64,000 nucleotides of DNA. Source: Deltaproteobacteria bacterium. Its GTDB lineage: Bacteria > Myxococcota_A > Polyangia > Fen-1088. A model generated the notes under the pieces. The model saw only the letters and a list, made by a program, of their open reading frames with translations, had not been told where the DNA came from and searched no databases. Each line of letters begins with the position of its first letter. The first letter of the stretch is position 1. Of the stretch, positions 1 through 64,000 are shown piece after piece. The stretch is taken from positions 480,001 to 544,000 of the forward strand of contig JANRKS010000002.1 of the NCBI GenBank assembly GCA_033763315.1, read 5' to 3'. Position numbers and translations under genes: made by a program.

Positions 1-988
1 CATCACCGCTGATCCGGCAATGCTGCGGATTTTCACGTACCTCGAGGCCGCGTCGAAGGGCTTTCAACCAGTGTTGATCTCGGGCGAGACAGGCACCGGC
101 AAAGAATTGATGGCGCGAGCGCTGCATGAGTCAAGTGGTCGCAAGGGCCCGTTCGTGGCGGTTAACGTTGCCGGCCTTGATGACGAGATGTTTTCCGACA
201 CCTTGTTCGGCCACGTCCCGGGCGCGTTCACCGGCGCCGTGGGAACCCGGAAGGGTATGATCGAAGCGGCCGCCGCAGGCACGTTGTTCCTCGATGAAAT
301 TGGTGATTTGTCGGAAGCGTCGCAGGTGAAGTTGCTGCGTGTTCTGCAAGAGCGCGAGTACCAGCCGCTGGGCGCCGACGTTCTAAAGCCAATGCGCGCG
401 CGGGTCGTGGCGGCCACGAATCGTGCCGCTTCGTCGTTGCGCTCCGACTTGTATTACCGCCTGCGGAGCTACCACATCACGATCCCGCCGTTGCGTGAGC
501 GGGCGGGTGATCTGCGCACATTGCTGGATCACTTCATCCGACTGGCGGCCGAAGACTTGGGCATTGCGGTGCCGGCGTGCCCGCCCGGCTTGCCCGAATT
601 GCTCGATACATATCGGTTCCCGGGCAACATTCGCGAACTGCAAGCGATGGTGTTTCATGCGGTGGCGCAGCAGCGGGGCGGGCAGCTTTTCTTGTCCGCG
701 TTCGAGGAGGCGATGGACCCAGGACAGCGCCGCACGATCCTGCCCGCGCAGCCAGCGCCACCACCTGCGCGCGACCACACGGATGCGATGATGACGTCGC
801 CACCCCGCGAACATGACCTCATCCTTCAGCCCGATGACATTGAACGGCTGGAGCGCGAAAACATCATGCGCGCCCTGGAGAAGACACAATGGAAAGTGGC
901 GGGCAACCAGGGCGCCGCGGCCTTGCTGGGGCTGCGTCCAAGCACCTTGGCTTCCAAGATGAAGAAGATGGGCATCGGACGGGCCTAA
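1..988 (+). CDS. Sigma-54-dependent enhancer-binding transcriptional activator (5'-truncated by window edge), FhlA/HyfR-like C-terminal HTH
   Basis: Walker A GETGTGKE, intact GAFTGA loop, Walker B LFLDEIGD, RVVAATN, DLYYRL, FPGNIREL; C-terminal HTH WKVAG..GAAALLGLRPSTLASKMKKMGI. Frame is open to the window edge. Confidence 0.95.
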   Translation, partial: ITADPAMLRIFTYLEAASKGFQPVLISGETGTGKELMARALHESSGRKGPFVAVNVAGLDDEMFSDTLFGHVPGAFTGAVGTRKGMIEAAAAGTLFLDEIGDLSEASQVKLLRVLQEREYQPLGADVLKPMRARVVAATNRAASSLRSDLYYRLRSYHITIPPLRERAGDLRTLLDHFIRLAAEDLGIAVPACPPGLPELLDTYRFPGNIRELQAMVFHAVAQQRGGQLFLSAFEEAMDPGQRRTILPAQPAPPPARDHTDAMMTSPPREHDLILQPDDIERLERENIMRALEKTQWKVAGNQGAAALLGLRPSTLASKMKKMGIGRA

Positions 989-990
989 GA

Positions 991-1137
991 GGCACGCCAA
1001 CCTGCGGGGTTGCCAGTCCGAGGAGGGCGACCTATCTGAACAAGAACTGCAGTTCAGGGGTCGAGGACGGAGGCAACGGGTGGGTCTTTTTTGTCTTCTC
1101 GGGGGATAAATCTGGTACCCCCGCAGGTCGGTGCACA
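991..1137 (-). ncRNA. Putative sigma-54-dependent structured small RNA (unassigned family)
   Basis: Starts ~12 nt downstream of a canonical -24/-12 box. The 5' end (1134-1112) pairs with the 3' end (1016-992), with a G-U wobble only on the minus strand. Internal hairpin 1028-1063; no ATG on this strand. Confidence 0.6.
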
Positions 1138-1147
1138 ATGACTTCTT

Positions 1148-1164
1148 AGCAACCGGCGTGCCGA
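1148..1164 (-). promoter_or_regulatory. Sigma-54 (-24/-12) promoter
   Basis: Minus strand reads TCGGCACGCCGGTTGCT, giving GG-N10-GC and matching the TGGCACG-N4-TTGCW consensus. Confidence 0.8.
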
Positions 1165-1180
1165 AAAGGTTGCATCGTGT

Positions 1181-1193
1181 TTTCAACCACTTA
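1181..1193. promoter_or_regulatory. Putative IHF binding site
   Basis: TTTCAACCACTTA vs WATCAANNNNTTR (1 mismatch), about 45-57 bp upstream of the predicted sigma-54 start, the usual IHF position. Confidence 0.5.
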
Positions 1194-1216
1194 ACATCCT
1201 GACGCGGTTGCCACCG

Positions 1217-1273
1217 CCACGAATTTTCGTGGATTCACGGAAGTACGCGCTCAGACCCCGCGAAACTCCGTCT
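1217..1273. promoter_or_regulatory. Putative upstream activator sequences for an enhancer-binding protein
   Basis: Near-perfect palindrome CCACGAATTTTCGTGG (1217-1232), plus degenerate copies TCACGGAAGTACGCGC (1235-1250) and CCGCGAAACTCCGTCT (1258-1273), at about -80 to -135. Confidence 0.45.
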
Positions 1274-1307
1274 CCTTGGTTTCTGGTAAGGTTCACAAGC
1301 TCGCGTC

Positions 1308-2045
1308 ATGACGAAATTCAGCGTCAACCTAAATAAGTTTGCCTTGCTGCGTAATTCGCGGGGCCACAATAACCCCGATGTATTGGCCATCGCCCAACGC
1401 TGCGTGACCCGGGGCGTGCATGGGCTAACGGTGCACCCCAGGCCGGACGAGCGACACACACGCTTTGCTGACGTGGCGGCGTTGGCGGCCTTCGTAAAGA
1501 CGCAATCCGGGGTGGAATTTAACGTCGAGGGGTATCCCACGCCCGCGTTTTTGGAGCTGGTGCTGACGACCAAGCCCGACCAGTGCACTTTGGTGCCCGA
1601 TGAACCGGGGCAGTTGACGTCGGACCACGGCTGGGACGCGGTTGCGAAAGCCGAGCAAATCAAGGACGCGGTGAGGACACTGCAGCGGGGTGGCGTTCGC
1701 GTCAGCGTGTTCTTGGACCCGGTGCTAGCGCAAGTGGAGGCCGTGAAGGCCACCGGCACCGATCGCATCGAGCTTTACACAGAGCCGTACGCACGCGCGT
1801 TCGGTCAGCGCGGGCAGGCGGCGGAGCTGGCAAGGTTCGCCGCTGCGGCGAAACACGCAATGGCGCTGGGTATCGGGGTCAACGCCGGTCACGACCTGAA
1901 CCAGGCAAACCTAGGGTCGTTCCTGGACGCCGTTCCGGGCGTGCTTGAGGTCTCGATCGGCCACGCGGTGGTTTGCGAATCCTTCGACCATGGCCTTGAA
2001 GCCACGTTGGACGCGTATTTAGCGATCGTAAACGCCCGCGCTTAA
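1308..2045 (+). CDS. pdxJ: Pyridoxine 5'-phosphate synthase
   Basis: SVNLNKFALLRNSR, GLTVHPRPDERH, FNVEG, TLVPD, TSDHGW, IELYT, NAGHDL, EVSIGH motifs; 245 aa. Confidence 0.96.
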   Translation: MTKFSVNLNKFALLRNSRGHNNPDVLAIAQRCVTRGVHGLTVHPRPDERHTRFADVAALAAFVKTQSGVEFNVEGYPTPAFLELVLTTKPDQCTLVPDEPGQLTSDHGWDAVAKAEQIKDAVRTLQRGGVRVSVFLDPVLAQVEAVKATGTDRIELYTEPYARAFGQRGQAAELARFAAAAKHAMALGIGVNAGHDLNQANLGSFLDAVPGVLEVSIGHAVVCESFDHGLEATLDAYLAIVNARA

Positions 2046-3595
2046 GGCGCGTGGCGAGCCAGGGGCAATTCAAGGGCATCGGCCAACGCCAAGCAGCTGG
2101 CCTCGATGATGTTTTGCGAGACGCCGATGGTGCTCCACCTCTGGTTGCCCATGCCCGTCTCGATCAATACGCGCGTGCTGGCACCCGTGGCGCGCTCGGG
2201 GTCCAAGATGCGCACCTTAAAGTCAACCAAGTGAACCGCCGCAAGGGCGGGGTAAAGCGGATCCAGGGCCTTGTGAAACGCACGATCAAGCGCGTGCACG
2301 GGCCCGGTGCCTTCGGCCACGGTGTGCACTGTTTCGGTGCCCACGCGCAATTTAACCGTGGCTTCAGAAAACATCTCACTGCCGCGGCGTTGTTCCGAGA
2401 TCGCCACCACGTCCAACAGTTCAAAGGGCGCTTGATACCCTGGGCGAAGCTTGCGCACGATGAGCTCGAACGAGCCCTCGGCGGCCTCAAATTGATAGCC
2501 GCGGTTTTCAAGCTCTTTGATGCGCGCCAACACATCCTTCTCGTTGCCACCCAGGTCAGCGCCGATTTCAGCGGCGCGCATCCGCACGTTGCCGCGGCCC
2601 GAAAGCTCCGAAACAACGATCTTGCGGCTGTTGCCCACCTGTTCGGGATTTAGGTGTTCGTAGCTGTGGGTGATCTTTTCCACGGCGGCCACGTGCGCGC
2701 CGCCTTTGTGTGCGAAGGCCGAGCGACCCACATACGGCGCGTGGGCGCGAGGCCTGATGTTGGCGATTTCGGACACCGTGCGGGACAGCTCTGTGAGCTT
2801 GGCCAGCGCTTCGTCAGGCACGCACCTATAGCCCATCTTCAGCTGCAGGGCGGGAATGATGGAGATAAGGTTGGCGTTGCCACAACGTTCGCCCCATCCG
2901 TTCATGGTGCCTTGCACTTGCGTGCACCCAGCCTCAACGGCGGCCAACGCGTTGGCCACGGCGCAGTCTGTATCGTTGTGCGTGTGGATGCCGAGCGGCG
3001 TGCCCAGATGGGCCTTCACGTACGACACCACTTTCGAGATGAAGGTGGGCAAACTGCCGCCGTTGGTGTCGCAAAGTGTGAGCCAGTCGGCCCCGGCTTC
3101 GGCGGCGGCTGCCAAAGCTGCCAAAGCGTACGCGCGATCGGCTTTGTAGCCGTCGAAGAAGTGTTCGGCGTCGTAGATCACCTCTTTGCCAGCCGCTTTC
3201 AGGAACGCCACGCTGCTGCGGATCATCGCGAGGTTTTCGTCGAGGGTGGTGCGCAGGACTTCTGTGACGTGCAGTGGCCAGGATTTGCCATAGATGCACA
3301 CAGCGGGCGTGTGAGCTTGCACCAGCGCTTGCAGGTTCGGATCGGCGGCCGCCTCAATGCCGGCGCGGCGGGTGCTGCCAAACGCCGTGAGTTTCGTTTG
3401 CTGCAACGGCAGCGCGCGCACGCGCTCGAAGTATTCAACGTCTTTAGGGTTCGAGCCCGGATAACCGCCTTCAACGAACGCGATGCCGAACGCGTCGAGA
3501 AGCTTCGTGATCTTGAGCTTGTCCTCCAACGACAGGCTCAACCCTTCGCTTTGGGTGCCATCACGCAAAGTGGTATCGAACAAATGAATTTGCAT
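2042..3595 (-). CDS. cimA: Citramalate synthase (LeuA/CimA DRE-TIM family)
   Basis: DTTLRDGTQ, EGGYPGSNPKD, YDAEHFFDG, LCDTNGG, HTHND, GERCGN, AHKGG and C-terminal regulatory domain. Confidence 0.9.
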   Translation of the reverse strand: MQIHLFDTTLRDGTQSEGLSLSLEDKLKITKLLDAFGIAFVEGGYPGSNPKDVEYFERVRALPLQQTKLTAFGSTRRAGIEAAADPNLQALVQAHTPAVCIYGKSWPLHVTEVLRTTLDENLAMIRSSVAFLKAAGKEVIYDAEHFFDGYKADRAYALAALAAAAEAGADWLTLCDTNGGSLPTFISKVVSYVKAHLGTPLGIHTHNDTDCAVANALAAVEAGCTQVQGTMNGWGERCGNANLISIIPALQLKMGYRCVPDEALAKLTELSRTVSEIANIRPRAHAPYVGRSAFAHKGGAHVAAVEKITHSYEHLNPEQVGNSRKIVVSELSGRGNVRMRAAEIGADLGGNEKDVLARIKELENRGYQFEAAEGSFELIVRKLRPGYQAPFELLDVVAISEQRRGSEMFSEATVKLRVGTETVHTVAEGTGPVHALDRAFHKALDPLYPALAAVHLVDFKVRILDPERATGASTRVLIETGMGNQRWSTIGVSQNIIEASCLALADALELPLARHAP

Positions 3596-3618
3596 GACGG
3601 CCCCGGCAGTCGTGACGT

Positions 3619-4956
3619 TTATGGTTGATCCAAAATGCGGCGAACGGCGTCGCGCACGTCGTTGTAGCTGTTGGGCAGCATGATGGGCTCGTTCGCAAAC
3701 TTCGGATCCGCCACCGCGCCCAAGCGACGTTCATGGTACGCCACTTTGAAATCCGTGAACTTCAATCCGTTGGCTGTGCTGATCACCACCACCGATTGAT
3801 CTTTGCGAATGAGCCCACGTGCCACAAGTTTTTCAAGTGCGGCCAAAGCCACGCCGGTGTGAGGGCAACAGAACATACCCGTGCGATCGGCGCGTGCGGC
3901 CGCGTCGGCCAGTTCGGCTTCGGAGGCTTGCTCCACCACGCCATCAAATTGTTTGAGTGCGCGGATCGCTTTGTCGCGGCTGATCGGGTTGCCGATCTGG
4001 ATCGCGGACGCCAAGGTGGTCTTGGGCACCATCGATTCGAATTTCTCGTAGCCGGATAAATACGACTGATAAAGTGGATTTGCGTGCTCGGCTTGTGCCA
4101 CGCAAATGCGCGGCATTTTGTTGATGATGCCGAGCTCCTTCATGAGGTTAAAGCCCGCGCCCAACGCGCTGACGTTGCCCAAGTTGCCGCCGGGTATGAT
4201 GAGCCAATCGGGCACCTTCCACTCGAACTGCTGGCAGATCTCGATGCCCACGGTCTTTTGCCCCTCAAGGCGCAGCGAGTTCATGCTGTTGGCAAGGTAC
4301 ACGCCTTCTTCGGCCGCCAACCTTTGCACCACGGCCATGCAATCGTCGAAGTTGCCGTCGAGGGCCAGCACCTTGGCGCCGTTGGCCAGCGGTTGCACAA
4401 GCTGCGCGGTGGAAATCTTTCCATGCGGCAAGATCACCAATGATCGCACACCGGCGGCGGCGCAATAGGCGGCCAGTGCCGCGGAGGTGTCGCCCGTGGA
4501 GGCGCACGCCACGGCCGAAACATTTTTGCCGTCGGCCATCATCTGTTTGACCACCGACACGAGCACGGTCATGCCTAGGTCCTTAAACGATCCCGTGTGG
4601 GAGTTACCGCAGAGTTTGATCCACAGATCTTCGACGCCGATCTGGCTGCCGTAGCGCTGGGCCCAAAACAGGTTCGATCCGCCTTCGTACATCGAGACCA
4701 CGTTCTCGTCGCGGATGCCGGGGTGCACCCACTCGCGCTTGCCCCACACGCCCGACCCAAACGGCCATTCGGTGCCCAGGTATCGAGACTCGAACAGCTT
4801 CATCCACTGCCAGGCGCTGCGCTGTTTGAGCGCTTCGGTGTCGTGCCGCACTTCCAGCAATCCATTGCAGGTGGGGCAGCGGTAAATCACTTCGTCGAGC
4901 GCCCATTCTCCGGCACAACCAGAGGAACATTTGAATACGGCGCGAAATGGCTTCAT
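3619..4956 (-). CDS. thrC: Threonine synthase (plant-type clade, N-terminal CxxxC/CxxC)
   Basis: HTGSFKD PLP lysine, [29 protein letters not shown]; start placed at ATG 4956 (MKPFRAVF). Confidence 0.95.
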
Positions 4957-5163
4957 GGGGCGCCAATTTACCTTAAAAAATCGCCCGGCAAGGGGTGTGG
5001 CGAAATTCCGTGGCAGATCTGTGGCCAAATCCTGCAAATGGCGGTGGGGGGGCTGCCTGTTCCGCAAAGCTCCCGCAAACAAGCGCACGGGCCTTGGGTG
5101 CAGGACTCGCAAGCGAGCGAAAAACCAAGTACTGTAGCCGCCCCGCGCAGGCGGCAAACGGTC

Positions 5164-7737
5164 ATGCCACGCCAGAAAAACAGCCAAGCCCCAGAAGTTT
5201 TCAAGTTCGGCGGCGCCTCTTTGGGCGATGCCGCGGCTTACAAACACGCAGCCACCATCGTGAAAGCCTGCACCTCGCCCTTGGCGGTGGTGTGCTCGGC
5301 GCCGGCCGGTGTGACCGACGCGCTGTTGGCGGTGGCCAAAGCCGCCAAGGACGGTGACAAGACGGCCGTGGACGCGGCCAACGTGGCTTTGGCGCAGAAG
5401 TTCCACACAATCGTTAAGGGCGCGCTGGCTGACGCCGCGGCCCGCAAGAAACTGCAAGCCATCATCGACGCCTCCCTGCAAGAGCTGGCGTCACTGGCCA
5501 CAGGTTTGCTGGTGTTGCGCGAGCTCACGCCACGCACGAGCGATTTGGTGGTCTCGCGCGGCGAGCGGCTCTCTGCACGCGTGTTCGAGGCGGTGCTCAA
5601 CAGCGCGGGCGTCAAGGCGCAATACATCGAGCCCACCGAGATCATCGTCACGCACGGCCCTTTTGGCGGCGCCGCCCCCGATCTCGACGCCAGCGACAAG
5701 GAAACCCGTAAACGCTTGTTGCCAGTGCTGGCGTCGGGCGTGGTTGCCGTGGTGCCTGGGTTCTTGGGTGCGATGGTTGACGACGCGGGCCAGCCCGTTG
5801 GCACGGTGACGTTGGGCCGTGGCGGCTCTGATCTGACGGCCACCTTGCTCGGTCGGTCCTTGGGCGCGCAGCGTGTTTCACTGTGGAAAGATGTGCCAGG
5901 CCTGTTGACCGCGGATCCGCGCGTGGTCAGCGATGCCCGCGTGGTGCCACAACTCAACGTGCGCGAAGCCGCGGAACTGGCCTATTACGGCGCCAAGGTC
6001 CTGCACCCGCGCGCCCTGATTCCTGTCACAGGCAAAGACATCCCCGTGCACGTGCGGCCCTTCGGCAATCCCGAGTCGCTCGGCACGGAAATCTCGGCCC
6101 GTCACACGCTGGATAAGTATCCCGTCAAAGCTTTGTCAGCGGCGACGGGCCAAGCCCTTGTGTCCGTGGCGGGCCGCGGGTTATTGGGCGTGCCAGGCGT
6201 GGCTGCGCGGACGTTCGCCACGCTTTCCGATCACGGTTTGTCGGTGTCGTTGATTTCGCAGTCGTCGTCCGAGCAAACGATTTGTTTTACCGTTCCAGAA
6301 AACGAAGCCAAGGCGGCGCAGAAGTGTCTGCAGAAGGCATTCGCTGCAGAGATCGCCAGCCGCTATGTGGACGGCGTTGCGGTGCAAGCTGGAATGGCCA
6401 CCGTGGCGGTGGTGGGCCTGGGTATGGCCGGCCAGCCTGGCATCGCCGCCCGCGTGTTCGGTGCCATGGCAGGGGCTGGCATCAACATCGTGGCGATTGC
6501 GCAGGGGTCATCCGAGCTCAACATCTCGTTCGTCGTGTCACAGGCACAAGCGGGTGACGCGCAACGGGCGATTCACGATACGTTTCAGCTGTCGAAGATC
6601 GGCGGCGGGTCTGTGCGTGAGACCGACCATGTGGACGTCGTCTTGTTGGGCTTTGGGCAGATCGGCCGCACGCTGGCCGCGCTCATTGCCAAGAGCGCTA
6701 AGAACGGCAAGAGCGGCCGAAAAAAGCCCGCGGGCCGCGGCGCGGATGTGAGCCGCCTGCGCGTTGTGGGGGCTGTGGATCGTTCGGGTTTCGTGTTCAG
6801 CGCTGACGGGTTGACCTCCACACAGGTGGCCGAGCTGGCAAAACTAAAAGCGGAAGGCCGCTCTTTCGCAAACGCGCCCAAGGGCCACAAGGGCTCGCCG
6901 CTTGATGCGGTTCACTATTTCGCCAAGCACGCCTTGTCGCGTCCGGTGCTTGTGGACGTGACGGCTCATGACACCACCGCCGTGTTGATGGCGGGCGTGC
7001 AGGCCGGCATGGACATCGTGCTTGCCAACAAGCGGCCCATGTCGTCGAAGACATCAGAGCACAACGCGCTTCGCGCAGCCGTGAAGAGCGGGGGCCGACA
7101 GCTGCGGTTTGAGGCCACCGTTGGGGCTGGTTTGCCCATCCTGGACACGTACCGGAAGCTGGCCGAGTCTGGCGACAAGGTGTTGCGCATCGAGGGCTGT
7201 GTATCGGGCACCCTCGGCTATCTGTTGACCGCCGTGGGCCAAGGCAAATCGTTCTCGGAGGCCGTCAAAGAAGCGATGGCCAAAGGCTACACCGAACCCG
7301 ATCCGCGCGATGATCTGTCGGGCGCCGACGTGGGACGTAAAGCGCTCATTCTGGGGCGCTTGCTCGGTTTTGCGGGTGAGCCTGACGACGTGGTGGTGGA
7401 AAGCTTGGTGCCAGCCGAAGCCAGGAAGCTAAGCAAAGAAGCGTTTGTGGAAAAGCTGCCGAGCTGGGACGCCGAGTGGACCAAGCGCGTCGAAGCCGCT
7501 AGGGCGCAAGGCGCCGTCCTGCGCTACGTGGCCACCGTTACAGCAAAGAAGATCAGCGTGGGGTTGCGCAAAGTGCCGCGTGGCACGCCGTTCGCGTCGC
7601 TCGAAGGCACCGACAACCAAATAGCGTTTACCACCACCCGTTACCGCAGCCCGCTTGTTATCACGGGAGCTGGGGCCGGCCTCGAGGTGACGGCGGGTGG
7701 CGTTCTAAATGATTTGCTCGACCTCACCGGCGCCTAA
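5164..7737 (+). CDS. thrA: Bifunctional aspartate kinase / homoserine dehydrogenase
   Basis: [21 protein letters not shown], two ACT domains (SQSSSE, AQGSSE), [37 protein letters not shown]; start at ATG 5164. Confidence 0.95.
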
Positions 7738-7796
7738 GACGGTAACCTTTTCCCAATCCGATGACAGCGGGCTGACTGTTTACTAAGTTCCTGGGA

Positions 7797-8621
7797 GTGA
7801 ACACGCTGGTTGGGTTGGGGGCGGCTATCGGAGGAATCACAGATCTGCTTTCGGCGGAAGCCATCATTGCGTTGGCAACCTTGACCGCCTTGGAGATCGT
7901 GCTTGGCATCGACAACATCGTCTTCATTGCCATCTTGGTTGGCAAGTTGCCGCCCGAGCGGCAAGAGAAGGCCCGCCGCCTCGGTTTAGGCCTGGCCATG
8001 GGTGTGCGCATCCTCTTGCTGCTGACCATCAGTTGGATCATGCAGCTCACCAAGCCGTGGTTCTGGATTCCAGCGGTGTGGACGGGGGCGGAAGGCGACG
8101 CTTTGGGGATCTCGGGTCGCGATGTGATTTTGCTTGTGGGCGGCATCTTCCTCATCGGCAAGTCGACCTACGAGATCCACGAACGTCTAGAAGGCGCAGC
8201 GGATCATGCTGACGAGCGCCCCAAGGCGCGCGCCTCGTTCAACAGCGTGCTCATTCAGATCCTGTTGCTCGACATCGTGTTTTCGTTGGATTCCGTGATT
8301 ACCGCCGTGGGCATGGTGGAAACCCATCCCGAACACATGTGGAAGGGGCTCGCGGTGATGATCGCGGCTGTCATGATCGCGGTTGGCGTGATGTTGCTGG
8401 CAGCCGGGCGTGTGAGTGCGTTCGTCGAAACGCACCCGACCCTCAAGGTTTTGGCGTTGTCTTTCTTGCTGCTGATTGGCGTGATGTTGGTGGTGGAGGG
8501 GGTTCATCAGCACATACCCAAGGGCTATATCTACTTCGCCATGGCATTTTCGCTCTTGGTCGAGATGGTCAACATTCGGGCCCACCGTAAACATCGCACT
8601 GACGCAACGTCTGTGCCCTAA
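7797..8621 (+). CDS. TerC family membrane protein
   Basis: LEIVLGIDN, GGIFLIGKS, DIVFSLDSVITAVG, HPTLK, KGYIYFAM motifs; multiple TM helices. Confidence 0.93.
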   Translation: MNTLVGLGAAIGGITDLLSAEAIIALATLTALEIVLGIDNIVFIAILVGKLPPERQEKARRLGLGLAMGVRILLLLTISWIMQLTKPWFWIPAVWTGAEGDALGISGRDVILLVGGIFLIGKSTYEIHERLEGAADHADERPKARASFNSVLIQILLLDIVFSLDSVITAVGMVETHPEHMWKGLAVMIAAVMIAVGVMLLAAGRVSAFVETHPTLKVLALSFLLLIGVMLVVEGVHQHIPKGYIYFAMAFSLLVEMVNIRAHRKHRTDATSVP

Positions 8622-8734
8622 CACGAGATTCCGCGACAGTGGGGCGGCCCCCGGGGCTTTCGCGCACGGCTGGCCGAAAAGGGGCTCATTGGGGTTGATG
8701 CCAAACGGTTGGCCGTGGTAGGCAAGCCGGTCCC

Positions 8735-10048
8735 TTGGGCAGCGATATCGCAAAGAAAGTGGTCATTCTCGGTGGCGGCTTAACCGGAATCTCGGCGGCC
8801 ATGCACTTGCGCCTGCCGTGGGTGTTATTTGAAAAGGAGGCACGCCTGGGTGGCCACGCGCGCACCGACGAACGCCAAGGTTATCTGTTCGATAAGACCG
8901 GCCATTGGCTTCACCTGCGTGACCCGGCGGTGAAGAAATTGGTGGCCGACGTGCTGCCCGACCAAATGCAATCGGTGCAGCGCGTGGCGCGTGTTTTCTC
9001 CAATGGCGTCCTCACGCGGTACCCGTTTCAAGCCAACTTGCACGGTTTGCCCCCCGATGTGATTCACGAGTGCTTGATGGGCGTCATCGAAGCCAAGCTC
9101 AAAGGCGACGTGGGTGATGAGCCACGCGACTTCGAGGACTACTGCTTGCGCCACTTCGGTGCCGGCATCTCGAAGCACTTCATGATTCCCTACAACGAAC
9201 GTTTGTGGGGTGTCTCGCCCAAAGACATCACAGCGGCATGGTGCTCGCGCTTTGTGCCGTTACCCAACTTGGAGCAAATCGTGGCGGGGGCTGTGGGCGC
9301 AGGCCCAGGCGAGATGGGCTACAACGTGAGTTTCGTGTACCCCAAGCACGGCGGCATCGAGACGTTCACCAAGGCGCTGATCAGCCGCGTGGATCCTGCG
9401 GGCGTCAACATGGGCACAAGCCCTGACGTCATCGATTACGAAAAGCGCGAGATTGAAGTGGGTGGCGAGCGTATTCCCTACCGCGCGTTGGTGGCCACCA
9501 TACCGCTGCCGGAATTGCTCAAGCGCATGCCCAACTTGCCGCCTGAAATCGAAAAGCATGCGGCCAATTTACGCTGCACGACGTTGCAGTATCTGAACCT
9601 GGCCACGCGCAAGAAGAGCCCCGCGGATTGGCATTGGATCTATGTGCCAGAAAAGAAGTACCCGTTTTACCGGGTGGGTATCTTTACCAACGCGATGCCG
9701 AGTATGGCCCCAAGCGGTACGTCGTCGTTTTATGTGGAGCTGGCCGATCGCGCGGCGATCACGGACATCAACGCGGTCACACGGCAGTGCGCGCAGGGTT
9801 TGGTGGAAGCGGGCGCACTGACATCAACGGACGACGTGTTGTTCGCAGATCCGAAAGAGATCAAGTACGCGTACGTGATCTTCGATCACAACTATTATCC
9901 GGCCACCACAGCCATTTTTCGCTTCCTTGAATCGCACGGCATTTACCCGCGCGGCCGCTATGGCGCGTGGACCTATAACGCCATGGAAGACTGCGTGATC
10001 GCGGGCCGCGAAGTTGCGGCCACCATTGAAGCTGCCTACGGAGATTAA
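8735..10048 (+). CDS. FAD-dependent oxidoreductase, resembling eukaryote-type UDP-galactopyranose mutase
   Basis: GGGLTG..EK..RLGG Rossmann fold, FDKTGHWLH, YPFQAN, PYNERLWG, WIYVPE..PFYR, RGRYGAWTY. Confidence 0.75.
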   Translation: MGSDIAKKVVILGGGLTGISAAMHLRLPWVLFEKEARLGGHARTDERQGYLFDKTGHWLHLRDPAVKKLVADVLPDQMQSVQRVARVFSNGVLTRYPFQANLHGLPPDVIHECLMGVIEAKLKGDVGDEPRDFEDYCLRHFGAGISKHFMIPYNERLWGVSPKDITAAWCSRFVPLPNLEQIVAGAVGAGPGEMGYNVSFVYPKHGGIETFTKALISRVDPAGVNMGTSPDVIDYEKREIEVGGERIPYRALVATIPLPELLKRMPNLPPEIEKHAANLRCTTLQYLNLATRKKSPADWHWIYVPEKKYPFYRVGIFTNAMPSMAPSGTSSFYVELADRAAITDINAVTRQCAQGLVEAGALTSTDDVLFADPKEIKYAYVIFDHNYYPATTAIFRFLESHGIYPRGRYGAWTYNAMEDCVIAGREVAATIEAAYGD

Positions 10049-10051
10049 AAA

Positions 10052-10789
10052 ATGAGCGCCGCCCCGAAGTCACAAGAAGCCCCTCACGTTTCGATCGTCA
10101 TTCCCGTTTACAACGAGGAGGGCATCTTGCGCGGCTCAGTGATGGAGCTGCGCGAAATGTTAAAGGCCTTCGGGTTCACTTATGAGCTCATCATCAGCGA
10201 AAATGGCTCGCGTGATCGCACGATCGAGATCGGCAAGGGCCTCGAAGCCGAATACCCCGAAGTGCGCTTCTTGTCGCTTGGCCAACCGAACTATGGCTTG
10301 GCGATGAAGTCGGGCATCGAGAACGCGCGCGGCACCTTCGTGATCTGCGACGAAATCGATTTGCTGGACACGGAATTTTATGCGCGTGCGTTGGCTCTGC
10401 TTGAACGCACGGATACGGATCTCGTTGTGGGCTCGAAGGCCATGGTGGGCTCAAACGATCAGCGGCCGCTGTTCCGTCGTAGCGCCACGTTGGTTTACAA
10501 CGGCATGCTGCGTTTGGTGTGCCAATACAAAGGCACTGATACGCACGGCTTAAAGGCGTTCAAGCGAGAGGCGTTGCTGCCCACCGTGGGCCGCTGCCAG
10601 CTGGACAAAGACGTGTTTGCCAGCGAGTTCGTGATTCGCGCCCACCGCGAAGGCAAGAAGGTGGTTGAGATTCCGTTTGCCGTGCGCGAAAAGCGCCCGC
10701 CTTCAATCCGCTTGCTTAAGCGCGTGCCACACGTGCTCAAGAGCGTGGCGCGCTTGGCGATCACCGTTCGGCAGAACCCCGGCAATTAA
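10052..10789 (+). CDS. Glycosyltransferase family 2 (polyprenol-phosphate glycosyltransferase/DPM1-like)
   Basis: [16 protein letters not shown], variant DxD region (CDEID), [14 protein letters not shown]. Confidence 0.88.
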
Positions 10790-11514
10790 GGTTTGCCGCG
10801 GCCGAGGGCCTTGCCCTTGCCAGGGTTGCCTTCAACGCCCCGGCCTTTGCCGCCTTCGTCGCTGGTGGTGTTGTTCCCATTGCCGGGGTCGTCATTGGCT
10901 TGGCGTGCGCGCTGCGCGGCCTTTTGCAACGAGCGCTCACTTTTGAAGCCTGATTCAAGCGACGTTGTGGCCTCAACCGTGGTTAGCGCGAAATCCTGGC
11001 GAAGCGCTTCGATGGCTAAGGGCAGTTGCGGCAACGCGCCCGGATCCTTGGCCAGCACCGACTCAACAACCGCCACCGTGGCTTCCGGGGCGTAGCCACG
11101 CAGCTTCAGATCGGCCAGCGATTCGATGGCTTGCGCTTTGTTCGCCTCTTCCTGAGGACCACTAAGCAACCGGCGCAGAGCACTTCGATCCACACTTGCC
11201 AAACTGGCCTCAGCCACACTTTGCAGCAAACGAGCGCTGGGCTTGGCGATACCTTCGGCTTTGGCAAGCGCGCGCGCTTGGCGCAATTGCTCCACCAGCC
11301 GTTCCACAGCCCCGGCAATGGCGGCGGGTGGCACACGCTTGGCCAGGCCTTCGCGCACTTTGTTCACCACAACGTCGGCCGGCAGTTGTTCTTTCGCAAC
11401 CAACGCCATGGTCGTTGTGAGCCGGCTCTGCACACCTGCGAGGCGCGCGTCATCAGGCAAGCCGGCTGCCAACCAGACGCATACAACGACGTGGGTGAAG
11501 GTGGAAGTAAACAT
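10786..11514 (-). CDS. Secreted helical hypothetical protein with Gly/Lys-rich tail
   Basis: Hydrophobic N-terminus, Ala/Leu-rich helical body, C-terminal [16 protein letters not shown]; last gene of the ECF cassette. Confidence 0.7.
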
Positions 11515-11524
11515 GGGACGCTCT

Positions 11525-12778
11525 TTAGAACGAATGAGGCTTGCGGGAGGATACGCGCTTTGCGGTTTCTTTCTTGAAACATACGCTTTCGGGCACGTTC
11601 AGCTCGCCATCGCGGCCGCCAAACCCATCGGCAACGTAACGCGGCGCTTGGGGTGGGGCCAAAGGCACGTCGTCGACGAGAAAGCGATAGCGCACGGGTC
11701 CACAGGGCGCCTCGTTTAACCAAACCTCCCACACGTCATCGCCACCCGGCAGCTTTTCCATCGGCAGGCCTGGGCCCCAGCCATCGAAGCTACCGATGAG
11801 CTGCGCCTTCCGCGCGGTGTTGAAGCGCAAGCGGAAACGAACGCGCCGGCCCGAGATAACTGGCCGCACATCATCGTCTCCCTCGGCGGAGGTTGTTTTT
11901 GACGCATGGGTTCCGCGCCATGCCAAAGCCAACGTGCCTTCGAAGCGATCCGCGCGTCCTGCCGCTTGCGGTCCCCACTCGCGGGTGAGATCCACCGACG
12001 CGTTCACAGCGAATCCTTGCCCCAGCGTGCGCTCCACGCTGAACACGCCACCCCACTGGCCGGCGGTTTCATTGTTAAGCGTGCGGGCCCCGACGAAGGG
12101 CGCGGCCCACACCAACCACGGCTTGACACCTATCGAGACAAACGGTGCCAAGCGATGCCGTTGCCACAGAGGCTGCGTGGCCACGGGCGTGTTGCCAAGC
12201 CACGCGCTTTGCACGCGGACGCCAGCGCTGAGGTGCGCGCTCAACAGATAGCGCAGAACCAAGCTGGCGTGTGAATAGCCCTGCGTGCGCAGATCATTGC
12301 GGCGCGCCTGCGTGCCGGTATCAACGCGCAGCCGCAGTCGATCGGTCAGCGCCCATGATGCGCCGCCGCGTGGCCCAGTCCCAATGAATTCGTCCGCAGA
12401 GAACTGCGGTGCCATGAACTGCACCACCAACCACGCCACTTCCAATCGGGTGGTGCCGTGTTGCCAGCCAGCGCCAAGTTCAAGCGAATGCCACAGGAGG
12501 TTGCCAAAGTCGTCCGAATAGCGGTGATTGCCATCGTAGCCAGCGAACGCCTCCCAGCCGTGCGACATGAGCCGCAATCCGAGCGCTCCATCTATGCCGG
12601 CAAAATACCCGCGCGCGCCCGCATCGGTTCCCACCGGGTTCACTTCAAGCAAAGCATTGGAATCGTATCCCACGGGGGCGCTCAGGTTGGCCGTGACTTC
12701 GCCGTTCGCCCGTGCGGGCTGCGAGACACACAGGGCGCACGCCGTTATGAAGGCGCGAGATCCGAACCGAAGCGACAT
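11525..12778 (-). CDS. Outer-membrane beta-barrel protein with C-terminal glycogen-binding (CBM48/AMPK-beta-like) domain
   Basis: Signal peptide ending ARA, GYDSN start, alternating amphipathic beta-strands, then IGSFDGW...YRFLVD...DGFGG. Confidence 0.75.
   Translation of the reverse strand: MSLRFGSRAFITACALCVSQPARANGEVTANLSAPVGYDSNALLEVNPVGTDAGARGYFAGIDGALGLRLMSHGWEAFAGYDGNHRYSDDFGNLLWHSLELGAGWQHGTTRLEVAWLVVQFMAPQFSADEFIGTGPRGGASWALTDRLRLRVDTGTQARRNDLRTQGYSHASLVLRYLLSAHLSAGVRVQSAWLGNTPVATQPLWQRHRLAPFVSIGVKPWLVWAAPFVGARTLNNETAGQWGGVFSVERTLGQGFAVNASVDLTREWGPQAAGRADRFEGTLALAWRGTHASKTTSAEGDDDVRPVISGRRVRFRLRFNTARKAQLIGSFDGWGPGLPMEKLPGGDDVWEVWLNEAPCGPVRYRFLVDDVPLAPPQAPRYVADGFGGRDGELNVPESVCFKKETAKRVSSRKPHSF
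11528..11554 (-). promoter_or_regulatory. Putative ECF promoter GTATCC-N16-CGTTC (copy 1)
   Basis: Minus strand GTATCC-tcccgcaagcctcatt-CGTTC, ending 13 nt before ATG 11514. Confidence 0.65.
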
Positions 12779-12826
12779 TGAAGTGATGACGGCAGCATAA
12801 CGCGAGCTCCGTTCACCGCGCGCGCC

Positions 12827-13363
12827 TCACAGACGCAAGACGCTGTTTCGGTTGCCGAATCCATCGGGGCGGGCTTCGGCTGCGGGATCTTCAATCCATT
12901 CCCCGTCGACCAAGAACTTGTAACTGTAGGTTTTGCCTTTGGCCAAAGGCAGGGTGATGGCAAAGACATCGGGCTGCGCAAGCCGCACCAAGGTGGCCCC
13001 ATCGGGATTCCAGTCGTTAAAATCACCGGCCACAGCCACCTGCTGGGCCCCAGCGGCGCGAATCACAAACCGCACCAGCACCTCGCCCTGAGCGTTTTGA
13101 GTGGCCACGAAGGAAGGTGGTGTTGGCGGTCGCCACAACGATGTGGCCGCCGCCGCGAACACGGTAACGGCGCTCAAGGTGCTGACCAACCACAGCGGTG
13201 ACAAACGCAACTCGAACCGGTGTGGTGTGCGCAGCCAGCGCCACAAACGAAACGGCTGTGGCTGTGAAACCGCCTGCATGACCTTGGCCACCAGCTGCGG
13301 CGGCACGGTGACGTCCGCAAGCTGTTTAAGCTCACTCATGTCTTTGGATGGGTCGGGTTTCAT
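12827..13363 (-). CDS. Putative anti-sigma factor with single TM helix and C-terminal CBM48 (AMPK1_CBM-like) domain
   Basis: Overlaps the ECF stop (ATGA); short N-terminal PPQLVAKVM segment, TM helix, then VAVAGDFNDW...YKFLVDGEW..DP...DGFGNRNSV. Confidence 0.8.
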   Translation of the reverse strand: MKPDPSKDMSELKQLADVTVPPQLVAKVMQAVSQPQPFRLWRWLRTPHRFELRLSPLWLVSTLSAVTVFAAAATSLWRPPTPPSFVATQNAQGEVLVRFVIRAAGAQQVAVAGDFNDWNPDGATLVRLAQPDVFAITLPLAKGKTYSYKFLVDGEWIEDPAAEARPDGFGNRNSVLRL

Positions 13364-13968
13364 CGGTTCGCTTCGCTTTCGAGCCAGGCGCGCAGCATGG
13401 CGCGCGCACGCACAACTCTGATTTTCAATGTTGTGATGGGCAACCTAAGAATGCCGCGCATCTCCTCGTAGGAAAGATCCTCTACGTCTTTAAGGATCAA
13501 AGAGGTGCGGTATTTTTCCGGCAAGGTGGCAAGGCCACGCGCCAGCCTTGCCCCCTCCCCGTGCGCGCCAGCGATCTCCTCGGGGCTCGCGCCGGGAGCC
13601 AGGGCCGCCCAGGCAGTTTCGTCATCGGTGAGCGCCACATCCCCGCGGTGTTTTGATTTGAGCAAGTCCTTGGCGCCGTTGACGACGATGCGCAGCAACC
13701 ACACCCGAAAGGCTGCGTCGTGACCACTGCCATCAAAGCGGGGCAGGGCGCCAAAGGCTTGGGTGAAAGCCTGCTGAACCACATCTTCCGCATCTGCGGG
13801 CACGGACAGCATGCGCAAAGCCACCGAATAGGCCAAACGCTGGTATCGCTCGACCAACGGGCGGAAGGCATCCACGTCGCCCCTTACGCAGCGCTGAATC
13901 AACGCCCAATCGTCCGATAACGCGGGGGGCGGTGCTGGGGTTACCAGGATGTGGGCCACAGATGACAA
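13360..13968 (-). CDS. ECF RNA polymerase sigma factor (ECF-A)
   Basis: GDVDAFRPLVERYQ, DAEDVVQQAF, F..WLLRI, region 4 LSYEEMRGILRLPITTLKIRVVRAR; start uncertain (TTG 13968 or GTG 13959). Confidence 0.93.
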   Translation of the reverse strand: MSSVAHILVTPAPPPALSDDWALIQRCVRGDVDAFRPLVERYQRLAYSVALRMLSVPADAEDVVQQAFTQAFGALPRFDGSGHDAAFRVWLLRIVVNGAKDLLKSKHRGDVALTDDETAWAALAPGASPEEIAGAHGEGARLARGLATLPEKYRTSLILKDVEDLSYEEMRGILRLPITTLKIRVVRARAMLRAWLESEANR

Positions 13969-13977
13969 GCCTTCATG

Positions 13978-14004
13978 GAACGAGCCAGCAGGGTTTGTGG
14001 ATAC
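13978..14004 (-). promoter_or_regulatory. Putative ECF promoter GTATCC-N16-CGTTC (copy 2, autoregulatory)
   Basis: Minus strand GTATCC-acaaaccctgctggct-CGTTC, immediately upstream of ECF-A. Confidence 0.65.
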
Positions 14005-14044
14005 ATCCGTGCTTGGGCTACTGGCAGAAAAACACGAATGTTTT

Positions 14045-14071
14045 GTATCCGGTCGGCGGGTCGGGTCGTTC
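14045..14071 (+). promoter_or_regulatory. Putative ECF promoter GTATCC-N16-CGTTC (copy 3)
   Basis: GTATCC-ggtcggcgggtcgggt-CGTTC upstream of the Cys-rich lipoprotein (RBS GGAGG 14121). Confidence 0.65.
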
Positions 14072-14132
14072 TTCAGTTTAACCCGGTGTCGACCGAACCG
14101 GAAAGTCAGCTCAAAACTCCGGAGGAATGCTT

Positions 14133-15080
14133 ATGAAGCGCAATGTCCCAGGCCTTATGCTCGCGGTGGTTGGCCTCGCGGCTGTGTGCGTTTTGCCCAC
14201 AGGCTGCGATGACGACGGCAGCTCGTCCTCTGTAGACGATGGAGGCGCGGGTGCCACCAACGGCGGTGGCGCCACAAACGGTGGCGGCGGCGTCAACGGG
14301 GGCGGTGGCCTGAGCGGTGGCGGCGGCCTCAACGGAGGCGGCGCGGGTGGCCTGGTGATGTCGTGTGTCTCGGGCGTGGCTCAATGTAGCGACGGCGTGG
14401 ACAACGATAAGGACGGCAAAGTCGACATGCTGGATCCCGAATGCGTCGCGCCCTGTGACAACGACGAATCGAGCTTCGCGACAGGCATAGCAGGCGACAA
14501 CATTGACGCTTGCAAGCAAGATTGCTTCTTCGACGGTGATTCAGGGCAGGGCAATGACGGTTGCGAATGGAACCTCAAATGCGACGCCAAAAACCCGGGC
14601 GGCACCTCCTGCCCCTACGACAAGAATTATAAGAATTGCCCCACGGAGCAGTCGGCAAAGTGCGTGAAAAACTGTGGCAGTGTGACCCCGAACGGGTGTG
14701 ATTGTTTTGGCTGCTGTGCTTTTCCAAATGGCAACAAGACGGTCACCGTGACGTTGGTGAAAACCTGCAGCCAGGACAAGTTGGGCGATCCCACGGCCTG
14801 CCCGCCCTGCACGCAGCAAACAGCTTGTGTGAATACCTGTGACAAGTGCGAAGTGTGCATTGGCAAGCCACAGCTAGAAGCCGACTGCACCTCGACCTTG
14901 CCTCCGCCCGATGGCGGCGTACCCGTGCAAGGCGACGCAGGAACACCACCGCCCCCCGCCCCCACGCCAAAGTGTGCTGAAGGCATTATCAGCTGCGGCC
15001 CTGGCGGCCAAGTGGCTGATGGCGCTTGCCCGACGAACACCTATTGTTTGACGGGCTGTTGCATCCGTCCGTTGCTCTAG
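14133..15080 (+). CDS. Cysteine-rich lipoprotein with Gly-rich linker and DxDxDG Ca-binding motifs
   Basis: Lipobox LPTG-C, 30 Cys after the lipidated Cys, [11 protein letters not shown], Pro-rich linker; GGAGG 7 nt before ATG 14133. Confidence 0.85.
14253..14342 (+). repeat. Five degenerate 18-nt in-frame repeats encoding xx(N/S)GGG
   Basis: [30 protein letters not shown]. Confidence 0.8.
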
Positions 15081-15100
15081 CCGACCACGTTCGGTCTTTT

Positions 15101-15138
15101 GCACCCGGTTTCGCCTTGGCGGCCGGGTGCTTTTTTTT
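15101..15138 (+). terminator. Rho-independent terminator
   Basis: GCACCCGG...CCGGGTGC hairpin followed by T8. Confidence 0.8.
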
Positions 15139-15165
15139 GAGCAATGGCGGTGGCGGCGAGACACT
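15138..15165 (+). promoter_or_regulatory. Putative ECF promoter TGAGCA-N16-GACACT (copy 1, autoregulatory)
   Basis: TGAGCA-atggcggtggcggcga-GACACT, 9 nt before GTG 15175 of ECF-B. Confidence 0.6.
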
Positions 15166-15174
15166 CTACTGTCA

Positions 15175-15816
15175 GTGAGTTCCGTCTTGCAGGTCCGCCC
15201 TTGGGCGCATGGCTCCCCCCCGTCGCATGGGGAAGGTCATGCCTTGGACGAGGGGCGACTGGTTCAAGGCCTGCAGGCGGGCGAGGCCTGGGCGCGGGCG
15301 GCGCTGGTCGATCTATACGGCGTGCACGTACGGCGTGTGCTTGTGCGCGTGTTGGGGGCAGGCGATGCGGAGGTGGATGATCTGGCGCAAGAGACGATGC
15401 TTGCCGCCTTGCAGGGGGTAAAGCAGCTGCAATCCACCTCAGCCCTTAAGGGCTGGCTTACCAGCATCGCGGTGTTTTCAGCCCGCGGGGCGATTCGCAA
15501 GCGGCAACGGTGGCGTTGGTTGCGCAAAGACGTGGACACCGATTTGGTGGCCGCGCCTTCGGCCAGCGCCGACGTTATGGAGGCCGCGCGCAGCGTTTAC
15601 AAGATCATGGCACAAATGCCGGTCGACGAACGCATCCCATTCGCGTTGCGCATGTTCGAGGGCATGGAGCTACAAGAGTTGGTTGTTGCCTGCGACATGT
15701 CGATGGCGACCCTGCGGCGGCGTTTGGCGTCGGCGCAGGCACGTTTTGATAAATTGGCTGCGCAAAGTGAAGCCTTGCGGCCATGGATCAAGGGAAAGGT
15801 TCGTGGCGATGAGTGA
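15175..15816 (+). CDS. ECF RNA polymerase sigma factor (ECF-B, FecI-like cassette)
   Basis: EVDDLAQET, LKGWLTSIA, ERIPFALR..EGMELQEL...SMATLRRRLASAQARF; start placed at GTG 15175, after the terminator and promoter. Confidence 0.9.
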   Translation: MSSVLQVRPWAHGSPPSHGEGHALDEGRLVQGLQAGEAWARAALVDLYGVHVRRVLVRVLGAGDAEVDDLAQETMLAALQGVKQLQSTSALKGWLTSIAVFSARGAIRKRQRWRWLRKDVDTDLVAAPSASADVMEAARSVYKIMAQMPVDERIPFALRMFEGMELQELVVACDMSMATLRRRLASAQARFDKLAAQSEALRPWIKGKVRGDE

Positions 15817-17026
15817 CAAGCCAACGATGAACTCGTCTGATCTGTGGTCTGCGGTGGCGTCGGCGCAAGAGCCGGTGGTTACAAACCCAGCGGCGTTGGA
15901 GGCCTTGCGCCTATCGGTGATGCACAATCCGCTGCCAAAGCGACGGGTGCCGTTGTGGACGGCGGCCCTGGTGCCGCTGGCTGCGGCGGCCGCATGGCTT
16001 GTGCTCGTGCGTGGTGAGCGCGCGCAGACGTTCCAGGTGGGCCCTGTGACGGGCGCTGTGGGCGTGATGTTGGCCGCCGATGACAAGCCGTTGCCGGTGC
16101 AATTCGCAGATGGCTCCACGGTGATTTTGTCTGCGGGGTCGCGCGGCAAGGTGGCCGAACTTGTGAGCAAAGGCGCGGACGTTGTGCTGACCCAAGGCAG
16201 CTTGGAGGCACACGTCGTTCATGCGGAACACACGCGTTGGGTGTTTCACGCAGGAAGCTTCGCGATCGAGGTGACAGGCACACGTTTTCGCGCCTCATGG
16301 GATCCCACGCGCGGTGCGTTCGAGGTGGCGATGAAAGAAGGCAGCGTGCGCGTGACCGGCGGCGATTTGGGCGAGCCTGTGCGGTTGACGGCTGGCCAAA
16401 CGCTGCGTGTGGACGGCGCTTCGCCTGCGAAGGCGCTCGGCTCGGCTGCCCAAGACAAGGCGGCGCCCATCGCAACGCAAGTGCCCGCGGTTGAGCCACC
16501 CGTGCAACCAGGCGAAGCTGAACCCACGAACGCACGCGGGCCTCGCGCCGCTGTGTCTGACATCCGTTGGCAGGATCTTGCGGCGAAGGGCCGTCACATC
16601 GAAGCCTTGACCTTGGCCAAGCGAGCAGGCTTTGAGCGTTTGCTGCGGCAGTTGCCAGCACCGGAGCTGTTGTTGTTGGCCGATAGCGCTCGCTATGCGC
16701 AACAGGCGCCGCTTGCCGAGCGTGCCTTCACTGTTTTGGTCCAGCGTTTCGCGCAAGCGCCTGAATCGTTGGATGCCGCGTTCGCCTTGGGTCGCCTGGC
16801 CTACACCCAAGAGCGCTGGCAGCAAAGCGCGCAGTGGTTTGAACGCGTGACCCGCAGCGAGGCGCCCGAACCGTTGCAGCAAGCCGCGTGGCAAAGGTTG
16901 ATGGAGAGCCAAGAGCGCGCGGGAGATGTGGCTGGCGCCAAGAAAACGGCAACACGTTATCTGCAAGGCTCGCCACACGGAGTGCACAAGGCAATTGCCG
17001 CGCGCCTCATGCGCATGAAAGACTGA
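15809..17026 (+). CDS. FecR-domain anti-sigma factor with C-terminal TPR domain
   Basis: TM helix, FADGSTVIL, LTQGSL, IEVTGTRF, EGSVRV, LTAGQ (FecR fold), Pro/Ala linker, TPR-like helices. Confidence 0.85.
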   Translation: MSDKPTMNSSDLWSAVASAQEPVVTNPAALEALRLSVMHNPLPKRRVPLWTAALVPLAAAAAWLVLVRGERAQTFQVGPVTGAVGVMLAADDKPLPVQFADGSTVILSAGSRGKVAELVSKGADVVLTQGSLEAHVVHAEHTRWVFHAGSFAIEVTGTRFRASWDPTRGAFEVAMKEGSVRVTGGDLGEPVRLTAGQTLRVDGASPAKALGSAAQDKAAPIATQVPAVEPPVQPGEAEPTNARGPRAAVSDIRWQDLAAKGRHIEALTLAKRAGFERLLRQLPAPELLLLADSARYAQQAPLAERAFTVLVQRFAQAPESLDAAFALGRLAYTQERWQQSAQWFERVTRSEAPEPLQQAAWQRLMESQERAGDVAGAKKTATRYLQGSPHGVHKAIAARLMRMKD

Positions 17027-17031
17027 GGCTT

Positions 17032-18054
17032 GTGCCGCGGTCCCTACTTGCAGCTTGCCTTATCATCTTTGCCATTGCGAACGTTGCCCACGCGAAGACG
17101 GGCACGGTGGCCGTGTTCGCACCCGCGCACGCGAACGCGTGCGGCGGTGCTTTAACCGAAGCCATTCAGGAACTGCGCTCGGCGCGCTTCTTGGTTGAGG
17201 TGGTGCTTGAGAAGCAGGCTCTGCAGACGGCGTCCTCCGCCGCTTTCGATGCGCTGTTGCGCTTCAACGAAGCGGGCGACTCGGTGGCGGTGGTTGATCT
17301 CTCTGTGCAAGACAATCCCGCCGAGCTGGCTACCTTGCGCCTGGACTGCGCCAAGCGTTTGTCGCGCCGCCGTGTGTGGACGATCGTGGTTGAGATGTTG
17401 TGGTCGCGGCCGGATAGAACTGTGGCGCCTGCCGCCGTGGTCAAGGAACCGGCGCCAGCGAATGTTGTTGCCACAACCACCGCGTCACCGGCATCGGCCA
17501 CGCCACCACCTGCATCAAAGCAAGTGGACTTTTCCAAAGCTTCTGTGTTCTTTGGCGCTGCGCCGGTTTACGGCACCAACGCCCTCGTCGTGGAACCCGC
17601 CTGGGACGTGGCACTGCTTGGTGGTTATCGATCGGCTGGGGGCTGGCGAGTGGGCGGGCGCTTGCGTTGGCCCGTGAGTGTGAGCCAACACTCAACCGCG
17701 CAGCAAGACGTGATGCGCCTGTGGACGTTCACCGCGGACGTGGAGACCACGCGCGTGTTTGCGCCGAAGCATTCTTCAGTGCATCCATTCGTCGGAGGGA
17801 CGTGGGGGCTGAGTTTTGCGCTGGTTGATGTAGCTTCTGCCTCGGCTTCACAAGAGCGGCGTTGGGCGGCCTTACACGCGCGCGCTTTAGGTCACCTGGG
17901 CATTGTGGTTTCCGCGGGCAGGTTCGCGCCGTTTTGTCAGCTCGAAGCCGGGGCCGCGCGTCGCTTGCGTTCGGAAGACAATCTTGAAGACATCGAAGGG
18001 CGCGCAAATTCATTTGTCGCTGCCGCTTCCTTAGGCGTGCTGTTCGATTACTGA
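17032..18054 (+). CDS. Secreted protein with C-terminal beta-barrel (probable outer-membrane protein)
   Basis: Signal peptide ending AHA, Pro/Ala/Thr linker, amphipathic strands, aromatic C-terminus LGVLFDY; start estimated. Confidence 0.65.
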   Translation: MPRSLLAACLIIFAIANVAHAKTGTVAVFAPAHANACGGALTEAIQELRSARFLVEVVLEKQALQTASSAAFDALLRFNEAGDSVAVVDLSVQDNPAELATLRLDCAKRLSRRRVWTIVVEMLWSRPDRTVAPAAVVKEPAPANVVATTTASPASATPPPASKQVDFSKASVFFGAAPVYGTNALVVEPAWDVALLGGYRSAGGWRVGGRLRWPVSVSQHSTAQQDVMRLWTFTADVETTRVFAPKHSSVHPFVGGTWGLSFALVDVASASASQERRWAALHARALGHLGIVVSAGRFAPFCQLEAGAARRLRSEDNLEDIEGRANSFVAAASLGVLFDY

Positions 18055-18079
18055 GCAGTTTCACGCAGCCGTTGACACT
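18052..18079 (+). promoter_or_regulatory. Putative ECF promoter TGAGCA-N16-GACACT (copy 2)
   Basis: TGAGCA-gtttcacgcagccgtt-GACACT upstream of the vWA lipoprotein. Confidence 0.6.
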
Positions 18080-18150
18080 TTGGATGTGAGAGCTTGCCGA
18101 GCCGAAAGCCGTCGGCAGCTTTGTTCGTTCACATTCAAGGAGCATGAAGA

Positions 18151-19599
18151 ATGCGCGTGTCGTCTTTGCTGATTGCCTGTAGCTTGATCGCCTGCGGCGC
18201 GGGCCCATTTGCGGCGCCGAATCCTGAGCCCAAGGCCGAACAAGCCGCGTCCTTCGTGTCTGATCTCACGCCGAAGTTGGACCTTCTGTTTGTGGTCGAT
18301 AATTCAGGCTCGATGGAAAGTGAGCAAAAGAGCCTTCGCCAAGAGTTCAAACACATGATGGAAGCGTTTGAGCAGCGTGCAGGCGTTGCCGACTTGCACG
18401 TCGCCGTTGTGTCCACAGACGTGGGCGCGGGGAACATTCCTTTGAGCAACGGCGCATGTTCCATGTCACGTTTGGGCGGCACACGCACCGGTGGGGATCG
18501 CGGCGAGTTGCAAGCGCCAAGCCATTGTGGCGTGCGCGATGGGGCTCGCTTTCTTGCTTCGCAGCCCGGGGGCAAAACAAATTTCGTGGGCCGTCTGCCT
18601 GATGTGTTTTCATGCATCGCCGATCTTGGCACGGCGGGGTGTGGTTTTGAGCACTCGTTGCTTGCGGCGCGCTTGGCTTTAGACGAAGCGCAGACAAAGA
18701 CGAACGTCGGCTTTCTGCGCAAAGACGCCGCGTTGGGAATCGTGTTCGTCACCGATGAAGACGATTGTTCTGCGCCCCCCGACTCGGGGTTGTTCTCGGA
18801 TCAATCGTTTTCGAGCCAGGAGCCAAGTTTGAGGTGTGCGCTCAAAGGGCACGTTTGCCGGGGCATGCCACTTTTGGCAACGCCGCAAAACTTTTCCCTG
18901 TCCGATTGCGCGGCGAGTGACGACGGCGGCGGCGCGCTTTACCCGGTGCAGAAATTCGTCGACTACGTGAAGGGGCTTAAGGCTGATCCAAATCGTATCT
19001 TTGTCTCCGCGATAGCCGGTTGGCCCGAAACCGCAGCGCCTGCAACCTACGGATTTGCACCAGCGAAAAAGGATAGCCTGGATCTGAAGCCCGTTTGCGT
19101 TTCGACGCGCGTGGGTACCCCCGAAGGCGATAAAGATACGGCGTTTCCAGCTTTGCGCATCAAGCGTTTCATCGATGCTTTCGGAGACGCTGGCCACATC
19201 GAAAGCATCTGCCAAAGCGATCTGCGGCAAGCTCTGGCCACGATTGGTGGCTTCGCTGCAGGCTTCGTGGGAAACCGCTGCGTGAACGCCCCCTTGGCAG
19301 ACACCGACGACGCCATACCGGGCGTTCAGCCGTTCTGTGAGATCTTTGAAGTGTCAAAGGCTGAGGATGGCCAGTCCGTTTCCGATCGGGTCGTCAAGTG
19401 CACCGCTTCATCGGCCAAGCCGTGCTGGCGGTACGTCACAGAGATCGATGGTAAAGCCGCCTGCGCACAAGGGCAGGGCGCGATCGAGATCGAACGTACT
19501 TCACCTCCGCATGCCGGCGCCATGTTGGACGTGCGGTGCGAGGCGTGTGTGGAGCAGAACCCCCACTGCAAATCCACGTCGCCCGCACCGCTGCCGTAA
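18151..19599 (+). CDS. Cys-rich vWA-domain lipoprotein (myxobacterial CglB-like family)
   Basis: Lipobox LIA-C, MIDAS DLLFVVDNSGSM, VAVVSTD, GCGFE, FLRKDA.LGIVFVTDEDDCS. Confidence 0.85.
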   Translation: MRVSSLLIACSLIACGAGPFAAPNPEPKAEQAASFVSDLTPKLDLLFVVDNSGSMESEQKSLRQEFKHMMEAFEQRAGVADLHVAVVSTDVGAGNIPLSNGACSMSRLGGTRTGGDRGELQAPSHCGVRDGARFLASQPGGKTNFVGRLPDVFSCIADLGTAGCGFEHSLLAARLALDEAQTKTNVGFLRKDAALGIVFVTDEDDCSAPPDSGLFSDQSFSSQEPSLRCALKGHVCRGMPLLATPQNFSLSDCAASDDGGGALYPVQKFVDYVKGLKADPNRIFVSAIAGWPETAAPATYGFAPAKKDSLDLKPVCVSTRVGTPEGDKDTAFPALRIKRFIDAFGDAGHIESICQSDLRQALATIGGFAAGFVGNRCVNAPLADTDDAIPGVQPFCEIFEVSKAEDGQSVSDRVVKCTASSAKPCWRYVTEIDGKAACAQGQGAIEIERTSPPHAGAMLDVRCEACVEQNPHCKSTSPAPLP

Positions 19600-19633
19600 A
19601 TAACCTAGCTTTGCTTATCGCTGCGCGCGGCGC

Positions 19634-20839
19634 TCACGCAAGCTCGTCGAAGGCCACCAACGACATCTTCTTGAGCGCCTGCGCTGCCGCGGCCACACCG
19701 GCGCCTTCGGCCACTTTCACTTTCTGTTCGCGCAGCAGAACCTCCAACGCCGCTAACACCATCAAGATGTTGCGTTCGCTGGAAGAGGAACCCATTAATC
19801 CTATGCGCCAGGCCTGGCCTTTAAAAGGTCCGAGCCCTGCACCGATCTCGATGCCATAACGATCGAGAAGTTCTTTGCGCACGCGGGCCTCGTTCACGCC
19901 CGCGGGAACGCGCACGCAGTTGAGCGTGTAGAGGCTACGTTCGGGAATGTAAGTTAGACCCAAAGCTTCAAGGCCTTCGCGCAATGCGAGATGGTTACGT
20001 CGGTGTCGCGAAAACCGTTCAAGTAAGCCTTCTTCAAACACCACGCGCAAAGCCTCGTGAAGCGCATAAGTCATGTTGATGGGCGCCGTGTGATGGTAAG
20101 CGCGATCCGAGCCCCAATAGTTGCGGATCAGCGACATGTCGAGGTACCAGTTGGCCACCTTCGTTTTGCGCGCGTCCATGGCTGTAATCGCTTTATCGCT
20201 GAAAGTGACCGGTGCCAACCCGGGGGGGCACGACAAACACTTTTGCGTGCCGCTGTAGCAAGCGTCGATCTTCCAGTCATCCACGCGCACTTCCATGCCA
20301 CCCAACGAGGTGACGGCGTCGACCACAAACAACATACCCGCTTCACTGACAACGCGAGACAACTCTTCCATCGGTTGGTGCGCGCCTGTTGATGTCTCGG
20401 CGTGCACCACCGCGAAGATTTTTGCCGCTGGATAGGATTGCACCGCCGCGCGTGCCAGATCGATCGAAAGCGTTTCGCCCCATGTCACGTCGAGCGTATG
20501 CACGCGCGCGCCATAACGTTCGGCAACGTCCTTCATGCGTGCGCCAAACACCCCAGCCACGCACACGATGACCTCGTCCCCTGGTTCGATTAAGTTGGCC
20601 AGGCACGCTTCCATGCCCGCGCTGCCCGTGCCGGGCACCGCCAACGTCAGCGCATTGTCGGTATGGAAAAGGCGCTGCAGCATGAGGCGCACTTCGTCCA
20701 TGAGCTTGAGGTATTCGGGATCCAAGTGACCGATCGTGGGGGCGGCCAAGGCGCGCAGCACGCGTTGAGAAACGTCGCTGGGACCGGGGCCCATGAGGAT
20801 GCGTTGAGATGGCTGGAACGGGGCAGGGATGGTGCTCAT
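19634..20839 (-). CDS. Alanine-glyoxylate/serine-pyruvate aminotransferase (class V)
   Basis: LMGPGPS, HAETSTG, VDAVTSLGG, SGTQKCLSCPPG, YHHTAP, WRIGLMG; start ATG 20839. Confidence 0.92.
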   Translation of the reverse strand: MSTIPAPFQPSQRILMGPGPSDVSQRVLRALAAPTIGHLDPEYLKLMDEVRLMLQRLFHTDNALTLAVPGTGSAGMEACLANLIEPGDEVIVCVAGVFGARMKDVAERYGARVHTLDVTWGETLSIDLARAAVQSYPAAKIFAVVHAETSTGAHQPMEELSRVVSEAGMLFVVDAVTSLGGMEVRVDDWKIDACYSGTQKCLSCPPGLAPVTFSDKAITAMDARKTKVANWYLDMSLIRNYWGSDRAYHHTAPINMTYALHEALRVVFEEGLLERFSRHRRNHLALREGLEALGLTYIPERSLYTLNCVRVPAGVNEARVRKELLDRYGIEIGAGLGPFKGQAWRIGLMGSSSSERNILMVLAALEVLLREQKVKVAEGAGVAAAAQALKKMSLVAFDELA

Positions 20840-20959
20840 GTTGTGTGCCGGGTGAAGGGAGCAGGGCCGTGGGCTGCGCTGCCAGTGTAAACCAAGTTCA
20901 ATGTATCGGCTGGCCCGCCCCTTGGCCGTAGCCCCCGCGACCTGTGCTAGAAAGCGGCC

Positions 20960-22564
20960 ATGAAAAGGCTGGCATTTTTCCTGGCAAGCTTGGCAACGCT
21001 CGTGGCTTCCAGCGCGCACGCCGCCCGCCCCAAGCTGGTGGTGCTTTTGGTGGTGGATCAGATGCGAGCTGACTACATCGATTCTTATGGTGCCGCCTGG
21101 AAAGGGGGGCTTCACCGCCTGACCACACAAGGTGCTTACTTCACCAACGCCGCCTATCCATATTTGCAAACCATCACGTGTGCGGGTCACGCCACCGTCA
21201 GCACGGGCTCTTACCCCTACGCCCATGGAATGGTGCAAAACGCGTGGTTCGATCGTGCGTCGGGCAAAAGCGTCACGTGCACAGAAGACGCTGGCAAAAG
21301 TCTGATCAGCTATGGAACGCCGGTTCCAGGCGGCGACAGCGCACAGCGCCTGCTGGTGCCGTCGTTGGCCGACGAAATGCGCGCACAGCTTTTCCCCGCG
21401 CCCCGTGTGGTGACGTTGTCGCTCAAGGCGCGCAGTGCGATCATGATGGCGGGCCATGGCGGCACGTCCGTGGCGTGGACCGATGGCGGCGCTTTGGTCA
21501 CTTCGCGTGCCTTTGCTCAGGCGCCCGTGCCAGCGTTAACCGAATCGCTTAAACGGCTGCCAATCGCATGGGACAAGGTTCCTGCCTGGACGCCGCTGCT
21601 GCCGCCGAAGGCCTATGCGTTTGCGGACGATGCCCCGGAGGAGCACAGCCCATCGGGATGGACGCGCACGTTCCCTCACAAGCTGCAAGGCGCGAGCGTG
21701 GGTGAAACGATGGCGAATTGGACCCGCAGCCCCTATGCCGACGAGTACTTTGGCAACTTGGCGATCGAGATGGTGAAGGCCATGAAGCTAGGGCAGGGGC
21801 CCGGCGCCGACTTTCTGGGTGTGAGCTTTTCTGTTCTGGACTTGGTGGGGCACGCTTACGGTCCGCGCAGCCACGAGGTGCAAGATGTTTTGGCGCGGCT
21901 TGATGTGACGCTTGGGCATTTGTTGGCGGCGTTGGATCAAGCGGTTGGAAAAAACAATTACGTGGTGGCCTTGACCGCCGACCACGGCGTGAGCCCTTTG
22001 CCAGAACAGGTGACGCCCACGGGTGTGTCGGCCGGGCGTTTGCCCTTCGCGCGCTTGAAGGCCGACCTTGAGGCCGCCATCGCCAAAGAGGTGGGCGGGC
22101 AAAACAATGTGGCAGCCATGGTCTACACCGACCTTTATCTCGGCCGTGGTGTTTACGGCAAACTCGCGGCCAAACCAGGCGCCCTGGAACGCGTGTTGGC
22201 CGCCGTGCGCAAGGTGCCAGGCATTGCAGCCGCGTTTGCAGCCGATCAGTTGCTGACGCCAAAGCGGTCGGATGGTGAACTTCAATACGCCGCGCAACTT
22301 TCCTATCATCCCGAACGCAGCGGCGACATCGTGATCGTGCCCGCTCCCTATTGGATCGCCGCCGATGCAGGCACCACGCACGGCACGGCCAATGGATACG
22401 ATCAACGCGTTCCCATTATTTTCATGGGCGCGGGCATCAAGGCGGGCCGCCAAGCCCGCCGCGTGAGCCCCGCAGACATCGCCCCCAGCTTGGGACACAT
22501 CCTGGGCGTAACGCTGAGCCACGCGGATGGCGAAGTGTTGCCTGAACTGCAGGCCGCACACTAA
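20960..22564 (+). CDS. Alkaline phosphatase superfamily protein (PafA-like)
   Basis: Signal peptide, VVDQMRADY, TITCAGH (Thr nucleophile), DLVGH, TADHG, THG. Confidence 0.9.
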   Translation: MKRLAFFLASLATLVASSAHAARPKLVVLLVVDQMRADYIDSYGAAWKGGLHRLTTQGAYFTNAAYPYLQTITCAGHATVSTGSYPYAHGMVQNAWFDRASGKSVTCTEDAGKSLISYGTPVPGGDSAQRLLVPSLADEMRAQLFPAPRVVTLSLKARSAIMMAGHGGTSVAWTDGGALVTSRAFAQAPVPALTESLKRLPIAWDKVPAWTPLLPPKAYAFADDAPEEHSPSGWTRTFPHKLQGASVGETMANWTRSPYADEYFGNLAIEMVKAMKLGQGPGADFLGVSFSVLDLVGHAYGPRSHEVQDVLARLDVTLGHLLAALDQAVGKNNYVVALTADHGVSPLPEQVTPTGVSAGRLPFARLKADLEAAIAKEVGGQNNVAAMVYTDLYLGRGVYGKLAAKPGALERVLAAVRKVPGIAAAFAADQLLTPKRSDGELQYAAQLSYHPERSGDIVIVPAPYWIAADAGTTHGTANGYDQRVPIIFMGAGIKAGRQARRVSPADIAPSLGHILGVTLSHADGEVLPELQAAH

Positions 22565-22567
22565 GCG

Positions 22568-23725
22568 CTAACGTAAGACGAAGAAGCTGGCGACCACAGC
22601 CAGCGCCGCCCCCACAATCAGACCCAAGCCAACAAAGGCCAAGAGGCGTTTCGTAGAATGGCGGGACGAGTGGGGCGCGACGAGCACAGGCGGGGTGTGC
22701 GGCGGCTGCGTGCGTTCGCCCAAATGCGCGAGCGCCACGATGGTGTTGTCAGCGGTGGCCGAGCGAATCGCGGCGCGGGTCACGCGTGGCAAATCACCTT
22801 CTAAGCGCACCGCCGTTTGCGCGAGCGCAATGGCCGCCTCGTCGAGCGAGGGCCGCCGCTCCATATTCTTGTCCATCATGCGCTCGATGAACACGCGCAG
22901 ATCCTCGTCCACCCCCGCAACGAATTCGCGCGGATCAGGGATGGGCGCCGTCAGGTGCGCCCGCATAACTTCAACATACTTTTGAACTTCGGTGCCTTGT
23001 TTGCACCGAAACGGCGGCTTGCCCGTCAGCAAGTGAAATAACGTGCAGCCCAGCGAATAAACGTCCGCGCGTTCGTCCACTTCTTCACCGCGCGCTTGTT
23101 CGGGCGCGATGTAATCGGCCGTACCCACCACCATGCCTTTGCCAGTGAGGCTTTTGTCGGCGGCAACCGATTTTGCCAAACTAAAGTCGGTGACTTTGAC
23201 CGCCCCGCGCCCCGAGATGCCCAAGTTGGCGGGCTTAACGTCGCGGTGGATGATGCCGGCCTTGGCCGCCTCTGATAATGCGGCCGCCGCTTGGGCACCG
23301 ATCGTCGCTACAACGCCGCTGTCGAGCGGCCCACGCTCGTCTAACAGGCGCTGGCAGTCTCCGCCCTCTAGAAGCTCCATCGCAAAGTAGGGGCGGTCCG
23401 TGCCCGCAATCATGCCGGCCTCAAACACCGTGATCAGGTTCGGGTGCGTCAGGCGTGCCAAGGCGCGGGCCTCGCGCAAGAACCGCTCTTTGACCGTGGC
23501 GTTGTTAAGGTGCTTGCTGCCCAGGGTCTTAAGCGCCGTGTTGCGGCCCAACTGATCGTCAATGGCCAAAAACACCTCGCCCATCGACCCCAAGCCCAAT
23601 AGCTTCTCGATGCGGTACCGCCCCACCTGTTGCCCTGGCGCCAAAATGCCTGACAGGCCGGGAACACCTTGGGTGGCGGCGTCTTTGGACGGCGGTTTGC
23701 CGCCTGGGGTGGGATCTTGGCTCAC
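22568..23725 (-). CDS. Hanks-type Ser/Thr protein kinase with C-terminal TM anchor
   Basis: LGLGSMG, ALK, HRDVKPAN, DFS (for DFG), GTADYIAPE, DVYSLG; terminal hydrophobic helix. Confidence 0.93.
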   Translation of the reverse strand: MSQDPTPGGKPPSKDAATQGVPGLSGILAPGQQVGRYRIEKLLGLGSMGEVFLAIDDQLGRNTALKTLGSKHLNNATVKERFLREARALARLTHPNLITVFEAGMIAGTDRPYFAMELLEGGDCQRLLDERGPLDSGVVATIGAQAAAALSEAAKAGIIHRDVKPANLGISGRGAVKVTDFSLAKSVAADKSLTGKGMVVGTADYIAPEQARGEEVDERADVYSLGCTLFHLLTGKPPFRCKQGTEVQKYVEVMRAHLTAPIPDPREFVAGVDEDLRVFIERMMDKNMERRPSLDEAAIALAQTAVRLEGDLPRVTRAAIRSATADNTIVALAHLGERTQPPHTPPVLVAPHSSRHSTKRLLAFVGLGLIVGAALAVVASFFVLR

Positions 23726-25146
23726 TCGAAGGGCGCCTCGTTGTCGTCCACGTGGTTCTCAAACCGAGTGTACTCGCGAATGAAGGTCATAGGTATGGTC
23801 CCGGTGGCGCCGTTACGGTGCTTGGCCACGATCAATTCGGCTTTTCCTTTGTTTTCTGTATCGTCCGGGTTGAACACCTCTTCCCGGTGGATAAAACAAA
23901 TCATATCCGCGTCTTGCTCAATGGCGCCCGACTCGCGTAAGTCCGACATCATCGGCCGCTTGTCTTCGCGTTTTTCAACGCCACGGTTCAGCTGCGACAC
24001 GGCGATGATGGGGATGGCCAAGTCCTTGGCCAAAGCCTTGAGACCACGAGAGATTTCCGCAATTTCGCGCTCGCGGCTGTCGTCTTTTTTGCTGGTGCCC
24101 CGGCACAGCTGCAAATAGTCGATGACGATGAGGCCCAGCTGCCGGGGTGTGCGCCCGTTGGCGTCTGGCTTGGGGGTGGGAAACAGCCGCAGATCCCCGC
24201 GGAACCGGCGCCCCTTGGCCCGAACGTCCAAAATGCTGGGCGCCGCCCCGTCGTCGATGTGGATGGGCGCGGCCGCCAGGCGTCCCCCGGCGGGGTAAAT
24301 CTTGTTCTTCCAGTCGGCGTATTCGATGAAGCCCTTACGGATCTTGCCCTGATCGATGCGCGCTTCAGAAGCCAACATACGTTCCATCAACTCGAACTTC
24401 GACATTTCGAGCGAGAAGATAAGCACCGGCATTTGGTTGTTCAGCGCCGCGTTCACGCACACGTTGACGACCCACGATGTTTTTCCAACGCCTGGGCGGG
24501 CGGCCACAACGATCAAGTTGCCCGGTTGCAGACCAGCCGTCAGCTGATCGAACTTCTTAAAGCCCGTGGGAAGGCCTGTGACGTCTTTGCGTTCGGCAGC
24601 GCGGGCTTCGATGTTTTCCAACACCTCGGCCATGTGATCGCCCACCGCCGAGAAGCTCTCTTTGCGGTTCTGCTGTGCCACCTCGAAGATCTGTGACTCA
24701 GCCTGATCCAGAAACTCTTCGTAATCGCCGAACTCGCCAAACGCGCGCGATTGGATCTCCGCACAGGCGCCGATCAAACGGCGCAGCGTGGATTTCTCTT
24801 TCACGATGCGCACGTACTGCGAAACGTTCTCCGCCGTGGGCACGGCGTTGGCGAGCGCGATCAGATACGAAGGTCCGCCTTCGAGCCGCGCAAGCGCCCC
24901 GCGCGTCTTGAGTTCATCGCCCAACGAGATGACATCGATGGCTTGCCGCTTCTTATCGATGGTGAACATCGCATCGAAGATCTCGCGGTGCGCGGGAATG
25001 AAGAAATCGTCGGCTGAAAGGTTGGTGGCCACCTCGTCGAAACACTGCGGTTTCAACAACACGCAGCCCAACGCCGATTTTTCCGCCTCAACGTTGGCGG
25101 GCGGTTGGCGGTTGCTGACGATGGGGCCGAAAGACTGATCGTTCAT
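23722..25146 (-). CDS. dnaB: Replicative DNA helicase
   Basis: AARPGVGKT, FSLEM, IDYLQL, SQLNR, DLRESGAIEQDAD, KHRNG; start ATG 25146. Confidence 0.97.
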   Translation of the reverse strand: MNDQSFGPIVSNRQPPANVEAEKSALGCVLLKPQCFDEVATNLSADDFFIPAHREIFDAMFTIDKKRQAIDVISLGDELKTRGALARLEGGPSYLIALANAVPTAENVSQYVRIVKEKSTLRRLIGACAEIQSRAFGEFGDYEEFLDQAESQIFEVAQQNRKESFSAVGDHMAEVLENIEARAAERKDVTGLPTGFKKFDQLTAGLQPGNLIVVAARPGVGKTSWVVNVCVNAALNNQMPVLIFSLEMSKFELMERMLASEARIDQGKIRKGFIEYADWKNKIYPAGGRLAAAPIHIDDGAAPSILDVRAKGRRFRGDLRLFPTPKPDANGRTPRQLGLIVIDYLQLCRGTSKKDDSREREIAEISRGLKALAKDLAIPIIAVSQLNRGVEKREDKRPMMSDLRESGAIEQDADMICFIHREEVFNPDDTENKGKAELIVAKHRNGATGTIPMTFIREYTRFENHVDDNEAPFE

Positions 25147-25246
25147 GGGCGGGCTCGAAAATAGAAACGGCGGGAAGAGCTTACGCTCCGCCCGCCGCAT
25201 TATGGCCGATATCTGTATCGACCTGTGAGCAACCTAGCGTTGCTCG

Positions 25247-25696
25247 TTATTGATCTTGCTTCACAACCCAAACCTTGACTTTGGCATTGATGCCGCGGCC
25301 AAGCTTCACAGGCACTTCTGTCATGCCGAGCTGCTTGATGTGATCTGGCAGATCGATCTTCTTTGCGTCCACAGCGATGCCTTGCTTTTGGATGGCTTCC
25401 GCGATGTCGCGGCTGGTGACCGAGCCGTAAAGCCGATCGCCTTCGCCCACCGCGCGAGCGATCGTCACCGAGATGGACGAAAGCTTGGAGGCAGCGCCTT
25501 CCAAATCCTTGAGCAACTTCGCGTTTTGGGCGGCAATCACCCGACGCTCGTGCTCGATGCGTTTCACAGCGCCGTCTGTGGCGCTCAACGCCAGGCCACG
25601 TGGCAACAAGAAGTTGCGAGCGTAACCAGGTTTGACCGTCACAACATCCCCGGCGTTGCCGAGGTTATCAACGTTTTCTCTTAGAATGAGTCGCAT
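25247..25696 (-). CDS. rplI: 50S ribosomal protein L9
   Basis: LGNAGDVVTVKPGYARNFLLP, LYGSVT. Confidence 0.97.
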   Translation of the reverse strand: MRLILRENVDNLGNAGDVVTVKPGYARNFLLPRGLALSATDGAVKRIEHERRVIAAQNAKLLKDLEGAASKLSSISVTIARAVGEGDRLYGSVTSRDIAEAIQKQGIAVDAKKIDLPDHIKQLGMTEVPVKLGRGINAKVKVWVVKQDQ

Positions 25697-25709
25697 GGGT
25701 GCAAATCCC

Positions 25710-25973
25710 TTATGTGGAGGTTGCGCCGTAAGGCATCAAGGCGATCATGCGGGCGCGGCGAATGGCCAAAGCCACTTCACGTTGCCGACGTGCCGTAAGA
25801 CCCGTCAAGCGGCGCGGGATCAACTTGCCGCGTTCGGTGACGAATTGACGAAGCAGTTCAACGTCTTTGTAATCAACCCGGTAATCTGGATCGGTGTAAA
25901 CGGGGTGGCGTGAACGCTGGGGCCGTGGCTCCATGTCGCCATCGAAATTGTTTCGTTCGCGATCGAATGACAT
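25710..25973 (-). CDS. rpsR: 30S ribosomal protein S18 (Cys-free variant)
   Basis: [20 protein letters not shown]...[15 protein letters not shown]. Confidence 0.95.
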
Positions 25974-25976
25974 AGC

Positions 25977-26492
25977 TTAGTTCTCCTCAACGTCGTCAGT
26001 GTCGTCCGACATATCGTCGTCATCATCATCGTCGTCATCAGCGGCAGATGATGCAGCAGAGGCGCGGTGACCCACGGCCAAGTCTTCCTCATCGGGAGGA
26101 GGCACAGAGGCGCTGGCGAAGGACTCGTCGGTGACCTCAGAGGTTTTGCCTGTGGGATCGACGTTCTCTTGCAACTTCACGGTGTAAAAGCGGATGACCG
26201 AGTCAGCGATCTTGAGGTTACGCTCAACTTCGTCAACCAAGCCGGCTTTGCCGAGGTAGCTCCAGAACAAGTACGTGCCCTTGAAGTGCTTCCGCACTTC
26301 GTAAGCCAAGCGGCGCTTGCCCCAGTTTTCAACTTTGAGCAATTGCCCGCCGTTGTTTTCGATCACGCCGCGGATCTTCTTATTGACCTCAGCGATCGTG
26401 GTTTCAGGTGCGTCGGGGCGCAGGATGTAGATCGTCTCGTATTCGCGGAGACGTCCGGGAATGTCCCGACTGGAAAGCAGTCTTTCAGCCAT
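25977..26492 (-). CDS. rpsF: 30S ribosomal protein S6 with long acidic C-terminal tail
   Basis: REYETIYILRPD, WGKRRLAY, VIRF; poly-Asp tail. Confidence 0.95.
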   Translation of the reverse strand: MAERLLSSRDIPGRLREYETIYILRPDAPETTIAEVNKKIRGVIENNGGQLLKVENWGKRRLAYEVRKHFKGTYLFWSYLGKAGLVDEVERNLKIADSVIRFYTVKLQENVDPTGKTSEVTDESFASASVPPPDEEDLAVGHRASAASSAADDDDDDDDDMSDDTDDVEEN

Positions 26493-26496
26493 GTGG

Positions 26497-26540
26497 TTCC
26501 TCGTGGGTTATGCCCGGGGACAAGCCCCGAACAAGGAGTG
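26497..26540 (-). promoter_or_regulatory. rpsF leader (S6:S18 autoregulatory RNA element)
   Basis: Minus strand ACUCCUUG-[UUCGGGG cuugu CCCCGGG]-CAUAA-CCCA-CGAGGA; UCCUUG pairs with the SD-containing CGAGGA, and a CCR motif precedes the SD as in known S6:S18 leaders. Confidence 0.65.
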
Positions 26541-26621
26541 GAAAGGGCCGTAAGCTAGGCGATCGGGCGGCGTCTGTCTCGCGCTTTTCGCGTCTTTTTG
26601 TGAAATCAGAGCCTTCGGCAG

Positions 26622-27200
26622 CTAAAGCGTGGTCAGATCTTTGCCGTTGAACCCGTTCATGGCGGGGGTCAGGCCCTTCCCCAAGATGGCCTCAACGGCG
26701 TCGGCGGCCCGGTCGATCACAGCCGGCAAATCCCTCTGTTCGGCGGGTGGAAAGCGACCCAAGACGTAGTCAGCCGGGTCTCGGCCGGGTGGGGGCCGGC
26801 CAATGCCCACCCGTACGCGCGGGAAATCCTTGGTTCCAAGGTGGGCGATGATGGACTTGAGGCCGTTGTGGCCGCCCGGGCCGCCGCTGGCCGCGAGCTT
26901 AAGGTACTTAAACGGCACGTCTAGTTCGTCGTGAACCACCAGCACCTGCGCCGGGAGAATCTTCCAAAACTGTGCCGTTCGTCCCACGGCCTGGCCCGAG
27001 AGGTTCATGAATTCCATGGGGCGAAGGAACACCACGCGGGTTCCGCCCATCGACGCATCGGTTGCCTCACCGCCCAACCTGGATTTGGGGGCCGATGCAC
27101 CAGCGCGACGACGCAATTCGGTCTCCACCGCAAATCCGATGTTGTGCCGCGTGCCCTCGTATTTGGAGCCCGGGTTCCCCAGGCCAACCACCAGCCACAT
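26622..27200 (-). CDS. pth: Peptidyl-tRNA hydrolase
   Basis: VGLGNPG, TRHNIGF, FMNLSG, VHDELD, GGHNGLKS, RVGIGRP. Confidence 0.97.
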   Translation of the reverse strand: MWLVVGLGNPGSKYEGTRHNIGFAVETELRRRAGASAPKSRLGGEATDASMGGTRVVFLRPMEFMNLSGQAVGRTAQFWKILPAQVLVVHDELDVPFKYLKLAASGGPGGHNGLKSIIAHLGTKDFPRVRVGIGRPPPGRDPADYVLGRFPPAEQRDLPAVIDRAADAVEAILGKGLTPAMNGFNGKDLTTL

Positions 27201-27229
27201 GCCAAAGTCCCTTTACGTGCCTAACCCAA

Positions 27230-27268
27230 TAAAAAACGGGGCCGCAGGTGTGGACCCGCAACCCCGTT
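27230..27268 (-). terminator. Rho-independent terminator after rplY
   Basis: Minus strand AACGGGGTTGCGGG-tccaca-CCTGCGGCCCCGTT followed by TTTTA. Confidence 0.75.
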
Positions 27269-27298
27269 GTGAACGTTCCGCGCGGCGGAAGGCTCGGC

Positions 27299-27991
27299 TT
27301 ACTTCTTGGCGTCCTTGGCAGGCGCGGCGGCTTTGGCGTCTTTGGCCGGCGCAGCGCCCTTGGCGTCCTTGGCGGGCGCCGCAGCGGCGGCTTCAGGGGC
27401 CGCAGCGGCCGTGGCGGCTTCAGGTGTATCGCGCACGCTCATGACAGACGCAATCGCGTCTTCGGCGTGGAGCAAGGGGCGAATGCCGTCGGCAAGCTTG
27501 AGATCGCTGACGTGGACCACGTCGCCGATGTTCAAAGGAGCCACATCAACCTCGATGCGGGCTGGAATGGCGCCGGGCTTCGCGGCGATGCGGAGCTCGT
27601 GCACGCTTTGGTGAAGCGCGCCGCCCAAAACCACGCCGGCGGGCGTGCCTTTAAGAACGATGGGTACCGTCACCTTGACTTCGTCTTGCAGGTCAATGCG
27701 GATGAAGTCGACGTGCTCGATGCGGCGTGACAGCGGGTGAATCTGAGCGTCGCGGATCATGACCGTCAAAGGCGAGCCGCCTTGGCCACGCACGTTGAGC
27801 GCGAACACTGTGTTACGGCGCTTTTCCTTGTCCATCGCTTTGACCAAAGCGTTGGGGTCAATGGAAAGGGACAAGGGGGCTTCCTTGCGACCGTAAAGGA
27901 TGGCCGGCACCTGCCCCGCGCTGCGGGTGCGGCGAGCCGGGCCTTTGCCCGTTGTTGTCCTTACGTCGACGTCAATCTGTGCGAAGTCCAT
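27299..27991 (-). CDS. rplY: 50S ribosomal protein L25/Ctc
   Basis: GKGPARR.R, VPAILYG, QIHP...HVDF, GV..GG; C-terminal 3x APAKDAK repeats. Confidence 0.95.
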   Translation of the reverse strand: MDFAQIDVDVRTTTGKGPARRTRSAGQVPAILYGRKEAPLSLSIDPNALVKAMDKEKRRNTVFALNVRGQGGSPLTVMIRDAQIHPLSRRIEHVDFIRIDLQDEVKVTVPIVLKGTPAGVVLGGALHQSVHELRIAAKPGAIPARIEVDVAPLNIGDVVHVSDLKLADGIRPLLHAEDAIASVMSVRDTPEAATAAAAPEAAAAAPAKDAKGAAPAKDAKAAAPAKDAKK

Positions 27992-28030
27992 GTTCTGTTC
28001 TCGTTCTTCTGCGGCTTTGATTCGTTACAA

Positions 28031-28972
28031 CTAGATGAAAAGGGAACTGATGGAGTCCCCGGTGTGAATGCGTTTGACCGCTTCGCTAAGCAGCGGTGCG
28101 ACTGACAAGACCTTGATCTTCGTGCAGTCCAAAACTTCTTTTCGATGCGGGATGCTGTCCGTCACGATCACTTGATCAATCGGAGCCGCGGCGATGCGCT
28201 CGACGGCGGGGCCGGATAGCAGGCCGTGCGTACAGCAAGCGTGAACCGAACGAGCGCCTTGTTCTTTGATGGCGCGGGCGGCGGCGCACAGGGTGCCTGC
28301 CGTATCGATCAAGTCGTCAACGATGATGGCGTCGCGGCCTTTGACGTCACCGATGATGTTCACCACTTCGGCCACATTGGCGGCCGGGCGGCGCTTGTCG
28401 ATGATGGCCAGGCCACAGTTGAGGCGCTTTGAAAACGCGCGGGCGCGTTCCACACCACCGGCGTCGGGGGACACGATGACCGCTTGCGGGCCGAACTGCG
28501 ACTTCAAGTACTCCATCTGCACGGGCATCGCGTACAGGTGATCCACAGGAATGTTGAAGAAGCCCTGAATTTGGCCGGCGTGCAGATCCATCGCCAACAC
28601 GCGCGTGACACCCGCGGCGGTCAACACATCGGCGGCCAAGCGGGCCGAGATGGGCGTGCGGGGTTTGGTCTTGCGATCCTGGCGGGCGTATCCGAAGTAG
28701 GGGATGACGGCGTTGATCGAACCGGCCGACGCGCGGCGAAGGGCGTCGATCATAACCAGCAGTTCCATCAGGTTGTCGTTGACGGGCGTGCACGTGGGCT
28801 GAACCACGAAGCAGTTTACGCCGCGGACGTTCTCCTTGATTTCCACGTACACTTCACCGTCGGCAAAGCGCGTGACCTCGGCCCGACCCATCGGCACTTC
28901 AAGCTGCCGGCAAATCGATTCCGTCAACGCGCGGTGGGCGTTACCAGAAAAGATGGTGAGGGCTTTGAGCAA
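28031..28972 (-). CDS. prs: Ribose-phosphate pyrophosphokinase
   Basis: [45 protein letters not shown]; start TTG 28972 after GGAG. Confidence 0.97.
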
Positions 28973-29154
28973 CAGGGGAACTCCGCGGTTTTGCTTGGCT
29001 GGCCACATCCGGACGCCAAGAGGCGCGAATACTGCCACTCGGGGGTATGAGTGTCAATCAGGATGCATCGCGTCTTTTGAGGGGCCTTGGCCTAGCAGGG
29101 TTTGTCAAAACGGACGCCAGGCTGTAGGAGATAGCGGCAACCCCCGCAACTCCC

Positions 29155-29940
29155 ATGCTTCCCTACTTTGAACAACCAAAATTGCACCTTGGCCCCCTGA
29201 CCATCCACGCGTTTGGCGCCCTGGTCGCCACGGGCGTCTTGGTGGGGACCGAAGTGCTTAAGCGTCGCGCCAAAACGCAGTCACTAGATGTCCTTCTGGC
29301 GGTGCGCTTCTTGACCTGGGTCCTGGTGGGCGGCTTCATCGGGGCGCATTTGATCGATCGGTTTGTCTACTTTCCCCAGGCCACGCTCGCGGATCCGCTT
29401 TCGATTGTGAAGATTTGGAATGGCCTGTCGTCATTCGGCGGCTTCGTGGGCGCCATAACAGGTGCGGTATTGTTCATCCGCAAAGGCTTTCTCGGTGACA
29501 AGACGTGGTCGTACCTTGATCTGGTGGCCTATGCGTTCCCGGTGGGCTGGGTGTTTGGCCGCACGGGTTGTTTCGTGGCGTTCGACCACCCAGGTTCGCC
29601 AACGGATTTCTTCTTGGGCCAGGCCGAAGGTCCGGGGCTGCCGCCGATTCACAACCTGGGTTTGGAAGAGGCCATTTACACCCTGGTGCTCATCGCCGCG
29701 ATGTTCATTACGGGACGCCAACACCGCTTTCCGGGCTTTTTCGTCGGCTTGTTGGCGGTGCTTTACGCGCCCGTGCGCTTCGCCTTGGACTTCATGCGCA
29801 AGGTTGACGTGCGCTATGGAGGTTTGACGCCCGGCCAGTGGGGCTCGATCATTTTGCTGTTTGTGGGCCTGTACATTTGGATGCGTCAGTCCCGCAAGGC
29901 TGGCACCGCCGCGGTGGCCGCCAAACCGGCGCGCGCTTAG
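29155..29940 (+). CDS. lgt: Prolipoprotein diacylglyceryl transferase family protein
   Basis: GPLTIHAFG, GLSSFGG, GRTGCF, HNLGLEE, Y...RF..DF.R, TPGQW. Confidence 0.85.
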   Translation: MLPYFEQPKLHLGPLTIHAFGALVATGVLVGTEVLKRRAKTQSLDVLLAVRFLTWVLVGGFIGAHLIDRFVYFPQATLADPLSIVKIWNGLSSFGGFVGAITGAVLFIRKGFLGDKTWSYLDLVAYAFPVGWVFGRTGCFVAFDHPGSPTDFFLGQAEGPGLPPIHNLGLEEAIYTLVLIAAMFITGRQHRFPGFFVGLLAVLYAPVRFALDFMRKVDVRYGGLTPGQWGSIILLFVGLYIWMRQSRKAGTAAVAAKPARA

Positions 29941-31094
29941 CGAAAGCTGTCGTGGTACGCGGTGTCCTCCACGCCAACCGCCGTGGTGGTGGCCTGCAGT
30001 GGTTTGAACGTATCCAACATCACGGCAAGCTCAGTTGTTTCTTTGCTGCCAACGCTGCCTTCATAGGCGCCGGGGTGGGGGCCATGCGGAATGCCGGCGG
30101 GGTGGTGCGACAAGCTGCCCGCGCCCACGCCCTTGCGTGAAGTGAAATTACCGTCGCAATAAAACAGCACCTCATCGCAATCCACGGACGAGTGCGGGTA
30201 GGGGCACGGGATCGCCTGCGGGTGAAAGTCGAGCGGGCGCGGCACGAAGCTGCACACCAAGGCGCCGCGTGTGGCGAAAGTGCCATGCCACGTGGGTGGC
30301 AAATGCACGAGGCCCACGCGGGGTTGGAAAGCGCGAATGGGAAACACGAAGGGATAAACGCTGCCATCCCAGCCAACCACGTCCAGGGGCGATTCATCGT
30401 AGGCGAACGCATCGAAGCGGCCTTGGCGCTTGACCACGATGTCGCGCAAGCCTTCGTCACGTGGCCCCTCAAACGCGGGCCCACGGAAATCGCGGTGGCA
30501 AAACGGCGCGTCCATGCGCAGTTGCCCGTGTTCGTTGCGCCACTGCTTCGGCAGATGCAGCCCACCCGCGCATTCAATGCCAAGCCAATGCTGGTCGATG
30601 CCTTTGTCAGGGATAAACCGGTGGATAAGGCCTCGCGGCACGGCGACGTAATCGCCTGCAGAGAACGCCACATCGCCCAGCACCGTTCGCAATAAACCGC
30701 TGCCCTTCAAGATGAAAAAAAGATCATCGCCGTCCCCGTTGGCGAAATAGGCTGGGTCTGGCTTGTTGGGAAACAGCGTGGCGATGGCGACGTCGTCGTT
30801 GAACAACAACACGTGGCGGCCGTTCAGGACCGCGCCTTGCCGATCGGTGAGCCCCTGGGTTTTGTAGTGCCGCCGACGTAGGGGCCGCGGCGGTGCTGGC
30901 GTGGCCGGTGCCGAGCCCAAGCGCGCGTCTGTGGGCCGCGCGGTGTGAGGGGCACGCTGGTGATACATGATGGTGTACGGCCCATCGAAGCCTTCGCGTG
31001 TGAGGCACTCTTCGTACATCAGGGCGCCACCGTCGCCGCGCAAGGCTGTGTGGTGTTTGGGCGGCAAAAGCCCATGGGCGCGTCGTTCGATCAT
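29937..31094 (-). CDS. hmgA: Homogentisate 1,2-dioxygenase
   Basis: PPKHH, NGDGD, DVVGWDG, HLPP, CSFVPR, PYPH..VD.DE, HGPHPG, AVMLDT. Confidence 0.92.
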   Translation of the reverse strand: MIERRAHGLLPPKHHTALRGDGGALMYEECLTREGFDGPYTIMYHQRAPHTARPTDARLGSAPATPAPPRPLRRRHYKTQGLTDRQGAVLNGRHVLLFNDDVAIATLFPNKPDPAYFANGDGDDLFFILKGSGLLRTVLGDVAFSAGDYVAVPRGLIHRFIPDKGIDQHWLGIECAGGLHLPKQWRNEHGQLRMDAPFCHRDFRGPAFEGPRDEGLRDIVVKRQGRFDAFAYDESPLDVVGWDGSVYPFVFPIRAFQPRVGLVHLPPTWHGTFATRGALVCSFVPRPLDFHPQAIPCPYPHSSVDCDEVLFYCDGNFTSRKGVGAGSLSHHPAGIPHGPHPGAYEGSVGSKETTELAVMLDTFKPLQATTTAVGVEDTAYHDSFR

Positions 31095-31098
31095 GAGC

Positions 31099-32265
31099 TT
31101 AGGATATCCGACGCGACAGTTTTTGTTCGCGTTCAATGCTTTCAAACAGCGCACGGAAGTTGCCTGCCCCGAACCCGCGTGAGCCCTTACGTGAAATGAT
31201 CTCGAAGAAAAAGGGGCCTGCTGCGGGGTCATGGTGGAACGCAGCCGCCTCTTTCAAGAAGATTTGCAACAGATATTGTTTCGGGCCCTCTCCGTCCACC
31301 AAGATCTCAAGCGCGCGCAAAGTGGCGATGTCTTCATCGATGGTGCCCACGCCAAGCTTCACCAGACGCTCGGGGAGCGCGTCGAAGTATGTGCCGGGCG
31401 TGGGCATAAATTCCACGCCACGGGCGCGCAGGCCTGCCACCGTCTCGATGATGTTGCCCACGCTGAGCGCCGCGTGTTGCACACCATCACCGCGGTGATC
31501 TTCGGCAAACACGTTGATCTGCGAATTCTTGAACTGCGGCCGCAAGGGTTCGTTGCACGCGAACTTCAATCCCGAATCTGGATCCCACATCACCACCGAT
31601 TTGAGGCCCGATCCCGCTTGGCCGTGTTTGGCGACATCGTCAGTGTGAAACTTCACTTCCCAAAACGGCTCCCATCCCATCACATGCTGCATCCACAACA
31701 ACGCGGGCGACATGGTTTGGAAGTTGCTGGTGACATGATCGATCGCGCCAAACCCAAACGCGTTGTGGCCCCCCTCGGGCTGGCTTGCCCGCTCGAAGCC
31801 AGGGAACAGCGCTTGATAGCCATCACGTTGCACGAAGCGAAAGGTGGTGTCACCGAACGGTGTGGTGATCGAGAACATGGCCAGCGTTCCGTGATCGTCA
31901 ACAAACCGTTCGATGTCAGAGATGATCGTGCCGCCGCGCTTCTCCAGCAACGCAAAGGTGTGGCGGATGTCCTGCACCGCGAAGGTTAAGGTGCCCACGC
32001 CCTCGGGGTGCTTGCGCAGGTAGCGCCATGCGCGGCCGCCATCGCCTACCGGCGCGCACACGACCAACACCGCCGTGCCGGCCTCGAATACGGCGGCTTG
32101 TTGCTTGCCGCGCGCCACAAGGTCAGCCGAGGCGCGGCCCGTCTCGGCGAAATCCAAGCGGTCGCGCAAGAAGGTTCTCACCCGCGCCAACTCATGCACA
32201 TAGTACGTCAGCGCTTCCAGCCGAAGAATGCCCAACGATTCCCTAGCGGACCCGTGTTCGCTCAT
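31099..32265 (-). CDS. hppD: 4-hydroxyphenylpyruvate dioxygenase
   Basis: IDHVTSN, SQI..F...H.GDGVQH, LLQIF, FFFEII.RKG..GFGAGNF.ALFESIE. Confidence 0.94.
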   Translation of the reverse strand: MSEHGSARESLGILRLEALTYYVHELARVRTFLRDRLDFAETGRASADLVARGKQQAAVFEAGTAVLVVCAPVGDGGRAWRYLRKHPEGVGTLTFAVQDIRHTFALLEKRGGTIISDIERFVDDHGTLAMFSITTPFGDTTFRFVQRDGYQALFPGFERASQPEGGHNAFGFGAIDHVTSNFQTMSPALLWMQHVMGWEPFWEVKFHTDDVAKHGQAGSGLKSVVMWDPDSGLKFACNEPLRPQFKNSQINVFAEDHRGDGVQHAALSVGNIIETVAGLRARGVEFMPTPGTYFDALPERLVKLGVGTIDEDIATLRALEILVDGEGPKQYLLQIFLKEAAAFHHDPAAGPFFFEIISRKGSRGFGAGNFRALFESIEREQKLSRRIS

Positions 32266-32394
32266 GGCGAAATTAAGTATACCTCGGCCCGCGCCAGCGA
32301 GCTTGTGGGTGGCCGCCCACAGCGCGCGCGGCGGCAAGGCCGTGATACTTTTACGGCCTTGTCTGGCCCGGGTAACATACTCAAACGCAGACCG

Positions 32395-34170
32395 ATGCTC
32401 GCACTGTTCGGGCTTGCGCTGTGTATGCGCTTGCTGTGGGTCGCCTTTCTGCTCAGCAAGCATCCGGCCTTGGTGAAGTACCCCGCCGTGGATGGCGCCT
32501 TTTATCATCAGTGGGCGCAAGAGATTCTCAGCAACACGGGCGCCGCCCATCAAGCCTTCTTTGCGCACCCGCTCTACCCACACGTGATGGCGGCTCTCTA
32601 TAAGGTGTTCGCGGTTGATCCTTTGGTCGTGATCTTGTTTCAGTGTGTGCTTGGTTCCGTTGGTTGCCTGCTGATGGTGACGCTGGTGCGTTTGTTGTTC
32701 AGCGAGGCAGCCGCCTGGTGGGCAGGTGGGCTGTTGGCGGTGTTTTGGCCTGCGGTTGCCAATGCGGGTCTGCTTGAGTCGGTGGAGGTGGGGAACTTTT
32801 GCTTGCTTGCAGCGTTGCTCGCGTGGACTTGGACCTTAAAAAGCAAGCGTGTGTGGAGCACAGCGATGCTGGCGGGTGCTTTCTTGGGACTGGCGGCGCT
32901 GTGCCGAGGCAACTTGTTGTTGCTTGCGCCCGCTTTTGCGTTTGCGGGCTTAGCCAAGGGCGTGGGGCGTGGCAGTGCGATGGTGCTGTGCCTTTGCGCA
33001 GGGCTCGCGTTGCCGTTGGCCGCTGTGGGCGTGCGCAACCGCGTGGTCACCGGACAATGGATGTTTCTCACGGGGCATTCGGGCGTGGCCTTGTATTCTG
33101 GTTTTACGCCCGGCAACACCACGGGCACCTACCAACCGCCGGCGTTTGTTCGGCCAGAGCCGCGGTATGAGCAACAAGATTTTCACACGGAAGCCGAGCG
33201 GCGAATCGGCCACGCGTTGACGGCCGCAGATTCGTCGCGGTACTGGCGGCAGCAGGCCTGGGCAACAATCGTCGCACAGCCTGGCACCGCCGCGCGCGCC
33301 GCCGTGAATAAACTTGGTTTGACCTTGGCCGCCTACGAAGTTGCCGACAACTACAGCCTGCCCTACTTGCAAAGCCTCTTGCTACCCGCGTGGTTTCCGT
33401 TGCCGGGATTTGGGTTGCTGTTGGTGGCCGCCGTGATTGGTATGGGCGCGGCCTGGCACCGACGCACGGAACTCGCATGGGTTTATGCCGGTGTGCTGTT
33501 CTATGTGGGCACGCTGCTGCTGTTTTTTGTGTCATCACGCATGCGGGCCCCGCTTTGGATCTTGTTGCTGCCCTTTGCGGGCGCGGGCGTCGTGTATGCG
33601 CGCGAATGCTGGGCAGACTTACCTTGGCGTGGCCTTGTCATGCGCTTTGCCCCGGCGCTCGGTTTGCTTTGTGTTGTGCAAGGCATGGCCCCCGCAAGCA
33701 TGCGAAGCAGAGACCGAAGCCAGGCTTTGGCCATGCATGGAATCTCGCTTGAACGCGCGGGCAGGTTCGTAGAGGCGCTGGATCGTGAGGAGCGGGCGCT
33801 GCGCTTGGATGGCGGCAATGCGTTCTTGCTGGTGAATGCCGGGCAACTGCGTCTTCGCCTCAATGATGTGGCAGCCGGCCAGCGTTTGTGTGCACGGGCG
33901 TTGGCGTTGCGAGGCAATTCGGCGCCGGCGCATGCCTGTCTTGGTGTGGCCGAGGCACGGCAAGGCAATTTGGAGCAAGCGCGTGCGCATCTGCTGCAAG
34001 CGGCGGCGTTGGACAGCAAGGACATTTCAACAAAGCTGAATCTGGCCATTGTGCGCGGCCGCTCTGGTGAGGAGAAAGAAGCTCAAGCGCTGCTGGACGA
34101 GCTTGCACAAGAGGCACCGAACGACCCTGCTGTGCAAAGCGTGCTGCGCGCGTTGCGGGCGGGGCGATAG
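32395..34170 (+). CDS. GT-C (PMT/GT39-like) membrane glycosyltransferase with C-terminal TPRs
   Basis: D..FYHQWA, PLYP, multiple TM helices, RGN, large periplasmic loop, RMR, TPR repeats; start ATG 32395. Confidence 0.8.
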   Translation: MLALFGLALCMRLLWVAFLLSKHPALVKYPAVDGAFYHQWAQEILSNTGAAHQAFFAHPLYPHVMAALYKVFAVDPLVVILFQCVLGSVGCLLMVTLVRLLFSEAAAWWAGGLLAVFWPAVANAGLLESVEVGNFCLLAALLAWTWTLKSKRVWSTAMLAGAFLGLAALCRGNLLLLAPAFAFAGLAKGVGRGSAMVLCLCAGLALPLAAVGVRNRVVTGQWMFLTGHSGVALYSGFTPGNTTGTYQPPAFVRPEPRYEQQDFHTEAERRIGHALTAADSSRYWRQQAWATIVAQPGTAARAAVNKLGLTLAAYEVADNYSLPYLQSLLLPAWFPLPGFGLLLVAAVIGMGAAWHRRTELAWVYAGVLFYVGTLLLFFVSSRMRAPLWILLLPFAGAGVVYARECWADLPWRGLVMRFAPALGLLCVVQGMAPASMRSRDRSQALAMHGISLERAGRFVEALDREERALRLDGGNAFLLVNAGQLRLRLNDVAAGQRLCARALALRGNSAPAHACLGVAEARQGNLEQARAHLLQAAALDSKDISTKLNLAIVRGRSGEEKEAQALLDELAQEAPNDPAVQSVLRALRAGR

Positions 34171-34178
34171 CGTTTTTT

Positions 34179-34961
34179 TTACAGCGGACGAAAACTCCAA
34201 GCGGAGTTGGGTACGGGCCTCACGTTATAGACCTCTTGCACGAGCGATTCAGTTAATACGCTGGCTGTTGATCCATGCGCCACAACGCTGCCGTGTGACA
34301 GCACAGCCACCTGGCTCGCCACGCTTTGCACCTCCGCCAGCGGATGCAGCACCACCAGCACCGCTTGCCCTTGCTGTGCCAGGCGTGACAGCAAAGCCAA
34401 CAACGAAAGCACGTGTTCGATGTCCAGCCCCGCCGTGGGTTCATCCAGCAGCAGCAGCGGCGCCTGGGTGGCAAGCCCACGCGCAATGAGCACGCGATGC
34501 TTTTCTCCGTGTGAAAGGGCGTTAAACGGGCGCCGCAGCAGGTGTGCGACGTCAGCGGCTTGTACGGCCTGCTCGATGGCGACTCTGTCACTCGACGCAA
34601 GCGCGCCCAGGCTCGACGTATGAGACATACGCCCCTGCGCCACCACGTCGTAAACGGGCAGCGGTGCATCCAACGCCGACTGCTGGGGCACATAGGCGAC
34701 GAGGCGTGCGCGCTCGCGGCGATCGAGCGCATGCAGCGCCTGGCCCTGCACGAACACTTGCCCCTGGCAGGGCAGCAAGCCGGCCAGCGCTTTGAGCAAC
34801 GTGGTTTTGCCCGAGCCATTGGGGCCGATCAGGGCGACAACATCATGAGCGCGAACCGTGAGATCCACGCCCATGACAACGTCGCGCAGGCCACGCGCCA
34901 CAGTCACGCCTTGGGCCTGCAAGGCGGGCTGTGGCGGTGCGGAAGGGGTGCCTAGTACCAT
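34179..34961 (-). CDS. ABC transporter ATP-binding protein, cobalamin/iron-chelate type (BtuD-like)
   Basis: GPNGSGKT, YVPQ, LSHGE, LLLDEPT, VLH. Confidence 0.9.
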   Translation of the reverse strand: MVLGTPSAPPQPALQAQGVTVARGLRDVVMGVDLTVRAHDVVALIGPNGSGKTTLLKALAGLLPCQGQVFVQGQALHALDRRERARLVAYVPQQSALDAPLPVYDVVAQGRMSHTSSLGALASSDRVAIEQAVQAADVAHLLRRPFNALSHGEKHRVLIARGLATQAPLLLLDEPTAGLDIEHVLSLLALLSRLAQQGQAVLVVLHPLAEVQSVASQVAVLSHGSVVAHGSTASVLTESLVQEVYNVRPVPNSAWSFRPL

Positions 34962-36289
34962 GCGATGTGACGAACGGGCAGGGCTTTGGTAGCACCAACC
35001 GTCAAAGCTGGAGCTTGGGTTAAAGCGGGCGCGGCCGAGGTGTCAAACACGCGCACCTGAGGCGCTGAGTTCTTCACTTGTGCGTCCGCGACATAGAGCC
35101 TCGGCAGGGTGGGGTGCACCAACATCGTGCCGAGCGAGAACGCTTCGGAGGCGGTAAACTTGGACGCTGGTGCTTCACCCGCGAAAGTGCCCGTCCACAG
35201 TTGATCGGGGGGCGTGCCGGAGAAGTCACCGTTGGTGACCACGAAATAACGATCGTTGTTTGCGGCCAGGGAGTAAAGCGACAAGGTGCGACCGAACTTA
35301 GCCGAGGCCACTTTGGTCACAGCCTTGGTGGAGAGGTTCACCAACATCACCCCCGCGGCGTCGATCTGTTTGTCACCCGCGGCAAAGATCCCGCCGCACG
35401 CGATTGCCAAGGTGTTGCCGCTTGCCAGCTGCATCTCGCTGCAGTTGTTAACGCCTGGCAGATCGATAAACCCTTCGACGCCGTTTGTGGCCTGATCGAT
35501 GATCACGACACGCCCTTGGCCCGCGGCCTGGTAATTTGCGCTGAGGTTGTTGAGGCTGACATACACTTTGCCGCCGGCCGCCACCATGCGATCGGGACGC
35601 GGCAAAATCGGCAACGGCTTATCCGCCGGCACGGCCCACGGGGTCATCGTGATCGATCCGGTGAGCGCTCCCGTGATGGGGTTGATGATCAACACGTCGT
35701 TGCCATCATCGTAATCGCCGGGCGCCGGTGTGGGTGTGGGGTTGGGGTTGTAGCGTGTGACGTAAGCGCGGTCAGGGGCCACCCACAACAAATCATACGG
35801 ATTGCCGTCGAAGTTAGTTGAAACTTTGATCTGCCGCTTCACATCGCACGTGGCGGGATCCAAAAATGTGATGGCCGCATTCTTGCGATCGATCAGCGCA
35901 ACCTCACCTGAGGGGACTGGCATAGAGGGCAACACCACGTCGCCCGTCAGCGCCGCCGTCAGTTTCGGTGACGTGACGCCCGAGTTGATACAGTCGTCTA
36001 AACGCTTGGTGCCGTCGAGGCTGGTGAGCGACACACTGGCGCTTTGGTAGTCGCTGTGAACCACCACTAAGCCGCGTGGCTCGAAGATGACAACAGGGGC
36101 CGCGTCTGCAGCTTCTCCGTCACGAAGCGCACCCGCATCGGTGGCCCCAGCGTCGCCCGCAACAGCGGTGTCGCTTGTGGAGGGCGCAGCGTCGGCAACC
36201 GATGCGTCAGGCGAGGTTTCTTCAACTTCATCGCCACACGCGGCGACGAGCGTTAGCATCAAACACAAAGATCGAATTCGAACTGACAT
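34952..36289 (-). CDS. Lipoprotein with YncE-like beta-propeller (probable B12-capturing surface protein)
   Basis: Lipobox VAA-C, D/A-rich linker, repeated beta-blades (NPYD...AYVTRY); lies between the TonB receptor and the ABC ATPase under the B12 riboswitch. Confidence 0.7.
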   Translation of the reverse strand: MSVRIRSLCLMLTLVAACGDEVEETSPDASVADAAPSTSDTAVAGDAGATDAGALRDGEAADAAPVVIFEPRGLVVVHSDYQSASVSLTSLDGTKRLDDCINSGVTSPKLTAALTGDVVLPSMPVPSGEVALIDRKNAAITFLDPATCDVKRQIKVSTNFDGNPYDLLWVAPDRAYVTRYNPNPTPTPAPGDYDDGNDVLIINPITGALTGSITMTPWAVPADKPLPILPRPDRMVAAGGKVYVSLNNLSANYQAAGQGRVVIIDQATNGVEGFIDLPGVNNCSEMQLASGNTLAIACGGIFAAGDKQIDAAGVMLVNLSTKAVTKVASAKFGRTLSLYSLAANNDRYFVVTNGDFSGTPPDQLWTGTFAGEAPASKFTASEAFSLGTMLVHPTLPRLYVADAQVKNSAPQVRVFDTSAAPALTQAPALTVGATKALPVRHIAWY

Positions 36290-36298
36290 CAAAGCTCC

Positions 36299-38398
36299 TT
36301 AAAGGGTTGTGATCGGGGGCGAAGACACATGCGACCATTCGAGGGTCATAAAGACGGCTCGACCTGGCAGCGGGAATCCAGTGAGATCGAAGATGGAAGC
36401 GTTGGTGAGATTTGTGGCGCTGAGCACGGCACGAACGCCTGAGGGTGGGTGGGCCACCTGCGCGCCAGCGCCCCACAACAGGCGTGCCGGGATCTGCTGC
36501 AGGTTTGCAGGATCGATGTAGTTCCCGGCGGTATAATCAAGGTCGCTGTAGAGGCCGGCTTGTAGCCCCATGCCCAAAGGAACGTTGATGAGTTCGGGCC
36601 GCGTGTAAGCGCGCGCACGAGGACGCAAAGGCAACTGGTTCCCATCACGGGAGGCCACGCCCGAGGTGTCGATGGCGCGCGTATACGTCGCCTGGGTGAA
36701 GAGGCGCAGGTGTCCAAAGATGGTGGCACTGACCGCCGCTTCAGCGCCGCCAACGCGCGCGTCGCCCACGTTCGACGCGCGGGCTTGGCCTTGCCCGCTG
36801 AGCTGAAACTGGATCAGATCCTCAACCCACGAAGCGAAAAGAGCGCTGTCCGCACACAAACCGAAGGCTTTGCGTTCGAAGGAGAAGCGTGCGCCCACAT
36901 CCATGTTGAGCCCGCGTTCGGGATCGATGGCAGGGTTAGGGACGATGAAGCCCGTATTGCCATAGCGTTCCGTGGTGGATGGTGCGCGAACGTACCGACC
37001 CACGTTCACGCGCAGCCCCACGTTATCACTCGGGTGTTGCGTGATGGAGGCGCGCAACACGGGGTAAAACGACGTGTGCGGCGCGCTGGCACTTGGTTCA
37101 TTCGTGAACATGTTGCGGCTGGTCAGCACGTCGCGAGAAACTTCCAAACGTGCCGACGGCGTGATTTCCACGCGGCTGCGTGCGAACCAAAGGCTGGGCT
37201 CAAGCCCCACGGCGCCGAACGTTCGCGTTCCGGGCGGGCCCGATGGCGTTTGTTTCTGCGCATCGTTTGGCGAGAATTGTTCGTGTCGGAAATCCAAGAC
37301 GCCGCGCAGACGGAACGTTTCATTGAAGGCACGATGCAAGCGCCACGTGTTTCCCACGGCCCAATGCTGATCGGTGCTGTCCGTGGGCGCGATGGCCACT
37401 TCACCCAGCAGATCACGGAACCGCTGCGACATGTGCAGCACATAGATGTTGGCGTGAATGCGGCTGTTGGCACCCAAGTCGCCCGCGCTGTTGTAGACAA
37501 CTTGCGCGGTCTGGCGCCCCAGGCCGAGCCGTGCTTGCTGCGATTGGCGAAGGCGGCCACCGGGCACACCCTGATCGCGATCGGTGAGGCTGGCCGCAAG
37601 GGAAAGCGTCCGTTGTTCGCCGAGCGGGAACACCACACGTGTGACGACGTCTTGCTGAGACAAGTCGTTGTTGCCTCGGATGGTGGTCACGTCGTCGGTG
37701 ACATCGAAGGCGGTGCCGTTGTTGTTGGCGTAGGTGAAGTTGCCATCCCACCTCATCGCCGACACGGCGGCGAAGGCTCGCACGCGCGCGCCCGCATAAG
37801 AGCCTGATACGGCGAGCCGCTGGTCCCCCCACGATCCCGCGCCCAGCGATCCGTGCACGCTGTTGTGGTCAGGCGTCTGCGTGCTAACCGACATCACGCC
37901 ACCCATGCCCGATGAACCAAACGCCACGGGGCTGCTGCCTTTAAAAAACTCCAGGCGTTGCATGCTGAACACGGGGATAAATCCAAGGTCCACGCCGCCG
38001 CCTGTGGCGAGGTTCAACGGGATGTCGTCGACGTAAACTTGCACTTGGTTGGGCGTAGAGCCGCGCACCGAGACAGTGGCCAAGGCTCCGATCCCGCCAT
38101 ACCTGGTGACGGCAACGCCGGGCAGCTCGGACACCAACTGTTCCATGGTTTCACCGCTGCGCGCGGTGCGGTTGCGCGTGATCACCGCGACGGAGGCACC
38201 TTCGTCCTTGCGGCTGACGAACGCGTCTCGATCGGCCTTGACGATGGTTTCATAGATTGGCGCGGCGGCGTCTTCGGCCTGCGCGCTTGCCATGCACACG
38301 AACGAACACACGCTCGCAAACAGCGAGACGAGGCGTCGTATCTTTGTGTGGCCAACCATCGTGTCCATCGCACGGTGGTTGCGTGTTCGTGGGAACAT
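36299..38398 (-). CDS. btuB: TonB-dependent receptor, BtuB-like
   Basis: TonB box ETIVKA, plug LPGV...SVRGS...VYVDDIPL, RLE.FKG, NP.IDPE, C-terminal NL...GFPLPGR; downstream of the cobalamin riboswitch; exact start uncertain. Confidence 0.85.
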   Translation of the reverse strand: MFPRTRNHRAMDTMVGHTKIRRLVSLFASVCSFVCMASAQAEDAAAPIYETIVKADRDAFVSRKDEGASVAVITRNRTARSGETMEQLVSELPGVAVTRYGGIGALATVSVRGSTPNQVQVYVDDIPLNLATGGGVDLGFIPVFSMQRLEFFKGSSPVAFGSSGMGGVMSVSTQTPDHNSVHGSLGAGSWGDQRLAVSGSYAGARVRAFAAVSAMRWDGNFTYANNNGTAFDVTDDVTTIRGNNDLSQQDVVTRVVFPLGEQRTLSLAASLTDRDQGVPGGRLRQSQQARLGLGRQTAQVVYNSAGDLGANSRIHANIYVLHMSQRFRDLLGEVAIAPTDSTDQHWAVGNTWRLHRAFNETFRLRGVLDFRHEQFSPNDAQKQTPSGPPGTRTFGAVGLEPSLWFARSRVEITPSARLEVSRDVLTSRNMFTNEPSASAPHTSFYPVLRASITQHPSDNVGLRVNVGRYVRAPSTTERYGNTGFIVPNPAIDPERGLNMDVGARFSFERKAFGLCADSALFASWVEDLIQFQLSGQGQARASNVGDARVGGAEAAVSATIFGHLRLFTQATYTRAIDTSGVASRDGNQLPLRPRARAYTRPELINVPLGMGLQAGLYSDLDYTAGNYIDPANLQQIPARLLWGAGAQVAHPPSGVRAVLSATNLTNASIFDLTGFPLPGRAVFMTLEWSHVSSPPITTL

Positions 38399-38432
38399 AA
38401 AAACCCCCACCGCTTTTGGAACAGTGGGGGTA
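38399..38432 (-). terminator. Riboswitch expression-platform hairpin (terminator/sequestrator)
   Basis: Minus strand ACCCCCACTG-ttccaaaag-CGGTGGGGGT followed by TTTT and then ATG. Confidence 0.65.
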
Positions 38433-38491
38433 TGACGACGGCGTGAACCGTCTGCACACCCATCTTCCGCGAGACGGCGTAAAGCAAAACC

Positions 38492-38688
38492 TTGTTGGCA
38501 GGTCTCCTGGCTTGGGGTGCTGGCGACGAGCGACAGCGTCTTTGCCGGCCTTCCCAGTTGCTGCAATGCAACCAGTGGCTTTGAGAGGCAAAGGTTTTTC
38601 CCTTAACAGTGGCGGGACCGCGTCGGATTCACACCGACTTCCCTTTTCAGAACGTGGCCCTCATTGCGAGCTCCACATTCACCAACAA
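38492..38688 (-). promoter_or_regulatory. Cobalamin (AdoCbl) riboswitch
   Basis: Minus strand AAAAGGGAAGTCGGTGTGAATCCGACGCGGTCCCGCCACTGT ... GCCACTG ... GGGAAGGC ... B12 box AGCCAGGAGACCTGCC; P1 TTGTTGG/CCAACAA. Confidence 0.95.
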
Positions 38689-38718
38689 CGAAATATTTAA
38701 TTGTGAAAGAACGCGCGG

Positions 38719-38748
38719 AACCTACATCTTCGCCGTCGCATTCGTCAA
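38719..38748 (-). promoter_or_regulatory. Putative sigma-70 promoter for the riboswitch-btuB unit
   Basis: TTGACG-N18-TAGGTT just upstream of the aptamer. Confidence 0.5.
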
Positions 38749-38808
38749 GCGAGCCGAGCGGCTATTGCGCAACCCCTGGATCTAGCAGTGCTTCTGGGGA
38801 GGCCTTGC

Positions 38809-40770
38809 CTAGGGGTCGCGGGCGCGGCCCTCAAACAACAGGGTCTTCTTGGTGCCGGTGGCCTGCGTTTGACCCGGGGGTGGGCTTTGATCTTCCAAAG
38901 CGAACACGGCAAATGACTCCACGCGGTCGGCCGGATGGCCTGTGCGTTTGTGATGGCTCAAGATCCAGTCGCCAAACGCCCCAAAATATTCAGGCCGGTT
39001 GGCGATCTGGTTAATGTAGTCGCAGAAGAACTCGTCGTTGCCCAATCGTTCTGGTATTTCCGTGACAGGCGCGGGCGAAACGCGGGCGCTGGCGATTGCC
39101 AAAGGATCGATGATGCGGCCATCCACGGTGCGCGCTTCGACCGCGATCATTTGATCGGTCGTTGGTGCATTGGGAGCGAACATGCTCCACCCTTCGAGCA
39201 GGCGTGGGTATTCAACCACCGCCTGCAAGAACGCGGGCTGCGGTATCTTCAACGCGTGCGGCACGGCCGCGTTCTCTTTGAGCCCTTGCAAAACGCACGC
39301 GCACACAACGATCAACAGCACGCACTCACGGACGGTGGCGAACCGTGCGTCCAACCAATCGTGCAAGGGTGTGCGCCAAGGTGCAGGGGGCGCGGCCACG
39401 CCGGTTGAGCCGGGAATTCCGCACGCCGCCATGCCAAGCAAGGCCGAAACATGCGCACGGTTGCGTGAGAACGCCTTGTAAAACGGATTTGCCACCCACA
39501 AAACGGGAGGCATTTGCAGCAGCCATCCTAGGGGCGCCAAGCCCGGCAATGCGCAAAAGATCTGCGCAAAGGCCGCCGATTCTGTGAAGCGCCGGCCGGT
39601 GGCAGGATCGTCGACAACGATGGTTCGCAAAATGAGGTCTTCAGACAGCGAAGCGGGACGATCTTCGCTGTCGTTCGCACGCAACGTTAAGCGGCCAAGC
39701 AGGTCCATGCGCGCCAACCAACGTGCCAAGGCGAAGCACACGCCGCAGCCAGCGTCGAAGTAAACCACGCGCGCGCGTTTGGGTGCCGGGCCAAACCATC
39801 GTGCGAGGCTGGCCCAGTCTGCGTCCGTTAACAGGACAACAAAGAAGCCCAGCATGTTGAAGGAGAACATACCCAGGTTCAAAAACGCGGCGAAGCCCAT
39901 GTGCAGGGCGATGGCGAACACTAGGGCGCCTCTGCGGCAGCGCTTCCATTGCCACGGACACACCAACAACATCGCGATCGCGGCTTCAATGCCCAGGGCT
40001 GACCACGTGGCGGCTTTCGACGCGACCCAAGAAACGTGGGGCCGAATCAGATGCCCCAGCCACGTCACGATGCGATCTTGGTGAAGCACGTAATGAAACG
40101 CGGAGCCGTCTTTCCACGTGACGCCGGTTTTGTGAATCACGTTGAAGAAGTAAATGGCCACCAGCTGCAACAGAACCGCGAACACCGCGAAGCTCGCAAC
40201 CGGCTCGTGAGGGCCGGCGAAAGCCTGGCGGTCGGCCAGCGACTCAGGCCGCAGCTCTTTACGCGACCGCAGGCTGGTTGCGACGGCATCGATGGAGAAG
40301 CGAATGCCCAAGGGCAAAAACAGTGTGAAGGCGCACAACAAGTGCAGCGTCACTTCGCTGCCGTCTTCAAACAGCTGCGTGCGGCCGTGCAGGCTCAGCA
40401 GCGCCACAAAGGATAGGGCATGAAACAGACGCGTCTTGTAGCCCAATGTGAAGGCCGCATACACGAGGCCGCAAAGGGTAAACAGAACCGCCGCTTGCCC
40501 CGCCGTGCTTGCGGTGAAGAACAGTGAGATCTGCGGCTGCGAGGGAGGACGCCACAACAACGTGTGATTGGGCAACAGCCCCGCGTTGGTGTACCAGGTT
40601 TGCAGGACGCACCAACGCCGCAACAGGTCGGCGATCAACAAAGCGCCCAGGACCAGGCGCATCAAACCCAAACTGCGCGGATCCGCCTGCAACCAGCGCG
40701 CGGCGAGGGCGGGGTTTCGTGCCGCCCAGGTGTGCAGCCACGCGGGTGTGCGATCTGTTTTGTGATCCAT
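38809..40770 (-). CDS. HTTM-domain membrane protein fused to DCC (DUF393) thiol-disulfide oxidoreductase domain
   Basis: DPRSLG..R, LPLG.RFSIDA, Y..N.IHK...W.DG, LHMGF; FDAGCGVC; C-terminal GWSMFAP domain. Confidence 0.8.
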   Translation of the reverse strand: MDHKTDRTPAWLHTWAARNPALAARWLQADPRSLGLMRLVLGALLIADLLRRWCVLQTWYTNAGLLPNHTLLWRPPSQPQISLFFTASTAGQAAVLFTLCGLVYAAFTLGYKTRLFHALSFVALLSLHGRTQLFEDGSEVTLHLLCAFTLFLPLGIRFSIDAVATSLRSRKELRPESLADRQAFAGPHEPVASFAVFAVLLQLVAIYFFNVIHKTGVTWKDGSAFHYVLHQDRIVTWLGHLIRPHVSWVASKAATWSALGIEAAIAMLLVCPWQWKRCRRGALVFAIALHMGFAAFLNLGMFSFNMLGFFVVLLTDADWASLARWFGPAPKRARVVYFDAGCGVCFALARWLARMDLLGRLTLRANDSEDRPASLSEDLILRTIVVDDPATGRRFTESAAFAQIFCALPGLAPLGWLLQMPPVLWVANPFYKAFSRNRAHVSALLGMAACGIPGSTGVAAPPAPWRTPLHDWLDARFATVRECVLLIVVCACVLQGLKENAAVPHALKIPQPAFLQAVVEYPRLLEGWSMFAPNAPTTDQMIAVEARTVDGRIIDPLAIASARVSPAPVTEIPERLGNDEFFCDYINQIANRPEYFGAFGDWILSHHKRTGHPADRVESFAVFALEDQSPPPGQTQATGTKKTLLFEGRARDP

Positions 40771-40771
40771 G

Positions 40772-41755
40772 TTAGGGCGCAAGGGCGCGTTGTCTGATGA
40801 TAGATGCTAGCGCCTCTGCGGCGTCAATGACAGCCAAGCCTGGATCCGTCAGCAGCGATGCGGGCAATTCCACGAACCTATCGGGTTTGCGGCAAGCGGT
40901 TAACTGGTCAAGCCCAGGGTGTTTGCACAACTTCGTGCCCATCCCCACCTGGGTCAGCACCACATCTGGATCTATCGCAAGAAGATCTTCATGCGTGTAA
41001 GCGGGCCAGCCATGAAACTTTGCTTCGGCGGCGTCTTGCAACCCCGCGGCGACGATCACGTCATGCAAGCTGCTGCCCACGGTACCGCCATACATTTTGT
41101 CGCCATGAATACCGACATAAATCGCTCGCCACGGCAGCCGACCGCCGCGCGCAAGCGCATCAAGGCGACGGTTCACTTGCGCCAACAAAGCCTGCCCACG
41201 TTCAGGCGCGCCCAGCAACTGTGAGAGCGTATTGATGTTGCCTTGCAATGTTGAAAGTCCCTCCATGGGGCCCAAGTCGAACACCGCCACGCCCGCGTCG
41301 CGCAAACGACGAATGTGCGCGCGATCGGACATTGAGCTCACGATGAACAAATCCGGCTGCAGATTGAGCAACCCTTCGACATCTTCAAGCGCCGCCAAGT
41401 GGGGGCGGCCCGCAAACCGGTGGTTTGCTGCCAGTTCGTTTGCATACGGCGAAAACGCCGCGATGCGATCGGGTTCGGCCAACGCCAACAACAACCCATC
41501 GGCCACGATGTTGCCACTGGCGACGCGAGAAAAATGCTTCACGGGCACGGGCGTGTCGGAGGCATCGTAAAGCCCGCGGCACGGTGACACCCGATCAACA
41601 CACGCGCTGGCGGGAAGATCCACCAACTGACCGGTGAACGTGCCGGCACTTTTTGTCGGTGCCGATTCGTACGCCAAGCCGACGCCCAACGATGCGCCCA
41701 CCGCACACATCGCCGCGATCGCGTTGATCAGAGTCAGGTGCGCGCGCTGCTTCAC
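40772..41755 (-). CDS. ABC transporter substrate-binding protein (BtuF-like)
   Basis: RVASG, EGLLNLQPDL, G.PERG, E.LLAIDPDV, DPGL; GTG start overlaps the permease stop. Confidence 0.8.
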   Translation of the reverse strand: MKQRAHLTLINAIAAMCAVGASLGVGLAYESAPTKSAGTFTGQLVDLPASACVDRVSPCRGLYDASDTPVPVKHFSRVASGNIVADGLLLALAEPDRIAAFSPYANELAANHRFAGRPHLAALEDVEGLLNLQPDLFIVSSMSDRAHIRRLRDAGVAVFDLGPMEGLSTLQGNINTLSQLLGAPERGQALLAQVNRRLDALARGGRLPWRAIYVGIHGDKMYGGTVGSSLHDVIVAAGLQDAAEAKFHGWPAYTHEDLLAIDPDVVLTQVGMGTKLCKHPGLDQLTACRKPDRFVELPASLLTDPGLAVIDAAEALASIIRQRALAP

Positions 41756-42771
41756 TCGGCCCTCCGGCTGCGCAACAGCAGCACCAAGAACACCGGCGCA
41801 CCAATGAGACCCGTGACCACCCCGAGGGGCACTTCGCTGCGGGTGGGCAGCACGCGGCACAGCACATCGCAGGCGGCCACGAAGATGCCGCCACCCAAAG
41901 CGCACGCCGGAATCAGCGTGCGATGTTTAACGCCAGCAAACGGCCGCAGCGCGTGCGGCACCACCAAGCCCACGAACCCCACGGTGCCTGCGACAGCGAC
42001 GGCGGCGCCCGTGATCACCGCGGTCCACACGACCACCCAGCGGCGTAAGCTTTCCACTTCGACGCCCAGTGAGGCGGCTTCTTCGGGGCCCGACAACATG
42101 GCGTCCAAAGATCGACCCCAAAACCACGCGGCTGTGGTGCCGCCCAGCACCAGAGGCAAGGCCATCAAGATGGGTCGTGGTCCCACGCCGCTTACATCAC
42201 CCAACGTGAAGGCCATCATCGCGCGCGCCAATTCCCAGCGCTCCTGCGCAAGCGACGCCAAGAAGGCGCCCAAACTGATGAACAAAGACGAAAGCAAAAA
42301 GCCCGTCAGCAACAACACGAACAGATCGTTTTCGTTGCGTGCCACCAACATAAGCACGAACAAAGCGACCATGCCGCCGACAATGCAACCCATAGGCAAG
42401 AACAGCTCACCATGCGTGGCGCCGGCGATGCCTAGGCTGGCCATCAAGAGTGCGGCGCGGCCGCCGAGCGCGGCGCCGGCCGTGGTGCCCAAAATGTCTG
42501 GGCTCGCCAATGGGTTGCGAAACAGACCTTGCACAAGCACGCCGCCGACGGCCAAGGCGGCGCCCGACACCAGCGCGGCGCTCAAACGCAAGGCGCGCAA
42601 AGTAAGCAGCGTTCCGCGGAGCGCTCCTGTGGACAAGGAAGCGCGCCCCCATAGAAGCGATGCCGTCACCGTCAACAACAGCAGCACGATGAGCACACCG
42701 TAAACGCGCGGCGCGGTTCTCGTTGTGGGCGCAGCGGTGGCAACAGGCTGGGTGGCAGGCACAGCCGTCAT
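41752..42771 (-). CDS. ABC transporter permease FecCD/BtuC family
   Basis: QGLFRNPLASP, EAASLGV, GTVGFVGLVVPH, EVPLGVVT.LIGAPVF. Confidence 0.92.
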   Translation of the reverse strand: MTAVPATQPVATAAPTTRTAPRVYGVLIVLLLLTVTASLLWGRASLSTGALRGTLLTLRALRLSAALVSGAALAVGGVLVQGLFRNPLASPDILGTTAGAALGGRAALLMASLGIAGATHGELFLPMGCIVGGMVALFVLMLVARNENDLFVLLLTGFLLSSLFISLGAFLASLAQERWELARAMMAFTLGDVSGVGPRPILMALPLVLGGTTAAWFWGRSLDAMLSGPEEAASLGVEVESLRRWVVVWTAVITGAAVAVAGTVGFVGLVVPHALRPFAGVKHRTLIPACALGGGIFVAACDVLCRVLPTRSEVPLGVVTGLIGAPVFLVLLLRSRRAE

Positions 42772-43853
42772 TTGGCGGGGCCCAAAACGTGGCCGCGGTT
42801 GGCGGCGGCGGCCTCCACCGGACGCGACAGCACGATGTCCTTGCCCGCCGAGTGCCCGCTTTGCCACGCTTCACCGGCTTGGTAGCTCAGCGATGACGTG
42901 CTTCGCCGGCGTGGGTAGCGGCGCTCAAGATACTCGCGCAGTTGCGGATCGCCTTTCCACACCAACCCTTCTTGCCTGTTCTCCACCGCGCCCGCACTGA
43001 GCTTGGCTTCGAACCCCATCACCACACCCAAAATGAATTCGCGTTTATCAGCGTCAGACTTGATCTTCTTTGCGCGCTTGTGTCCACGCCACAAACGTTC
43101 GGCGGTGGCCAATAAGAAATCATGCACCCATGCCGCCACTTCAAGGTTGCTGGGCGTGCCACACAGCTCAAGGATCCACGCGTCTTTGGCTTGATCCACG
43201 CGGTAGTAGGGCACCCATATTGGCGACACGAAAAAGAAGCGTTCAAGCAGGCCGCCCATCGCCTTCTCGGCTGCCGTGCGCCTGCCTTTGGCGATTCCCA
43301 CGTGGCGAAAGGAGTAGCCCTCGCGCGCTTGTGCCTCGGCCGCATCGATGTTGTGCTTCAACATCAAGCGCTGCGCTTGCTTCATCGCGTTTTCAGCCTC
43401 ATGCAGGTTGGGGCTGCCGGCCAACGCAAGCAGCTTGGCGATGCGGCGTAAAACTGGCTGCGCTTCGCTGTCTTCATCCCGCTTGGGTGGGCGGCCAGCC
43501 GCGCTGCCGTCAATGCCATGCAAATCACAGATGCGCTGAAAATTGGGGCCGTGTGCCGTTTCATCTTTGATGCCCAACACCTCATGCACAAACTGGTGCG
43601 CCACCTCGTGTTTGAGCACCTCAACCACCTCGGTCCATGGCGATTCCACCACGAACGTGCGGCTAAACGACATCGTGCGATCGCTTGGGCTCCAAAGGCC
43701 AAGGCGAGATGTGCCGTCGTGAAGCATCAACACGGGCGGACGCAACGAGCGCCGGAACAATTGAAAGTTTATCCCACGCCACGCCGAAAGCAGCGCGCGC
43801 AGCAACGCCGTTTCAAGTTCAACCGTCAGCTCGCGCAGCTTTGTGGCACCCAT
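42768..43853 (-). CDS. SprT-like zinc metalloprotease domain + DUF2786 protein
   Basis: LKHEVAHQ (HExxH), HGPNF; RIAKLLALA.SPN.HEA..A..AQRLM.KHNI. Confidence 0.8.
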   Translation of the reverse strand: MGATKLRELTVELETALLRALLSAWRGINFQLFRRSLRPPVLMLHDGTSRLGLWSPSDRTMSFSRTFVVESPWTEVVEVLKHEVAHQFVHEVLGIKDETAHGPNFQRICDLHGIDGSAAGRPPKRDEDSEAQPVLRRIAKLLALAGSPNLHEAENAMKQAQRLMLKHNIDAAEAQAREGYSFRHVGIAKGRRTAAEKAMGGLLERFFFVSPIWVPYYRVDQAKDAWILELCGTPSNLEVAAWVHDFLLATAERLWRGHKRAKKIKSDADKREFILGVVMGFEAKLSAGAVENRQEGLVWKGDPQLREYLERRYPRRRSTSSLSYQAGEAWQSGHSAGKDIVLSRPVEAAAANRGHVLGPAK

Positions 43854-43862
43854 GATCCTTGG

Positions 43863-44156
43863 TCACCCTTGCTGCGCCTGCGTACCAAATGTGCTCACGA
43901 GGTACAAGACACCCAACACGATAAACAGCGCGCCCGCCCCGCGCTTAAGCCACATCGGGTTCACGACGCGGCCAATGGCGCCGCCCGCCACCACCGCGAT
44001 CGCCGACGTGGCAACCAGCGCTGCCGCGGAGCCGATGAAGATCGTCCAACGTGACGTGCCACCGGCCGCCAGCGAAAACGTGGCCAGCTGCGTTTTATCG
44101 CCCAACTCAGCGACGAAAACCGTGATGAAGGCTGTGGCTAAAGCTTTCCAATCCAT
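43863..44156 (-). CDS. TMEM165/GDT1 (UPF0016) single-domain membrane protein
   Basis: AELGDKTQ signature, three TM helices, 97 aa. Confidence 0.92.
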   Translation of the reverse strand: MDWKALATAFITVFVAELGDKTQLATFSLAAGGTSRWTIFIGSAAALVATSAIAVVAGGAIGRVVNPMWLKRGAGALFIVLGVLYLVSTFGTQAQQG

Positions 44157-44174
44157 AGCGGCATCATGGCACGG

Positions 44175-45062
44175 CTAACGGGGGGCGGGGCCCACAAAGC
44201 GAGCCACCGTGGCGAGCACTTCGGGATCGCGCAAGATTCGGTTGTGGCCAAGTCCTTGGGTGCGAAACAGCGTTCCCGTGCTGGTTTGCTGCAACAAAGA
44301 TTCCGTCAGTTTAAAGTCGGCTTTGTCGTCGTGCTCGTCGTGCACCACCAAGAACGGCACGGGCGCCTTCGTCAGCGTGCTGGCCATCGCCAATTCTCCA
44401 CGTTGCACCCCGAACGACCGCGCCGCCCGTTCAAGCAACCGCCCTTCGTGTTTGGGTCCCACCCGGATGTTCTTCAAGAACAGATGCCAGAAGTTTTCCA
44501 GATCGACCGGTGGCGAAATGAACACGGCCTTCTGCAACGCCAAGCCGCGGGTCAGCGCGAGCGCCACGGCGGGGCCGCCCAAGGAATGCGTGACCGCTGC
44601 AACATAACCGCCGTCGCGGGCACCCAGGTCCAAGACCACATCGGCGAAGTTCGCCACCGATGAGCGCCTGTGCGAACTTTCACCGTGTGCAGGCCCGTCG
44701 ATTGCCACCACCTGGTAACCGAGCAACAACAATGGATCCACAAGCGGCGTCATCTGCGATGCGCGACCGCCCCACCCGTGAACCAAGAGCGCCCGGGGGC
44801 CTTGACCCCACGACCACATCACCAGCTTATACCCTTGGCTCCGCACGACGCTGCGCTGGCCTCGGGCCAACACGTCGGCTTGCCGCGGGTGCACCTTCAT
44901 CCCGCGCGGCGCCCAGAAGAACGCCCACCAGGCCAGCTCCGCTGCCAGCCCGGGCGAGAACCTCGACACCTTCTTGAGCAGCCGAGGCACGGCCTCGTCA
45001 AGCCCCGGAGGCGCGCCAGTGTCTTTCACGGACGGCGATCGCGGGTTTTGCGGCGTGGTCAT
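44175..45062 (-). CDS. Alpha/beta hydrolase
   Basis: LVHGWGG, D.PAHG.S, HSLGG, VHDEHD, GLGH.RIL. Confidence 0.9.
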   Translation of the reverse strand: MTTPQNPRSPSVKDTGAPPGLDEAVPRLLKKVSRFSPGLAAELAWWAFFWAPRGMKVHPRQADVLARGQRSVVRSQGYKLVMWSWGQGPRALLVHGWGGRASQMTPLVDPLLLLGYQVVAIDGPAHGESSHRRSSVANFADVVLDLGARDGGYVAAVTHSLGGPAVALALTRGLALQKAVFISPPVDLENFWHLFLKNIRVGPKHEGRLLERAARSFGVQRGELAMASTLTKAPVPFLVVHDEHDDKADFKLTESLLQQTSTGTLFRTQGLGHNRILRDPEVLATVARFVGPAPR

Positions 45063-45940
45063 GACGGAAGCTTAGCGTCTGTGGATGCGCGCAGGTGGCG
45101 GGCCACCAATTCTGGTTCGCACGCGTCCACGCTTATGCGCGTGGGCCCCAAGGGGCGCTTCAACAGCGAGCCAAACGTTTCATTCCACGCCACTTGCAGC
45201 CACGCCTGCCAGGCGTGTTTCATGGTGACCCGAAGGCGGCTTGCGTAGTTGGTGAAGCCCCGCAGGTCTTTGAATTGATCCATACCCAACATCATGAAGG
45301 GATCGGGAACCAGGTTGTCGGGTATGGGGCGTGCGGGCACGTGAGGATCGGCATTGAACTCTTTGATTTCAAGCAACAGCCTGCGGTGGTAGCCCCCGTC
45401 TTCAATCAGCGAGCGCAACGCCCGGCTTTGCGGGTGAGATCCATCGAGCACGGCGCGGGTTTGCAGCTCCAACGCTTGCATGCCGTCTTCGTGAGCACGC
45501 AACAGCACGAAGTCATAAACAGGGTGTCGGTGAAAGGTCTGCAGGATGTGTTCAATGATCACGTCGCGCGGAGAAAACAAACCCATCGGGTCCATCATGG
45601 TGGCAGGGCCGGCGATGAAGCGCCGGACGTTGTGGAACACCCAAGGAATGCCTTGGCTCTGGTAGAACAATTTTGTTTCTTCGGCCGCGCTCAACATCAT
45701 TTGGTCGCGCGCAGCCACCAACATCTGCGCTGTGCTTGGTTGCGCTTCGATGTGCCCGAGCTCATGCAGACGCTCGAGCCGCATGCGCACAAGCCCCGGC
45801 AACACATAACCCGCGAGCAAGCCAACGAGATGGACGAGCTTATTCGCGTTCGCACGCAGGCCACCCAAGACGTCTAACAGCAATCGCACACGTGAGCGTG
45901 ACAACCACGCAGGTGGTGTGGCGCTTTGCCGAGTGGCCAT
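45059..45940 (-). CDS. Hypothetical protein
   Basis: Long ORF with protein-like composition; stop overlaps the hydrolase ATG; start uncertain. Confidence 0.7.
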   Translation of the reverse strand: MATRQSATPPAWLSRSRVRLLLDVLGGLRANANKLVHLVGLLAGYVLPGLVRMRLERLHELGHIEAQPSTAQMLVAARDQMMLSAAEETKLFYQSQGIPWVFHNVRRFIAGPATMMDPMGLFSPRDVIIEHILQTFHRHPVYDFVLLRAHEDGMQALELQTRAVLDGSHPQSRALRSLIEDGGYHRRLLLEIKEFNADPHVPARPIPDNLVPDPFMMLGMDQFKDLRGFTNYASRLRVTMKHAWQAWLQVAWNETFGSLLKRPLGPTRISVDACEPELVARHLRASTDAKLPS

Positions 45941-46059
45941 CGACGTGTCCATCATCGTGGGTAAAAAGCCTACCATGTCGCATGAATCTTTGATGCGTAT
46001 CACCAAGAAGCAGCGAAGGAACTAGCGGAATTTTTTTTAACTCTGTTATCGTCATTCGC

Positions 46060-48627
46060 ATGCCCAAGGACCTTCCCCGTCGGAAACCCGACGCTGAGGA
46101 CATGCCGACCGTTCTTCCTTTGCTGCCAGTGCGCGATCTGGTGGTGTTTCCCTACATGATCGCACCGCTGCGTGTTTCTCGCAGGATGTCGCTTGAAGCG
46201 GTCGAAGCCGCCTTGGCCAGCGAGGATCGCTTGATCTTCATCGTGGCTCAACGAGACGCTTCGGACGAAGAGCCCAATCCCAACGCTCTTTACCGCACGG
46301 GCACCGTGGGTGTCATCATGCGCATGCGTCGCCTGAGCGACGACAGCCTAAAGATTCTTGTGCAAGGGCTCTCGCGTGCGCGGGTGCAACGCTTCTTGGT
46401 CGAGCAGCCGTATTTCCAAGTACGCCTCGATCACTACGAGGACATGCGCAACCAACGCTCTGTCGAAGTGGAAGCGGTGACACGTTCGGTGCGTACGAAC
46501 GTGGAGCGCATCGCCGAGCTTGGGAAAACGTTGCAGCCTGAACTGGCGATGGTGCTGCAGAACGTGGAGGAGGCGGGCCGCATGGCCGACCTCGTGGCTT
46601 CGAATCTTACGTTGAAGCTGCCCGAAGCGCAGGCCTTGTTGGAAAACGACGATCAGGGCGCGCGGCTGGTGAAGGTCAACGAACTGCTGGAGCGCGAGAT
46701 TGGCATTCTGGAAGTCCAAAACCGCATCCAGAACCGTGCCAAGGAAGAAATGACCAAAACGCAGAAGGACTACTTTCTGCGTGAGCAGCTGCGCCAGATT
46801 CGCAATGAGCTTGGCGACACGGATGCGTTCCGTGACGAAGTCGAAGAGCTGCGCACCAAGATCGCAAAGAATGGTTTGCCTGAAGAGGCCAAAGCCGAGG
46901 CCGACAAGCAGCTTCGGCGTTTGGAAAACATGTCGCCCGAAAGCGCCGAATCGGCGGTGCTGCGCAACTACCTTGATTGGTTGGTGGAAGTTCCTTGGCG
47001 TGAGACAGAAGAATCCACGGTGGATCTGGCGGGCGCGCGCAAGATCCTGGACGACGATCACTACGATCTCGAACACATCAAAGAACGCATCATCGACTAT
47101 CTGGCCGTGCATCGCCTGCGCAGCGGCGTTCACGGGCCAATCTTGTGCTTCTTGGGCCCGCCCGGCGTCGGCAAGACGTCTTTGGGTCGATCGATTGCGC
47201 GCGCGCTCGGGCGCAAGTTTGTGCGCATCTCCTTGGGTGGCGTGCGCGACGAAGCGGAGATCCGCGGGCACCGCCGCACCTATGTGGGCGCCATGCCTGG
47301 TCGCATCGTCCAGGGCATGAAGCAAGCGGGCTCGAAGAACCCCGTTTTCCTGTTGGACGAAATCGACAAGCTGGGCTCTGACTTCCGGGGCGATCCGTCG
47401 GCGGCGTTGCTGGAAGTGTTAGACCCAGAGCAAAACCACACGTTCCGCGATCACTATTTGGGCGTGCCTTACGATTTATCGAAAGTCATGTTCATCGCCA
47501 CAGCCAACATGGCCGAAGGCATTCCGCCCGCGTTGCGAGACCGCATGGAGATCCTGCGCTTGGCGGGGTACAGCGAAGAAGAGAAGCTGGCGATCGCCGA
47601 GCGCTTCTTGGTGCCCAAGCAGGTGGGCGAATCGGGCCTCACACCTGGCGAGGTCACCATCGGCAGGGACGTGCTTCGCAAAGTGGTGTCGGAATACACC
47701 CGCGAAGCCGGCTTGCGTGAACTTGAGCGCTTAGTGGCGCAGCTGTCGCGCAAACTGGCGCGCCGGGTGGTGGAAGCCGAATCCGATCCAGCGGCGAAGA
47801 AAAAATCTCGCAGCAAGGAAGGCCTTACCGTTTCAGTGAGCGATCTGCCCGCGTTGTTGGGCCCGCCACGCTACATCGCCGATGAACAAATGGAGGCCGA
47901 TGAGATCGGCATCGCCAACGGTTTGGCCTGGACGCCTTATGGCGGCGAAGTTTTGCATATCGAAGCACAAACCATGGCCGGCAAAGGCACGCTCATTCTC
48001 ACGGGCCAACTGGGCGATGTGATGAAAGAATCGGCGCAGGCCGCCTTGTCGTATGCGCGCGCTCAGGCGCTGGCGTTGGGGCGAGGGCAGGCATTTTTTG
48101 CCGAACGTGAAATTCACATTCACGTGCCGGCCGGCGGTGTGCCCAAAGACGGACCATCTGCGGGCATCACGATCGCCACCGTTTTGATTTCAATGCTCAC
48201 CGGCATTCCGGTGCGCAAAGACGTCTGCATGACGGGTGAACTTACGTTGCGTGGTCGCGTGCTGCCGATCGGTGGCTTGAAAGAAAAGTTGCTGGCCGCG
48301 GTTCGTCTGGGTCTCAAAACAGTGATCGTGCCGGCAGGCAATGAATCTGAATTGAGCGAAGTTCCCGATCACTTGCGCGCCAAGCTCCAGATCGTGCCAG
48401 CGCGCACCATGAAAGAAGTGTTGGCGGTGGCGCTGGTTCGTCCGATCGTCCCCGTGGAAACGGCCAAGGGATCGACGAACAGCGGGGGCGGCAGCGCAGC
48501 CAAGAAGGTCAAAGCCAAGGCGCCTGCCAAAGCACCTGTGAAGGTCGCCCGCAACGGACGCCCCGTGGCGCACGCCAAGGGCAACGGGAAGTCTGCATAC
48601 CGTCGCGGCTCATCGGCCGCGCCTTAA
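46060..48627 (+). CDS. lon: ATP-dependent Lon protease
   Basis: LPLLPVRD.VVFP, GPPGVGKT, HRRTYVGAMPG, LDEIDK, PKDGPSAG, IGGLKEK. Confidence 0.98.
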   Translation: MPKDLPRRKPDAEDMPTVLPLLPVRDLVVFPYMIAPLRVSRRMSLEAVEAALASEDRLIFIVAQRDASDEEPNPNALYRTGTVGVIMRMRRLSDDSLKILVQGLSRARVQRFLVEQPYFQVRLDHYEDMRNQRSVEVEAVTRSVRTNVERIAELGKTLQPELAMVLQNVEEAGRMADLVASNLTLKLPEAQALLENDDQGARLVKVNELLEREIGILEVQNRIQNRAKEEMTKTQKDYFLREQLRQIRNELGDTDAFRDEVEELRTKIAKNGLPEEAKAEADKQLRRLENMSPESAESAVLRNYLDWLVEVPWRETEESTVDLAGARKILDDDHYDLEHIKERIIDYLAVHRLRSGVHGPILCFLGPPGVGKTSLGRSIARALGRKFVRISLGGVRDEAEIRGHRRTYVGAMPGRIVQGMKQAGSKNPVFLLDEIDKLGSDFRGDPSAALLEVLDPEQNHTFRDHYLGVPYDLSKVMFIATANMAEGIPPALRDRMEILRLAGYSEEEKLAIAERFLVPKQVGESGLTPGEVTIGRDVLRKVVSEYTREAGLRELERLVAQLSRKLARRVVEAESDPAAKKKSRSKEGLTVSVSDLPALLGPPRYIADEQMEADEIGIANGLAWTPYGGEVLHIEAQTMAGKGTLILTGQLGDVMKESAQAALSYARAQALALGRGQAFFAEREIHIHVPAGGVPKDGPSAGITIATVLISMLTGIPVRKDVCMTGELTLRGRVLPIGGLKEKLLAAVRLGLKTVIVPAGNESELSEVPDHLRAKLQIVPARTMKEVLAVALVRPIVPVETAKGSTNSGGGSAAKKVKAKAPAKAPVKVARNGRPVAHAKGNGKSAYRRGSSAAP

Positions 48628-48628
48628 T

Positions 48629-49507
48629 CTACCGCGGCCTCAACCTGTTTTGGGGCACGAGATCTGTCTGCACAACCGGCGTGTGGCGGCTGAGGCTCGG
48701 ATCCAGAAGATGGCTGGGGTTCACGTTCCCAAGCGCCGAGAGCATGCTGTTGCGAAGCGTGGGGTGTTCACTTTCCAGCTTGGTAAGCAGCGCCTTCATT
48801 TGCTTGCGCTGCGCTTGGCTTTGCGAGCCGCAGAGGTTGCAAGGCAAGATTGGGAACGCTTGCTCATCGGCATAGTGGGTGAGATCGGCCTCGCTGCAGT
48901 AGATGAGCGGGCGAATCACCACGTGTTTTCCGTCATCACTGGTGAGCTTGGCTGGCATCGACGCCAGTTTGCCTGCAAAAAACAGGTTCAACAGCAACGT
49001 TTCCAAAGCGTCGTCGCGGTGGTGACCCAACGCGATCTTGTTGCAACGGAAGTCGTCAGCGGCCCGGTACAAGATACCTCGTCGCAAACGCGAGCACAGC
49101 GAGCAGTACGTTTTGCCTTCTGGGATCTTGTCGGTCACAACCGAATAGGTGTCCTCGCTCAGAATGTGAAAGTCAGGCGTCCGCTCTTCCAGCCACACGC
49201 GCAACGGCCGACCATCGTAACCCGGGTGACCTTGATCCAAATGCACGGCCAGGAGCTCAAACCGCACGGGGGCCCGTCGCCGCAGACGTGACAGCAAAGA
49301 ATAGAGTGCATAGCTGTCCTTGCCGCCCGACATCGCCACCATGATGCGGTCGCCGTCTTCGATGAGGCCAAAGTCCATCACCGCGCGACCAAGCTCTCGC
49401 ATCAGCGGTCGCTCAGATGGCGTTTCTTTGGGCTCCCACTGTTGCCTTGACCGTGGGTCACCAGCCGGGCGGGCGTGACTGTCTTCGGTGGGTTGTGCGG
49501 TGGGCAT
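48629..49507 (-). CDS. ttcA: tRNA 2-thiocytidine(32) synthetase
   Basis: SGGKDS, CSLCSRLRRG, ALGHH.DD, IRPL, PCNLCGSQ. Confidence 0.95.
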   Translation of the reverse strand: MPTAQPTEDSHARPAGDPRSRQQWEPKETPSERPLMRELGRAVMDFGLIEDGDRIMVAMSGGKDSYALYSLLSRLRRRAPVRFELLAVHLDQGHPGYDGRPLRVWLEERTPDFHILSEDTYSVVTDKIPEGKTYCSLCSRLRRGILYRAADDFRCNKIALGHHRDDALETLLLNLFFAGKLASMPAKLTSDDGKHVVIRPLIYCSEADLTHYADEQAFPILPCNLCGSQSQAQRKQMKALLTKLESEHPTLRNSMLSALGNVNPSHLLDPSLSRHTPVVQTDLVPQNRLRPR

Positions 49508-49581
49508 GTGTGCAGCCATCGTAGCGGGCGCAGATGGGTAAGGCCAGCCGCGCGCGCCGCGTGGTACGATTACAAGGGCAC

Positions 49582-50811
49582 ATGCAGCGAGCGGGACGGC
49601 TTCCTTCACGCGGCGCTCTTTGGGGGGCAGTGATGGGGTCTGCGCTGTTACACGCCGGCCTGGCTCTGATGTTCAACGGCTGGGGCGCGTCACCGATCGG
49701 CGTTGCACCGGCCAACGTCGAGCGCCTGGCCTCGGCCTGGCGTGCGCTGGCCGTGACGCCTTCATCGGAATTGCTGCCGGGGGAAGAGCCAACGGAGGTG
49801 GCGATGGTGCCGGAGCAACAAGCGCTGCCCGAGCGTTGGCAGACACGCACGCAGGGCGACGACAACGCATCGGTGCTGGAAACGGCACCACGGGTTGCGC
49901 AAGGGCAGGATCCGCGTGCACCCGCCCATGAGGGTGGCGAGGGCAGCGGGGCCACACGGCGGGACGCATGGCGCAAAGACAACCAAGACCTGCGCGCCGA
50001 CCTCACCGACGGCTCTTCCAGCAACCGCGTGGCGCGCACACGCTTGGGCCGAACGAACACTTCGCCGCAAGCGGAGAGGCGTGAGCGCAACACGGGCATT
50101 GGCGACGTGCCTCGTACGGCGAAGGAGGCTCTGGCGCTGACCGCGGCTGTCACCAACAACGCAGGTGAAACCGATGAAGATGTGCTCGAACGCGGGCGAC
50201 GGGAGGCCCTGCGGCCCCGGGCGGGTGCCATGGCACAGACGGGGGAGGGCCCCCTGGAGGCGCGCACGGGCCAGCGCCGTTTCGACGCCGAAAAGCGGGG
50301 GCCGGCCGTAGACGTGCTGGATCAACGTTCGGCCTCGAATGAGCGGCGGCCCGGCCCCATCGATCTTGTCGCCCCTGGTACCCAAAGCGAAGGCGACAGC
50401 CCCAAAGGCGTGGGGGACACGCCAGGCGCGGTGCCCGACAAGACCCACGGCGCGTCTGCCACTCTTTACGGCGCGCCGTCGCCGTTGCCTGCGGGCCCGA
50501 AAGTGGCCATGAGTGCGCGTGAAGCTGAGCGGTTGCGCTACGAGCGGGAGATCCGCCGCCGCGCCCAATCGATGTTGGTGTTTCCCAGGAAGCTGGCGCT
50601 TGCCCTGCAACAGGGCGAAACGATCGTTCGGTTTTTGGTACGTGCAGATGGGGCCGTGTCGGGAAGCGTCGACGTGACCAAGTCAGCGGGCTTTCGCGAG
50701 TTCGACGAAGAGGCGCGGCTGGCCGTGCAGAAAGCAGCACCCTTTCCGCGAATGCCTGGTCCCCTTGTGGTGAACATGCGGTTCGTTTTTGAGAACCCAG
50801 TGCTGCGTTAG
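49582..50811 (+). CDS. TonB C-terminal domain protein
   Basis: SALLH TM anchor, long low-complexity linker, FP..A...QQG..IVRF.V..DG, SAG..FDEEA..AV.KAAPFP. Confidence 0.8.
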   Translation: MQRAGRLPSRGALWGAVMGSALLHAGLALMFNGWGASPIGVAPANVERLASAWRALAVTPSSELLPGEEPTEVAMVPEQQALPERWQTRTQGDDNASVLETAPRVAQGQDPRAPAHEGGEGSGATRRDAWRKDNQDLRADLTDGSSSNRVARTRLGRTNTSPQAERRERNTGIGDVPRTAKEALALTAAVTNNAGETDEDVLERGRREALRPRAGAMAQTGEGPLEARTGQRRFDAEKRGPAVDVLDQRSASNERRPGPIDLVAPGTQSEGDSPKGVGDTPGAVPDKTHGASATLYGAPSPLPAGPKVAMSAREAERLRYEREIRRRAQSMLVFPRKLALALQQGETIVRFLVRADGAVSGSVDVTKSAGFREFDEEARLAVQKAAPFPRMPGPLVVNMRFVFENPVLR

Positions 50812-50895
50812 AAGCGGCGGACACTTGCCAATACCGCGCTAGAATAACGGCTTAGTGATCTTCAGTCGTTCATAGCGTTCACAGCGGCTTTGGGC

Positions 50896-52134
50896 ATGCG
50901 TTCGAGAATCACTCCACCATCGCATCAGGCAGGGCCTCGGAAGCGGGCTCGCACGAGAAGCTTGGGTTTTTGGACCCTGGTTGCCTTGGTGGTTCACCTT
51001 GAGGTCGCCGTCGGGGTCATCGTGTGGGGCTACTTCTTCGCGCCTCGCAATGCCGAACTTGATCTGGCTCGCACGGGCGCTGGCACGGAGCAAGCTGTTG
51101 AGTTGTCGATGATGGACGACGAAACCGCGCGAAAGCTGCTGGCCGAAATGGAGCAAGAGGCCGAGAAAAGGCGCGAAGAAGAAATAAAGAAAGAAGAGGA
51201 ACAGAAAGAGACACCCGGTCAAGTGGTTGAGCTGGCGCGCCCACGCAACGACGAGCGTCCCGATAAGGCCAAATTTGCTGCGGAATTTGATTCCAAGGTC
51301 GACAAGCAAACCAAGAAGTTCGGTGAGCTGCGACAAGACGCTCAGATGGGCGCCACCGCGGGAACGGACAAGGTCACCACGCCGGCCAACCCCGCCTCGA
51401 CGCCCACGCCGCCCACGCCCGCGCGACCAGGCGAAGCGTCGAAGCTGTTGGCGATGCGGACGCCGGGCCCGGCGGGTAGCCCAGAGAAGCAGGCGCTGCC
51501 GGGCACAGGGCCACAAAACCTCAGCGGCCAAAGCGACGAAACCGAAGCCGGTCCACTCAATGGCGATGGCCGTGCAGAAGCCGTGGCTCCGTTGCTGCCG
51601 CAAAAACCGCCGGGTGGGGGCGCACCGCCCGGCAGTCCTGGGTCACCTGGCACGCCTGCGCTTGTGCCAAGCGTGGAGCAGGTGGCGCATGCGATTGGCA
51701 GTGGCACGCAAGATCACATCGATGATGTTGAAGACGGCGAAGAGACGGCACTCAATGCAAAGAAGTGGAAGTTCGCTTCGTTCTTCAACCGTGTGAAACG
51801 TCAGGTGCGTGATCAGTGGCGCCCGGCGGAGGAATACCGCAAACGCGATCCGACGTTTCGGATCTACGGCATGCGGGATCGCTTCACCTTGCTGCGCGTG
51901 TCGCTTAAACCCGATGGCGCCCTGGCGTCGGTGGGCTTAGAAACCGGGTCGGGCATAGACTTCTTGGACGACGTGGCGGTGGAGGCGTTCAAGTTGGCGC
52001 AACCGTTCCCGAACCCGCCGCGGCAGCTGATCGAAGATTCCGGCTTGATCAGCTTTCGGTTTGGCTTTTACTTCGAGATCGGCGGCGGTGGCGCCTCGCC
52101 CAAGATGAAGGTGTTCAAGTACAACGAGTTCTAG
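50896..52134 (+). CDS. TonB family protein (myxobacterial type)
   Basis: ALVVH TM anchor, charged coil, Pro-rich linker, FFNRVKRQV..W, SG..FLD..A.EAF..AQPFPNPP. Confidence 0.82.
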   Translation: MRSRITPPSHQAGPRKRARTRSLGFWTLVALVVHLEVAVGVIVWGYFFAPRNAELDLARTGAGTEQAVELSMMDDETARKLLAEMEQEAEKRREEEIKKEEEQKETPGQVVELARPRNDERPDKAKFAAEFDSKVDKQTKKFGELRQDAQMGATAGTDKVTTPANPASTPTPPTPARPGEASKLLAMRTPGPAGSPEKQALPGTGPQNLSGQSDETEAGPLNGDGRAEAVAPLLPQKPPGGGAPPGSPGSPGTPALVPSVEQVAHAIGSGTQDHIDDVEDGEETALNAKKWKFASFFNRVKRQVRDQWRPAEEYRKRDPTFRIYGMRDRFTLLRVSLKPDGALASVGLETGSGIDFLDDVAVEAFKLAQPFPNPPRQLIEDSGLISFRFGFYFEIGGGGASPKMKVFKYNEF

Positions 52135-52141
52135 CGGCCGG

Positions 52142-53449
52142 TTAGCTGCGGTAATCCGCGTTCTCGGTGACGTACTCGTGGCTCAGATCTGCGCCCACGA
52201 TCACCACATCCGTCGCGTGGCCGGGCCAGCTGACCTCGATCTCAACGCAGCGATCGTGAGGGGGGTATTTGACGGGCGCATAGAACATTCCCTCAGCGTT
52301 GCCCTTCGAGGTGTAAAGCTCTGTGTCTTCGAGATGGGCACGTACCAGATCATCGATTGCCGGGGTCAGGCAAAAGGCGCCGTTCGCGAACACGGCGTGG
52401 CCGCCCATAGCGACGCGCGCTTGTCGTGGGTCCAATGGCCAACCTGCGGCGCCAATCGTCTTGCCCACCGCTGCCAGTACGCGGCCCACGTTTGGATCGT
52501 TGCCGCACACCGCGGTTTTTACCAGCGGCGAATTCACGATCGCCTTGCCAATGGCTTTGGCCCAGGCCGCCTCAGGCACGCCCTTCACGGTCACGCGGAT
52601 CACGTGGTGGACGCCTTCGCCGTTGCGAACCACGTCCTCTGCGAGCCGCGCGCACACATCGTGCAGCGCTTGCTCAAACGCCGCCAGATCGGGGCAAGGC
52701 ACTTTGCCCGATGAAAGCGCCACGACCATGTCGCTGGTGCTTGTGTCACTATCGATGCTGATCGCATTGAACGTGCGATCCACCACTTCGGCCAACATCG
52801 GGCGCAGGGCCGCGCGCGGTACATCGAGATCGGTCAGCACAAACGCCAACATCGTGGCCATGTTGGGTTCGATCATGCCCGCCCCCTTGGCGATGGCCGT
52901 GATACGTCCCCCGCCCACCGTTGCCGTGCGTGCCTTGGGATAAAGATCTGTGGTCATGATGGCTTGCGCTGCGGAGGCCAAAGAACCCGCCGACAAGCTG
53001 CTGACGGCGCCGGGCAACGCCTGCACAATCGCCTCGCTGGGCAGCCGCCAACCGATGACCCCTGTGGAAGCAGGCATCACGGCCTGGGCAGGAATGTTGA
53101 GCGCTTGGCCGACGGCGTGGCACACAGCTTCCGCATCGGCCACGCCCGTGGCTGTGCCCACGTTGCTGATCTTGTTGTTGATGATGATCGCACCCACGCG
53201 CTCCTGCGCCAAACGTTGCCGGCCGATCAAAACAGGCGCGCCCGCCACAGCGTTGCGGGTAAATACGGCCGCAAAGTTGGTGGTGGGCTCATCGGCCACC
53301 AACAACGTCAAATTCATTTTCGCGGGCTTGGTGACCTCGGCGGGCACAAACTCAAACCGCGTTGTGCCTGCGCGAAAGCCTTGGGGCATCACGGCCTGTG
53401 CGGCCACGAAAGCTTGGTGCTCGCTCTCATTCGCAAACGTTTTGGTCAT
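52142..53449 (-). CDS. argJ: Bifunctional ornithine acetyltransferase/N-acetylglutamate synthase
   Basis: VFTRN, STGVIG, IMTTD, KGAGMIEPNMATML, DSDTSTSD, GNDPNVGR, ENADYRS. Confidence 0.93.
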   Translation of the reverse strand: MTKTFANESEHQAFVAAQAVMPQGFRAGTTRFEFVPAEVTKPAKMNLTLLVADEPTTNFAAVFTRNAVAGAPVLIGRQRLAQERVGAIIINNKISNVGTATGVADAEAVCHAVGQALNIPAQAVMPASTGVIGWRLPSEAIVQALPGAVSSLSAGSLASAAQAIMTTDLYPKARTATVGGGRITAIAKGAGMIEPNMATMLAFVLTDLDVPRAALRPMLAEVVDRTFNAISIDSDTSTSDMVVALSSGKVPCPDLAAFEQALHDVCARLAEDVVRNGEGVHHVIRVTVKGVPEAAWAKAIGKAIVNSPLVKTAVCGNDPNVGRVLAAVGKTIGAAGWPLDPRQARVAMGGHAVFANGAFCLTPAIDDLVRAHLEDTELYTSKGNAEGMFYAPVKYPPHDRCVEIEVSWPGHATDVVIVGADLSHEYVTENADYRS

Positions 53450-53475
53450 CGCGTAAATCCTGACGTGCGAAGGCG

Positions 53476-56337
53476 CTAGGCGCTCTCTTGGCTTTGCTCA
53501 TAGCTTTCGATCGGCGGGCACGCGCATACGAAATTGCGATCGCCAAAGACGTTGTCGATGCGGCCCACGGACGGCCAAAACTTGCGCACTTTGACCCACG
53601 CCAGAGGATAGGCGGCCTGGCTGCGAGGGTAGGGCTTGGTCCATTCGTCAGCCAGCAGCACTTCAGCGGTGTGGGGCGCGCTTTTGAGCACGTTGCCTTC
53701 GCGTGGTTGCTTGCCGCTTTCGATGTCGGCGATCTCATGTCGAATGCTGATGAGCGCGTCGCAGAACCGATCCAATTCAGCCAGCGATTCGCTTTCCGTG
53801 GGCTCGATCATCAACGTGCCCGCGATCGGGAACGACATCGTGGGTGCGTGGAAGCCGTAATCCATCAGCCGCTTCGCCACGTCTTCCACTTCTACACCGG
53901 CCGTTTTCTTGAAGCCCCGCAAATCAACGATGCACTCGTGCGCCACGCGGCCCTTGGCACCGCGGTAAACGACGGGGAAGTGGGGATTCAACCGATGCGC
54001 CATGTAGTTCGCGTTCAAGATTGCCACCTGCGTGGCTCGCCGCAAACCATCGGGGCCCATCATTGCAATGTACGCCCACGAGATCAGCAAGATGTCCGCG
54101 CTGCCCCATGGTGCCGCCGAAATGGTGCCCAGGCTTTGTTCGCCGCCCATCTTTACCAACGGGTGCCCCGGCAGGTAGGGTGCCAAGTGCGCCGCACAAG
54201 CGATCGGGCCCATGCCAGGGCCGCCACCGCCGTGAGGAATGCAGAACGTCTTGTGCAAGTTGATGTGGCACACGTCGGCGCCAAAGTCGGCCGGCCGCGC
54301 CAAGCCCACAAGCGCGTTCAAGTTTGCGCCGTCCATGTACACCTGCCCACCGTGTTTGTGGATGGTGGTGCAGATGCTGCGGATCTCTTCCTCGAACACA
54401 CCGTGCGTGGACGGGTACGTGATCATCAGCGCCGCAAGATTCGCCGCATGCTTTTCGGCCTTTTCAGCCAAATCCGCCAAATCCACGTTGCCTTGATCAT
54501 CGCATTTGACGAGCGCCACGTGATAACCCGCCATCACCGCTGAGGCGGGGTTGGTGCCGTGAGCGGATGTGGGAATCAAACAGATGTTGCGGTGGCCTTC
54601 GCCGCGCCTTTCGTGGTACTCGCGAATCACCAGCAGGCCTGCCAATTCACCTTGCGAGCCCGCGTTCGGTTGCAAGGACACGCCCGAAAAGCCCGTGACA
54701 GCACAAAGCGCGGCTTCCAGCTGCTTGAAGATCTCTTGGTAACCCAATGACTGCTCAAGCGGCACAAAAGGATGCAGCTTGCACCACGCCGGCCACGTGA
54801 TCGGCATCATCTCGGCGGTGGCGTTCAGCTTCATCGTGCACGACCCCAGCGCGATCATTGAATGCGTGAGCGATAGATCGCGCGATTCAAGCTGCCGAAT
54901 GTAACGCAGCATCTCCGTTTCAGAGTGATGGCTGCTGAACACAGGGTGCGTGAGGAAGGCGCTCTTGCGTTGCAAAGCGTCTGGCAAACCGGGCAGGGGC
55001 GCTGCCGCTTCCGTGACATCGCAACCGAAGATCGCCGCCACGTCAGCCAAATCTTGGTTGGTGGTGGTCTCGTCCAACGCCACGCCCAAGCTGGTGGCCG
55101 AGTGCACGCGCAAGTTAATGCGGCGCTTGCGCGCTTCTTCATGAAACCGCGCGATGTCCGCAGCGGTGCCATCCACCCGCAGCGTATCGAATACGGGCCC
55201 CGTGGCCACGGCGATGCCTTTGCGCAGCAGCGCCGCACGCAAGGTGGCCGTCAGTTGGGCCACGCGCAAGGCGATGCCGCGCAAGCCTTCGGGACCGTGA
55301 TAAACGGCGTACATGCTGGCCATCACAGCCAACAGCACCTGAGCTGTGCAGATGTTGCTCGTGGCCTTTTCGCGGCGGATGTGTTGCTCACGCGTTTGCA
55401 ACGACATGCGGAAAGCCCGCTTGCCTTGTGCGTCTTTCGACACGCCGATCAAACGGCCCGGCATCTTGCGTGTGTGCTCCGCACGTGTGGCAAAGAAGGC
55501 GGCGTGCGGGCCGCCATAGCCCATCGGAACGCCGAAGCGTTGCGCGCTTCCCAAGGCCACGTCGGCGCCCAATTCACCGGGCGGGGTCAGCAACGTGAGC
55601 GCCAACAGATCACAGGCCATCGCCACGTGAGCCCGTGCCGCGTGGGCGCGTTCGATGAACGCGCGGTAATCCACCACCTGCCCGTCGGTGTTCGGGTACT
55701 GCAACAGCGCGCCGAAGACCTTGTCGGAAAAGTCGTACGTCTGTGGATCGCCCACAACGATTTTGAAGCCGCGCGGTTTGGCGCGCGTTTGCACCACGGC
55801 GATCGTCTGCGGGTGGCAGCTGGCAGCCACGAAGAATGTGTCGGCGCCTTCCACTTCACAAACATCGGCCAGCATCTGCATGGCCTCGCCCGCGGCCGTG
55901 CCTTCGTCCAACAGCGACGCGCCCGCCACGTCAAGGCCCGTCAGATCCATCACCATCTGCTGAAAGTTCACCAGGGCTTCAAGACGCCCTTGTGAGATCT
56001 CTGCTTGATAGGGTGTGTACTGCGTGTACCAGCCTGGGTTCTCAAGGATGTTGCGTTGGATGACAGGAGGCGTGAAGCAATCGTAATACCCCGCGCCGAT
56101 GTATGAGCGGAACACTTGGTTCTTCGCCGCCAGCGCCTCAAGCAACGCCAGGGCTTCCGCCTCGCTGCGTGCCCCTGGCAGATCCATCAAGCCATCGAAA
56201 CGAATCGCCGCTGGCACCGCTTCATTCGCCAGCGCCTCCAAACTGGGCGAGCCCAGCGCGCGCAACATCGAATCAACTTCGGTGCTGCGGGGGCCAATGT
56301 GACGGTCAACAAATCGTGCGATGGAGGCGCTGTTCAT
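53476..56337 (-). CDS. gcvP: Glycine dehydrogenase (decarboxylating)
   Basis: [54 protein letters not shown]. Confidence 0.98.
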
Positions 56338-56363
56338 TTAGGTGTTTCGGATGCGTGGTGGAG

Positions 56364-56759
56364 CTAATCCGCGCTTTCGCGGATGAAGGACGCGTAGGCG
56401 GCGGGTTGCATAAGCTTGGCCGTTTCGGCCGGCACTGTCAGCTCGATTTGGATCAACCAGCCCTGATCGTAAGGATCTTCATTGACGTACTCGGGAGAAT
56501 CGCCAAGCGGTGTGTTCACCTTGACGACTTTGCCCGTAAGCGGCGCGAACAGATCGGAGACGGCTTTGACCGATTCCACCGAGCCGAACACTTCGCCTTG
56601 CTTCACCGACTCGCCCTCGCGAGGCAGGTCCACCTGGGTAACGTCACCCAATTGCTCGACCGCGAACTGCGTGATCCCCACGGTCGCCATGTTCCCTTCA
56701 ATGCGGGCCCACTCGTGGTCTTCCGTGTACAACAGGTCACTCGGGTAATTGTCGCTCAT
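56364..56759 (-). CDS. gcvH: Glycine cleavage system H protein
   Basis: HEW, GIT.FA..QLGD, VESVKA (lipoyl-Lys), N.DPY..GW. Confidence 0.97.
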   Translation of the reverse strand: MSDNYPSDLLYTEDHEWARIEGNMATVGITQFAVEQLGDVTQVDLPREGESVKQGEVFGSVESVKAVSDLFAPLTGKVVKVNTPLGDSPEYVNEDPYDQGWLIQIELTVPAETAKLMQPAAYASFIRESAD

Positions 56760-56781
56760 CGATGCAGGCTCCTTGTTTTCA

Positions 56782-57912
56782 TTATCGGCTGCGTCGGTAG
56801 AAGGGGCCGGTGACCACTTCCGCCGGCACTGTTTTGCCACGGCAATCTACGAAAAGTTGGGTGTTCTGGGATGCCAATGGGCTAGGCACATACGCCATTC
56901 CCACGTTCTTGCCAACGGTTGGGCCCACGCCACCCGAAGTCACCTCACCCACCACGCCCGCAGGCTGGCCGTTTTCGCTGGCGAGCACGGGGTAACCGTG
57001 GCGTGCGATGCCTCGATCCTTCATGACAAAGCCCACCAGCCGCCGCTGCAGACCCGCTGCCTTTTGCGCCGCCAGCGCTTGCGACCCGATGAAGGGGCCT
57101 TTGTCGAACTTGACCACCCAGCCCAGCCCCGCTTCGAGGGGGCTGGTGGCATCGGACAGATCGTTGCCATAAAGCGGCAGCTTTGCTTCCAAGCGCAAGG
57201 TGTCGCGCGCGCCCAGGCCCGCGGCGCCTCCCCCCTGCGCGGCCGCGGCTTGCACCAGCGCCTCAAACAAGGACGGTGCGTCCGATGGGGCGCAAAAGAT
57301 CTCGACGCCGTCTTCGCCGGTATAGCCGGTGCGGGCCACCCACGTGGCGTGCCCCGCGATTTCCACGTCACACCGAAGCCCGAACGAAGGCAGCCGCGAC
57401 AAGTCCGCAGCCCCCAGCGTCTCCAGTGTTTCGATGGCCTTCGGTCCTTGATATGCAATCAATGCGGTGCCGTCCGACTCGTTGTCGATGCTGCACACGC
57501 CGCCCGTGTTTTCTTTGAACCAGGCCAGATCTTTGTCGATGTTGGCCGCGTTCACCACGGTGAGAAAATGGTTGGGCGCGATCCGGTATACGATGAGGTC
57601 GTCCACAATGCCGCCTGCCGGGTTGCAAGCGACGGTGTACAGCGCCTGCCCGTCGGCGAGGCGAGCGACGTCGTTCGTCACCAGCGCCTGCAGGGCTTCC
57701 ACGGCCCGCGCTCCGCGAAAATGAAATTCACCCATGTGCGACACATCAAAAACGCCGATCGCGTTTCGGGTGGCCGCATGCTCGGCCAGGATACCGCCAG
57801 CGTAGTTGACGGGCAGAGCCCAACCGCCAAAATCGATGATTTTGCCCCCGAGGCGCTTGTGCACGTCATAAAGGGGTGTTTTGCGGGGAGCGGCGGCAGT
57901 GGCTTCGGTCAT
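56782..57912 (-). CDS. gcvT: Glycine cleavage aminomethyltransferase T
   Basis: KTPLY, FDVSHMG, RTGYTGEDG.E, GLGARDTLRLEA, PFY. Confidence 0.97.
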   Translation of the reverse strand: MTEATAAAPRKTPLYDVHKRLGGKIIDFGGWALPVNYAGGILAEHAATRNAIGVFDVSHMGEFHFRGARAVEALQALVTNDVARLADGQALYTVACNPAGGIVDDLIVYRIAPNHFLTVVNAANIDKDLAWFKENTGGVCSIDNESDGTALIAYQGPKAIETLETLGAADLSRLPSFGLRCDVEIAGHATWVARTGYTGEDGVEIFCAPSDAPSLFEALVQAAAAQGGGAAGLGARDTLRLEAKLPLYGNDLSDATSPLEAGLGWVVKFDKGPFIGSQALAAQKAAGLQRRLVGFVMKDRGIARHGYPVLASENGQPAGVVGEVTSGGVGPTVGKNVGMAYVPSPLASQNTQLFVDCRGKTVPAEVVTGPFYRRSR

Positions 57913-58076
57913 AGGCGGCGCCATACTCGGAGAAACGGGCTCGGCGATCAAGGCCTTGTGGAGTGACGGAGCCGAAAGGAGTCTGTTTGCGTCAATTACA
58001 GCCGCTTGGCGTTCAGGTGGGCCGCCAAGCGCTCGCGCCACGTCGCAATGTCGCGAGCATCAACAGTAGGTCGCCT

Positions 58077-59168
58077 TCAGTCTTGCAGACCTAGACCCAG
58101 CACCTGCTTGCAATAGCGCAAGCTTCGCATCACTTGATCCTTTTGGTACGCCTGATCGGCTTTGGCGGCCTCCGCTCCCGCCGGCGGCTTCCATCCCGGC
58201 ACAGGCTTGCCTTTACGTGCAAGCTTGAGCCACGGTGCAAGCTCCGCCGCGGTAAAGCCGTCATAAGCTTTCCAGAAATCAGCATCGAACAACGCAAACT
58301 CTTTGCTGAAACCAGAAATGGTTTCGATGTGCACGGGCAACCCAGGGCACAACGTTGCAAAGCGGTCGAAGTAGGCGGGCCAATCGACCACGCCGTCGCC
58401 CATCGCCGCCCACTGGACCGTGACGCCCTTGTCGCTCTCCCACACGTGGCTGTCACGCAAACTCGTGGTCAACGCGTAGGGGCCCAAGATTTCAAGGTTG
58501 GTCATCGGATCCTCCAGCGCCCATACGGCGTTGCCCGAATCCATGTTCACGCCCACAAAATCCTTGCCTGCTTGCTCCACCAAGCCCACCAATTCACGGG
58601 CACGCATATCACCGGCGTGGTTCTCAACGGCGATCTTTATGCCGGCGTCTTTGCAGCGGCTGCGGTGCCGCTTTAAGACCTTCACCGTGTCTTGGATGCG
58701 TGCCTTGATCCCGCCGGCGCCGAGCCGATCCTGCTGGTTACCCAAAACCACGCGCAGCACGGGCGAGCCCAGATCGTGCGCCATGCGAATGCCGAGCTGA
58801 AGGTGCTCGTCCACGTTGCCCCAGTTGTTCTTCCACGTATTCGATGAGGGGCAAACGCTCCACGTGCCCAAGTGGATATGCACGCCTTTGTCCGCGGCTT
58901 TTTGGCGCAGCTCCTTGAGGTGTGCGGTTTCGCGGCTTTCAAAGGCATCCAGATCTGTGATGAACAGCGAATCCAGCTTTGCTTCCGCAGAAAAGTCGAT
59001 CAGTGCCTGCGCCTTCCAACCAAACGCGCGCATCGCAAAGTTGTCGATGCCTAGCTTGATTTTGCGTTTGGTCACAGCCGCTGAAGCGGAGGTGAAGGCG
59101 AGGGCCGTGGTGGCCGCTCCAGCTGCGGCAAAACATTCACGTCGGGTGAGGCGAGGGTGAAGGCTCAT
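58077..59168 (-). CDS. Tat-exported xylose-isomerase-like TIM-barrel protein (sugar phosphate isomerase/epimerase family)
   Basis: LTRRECF Tat signal, AVENH, D.GN, G.G.VDW, HIE. Confidence 0.82.
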   Translation of the reverse strand: MSLHPRLTRRECFAAAGAATTALAFTSASAAVTKRKIKLGIDNFAMRAFGWKAQALIDFSAEAKLDSLFITDLDAFESRETAHLKELRQKAADKGVHIHLGTWSVCPSSNTWKNNWGNVDEHLQLGIRMAHDLGSPVLRVVLGNQQDRLGAGGIKARIQDTVKVLKRHRSRCKDAGIKIAVENHAGDMRARELVGLVEQAGKDFVGVNMDSGNAVWALEDPMTNLEILGPYALTTSLRDSHVWESDKGVTVQWAAMGDGVVDWPAYFDRFATLCPGLPVHIETISGFSKEFALFDADFWKAYDGFTAAELAPWLKLARKGKPVPGWKPPAGAEAAKADQAYQKDQVMRSLRYCKQVLGLGLQD

Positions 59169-59178
59169 GTGTTGTGTC

Positions 59179-60900
59179 TCAGTTCGAAGGGGCTGCTACC
59201 GCTGTGGGAGGTGAGGTTTGTACGGGCCGTTCGGGATTCAAATACCAGGCTAAAACGGCGGCGCCTTGATCCTGGGCGGCGCGCGCCAGGGCCATATCGG
59301 TGACGTCGTTCATCAAGAAAGAAAACACCAATGGTCCGCGCGTGGGGGACCCTGCCATGCCCGACAAACAACTCGCCGCCAACAAGGTGCCCGTTTTCGC
59401 ACGCACATATCGTTCGGCAGCTGTGCCTGCCATGCGCGGCCCGAGTGTGCCGTCGATGCCGGCCAACGACAACGAAGCCGCAAACTCGCCCGCGATGCGA
59501 AAGTCCCGCAACGCCGCACGCACCACCATCGTTATTTGCTCGGCCGAAAAGCGGTTCGAGTCGTAAAGACCGGCGCCATTTTCCATGCGATACGTGCCGC
59601 GGCGAATCCCCACGCCTTCAAGGTACCGCGCGATCGCTTCGAGGCCCTTATCCCAGTTGCCGGGGGTGCCTATGATTTGCGCGCCAAGCGTGCGCACCAG
59701 CTGTTCGGCCGCGAAATTGTTGGAGCGTTTGTTCAGCTCGTGAACCAGCACGCCCAAGGGTTCGGATACATGCGTGGCCAACAGACGTTGCCCCTGGGGC
59801 GTGGCGCCCAGTTTGACTTGGCCGGCCAGCACAATGCCCCTCTGCGCGAAGATCGCGGCGGTGGTGTAGCCCGCATACAACGCGGGGTTCACCACACGTC
59901 GATAAAACGTTCTTGGTTGTTGGCCCACCGCCACGCGCCCTGACACGGCCACAAGCGTGCGCCCGTGAACGCTGTTTGCGCCATCGGCCGGCGCTTCTGA
60001 CGTTTCGATCACGGGCCACGCTGGCCCCTTGCCGGCTGTCAGAATTTTTCCTGTCAGCTGCACATAGGGCGACTCGGGCGTCACCAACACCTTAGCCACG
60101 GTGCCTGCCTGCGATGCCGGGATCACCGTTACCCCCAGGGCGTTGCTGTTGAGCGATACGGCCGAAGAGGGGGCGCGAAACGCACCCGATTCTTCTTTCT
60201 GCTCGTACGCGGGCGGCACGGTTTGTTCATCAAAGAACGTGGCGTCCACCACGAGGTTGCCTTTGATCTTGCGAACACCCAACGCCCATAACTGGTTCGC
60301 CAGATCGCTGAGATCCGCATCGACCAACGTCGGATCGCCGCCGCCGCGCAAATGCACGTCCCCCACCAGCTCGCCCCCGGCTTCAAGGTAGCGCCCCGCC
60401 GTTCGTTGCGGGCCGTAGACAACCGTACGAAAGCGATACTCTGGCCCCAGCAGCGAAAGCGCGGCTGCCGCCGTCATCAACTTCACATTGGATGCTGCGT
60501 TGAGGCCCAAGCGTGCATCGCGCCCGTAAACCACGCGTCCCGATTCGTGATCCACAACAAGCACCGAAACCTTGCCTGCGCCCAAGGGCGGTGGCAGGTG
60601 GCCGGGCCCCCCAAACAGCCCATCCAAACTCGTGGCCAACCACTTGGCGCGTGCGGCCCCATCAAGTGGCGGGGGCACCAACACAGGCAGCGCACCGGGC
60701 TTGGGCGCAAGGCCTTGCCCCAAGGGCTCGTCGTCTGTCAGCGGCGATGAGACGGCTGGCGCTGGCGCAGGCGCGGGTGGCGTCACTGGCGAAGGCACCA
60801 CGAAGGGCACCTGCAGGGGTGCGGGATGCGCACACGCCGTGGCGATGCCCAGCAAGGCCCAAGTGCCAAGTCGTCGAACGCCAACGAAGAAATGCCGCAT
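59179..60900 (-). CDS. dacB: D-Ala-D-Ala carboxypeptidase/endopeptidase (PBP4)
   Basis: ASNVK (SxxK), GGGDP, SNN, GAGL, AKTGTL; lipobox ATA-C. Confidence 0.93.
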   Translation of the reverse strand: MRHFFVGVRRLGTWALLGIATACAHPAPLQVPFVVPSPVTPPAPAPAPAVSSPLTDDEPLGQGLAPKPGALPVLVPPPLDGAARAKWLATSLDGLFGGPGHLPPPLGAGKVSVLVVDHESGRVVYGRDARLGLNAASNVKLMTAAAALSLLGPEYRFRTVVYGPQRTAGRYLEAGGELVGDVHLRGGGDPTLVDADLSDLANQLWALGVRKIKGNLVVDATFFDEQTVPPAYEQKEESGAFRAPSSAVSLNSNALGVTVIPASQAGTVAKVLVTPESPYVQLTGKILTAGKGPAWPVIETSEAPADGANSVHGRTLVAVSGRVAVGQQPRTFYRRVVNPALYAGYTTAAIFAQRGIVLAGQVKLGATPQGQRLLATHVSEPLGVLVHELNKRSNNFAAEQLVRTLGAQIIGTPGNWDKGLEAIARYLEGVGIRRGTYRMENGAGLYDSNRFSAEQITMVVRAALRDFRIAGEFAASLSLAGIDGTLGPRMAGTAAERYVRAKTGTLLAASCLSGMAGSPTRGPLVFSFLMNDVTDMALARAAQDQGAAVLAWYLNPERPVQTSPPTAVAAPSN

Positions 60901-61062
60901 GCGTGACCCTACTTAACCTTAGGAACGCCTTCGGGTCTAGCCGCCAATGCCATGCGCCACACTTGTCCTTCACTATTCCTTGATTGCGTGCGCGCACCGT
61001 CTCACTGTGGCCATGTGACCACCCTTTGCCTCACGTTCGCACCGCGCATCGGCGGGCTGATC

Positions 61063-62586
61063 GTGATCGCCGCACGGCTGATCGTTTTGGCTGCGTGTCT
61101 GCAAGCGTGTCGGCCCTCGCCGAAGCCTCCAGGCTCAATCGTCGTACTGACCGAATCGCCCATCACCCGCTTAGACCCGCGGTTTGCTCTCGGCGCGTGG
61201 GAAGTGCGCGTGTCACGCCTGGTGGCGCCGGGGCTTACGATGCCCGGCTACGCGCCGGGTGAGGCCGGCTTGGCTGAACATGTTAACTTCGTGGACGCAA
61301 GTCATGTGGAAGTTGCCTTACGCCCCGACGCGCGCTTCTCGTCGGGCCGCCCTGTGACGGCGGCTGACGTGGCCTTCACGTTCACGTCTGTCTTGGACCC
61401 CGCTTTACAAAGCCCCTACCGCGCAGCCTTGGCTGAAACGCTGGAAGCCGTGCAGGTCTTGGATGAACGACGGGTGTTGTTTGTGCTGAAGGTGCCGCGC
61501 GCTTCTTTCACGGCGGATCTGCAGATGGGTATTGTTGATCGCCTTGCCGGCGGTGCTTCCGTCATCGGCGCCGGGCCCTTCATGAGCAAGAATCTTGCCA
61601 CGGATCGCGTCGAGCTTGTGGCCAATCCGTTCGCGGCGATGCGCCCCAAGCTTTCGCTGATCGTGCGCACCATACGCGACGACAACGCGCGCATCATTGC
61701 GCTGTTGGGTCGATCGGGCGACGTGATCCTCAATGGCATAACGCCGCAGGTCTTGCCGTCGTTGCAGGCACATCAAGACTTGCGCATCACCACGGCTCCC
61801 AGCGCCACCATCACTTACTTGGGCTTTAACCTTAGCGATCCGCTGCTGTCTAACCCAAAGGTGCGCCGCGCGATTGCGCTTGCCATCAACAAGGATGAAC
61901 TCATCGCCTCGCGCCTGGCGAACCAAGCGGCCGCGGCTGACTCTTTGTTGTCCACCGACAACCCGTTTTATTCACCGAGCCCACAGCTTCACTTCGATCC
62001 CGCGCGCGCCAAACGATTGCTCGACGAAGCGGGTTTTCCGGATCCCGATGGGGCAGGGCCCGCGGCGCGGTTTTCGTTGGTGTGGAAATCCAGCAACAAC
62101 CGGTTCCGCATGAGCGTCGCGGAAGCCATCGCCCAACAGCTCAAAGACGTAGGCATCGTCGTGCATGTGAGGGCTTACGAGTTTGCAACGCTGATGCAAG
62201 ATCTGCGACGTGGCAACTATCAGCTCTTCTCGCTGCAATTGACCGACGTTTATGAACCCGACTGGCTCCGCTCGACGTTTCACTCCACGCGCATCCCGAC
62301 GCAAGGCAACGGTTGGTCAGGCTTAAATCGTTTCGGTTTCGCAGATCCACAAGTCGACGCGCTGCTTGTGGCTGCATCGTCGTCTCTTGATTTTGAAACG
62401 CGCCGGCGCCTCTACGCCGAGGTTCAAGCCCGCGTGGCCGAAGCCCTACCGTGCGTGCCGTTGTGGCATGAGCATAACGTCCTGGTGACGAGCCGCAGCC
62501 TTTTTGCCGTTCCCCCGCCACGCACGGGCGGCCTGGAGGTGTTGCTGCAAGCGCAGATGCTACCGCCGGGCCCACAATCGCGGTAA
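61063..62586 (+). CDS. ABC transporter substrate-binding protein, family 5 (peptide/nickel)
   Basis: LDPR, LR.DARF.SG.PVTA.DV.F, GAGPF, YLGFN, VRRAIALAI; lipobox LQA-C; start estimated. Confidence 0.88.
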   Translation: MIAARLIVLAACLQACRPSPKPPGSIVVLTESPITRLDPRFALGAWEVRVSRLVAPGLTMPGYAPGEAGLAEHVNFVDASHVEVALRPDARFSSGRPVTAADVAFTFTSVLDPALQSPYRAALAETLEAVQVLDERRVLFVLKVPRASFTADLQMGIVDRLAGGASVIGAGPFMSKNLATDRVELVANPFAAMRPKLSLIVRTIRDDNARIIALLGRSGDVILNGITPQVLPSLQAHQDLRITTAPSATITYLGFNLSDPLLSNPKVRRAIALAINKDELIASRLANQAAAADSLLSTDNPFYSPSPQLHFDPARAKRLLDEAGFPDPDGAGPAARFSLVWKSSNNRFRMSVAEAIAQQLKDVGIVVHVRAYEFATLMQDLRRGNYQLFSLQLTDVYEPDWLRSTFHSTRIPTQGNGWSGLNRFGFADPQVDALLVAASSSLDFETRRRLYAEVQARVAEALPCVPLWHEHNVLVTSRSLFAVPPPRTGGLEVLLQAQMLPPGPQSR

Positions 62587-62595
62587 GGAGTACCC

Positions 62596-63930
62596 GTGAG
62601 CGACCTGTTTTCTCGCGCCGCCGTCAAAGATCGCCGTGGCCAGCCACTGGCCGAACGCATGCGTCCACGTCGGTTATCGGAGGTTGTTGGCCAGACGCAG
62701 CTCCTGGGGGCGGGCACGTGGTTGCGCCGTGCGATCGAAGGCAAACGACTCACGTCCATCATCTTGTGGGGCCCTCCCGGGGTGGGAAAAACCACGTTGG
62801 GTCGCCTCATCGCCGACGAGATCGACGCCGATTTCGTTTCGCTCTCGGCTGTCATGTCGGGCGTCAAAGATCTGCGCGAGGCCGTGGCTCAGGCCGAATC
62901 CACCAAGAACCTGCGTGCGCGACGCACGGTCCTGTTTGTGGACGAAATTCATCGCTTCAACAAAGCCCAGCAAGACGCTTTGCTGCCGCACGTGGAAGCC
63001 GGCACGGTGGTCCTGGTGGGTGCCACAACTGAAAACCCTTCGTTCGAGGTGAACGCCGCTCTGCTTTCGAGGGCGAAGGTTCTGGTACTCAAGTCGTTGT
63101 CCACCGAAGATCTCGAGACGCTCGTCCAGCGCGCGTTGACGGATCGCGAGCGTGGTTTAGGGGCTTTGCTCATTCGCTGCGAGCCCAACGTCGTGAAGTT
63201 GATCGCTGCTGAGGCGCGCGGCGACGCCCGGCGTGCGCTTTCCACTTTGGAAGCGGCCGTGGCCGTGAACGAACCCAACAGCGACGGCGAACACCTCATT
63301 GACCGGCGCGCGGTCGAAGAAGCGCTCCAGCGCAAAACGTTGCTTTACGACAAGGCGGGTGACGAGCACTTTGCTGTGGCCAGCGCTCTCATCAAGAGCC
63401 TGCGCGGCAGCGATCCAGACGCCGCCACCTATTGGTTGGCGCGCATGATTGAATCGGGCGAGGATCCAATGTTCATCATGCGCCGCCTGGTGATCTTCGC
63501 TTCGGAAGACGTGGGCAACGCCGATCCTCGCGCGCTCACGGTGGCTGTGTCCGCCATGGAGGCCGCCCGCTTCATTGGGTTCCCTGAGGCTCTATATCCT
63601 CTCACCCAAGCCGCCCTTTATCTGGCTCTCGCCCCCAAGAGCAACTCCGCGGGCACGACGTTTGCCGCCGCCAAAGAAGCCGTGCACGCCAAGGGCGCCT
63701 TGCCCGTGCCGCCTCATCTGCGCAACGCCTCCACGGGCTTGGCTCGCCAAATGGGCCACGGCAAAGATTATTTATACCCCCACGATCACCCAGGCCACCG
63801 CGTTGCCCAACAATATTTGCCCGACGAACTCAAGGGCGCGCGCTTTTACAAGCCTTCAGATCAGGGCGAAGAGCCGGGCTTGGCCGCCACGTATGTGCAA
63901 GATAGGGCAGCCCCAAAACCGAAGGCATAG
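62596..63930 (+). CDS. rarA: Replication-associated recombination protein A
   Basis: PLAERMRP, WGPPGVGKTT, DEIHRFNKAQQD, ATTENP, IKSLRGSDPDA, SEDVGNAD, YLP. Confidence 0.96.
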   Translation: MSDLFSRAAVKDRRGQPLAERMRPRRLSEVVGQTQLLGAGTWLRRAIEGKRLTSIILWGPPGVGKTTLGRLIADEIDADFVSLSAVMSGVKDLREAVAQAESTKNLRARRTVLFVDEIHRFNKAQQDALLPHVEAGTVVLVGATTENPSFEVNAALLSRAKVLVLKSLSTEDLETLVQRALTDRERGLGALLIRCEPNVVKLIAAEARGDARRALSTLEAAVAVNEPNSDGEHLIDRRAVEEALQRKTLLYDKAGDEHFAVASALIKSLRGSDPDAATYWLARMIESGEDPMFIMRRLVIFASEDVGNADPRALTVAVSAMEAARFIGFPEALYPLTQAALYLALAPKSNSAGTTFAAAKEAVHAKGALPVPPHLRNASTGLARQMGHGKDYLYPHDHPGHRVAQQYLPDELKGARFYKPSDQGEEPGLAATYVQDRAAPKPKA

Positions 63931-63950
63931 GCGCGCTCATCCTCGCGGCC

Positions 63951-63985
63951 ACAAAAACAAAAGGCCCGCCGAAGCGAGCCTTTTG
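63951..63985 (-). terminator. Rho-independent terminator, strongest on the minus strand (gene beyond window), possibly bidirectional
   Basis: Minus strand CAAAAGGCTCGC-TTCG-GCGGGCCTTTTG followed by TTTTTGT. Confidence 0.75.
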
Positions 63986-64000
63986 CCTAAATGTGCAACG

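Follow-up and report, generated by a model that had tools for sequence, protein, structure and literature searches.

The window, by which we mean the whole 64,000-nucleotide stretch of DNA that was analysed, begins inside a gene for an NtrC-type sigma-54 activator, whose 5' end lies outside it (L006, about 9495-9531). The encoded protein matches the Pfam families Sigma54_activat (1.1e-49), Response_reg (3.9e-24) and HTH_8 (9.3e-07), and the GAFTGA motif is seen in its translation. The gene is part of a module of ~3.3 kb between gltD and pdxJ, composed of the activator, a predicted non-coding RNA in the gap between activator and pdxJ, and a divergent REC-HDOD gene with a sigma-54 box of its own. 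The features of the gap and its flanks are collected in Table 1.

Table 1. Predicted features of the gap between the activator gene and pdxJ, with the flanking genes (window coordinates).
Feature	Position	Strand	Remarks
NtrC-type sigma-54 activator gene, 3' part	1..988	+	REC, AAA+ with GAFTGA, Fis-type HTH
Predicted non-coding RNA, about 149 nt	989..1137	-	5' end from -12 spacing; 3' end uncertain
P1 closing helix, 3' arm	992..1009	-	pairs with 1119-1136
Second invariant C-rich motif CCCUCCUCGG	1018..1027	-	3' half is the 3' arm of P3
P4 variable hairpin	1028..1063	-	loop length varies
Invariant C-rich 22-mer GACCCACCCGUUGCCUCCGUCC, candidate seed	1065..1086	-	contains anti-SD-like CCUCC; mostly unpaired
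P1 closing helix, 5' arm	1119..1136	-	pairs with 992-1009
Sigma-54 type -24/-12 box CGGCACGCCGGTTGCT	1148..1163	-	GG 1162-1161, GC 1150-1149, 10-nt spacing
IHF-like site, TTTCAA-N4-TTA on plus strand	1181..1194	-	about -44 to -57; plus-strand reading TTTCAACCACTTA
Proximal putative activator site, palindrome CACGAA-NN-TTCGTG	1218..1231	.	-81 to -94; 0 mismatches
Two degenerate palindrome copies	1236-1249 and 1259-1272	.	3 mismatches each; reach -135
pdxJ, flanking gene outside the RNA unit	1308..2045	+	Pfam PdxJ 2e-79

For comparison we used the source genome (G000), a congeneric genome (G002) and a metagenome contig (L066), all from uncultured organisms. The activator orthologues are 77% (G002) and 80.7% (L066) identical to that of the source genome. 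The convergent orientation of RNA gene and activator, noted at the outset from the sequence alone, is seen in all three loci, with the RNA gene and then pdxJ following the activator. G000 has 3 nt between the activator stop codon and the RNA gene, L066 has 4-5 nt and G002 about 27 nt, and the sigma-54 box lies 145 nt from the pdxJ start, at -145 in both G000 and G002. In L066, knowledge of the REC-HDOD gene comes solely from the 455 nt that directly precede the activator.

At sigma-54 promoters, activator sites lie about 80-150 nt upstream of the start, often with an IHF site between, and transcription begins 11-13 nt after the GC of the -12 element. The sequence-only reading had described a palindrome with two degenerate copies at -80 to -135, an IHF-like site at about -50 and a canonical -24/-12 box on the minus strand; all of these are present where it placed them, the palindromes spanning -81 to -135. 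Scored against the TGGCAC-N5-TTGC-like form, the box reads cGGCACgccggTTGCt at 1163-1148 and has the GG-N10-GC arrangement, and its position and spacing place the predicted +1 near 1137. All three homologues have GGCACGC-N-GTTGC in common, and the interval from box to P1 aligns without gaps. By itself, the box is not significant, because its pattern is found about as often as chance predicts: GGCAC-N5-TTGC occurs 117 times in the genome against ~90 expected, and a stricter form 10 times against ~11, both expectations being estimates from base composition. The case rests on the comparison with the two homologues, G002 and L066.

The IHF-like site upstream of the box occupies the same place in the three homologues, and its consensus positions are invariant, the N4 alone varying (CCAC, GCAC, GGAC); a relaxed form of the pattern occurs at 0.06 per kb genome-wide. 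The proximal palindrome, embedded in a 7-nt inverted repeat with a 2-nt spacer (CCACGAATTTTCGTGG at 1217-1232), is free of mismatches in all three. Its degenerate copies have the same positions in L066, and G002 has just the distal one at 3 mismatches or fewer. Exact CACGAA-NN-TTCGTG is found at 2 sites in the 7.6-Mb genome, of which the other falls within a long ORF and has no sigma-54 box nearer than 400 nt. The genome also carries rpoN (Sigma54_DBD, 219 bits) and genes of the HU/IHF family.

Neutral sites are saturated: at fourfold-degenerate positions in the activator and pdxJ genes, pairwise identity is 31-39%. Pairwise identity is 70-86% in the RNA body (the G002 homologue is 73% identical), 92-100% in a 26-column seed block around the 22-nt C-rich stretch, 81-86% in the promoter, 88% in the IHF-like block and 74-87% in the palindrome block; the spacers between blocks have decayed to 18-57%, except one at 82% (G000 versus L066). 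In the relatives G002 and L066, as judged from these alignments, the putative promoter, IHF-like site, palindromes and predicted RNA body are conserved as separate blocks, giving three lineages in all.

The distribution of the element is narrow. The RNA covariance model R1 finds matches in 2 of 89 family genomes, and model R2 in one of 151 class genomes, G000 itself. An activator orthologue occurs only in G002 among 41 family genomes (next best match at most 45% identity), and the activator lies upstream of pdxJ in only G000 and G002 among 14 pdxJ loci, the element being absent from the other 12. Activator and RNA occur only together among the genomes searched. Nine class-level activator homologues (46-52% identity) differ in their C-terminal HTH and lack a matching RNA; at these nine distant loci and at two G001 loci, R2 scores at most 10.1 bits. 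A search of genome contigs for the exact 22-mer returned 0 matches. Five matches to the gap pattern of the P1 arms in genome contigs are GC-rich, probably coding DNA of distant phyla, and we take them as chance because they lack the seed and their covariance-model scores are not meaningful.

Folding of the minus strand gives -59.6 kcal/mol (z -4.58), with none of 200 shuffles as good. The long stem said to begin at the predicted +1 can be read directly as the helix 1119-1136 / 992-1009, and the internal hairpin at 1028-1063 is likewise present, as P4. P1 has 17 pairs, with 94% of cells paired in the three sequences, and 4 of its pairs show one-sided changes (G-U/A-U or U-G/C-G). In P1-P3 together, 20 of 26 pairs never vary, and these helices neither prove nor disprove pairing, because they hardly vary. 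The inner stem of P4 is more variable: in two pairs A-U is replaced by G-C, a compensatory change, and in one pair G-C has become G-U. Covariation among the homologues, proposed as a check, thus yields two pairs changed on both sides, but it is thin with three sequences, and its score is equalled or exceeded in 47 of 500 column shuffles. The 22-mer is identical in all three homologues (mean unpaired probability 0.60, 0.70 and 0.48), and the anti-SD-like segments CCUCC and CCCUCCU, already remarked upon from the sequence alone, are invariant across them. The A-rich single-stranded tract pointed out alongside them is present in G000, but this single tract is shortened or altered in the homologues and is not a conserved feature. 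After the 3' arm of P1 the sequences are CUCUUA (G000), CUUUUUUA (G002) and CUUUCA (L066), with a clear U-run only in G002, and a terminator scan found no terminator-like site at the RNA end.

The palindrome connects this unit with the activator. All three loci have tandem copies of it (0-3 mismatches) a short way upstream of the activator gene; a second conserved box, TGGCAT-N5-(C/G)TGCT, directed towards the REC-HDOD gene, follows them at a distance of 150-170 nt. For the closest outgroup activator, which has 54% identity and a similar HTH, a copy with 1 mismatch stands ahead of a sigma-54 box located downstream, at a locus with the order PAS kinase, activator, GGDEF-EAL gene. Shared in this way with the second box of the module and with the target promoter of the outgroup activator, the palindrome links the RNA to the neighbouring activator. 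That the RNA is the output of this activator had been proposed from the start, and the shared palindrome, the co-occurrence and the conserved promoter all speak for it, with the activator as the presumed binding protein. These observations support a minus-strand, sigma-54-type non-coding transcription unit tied to its neighbour.

On this basis, it is very probable that a non-coding RNA of ~150 bases, switched on by the activator, is encoded in the gap between the activator gene and pdxJ. We propose that sigma-54 RNA polymerase would start from the -24/-12 box at 1163-1148, and that the adjacent NtrC-type response regulator most likely binds the CACGAA-NN-TTCGTG palindromes at -81 to -135, the IHF-like site being the putative point of DNA bending between palindromes and box. 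The transcript would be an RNA of about 130-155 nt from the minus strand, running from ~1137 to ~989, with its ends placed by prediction. The sequence features, the selective way in which they are conserved, the strand preference, the want of coding capacity and the joint occurrence with the activator are direct results of the analysis; transcription itself, the precise ends, binding by the activator and the way the RNA acts are inferred. In the predicted fold, the long helix P1-P3 joins the 5' and 3' ends and encloses the variable hairpin and the two C-rich stretches. Taken as a whole, the explanation that this is a lineage-specific sigma-54 sRNA, activated by the adjacent regulator and presenting C-rich stretches in a structured RNA, seems to us on balance probable.

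The initial interpretation is partly supported, and each of the three mechanisms that it offered for the RNA (a protein sponge, anti-SD base pairing and antisense feedback) is only a candidate. The most likely mode of action, to which we would nevertheless give somewhat less than an even chance, is that the C-rich stretches pair with G-rich ribosome-binding regions of distant mRNAs and lower their translation. The idea of anti-SD base pairing fits the invariant C-rich stretch, but the searches brought no conserved target with it. Pairing of the seed with the activator mRNA is strong in G000 and absent in G002 and L066. For the leader of the REC-HDOD operon, fractions of 0.38, 0.70 and 0.41 of shuffles pair with the seed at least as well, and the pdxJ start regions show no pairing with it (p > 0.8). 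Complements of 12-mers from the seed have 22 non-self matches in the genome, where ~10-20 are expected (an estimate), so that they do not exceed chance, and the perfect complements of 11 to 13 nt that fall near start codons point to no convincing gene. A crude genome-wide duplex screen, in which start-codon calling is unreliable, returned 3664 sites of -24 kcal/mol or lower; 269 of these lie close to putative starts, and none is conspicuous as a target.

Alternatively, the unit could act purely in cis, its convergent sigma-54 transcription serving as negative feedback on the activator through polymerase collision or pairing with the 3' end of the mRNA, with no distant targets. For this, the activator mRNA would have to run through the RNA gene, possibly into pdxJ. 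Such action would suit the convergent arrangement in all three loci, where the RNA gene lies only 3-27 nt from the activator stop codon, and it would also suit the lack of any plus-strand terminator-like site found between that stop codon and pdxJ and of a strong terminator at the RNA end in G000 or L066. However, the 22-mer and the 10-mer are invariant although neutral sites are saturated, and for a purely antisense RNA the sequence itself does not matter, since any change in one strand is also a change in the other. The predicted RNA body, moreover, does not overlap the activator coding sequence. The antisense feedback suggested by the sequence-only reading thus agrees with the convergent arrangement, but the predicted body stops before the activator stop codon, and antisense action therefore needs read-through; in G002, a U-run and an extra hairpin lie between the RNA body and the activator gene and separate the two. 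We consider exclusive cis action rather unlikely.

Another possibility is that the RNA is a protein sponge or decoy, with the invariant P1-P3 rod or the C-rich loops as binding platform. That P1-P3 is nearly invariant in sequence (20 of 26 pairs) is more constraint than pairing alone requires, and would be in keeping with such a role. On the other hand, Rfam links the RNA neither to 6S nor to any other decoy RNA, and no partner protein is indicated. With a GGA count of 1 in 152 nt, the RNA is not a sponge of the CsrA/RsmA type (CsrB/RsmZ), and with just one A-rich tract, which is not conserved, and no Hfq gene detected by Pfam in the genome (90.85% complete), it is not a CrcZ-type Hfq/Crc sponge either. 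The known marks of a sponge are thus missing, and we regard this role as improbable.

Were the plus strand the functional one, serving the activator mRNA as terminator or 3' untranslated region or pdxJ as a leader, the minus-strand box would be incidental. The plus strand does fold stably in G000 and G002 (-67.8 kcal/mol, z -3.51), and the box pattern alone is at chance frequency. Nevertheless, G-U pairing favours the minus strand, in agreement with the initial reading: 102 of 107 pair cells are standard pairs on the minus strand versus 94 of 107 on the plus strand, and in 8 cells a G-U pair of the minus strand corresponds to an A-C mismatch on the plus strand. Fold z-scores of the three sequences are -4.44, -4.13 and -2.29 for the RNA strand versus -3.76, -3.05 and only -0.32 (L066) for the opposite strand. 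The box, IHF-like site and palindromes are kept in the order and spacing of a minus-strand sigma-54 promoter, the presence of the element tracks the activator, not pdxJ (it is missing from 12 of 14 pdxJ loci), and no T-run follows the structure on the plus strand; a plus-strand function is thus very unlikely. A small protein, such as that of the leaderless 34-codon frame at 1136-1032 that a GTG at the predicted +1 would open in G000, is scarcely credible: neither G002 nor L066 retains the GTG, the frame is shifted from one homologue to another by indels of 5, 4 and 1 nt, the three sequences have no ORF that agrees in start or frame, and the minus strand within 989-1140 has no ATG, just as had been noted.

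To our knowledge, an sRNA as the direct output of a sigma-54 activator is known from few systems, namely Pxr, Qrr, CrcZ, GlmY and an sRNA of Desulfovibrio, and among myxobacterial sigma-54 sRNAs we know only of Pxr, confined to one suborder, as having been studied. In the Qrr/LuxO (Vibrio), CrcZ/CbrB (Pseudomonas) and GlmY/GlrR/QseF (Enterobacteria) systems, an sRNA is made from a sigma-54 promoter with an NtrC-type activator, often from a gene beside that of the activator. The present locus resembles these in having a predicted sRNA gene with a sigma-54-type promoter beside an NtrC-type activator gene, and differs in that no Hfq gene was found and there are no repeated A-rich or GGA motifs. 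Qrr RNAs feed back on luxO mRNA, whereas here the predicted pairing with activator mRNA is confined to G000. C-rich anti-Shine-Dalgarno sRNAs, whose unpaired CCUCC-type motifs can pair with ribosome-binding sites, include the CcsR or 'cuckoo' RNAs of Rhodobacter, with CCUCCUCCC loops, and RsaE and RNAIII of Staphylococcus, with C-rich motifs. The likeness of our RNA to these, through CCUCC and CCCUCCU, is functional and drawn by general description only; in those RNAs the motif sits in hairpin loops and the sigma factors are different ones, and there is no Rfam match here.

The RNA body appears to belong to no known family, as had been suspected: Rfam cmscan (E <= 10; 1-4000 and 960-1320) gave nothing on it, with no Pxr, Qrr, CrcZ, GlmY or 6S. 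Weak matches elsewhere, to MIR4374 (E 0.47), CRISPR-DR20 (E 1.3) and Ms_IGR-8 (11.1 bits versus a gathering score of 44), are unrelated. Our literature searches turned up neither this RNA nor any sigma-54 sRNA in Polyangia or Sorangium.

The closest parallel is Pxr/Nla19 of Myxococcus xanthus, from the same phylum. According to one account, pxr is a gene for a small structured non-coding RNA adjoining an NtrC-type activator gene, with a predicted sigma-54 promoter; it lies downstream of nla19 behind an intergenic stretch of 262 nt, with nla19 on one side and the NADH-dehydrogenase/pxrA genes on the other (PMC5568312). Pxr is depicted in another as three successive stem-loops, SL1-SL3 (PMC5684412), and a third reports pxr only from Cystobacterineae and gives direct Pxr targets as unknown (PMC11928866). 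Judged by these accounts, the two systems are alike in phylum, in the sRNA gene beside an NtrC-type activator and in the predicted sigma-54 promoter. They differ in that our RNA converges on the activator and has pdxJ as its other neighbour, while pxr lies downstream of nla19; in that a helix closing 5' to 3' end around an internal loop and a hairpin takes the place of SL1-SL3; and in their hosts, Polyangia versus Cystobacterineae. For Desulfovibrio vulgaris, a survey maps as target of the regulator DVU0679 the Dv_sRNA2 gene downstream of the regulator's own gene, finds the DVU0679 binding motif conserved beside orthologues, and leaves the function of Dv_sRNA2 also unknown (PMC3333781). By that description, the likeness is that of a response regulator paired with an adjacent sRNA, in an unrelated organism. 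The locus is a new example of a known arrangement, that of an sRNA beside its sigma-54 activator.

A more speculative scenario, to which we attach only a small probability, is that the RNA and REC-HDOD are the only two outputs of an orphan activator module and have replaced an ancestral protein-coding target. Activator, palindrome and sigma-54 promoter design would then appear to have been kept from an ancestral two-component system, and the sRNA would therefore have arisen at a pre-existing enhancer-dependent promoter. With its two anti-Shine-Dalgarno motifs it might be a broad translational regulator linked to second-messenger-type signalling, which in G000 would also feed back on the activator's own mRNA.

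Returning to the lineage-specific sRNA that we favour, the locus would add to the Polyangia an RNA of the same kind as Pxr and unrelated to it. Its predicted control region, with palindromes, IHF-like site and -24/-12 box, is unusually complete and conserved, and as the same module contains a sister promoter, the wiring from activator to RNA is testable with few constructs.

The 320-nt gap between the activator gene and pdxJ holds, in minus-strand order, palindromes, an IHF-like site, a sigma-54 box and an ATG-free stretch that corresponds to a predicted non-coding RNA of ~150 nt. As these features can be read directly at their positions in the gap, the palindrome with its two degenerate copies, the IHF-like site and the -24/-12 box stand as described in the sequence-only reading, with correct coordinates. 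Taken alone, the sigma-54 box could be a chance occurrence: GGCAC-N5-TTGC is found 117 times in the 7.6-Mb genome (~90 expected, by our estimate from base composition), and the stricter GGCACG-N4-TTGCW 10 times (~11 expected, again our estimate). The exact palindrome is present at two sites genome-wide versus 0.35 expected, the other site lying inside a long ORF, without a sigma-54-like box within 400 nt. The case for a transcription unit weighs mainly on comparison with relatives.

Features of the module and pairwise identities among the three homologous loci (bare coordinates are window positions; L006 is source-genome DNA reaching upstream of the window)
Feature	Position	Strand	Remarks	Pairwise identity
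Second sigma-54-like box	L006 9314-9329 (C2:479314-479329, before the window start)	-	conserved in three	
Activator-upstream palindromes	L006 9463-9476, 9483-9496		just before activator start codon	
Activator gene, 3' end	988	+	translation and Pfam	
ATG-free stretch (predicted RNA)	~1137 to ~989	-	sequence reading	70-86% (RNA body)
Invariant C-rich stretch 1 (22-mer)	1065-1086		GACCCACCCGUUGCCUCCGUCC; largely unpaired, mean unpaired probability 0.48-0.70	92-100% (26 columns around it)
Invariant C-rich stretch 2			CCCUCCUCGG	
Sigma-54 box	1163-1148	-	CGGCACGCCGGTTGCT; GG and GC spaced 10 nt	81-86% (-24/-12 block)
IHF-like site	1181-1194	read on -	sequence reading	88% (block)
Palindrome CACGAA-NN-TTCGTG, exact copy	1218-1231	read on -	0 mismatches	74-87% (palindrome block)
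Palindrome, degenerate copies	1236-1249, 1259-1272	read on -	3 mismatches each	
pdxJ	starts 1308	+	Pfam PdxJ 2e-79	
Stretches separating blocks			exception: one spacer, 82% between source genome and L066	18-57%
Fourfold-degenerate sites, activator gene and pdxJ			saturated	31-39%

When searched by BLASTN against 61 related genomes, the gap had matches only in the source genome (G000) and in a second genome of the same genus (G002), the latter at 73% identity spanning promoter and RNA. A 20-nt pattern taken where conservation is highest retrieved a third homologue, on one metagenome contig (L066). All three loci share the order of a rightward activator gene, the leftward RNA, a rightward pdxJ and a leftward citramalate/isopropylmalate-synthase-like gene. 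The consensus positions of the IHF-like site, TTTCAA....TTA, are identical, with variation confined to its four free positions. The alignment from the box to the first helix is free of gaps, and thus in all three homologues the inferred start lies at the base of the closing helix, as proposed for the +1 and the 5' end of a long stem. We reject recent common ancestry as the cause of the block-wise conservation, given that neutral sites are saturated and spacers have decayed; this is rather the pattern that should be expected of a sigma-54 promoter with an enhancer, a bend site and a functional transcript.

The minus-strand stretch has a predicted fold of -59.6 kcal/mol (z -4.58), which none of 200 shuffles reaches, and in which the first bases of the RNA pair with the last (1119-1136 with 992-1009). 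A structure of 37 pairs (P1a, P1b, P2, P3, P4a and P4b, with P1 as the closing helix), written on the three-sequence alignment A4, has standard pairs in 95.3% of cells, versus 23-42% when partners are slid by 1-3 columns. Support from covariation is modest: only two pairs, both within the inner stem of P4, have substitutions in both partners (A-U to G-C), 47 of 500 column shuffles reach the observed score, and P1-P3 are nearly invariant. The claim that G-U pairing favours the minus strand is borne out, with 102 of 107 cells pairing on that strand versus 94 on the plus strand, where eight G-U cells would become A-C; in each homologue the folding z-score points to the minus strand as well (-4.44, -4.13 and -2.29 versus -3.76, -3.05 and -0.32). 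The stretch indeed lacks a minus-strand ATG, and none of its reading frames is shared in start or phase by the three homologues. As in the sequence-only reading, the RNA could not be matched to a recognized family: no Rfam family matched at E <= 10, whether 4 kb or the 361-nt gap was searched, and a literature search returned no description of it. Between the closing helix and the activator stop, G002 carries an extra palindromic hairpin, GTGCCT-TTTT-AGGCAC, and a T-run (L002, the G002 locus, 1672-1700); both are absent from G000 and L066, where the closing helix adjoins the activator stop codon.

The activator gene is already under way at the window start. Completed with upstream DNA (L001/L006), it encodes a 497-aa NtrC-type sigma-54 activator with Response_reg (3.9e-24), Sigma54_activat (1.1e-49) and HTH_8 (9.3e-07) Pfam domains and GAFTGA in its translation. 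The genome also contains rpoN and seven genes of the HU/IHF family. The gene order is gltB, gltD, leftward REC-HDOD, rightward activator, leftward RNA, pdxJ (L006 6275-11310), and it is the same in G002, spread over two contigs. In G001 (locus L008), a third species of the genus, pdxJ comes right after a gltD-like frame with the same C-terminal residues as the gltD product of G000, and the best match to REC-HDOD is only a 30% paralogue. By this distribution REC-HDOD, activator and RNA behave as one unit of ~3.3 kb, gained or lost whole. No histidine kinase gene adjoins the activator at this locus. A 103-codon minus-strand frame (L006 8985-9296), between the second sigma-54 box and REC-HDOD, has a histidine-kinase-like H-box, RLIHDLNNVLTV, with a sub-threshold Pfam HisKA score (17.7 bits, cut-off 26.9); by eye, L066 has a similar frame with RLIHDLNNALTV, and G002 has none. 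Possible identities are the remnant of a kinase and a small phosphotransfer protein.

RNA and activator occur together. One covariance model of the RNA matched two of 89 family genomes; a second, run on a class-level sample of 151 genomes, matched G000 alone. Among 41 family genomes an activator orthologue is found in G002 only (77% identity; other matches <=45%), and two of 14 pdxJ loci, those of G000 and G002, have activator and box upstream. In each of the three loci the palindrome is repeated in tandem, 20 bp apart, directly before the activator gene, the copies having 0 and 1 mismatches (G002), 2 and 3 (G000) or 2, 3 and 3 (L066); one megabase of the genome contains 0, 2, 17 and 131 sites with 0, 1, 2 and 3 mismatches, respectively. 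These copies lie 150-170 nt upstream of the second box, TGGCAT-N5-(C/G)TGCT (TGGCATGCCCCCTGCT in G000, TGGCATGCCTAGTGCT in G002, TGGCATGACCCCTGCT in L066), which points towards the REC-HDOD gene and away from the activator, an arrangement suggesting that REC-HDOD is co-activated and that the activator regulates its own gene. In the closest outgroup activator locus (54% identity, Thermoanaerobaculia MAG, similar C-terminal helix-turn-helix; L073 27-5416), the activator is followed by a copy of the palindrome, CCCGAATTTTCGTG (1 mismatch), then by the sigma-54 box TGGCGTCCCGCTTGCG and, 13 nt after the box, a GGDEF-EAL gene, and is preceded by a PAS histidine kinase gene. This is a classical arrangement, with a control design like that of the module serving a protein-coding target. 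As it recurs upstream of the activator in all three loci and at the outgroup promoter, the palindrome travels with the activator subfamily. In the Polyangia module it appears to mark two sigma-54 promoters, one of which would drive the RNA, and we infer that the activator binds it.

Functional parallels exist in Qrr/LuxO, CrcZ/CbrB and GlmY/GlrR. Among known systems Pxr/Nla19 of Myxococcus xanthus comes closest, a sigma-54-promoted sRNA adjoining an NtrC-type activator gene (PMC5568312). Membership of the Pxr family is rejected: in addition to the lack of an Rfam match, the pxr gene is placed downstream of nla19, whereas the RNA here is convergent with its activator gene; the three stem-loops described for Pxr (PMC5684412) differ from the fold predicted here; and the origin of pxr is reported to be within Cystobacterineae (PMC11928866), a different taxon. 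A further precedent for such an activator-adjacent output comes from Desulfovibrio, where a response regulator targets an sRNA encoded downstream of the regulator gene (PMC3333781).

Of the actions previously proposed for the RNA, anti-SD-type pairing fares best. We tentatively favour a mode in which the invariant C-rich stretches, with the 22-mer as seed, would pair in trans with G-rich ribosome-binding regions of mRNAs, because an antisense-only or structure-only RNA needs no invariant 22-mer where neutral sites are saturated. A target did not emerge: for the leader of the REC-HDOD operon, which is co-regulated, pairing does not exceed that of shuffles, none is seen with start regions of pdxJ, perfect seed complements of at least 12 nt have roughly chance frequency genome-wide, and a crude duplex screen of the whole genome gave no stand-out candidate. 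One 12-nt perfect complement of the conserved stretch sits shortly before the point where a 195-residue frame, ECF sigma factor-like by eye, probably starts (G000 C11:118105, minus strand); being one of ~20 such 12-mers genome-wide, it may be chance. In G000 the seed also shows striking complementarity, in three segments, to codons 2-10 of the activator mRNA (L006 9534-9562 with window 1065-1088); the predicted duplex has -34.2 kcal/mol, with p = 0.0004 when compared with 5000 random windows. The pairing is not conserved at the same place in G002 (-16.8, p = 0.37) or L066 (-15.8, p = 0.51), and would reflect either chance or a feedback loop of recent origin. Transcription may instead read through into the activator gene and act in cis, as a terminator scan found none at the RNA 3' end in G000 and P1 is followed by a U-run in G002 only. 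A purely antisense role is disfavoured by the invariance of the 22-mer. For the protein sponge of the sequence-only reading, the typical features are absent: the RNA has a single GGA motif, its A-rich tract is not conserved in the homologues, and a search of the genome, which is 90.85% complete, turned up no Hfq gene.

The proposal of a sigma-54 unit for a non-coding RNA under the adjacent activator thus holds in what was observed and gains comparative support, the transcript itself being predicted. We regard such a transcription unit, controlled by the neighbouring activator, as a well supported prediction, with a narrow distribution across three uncultured lineages.
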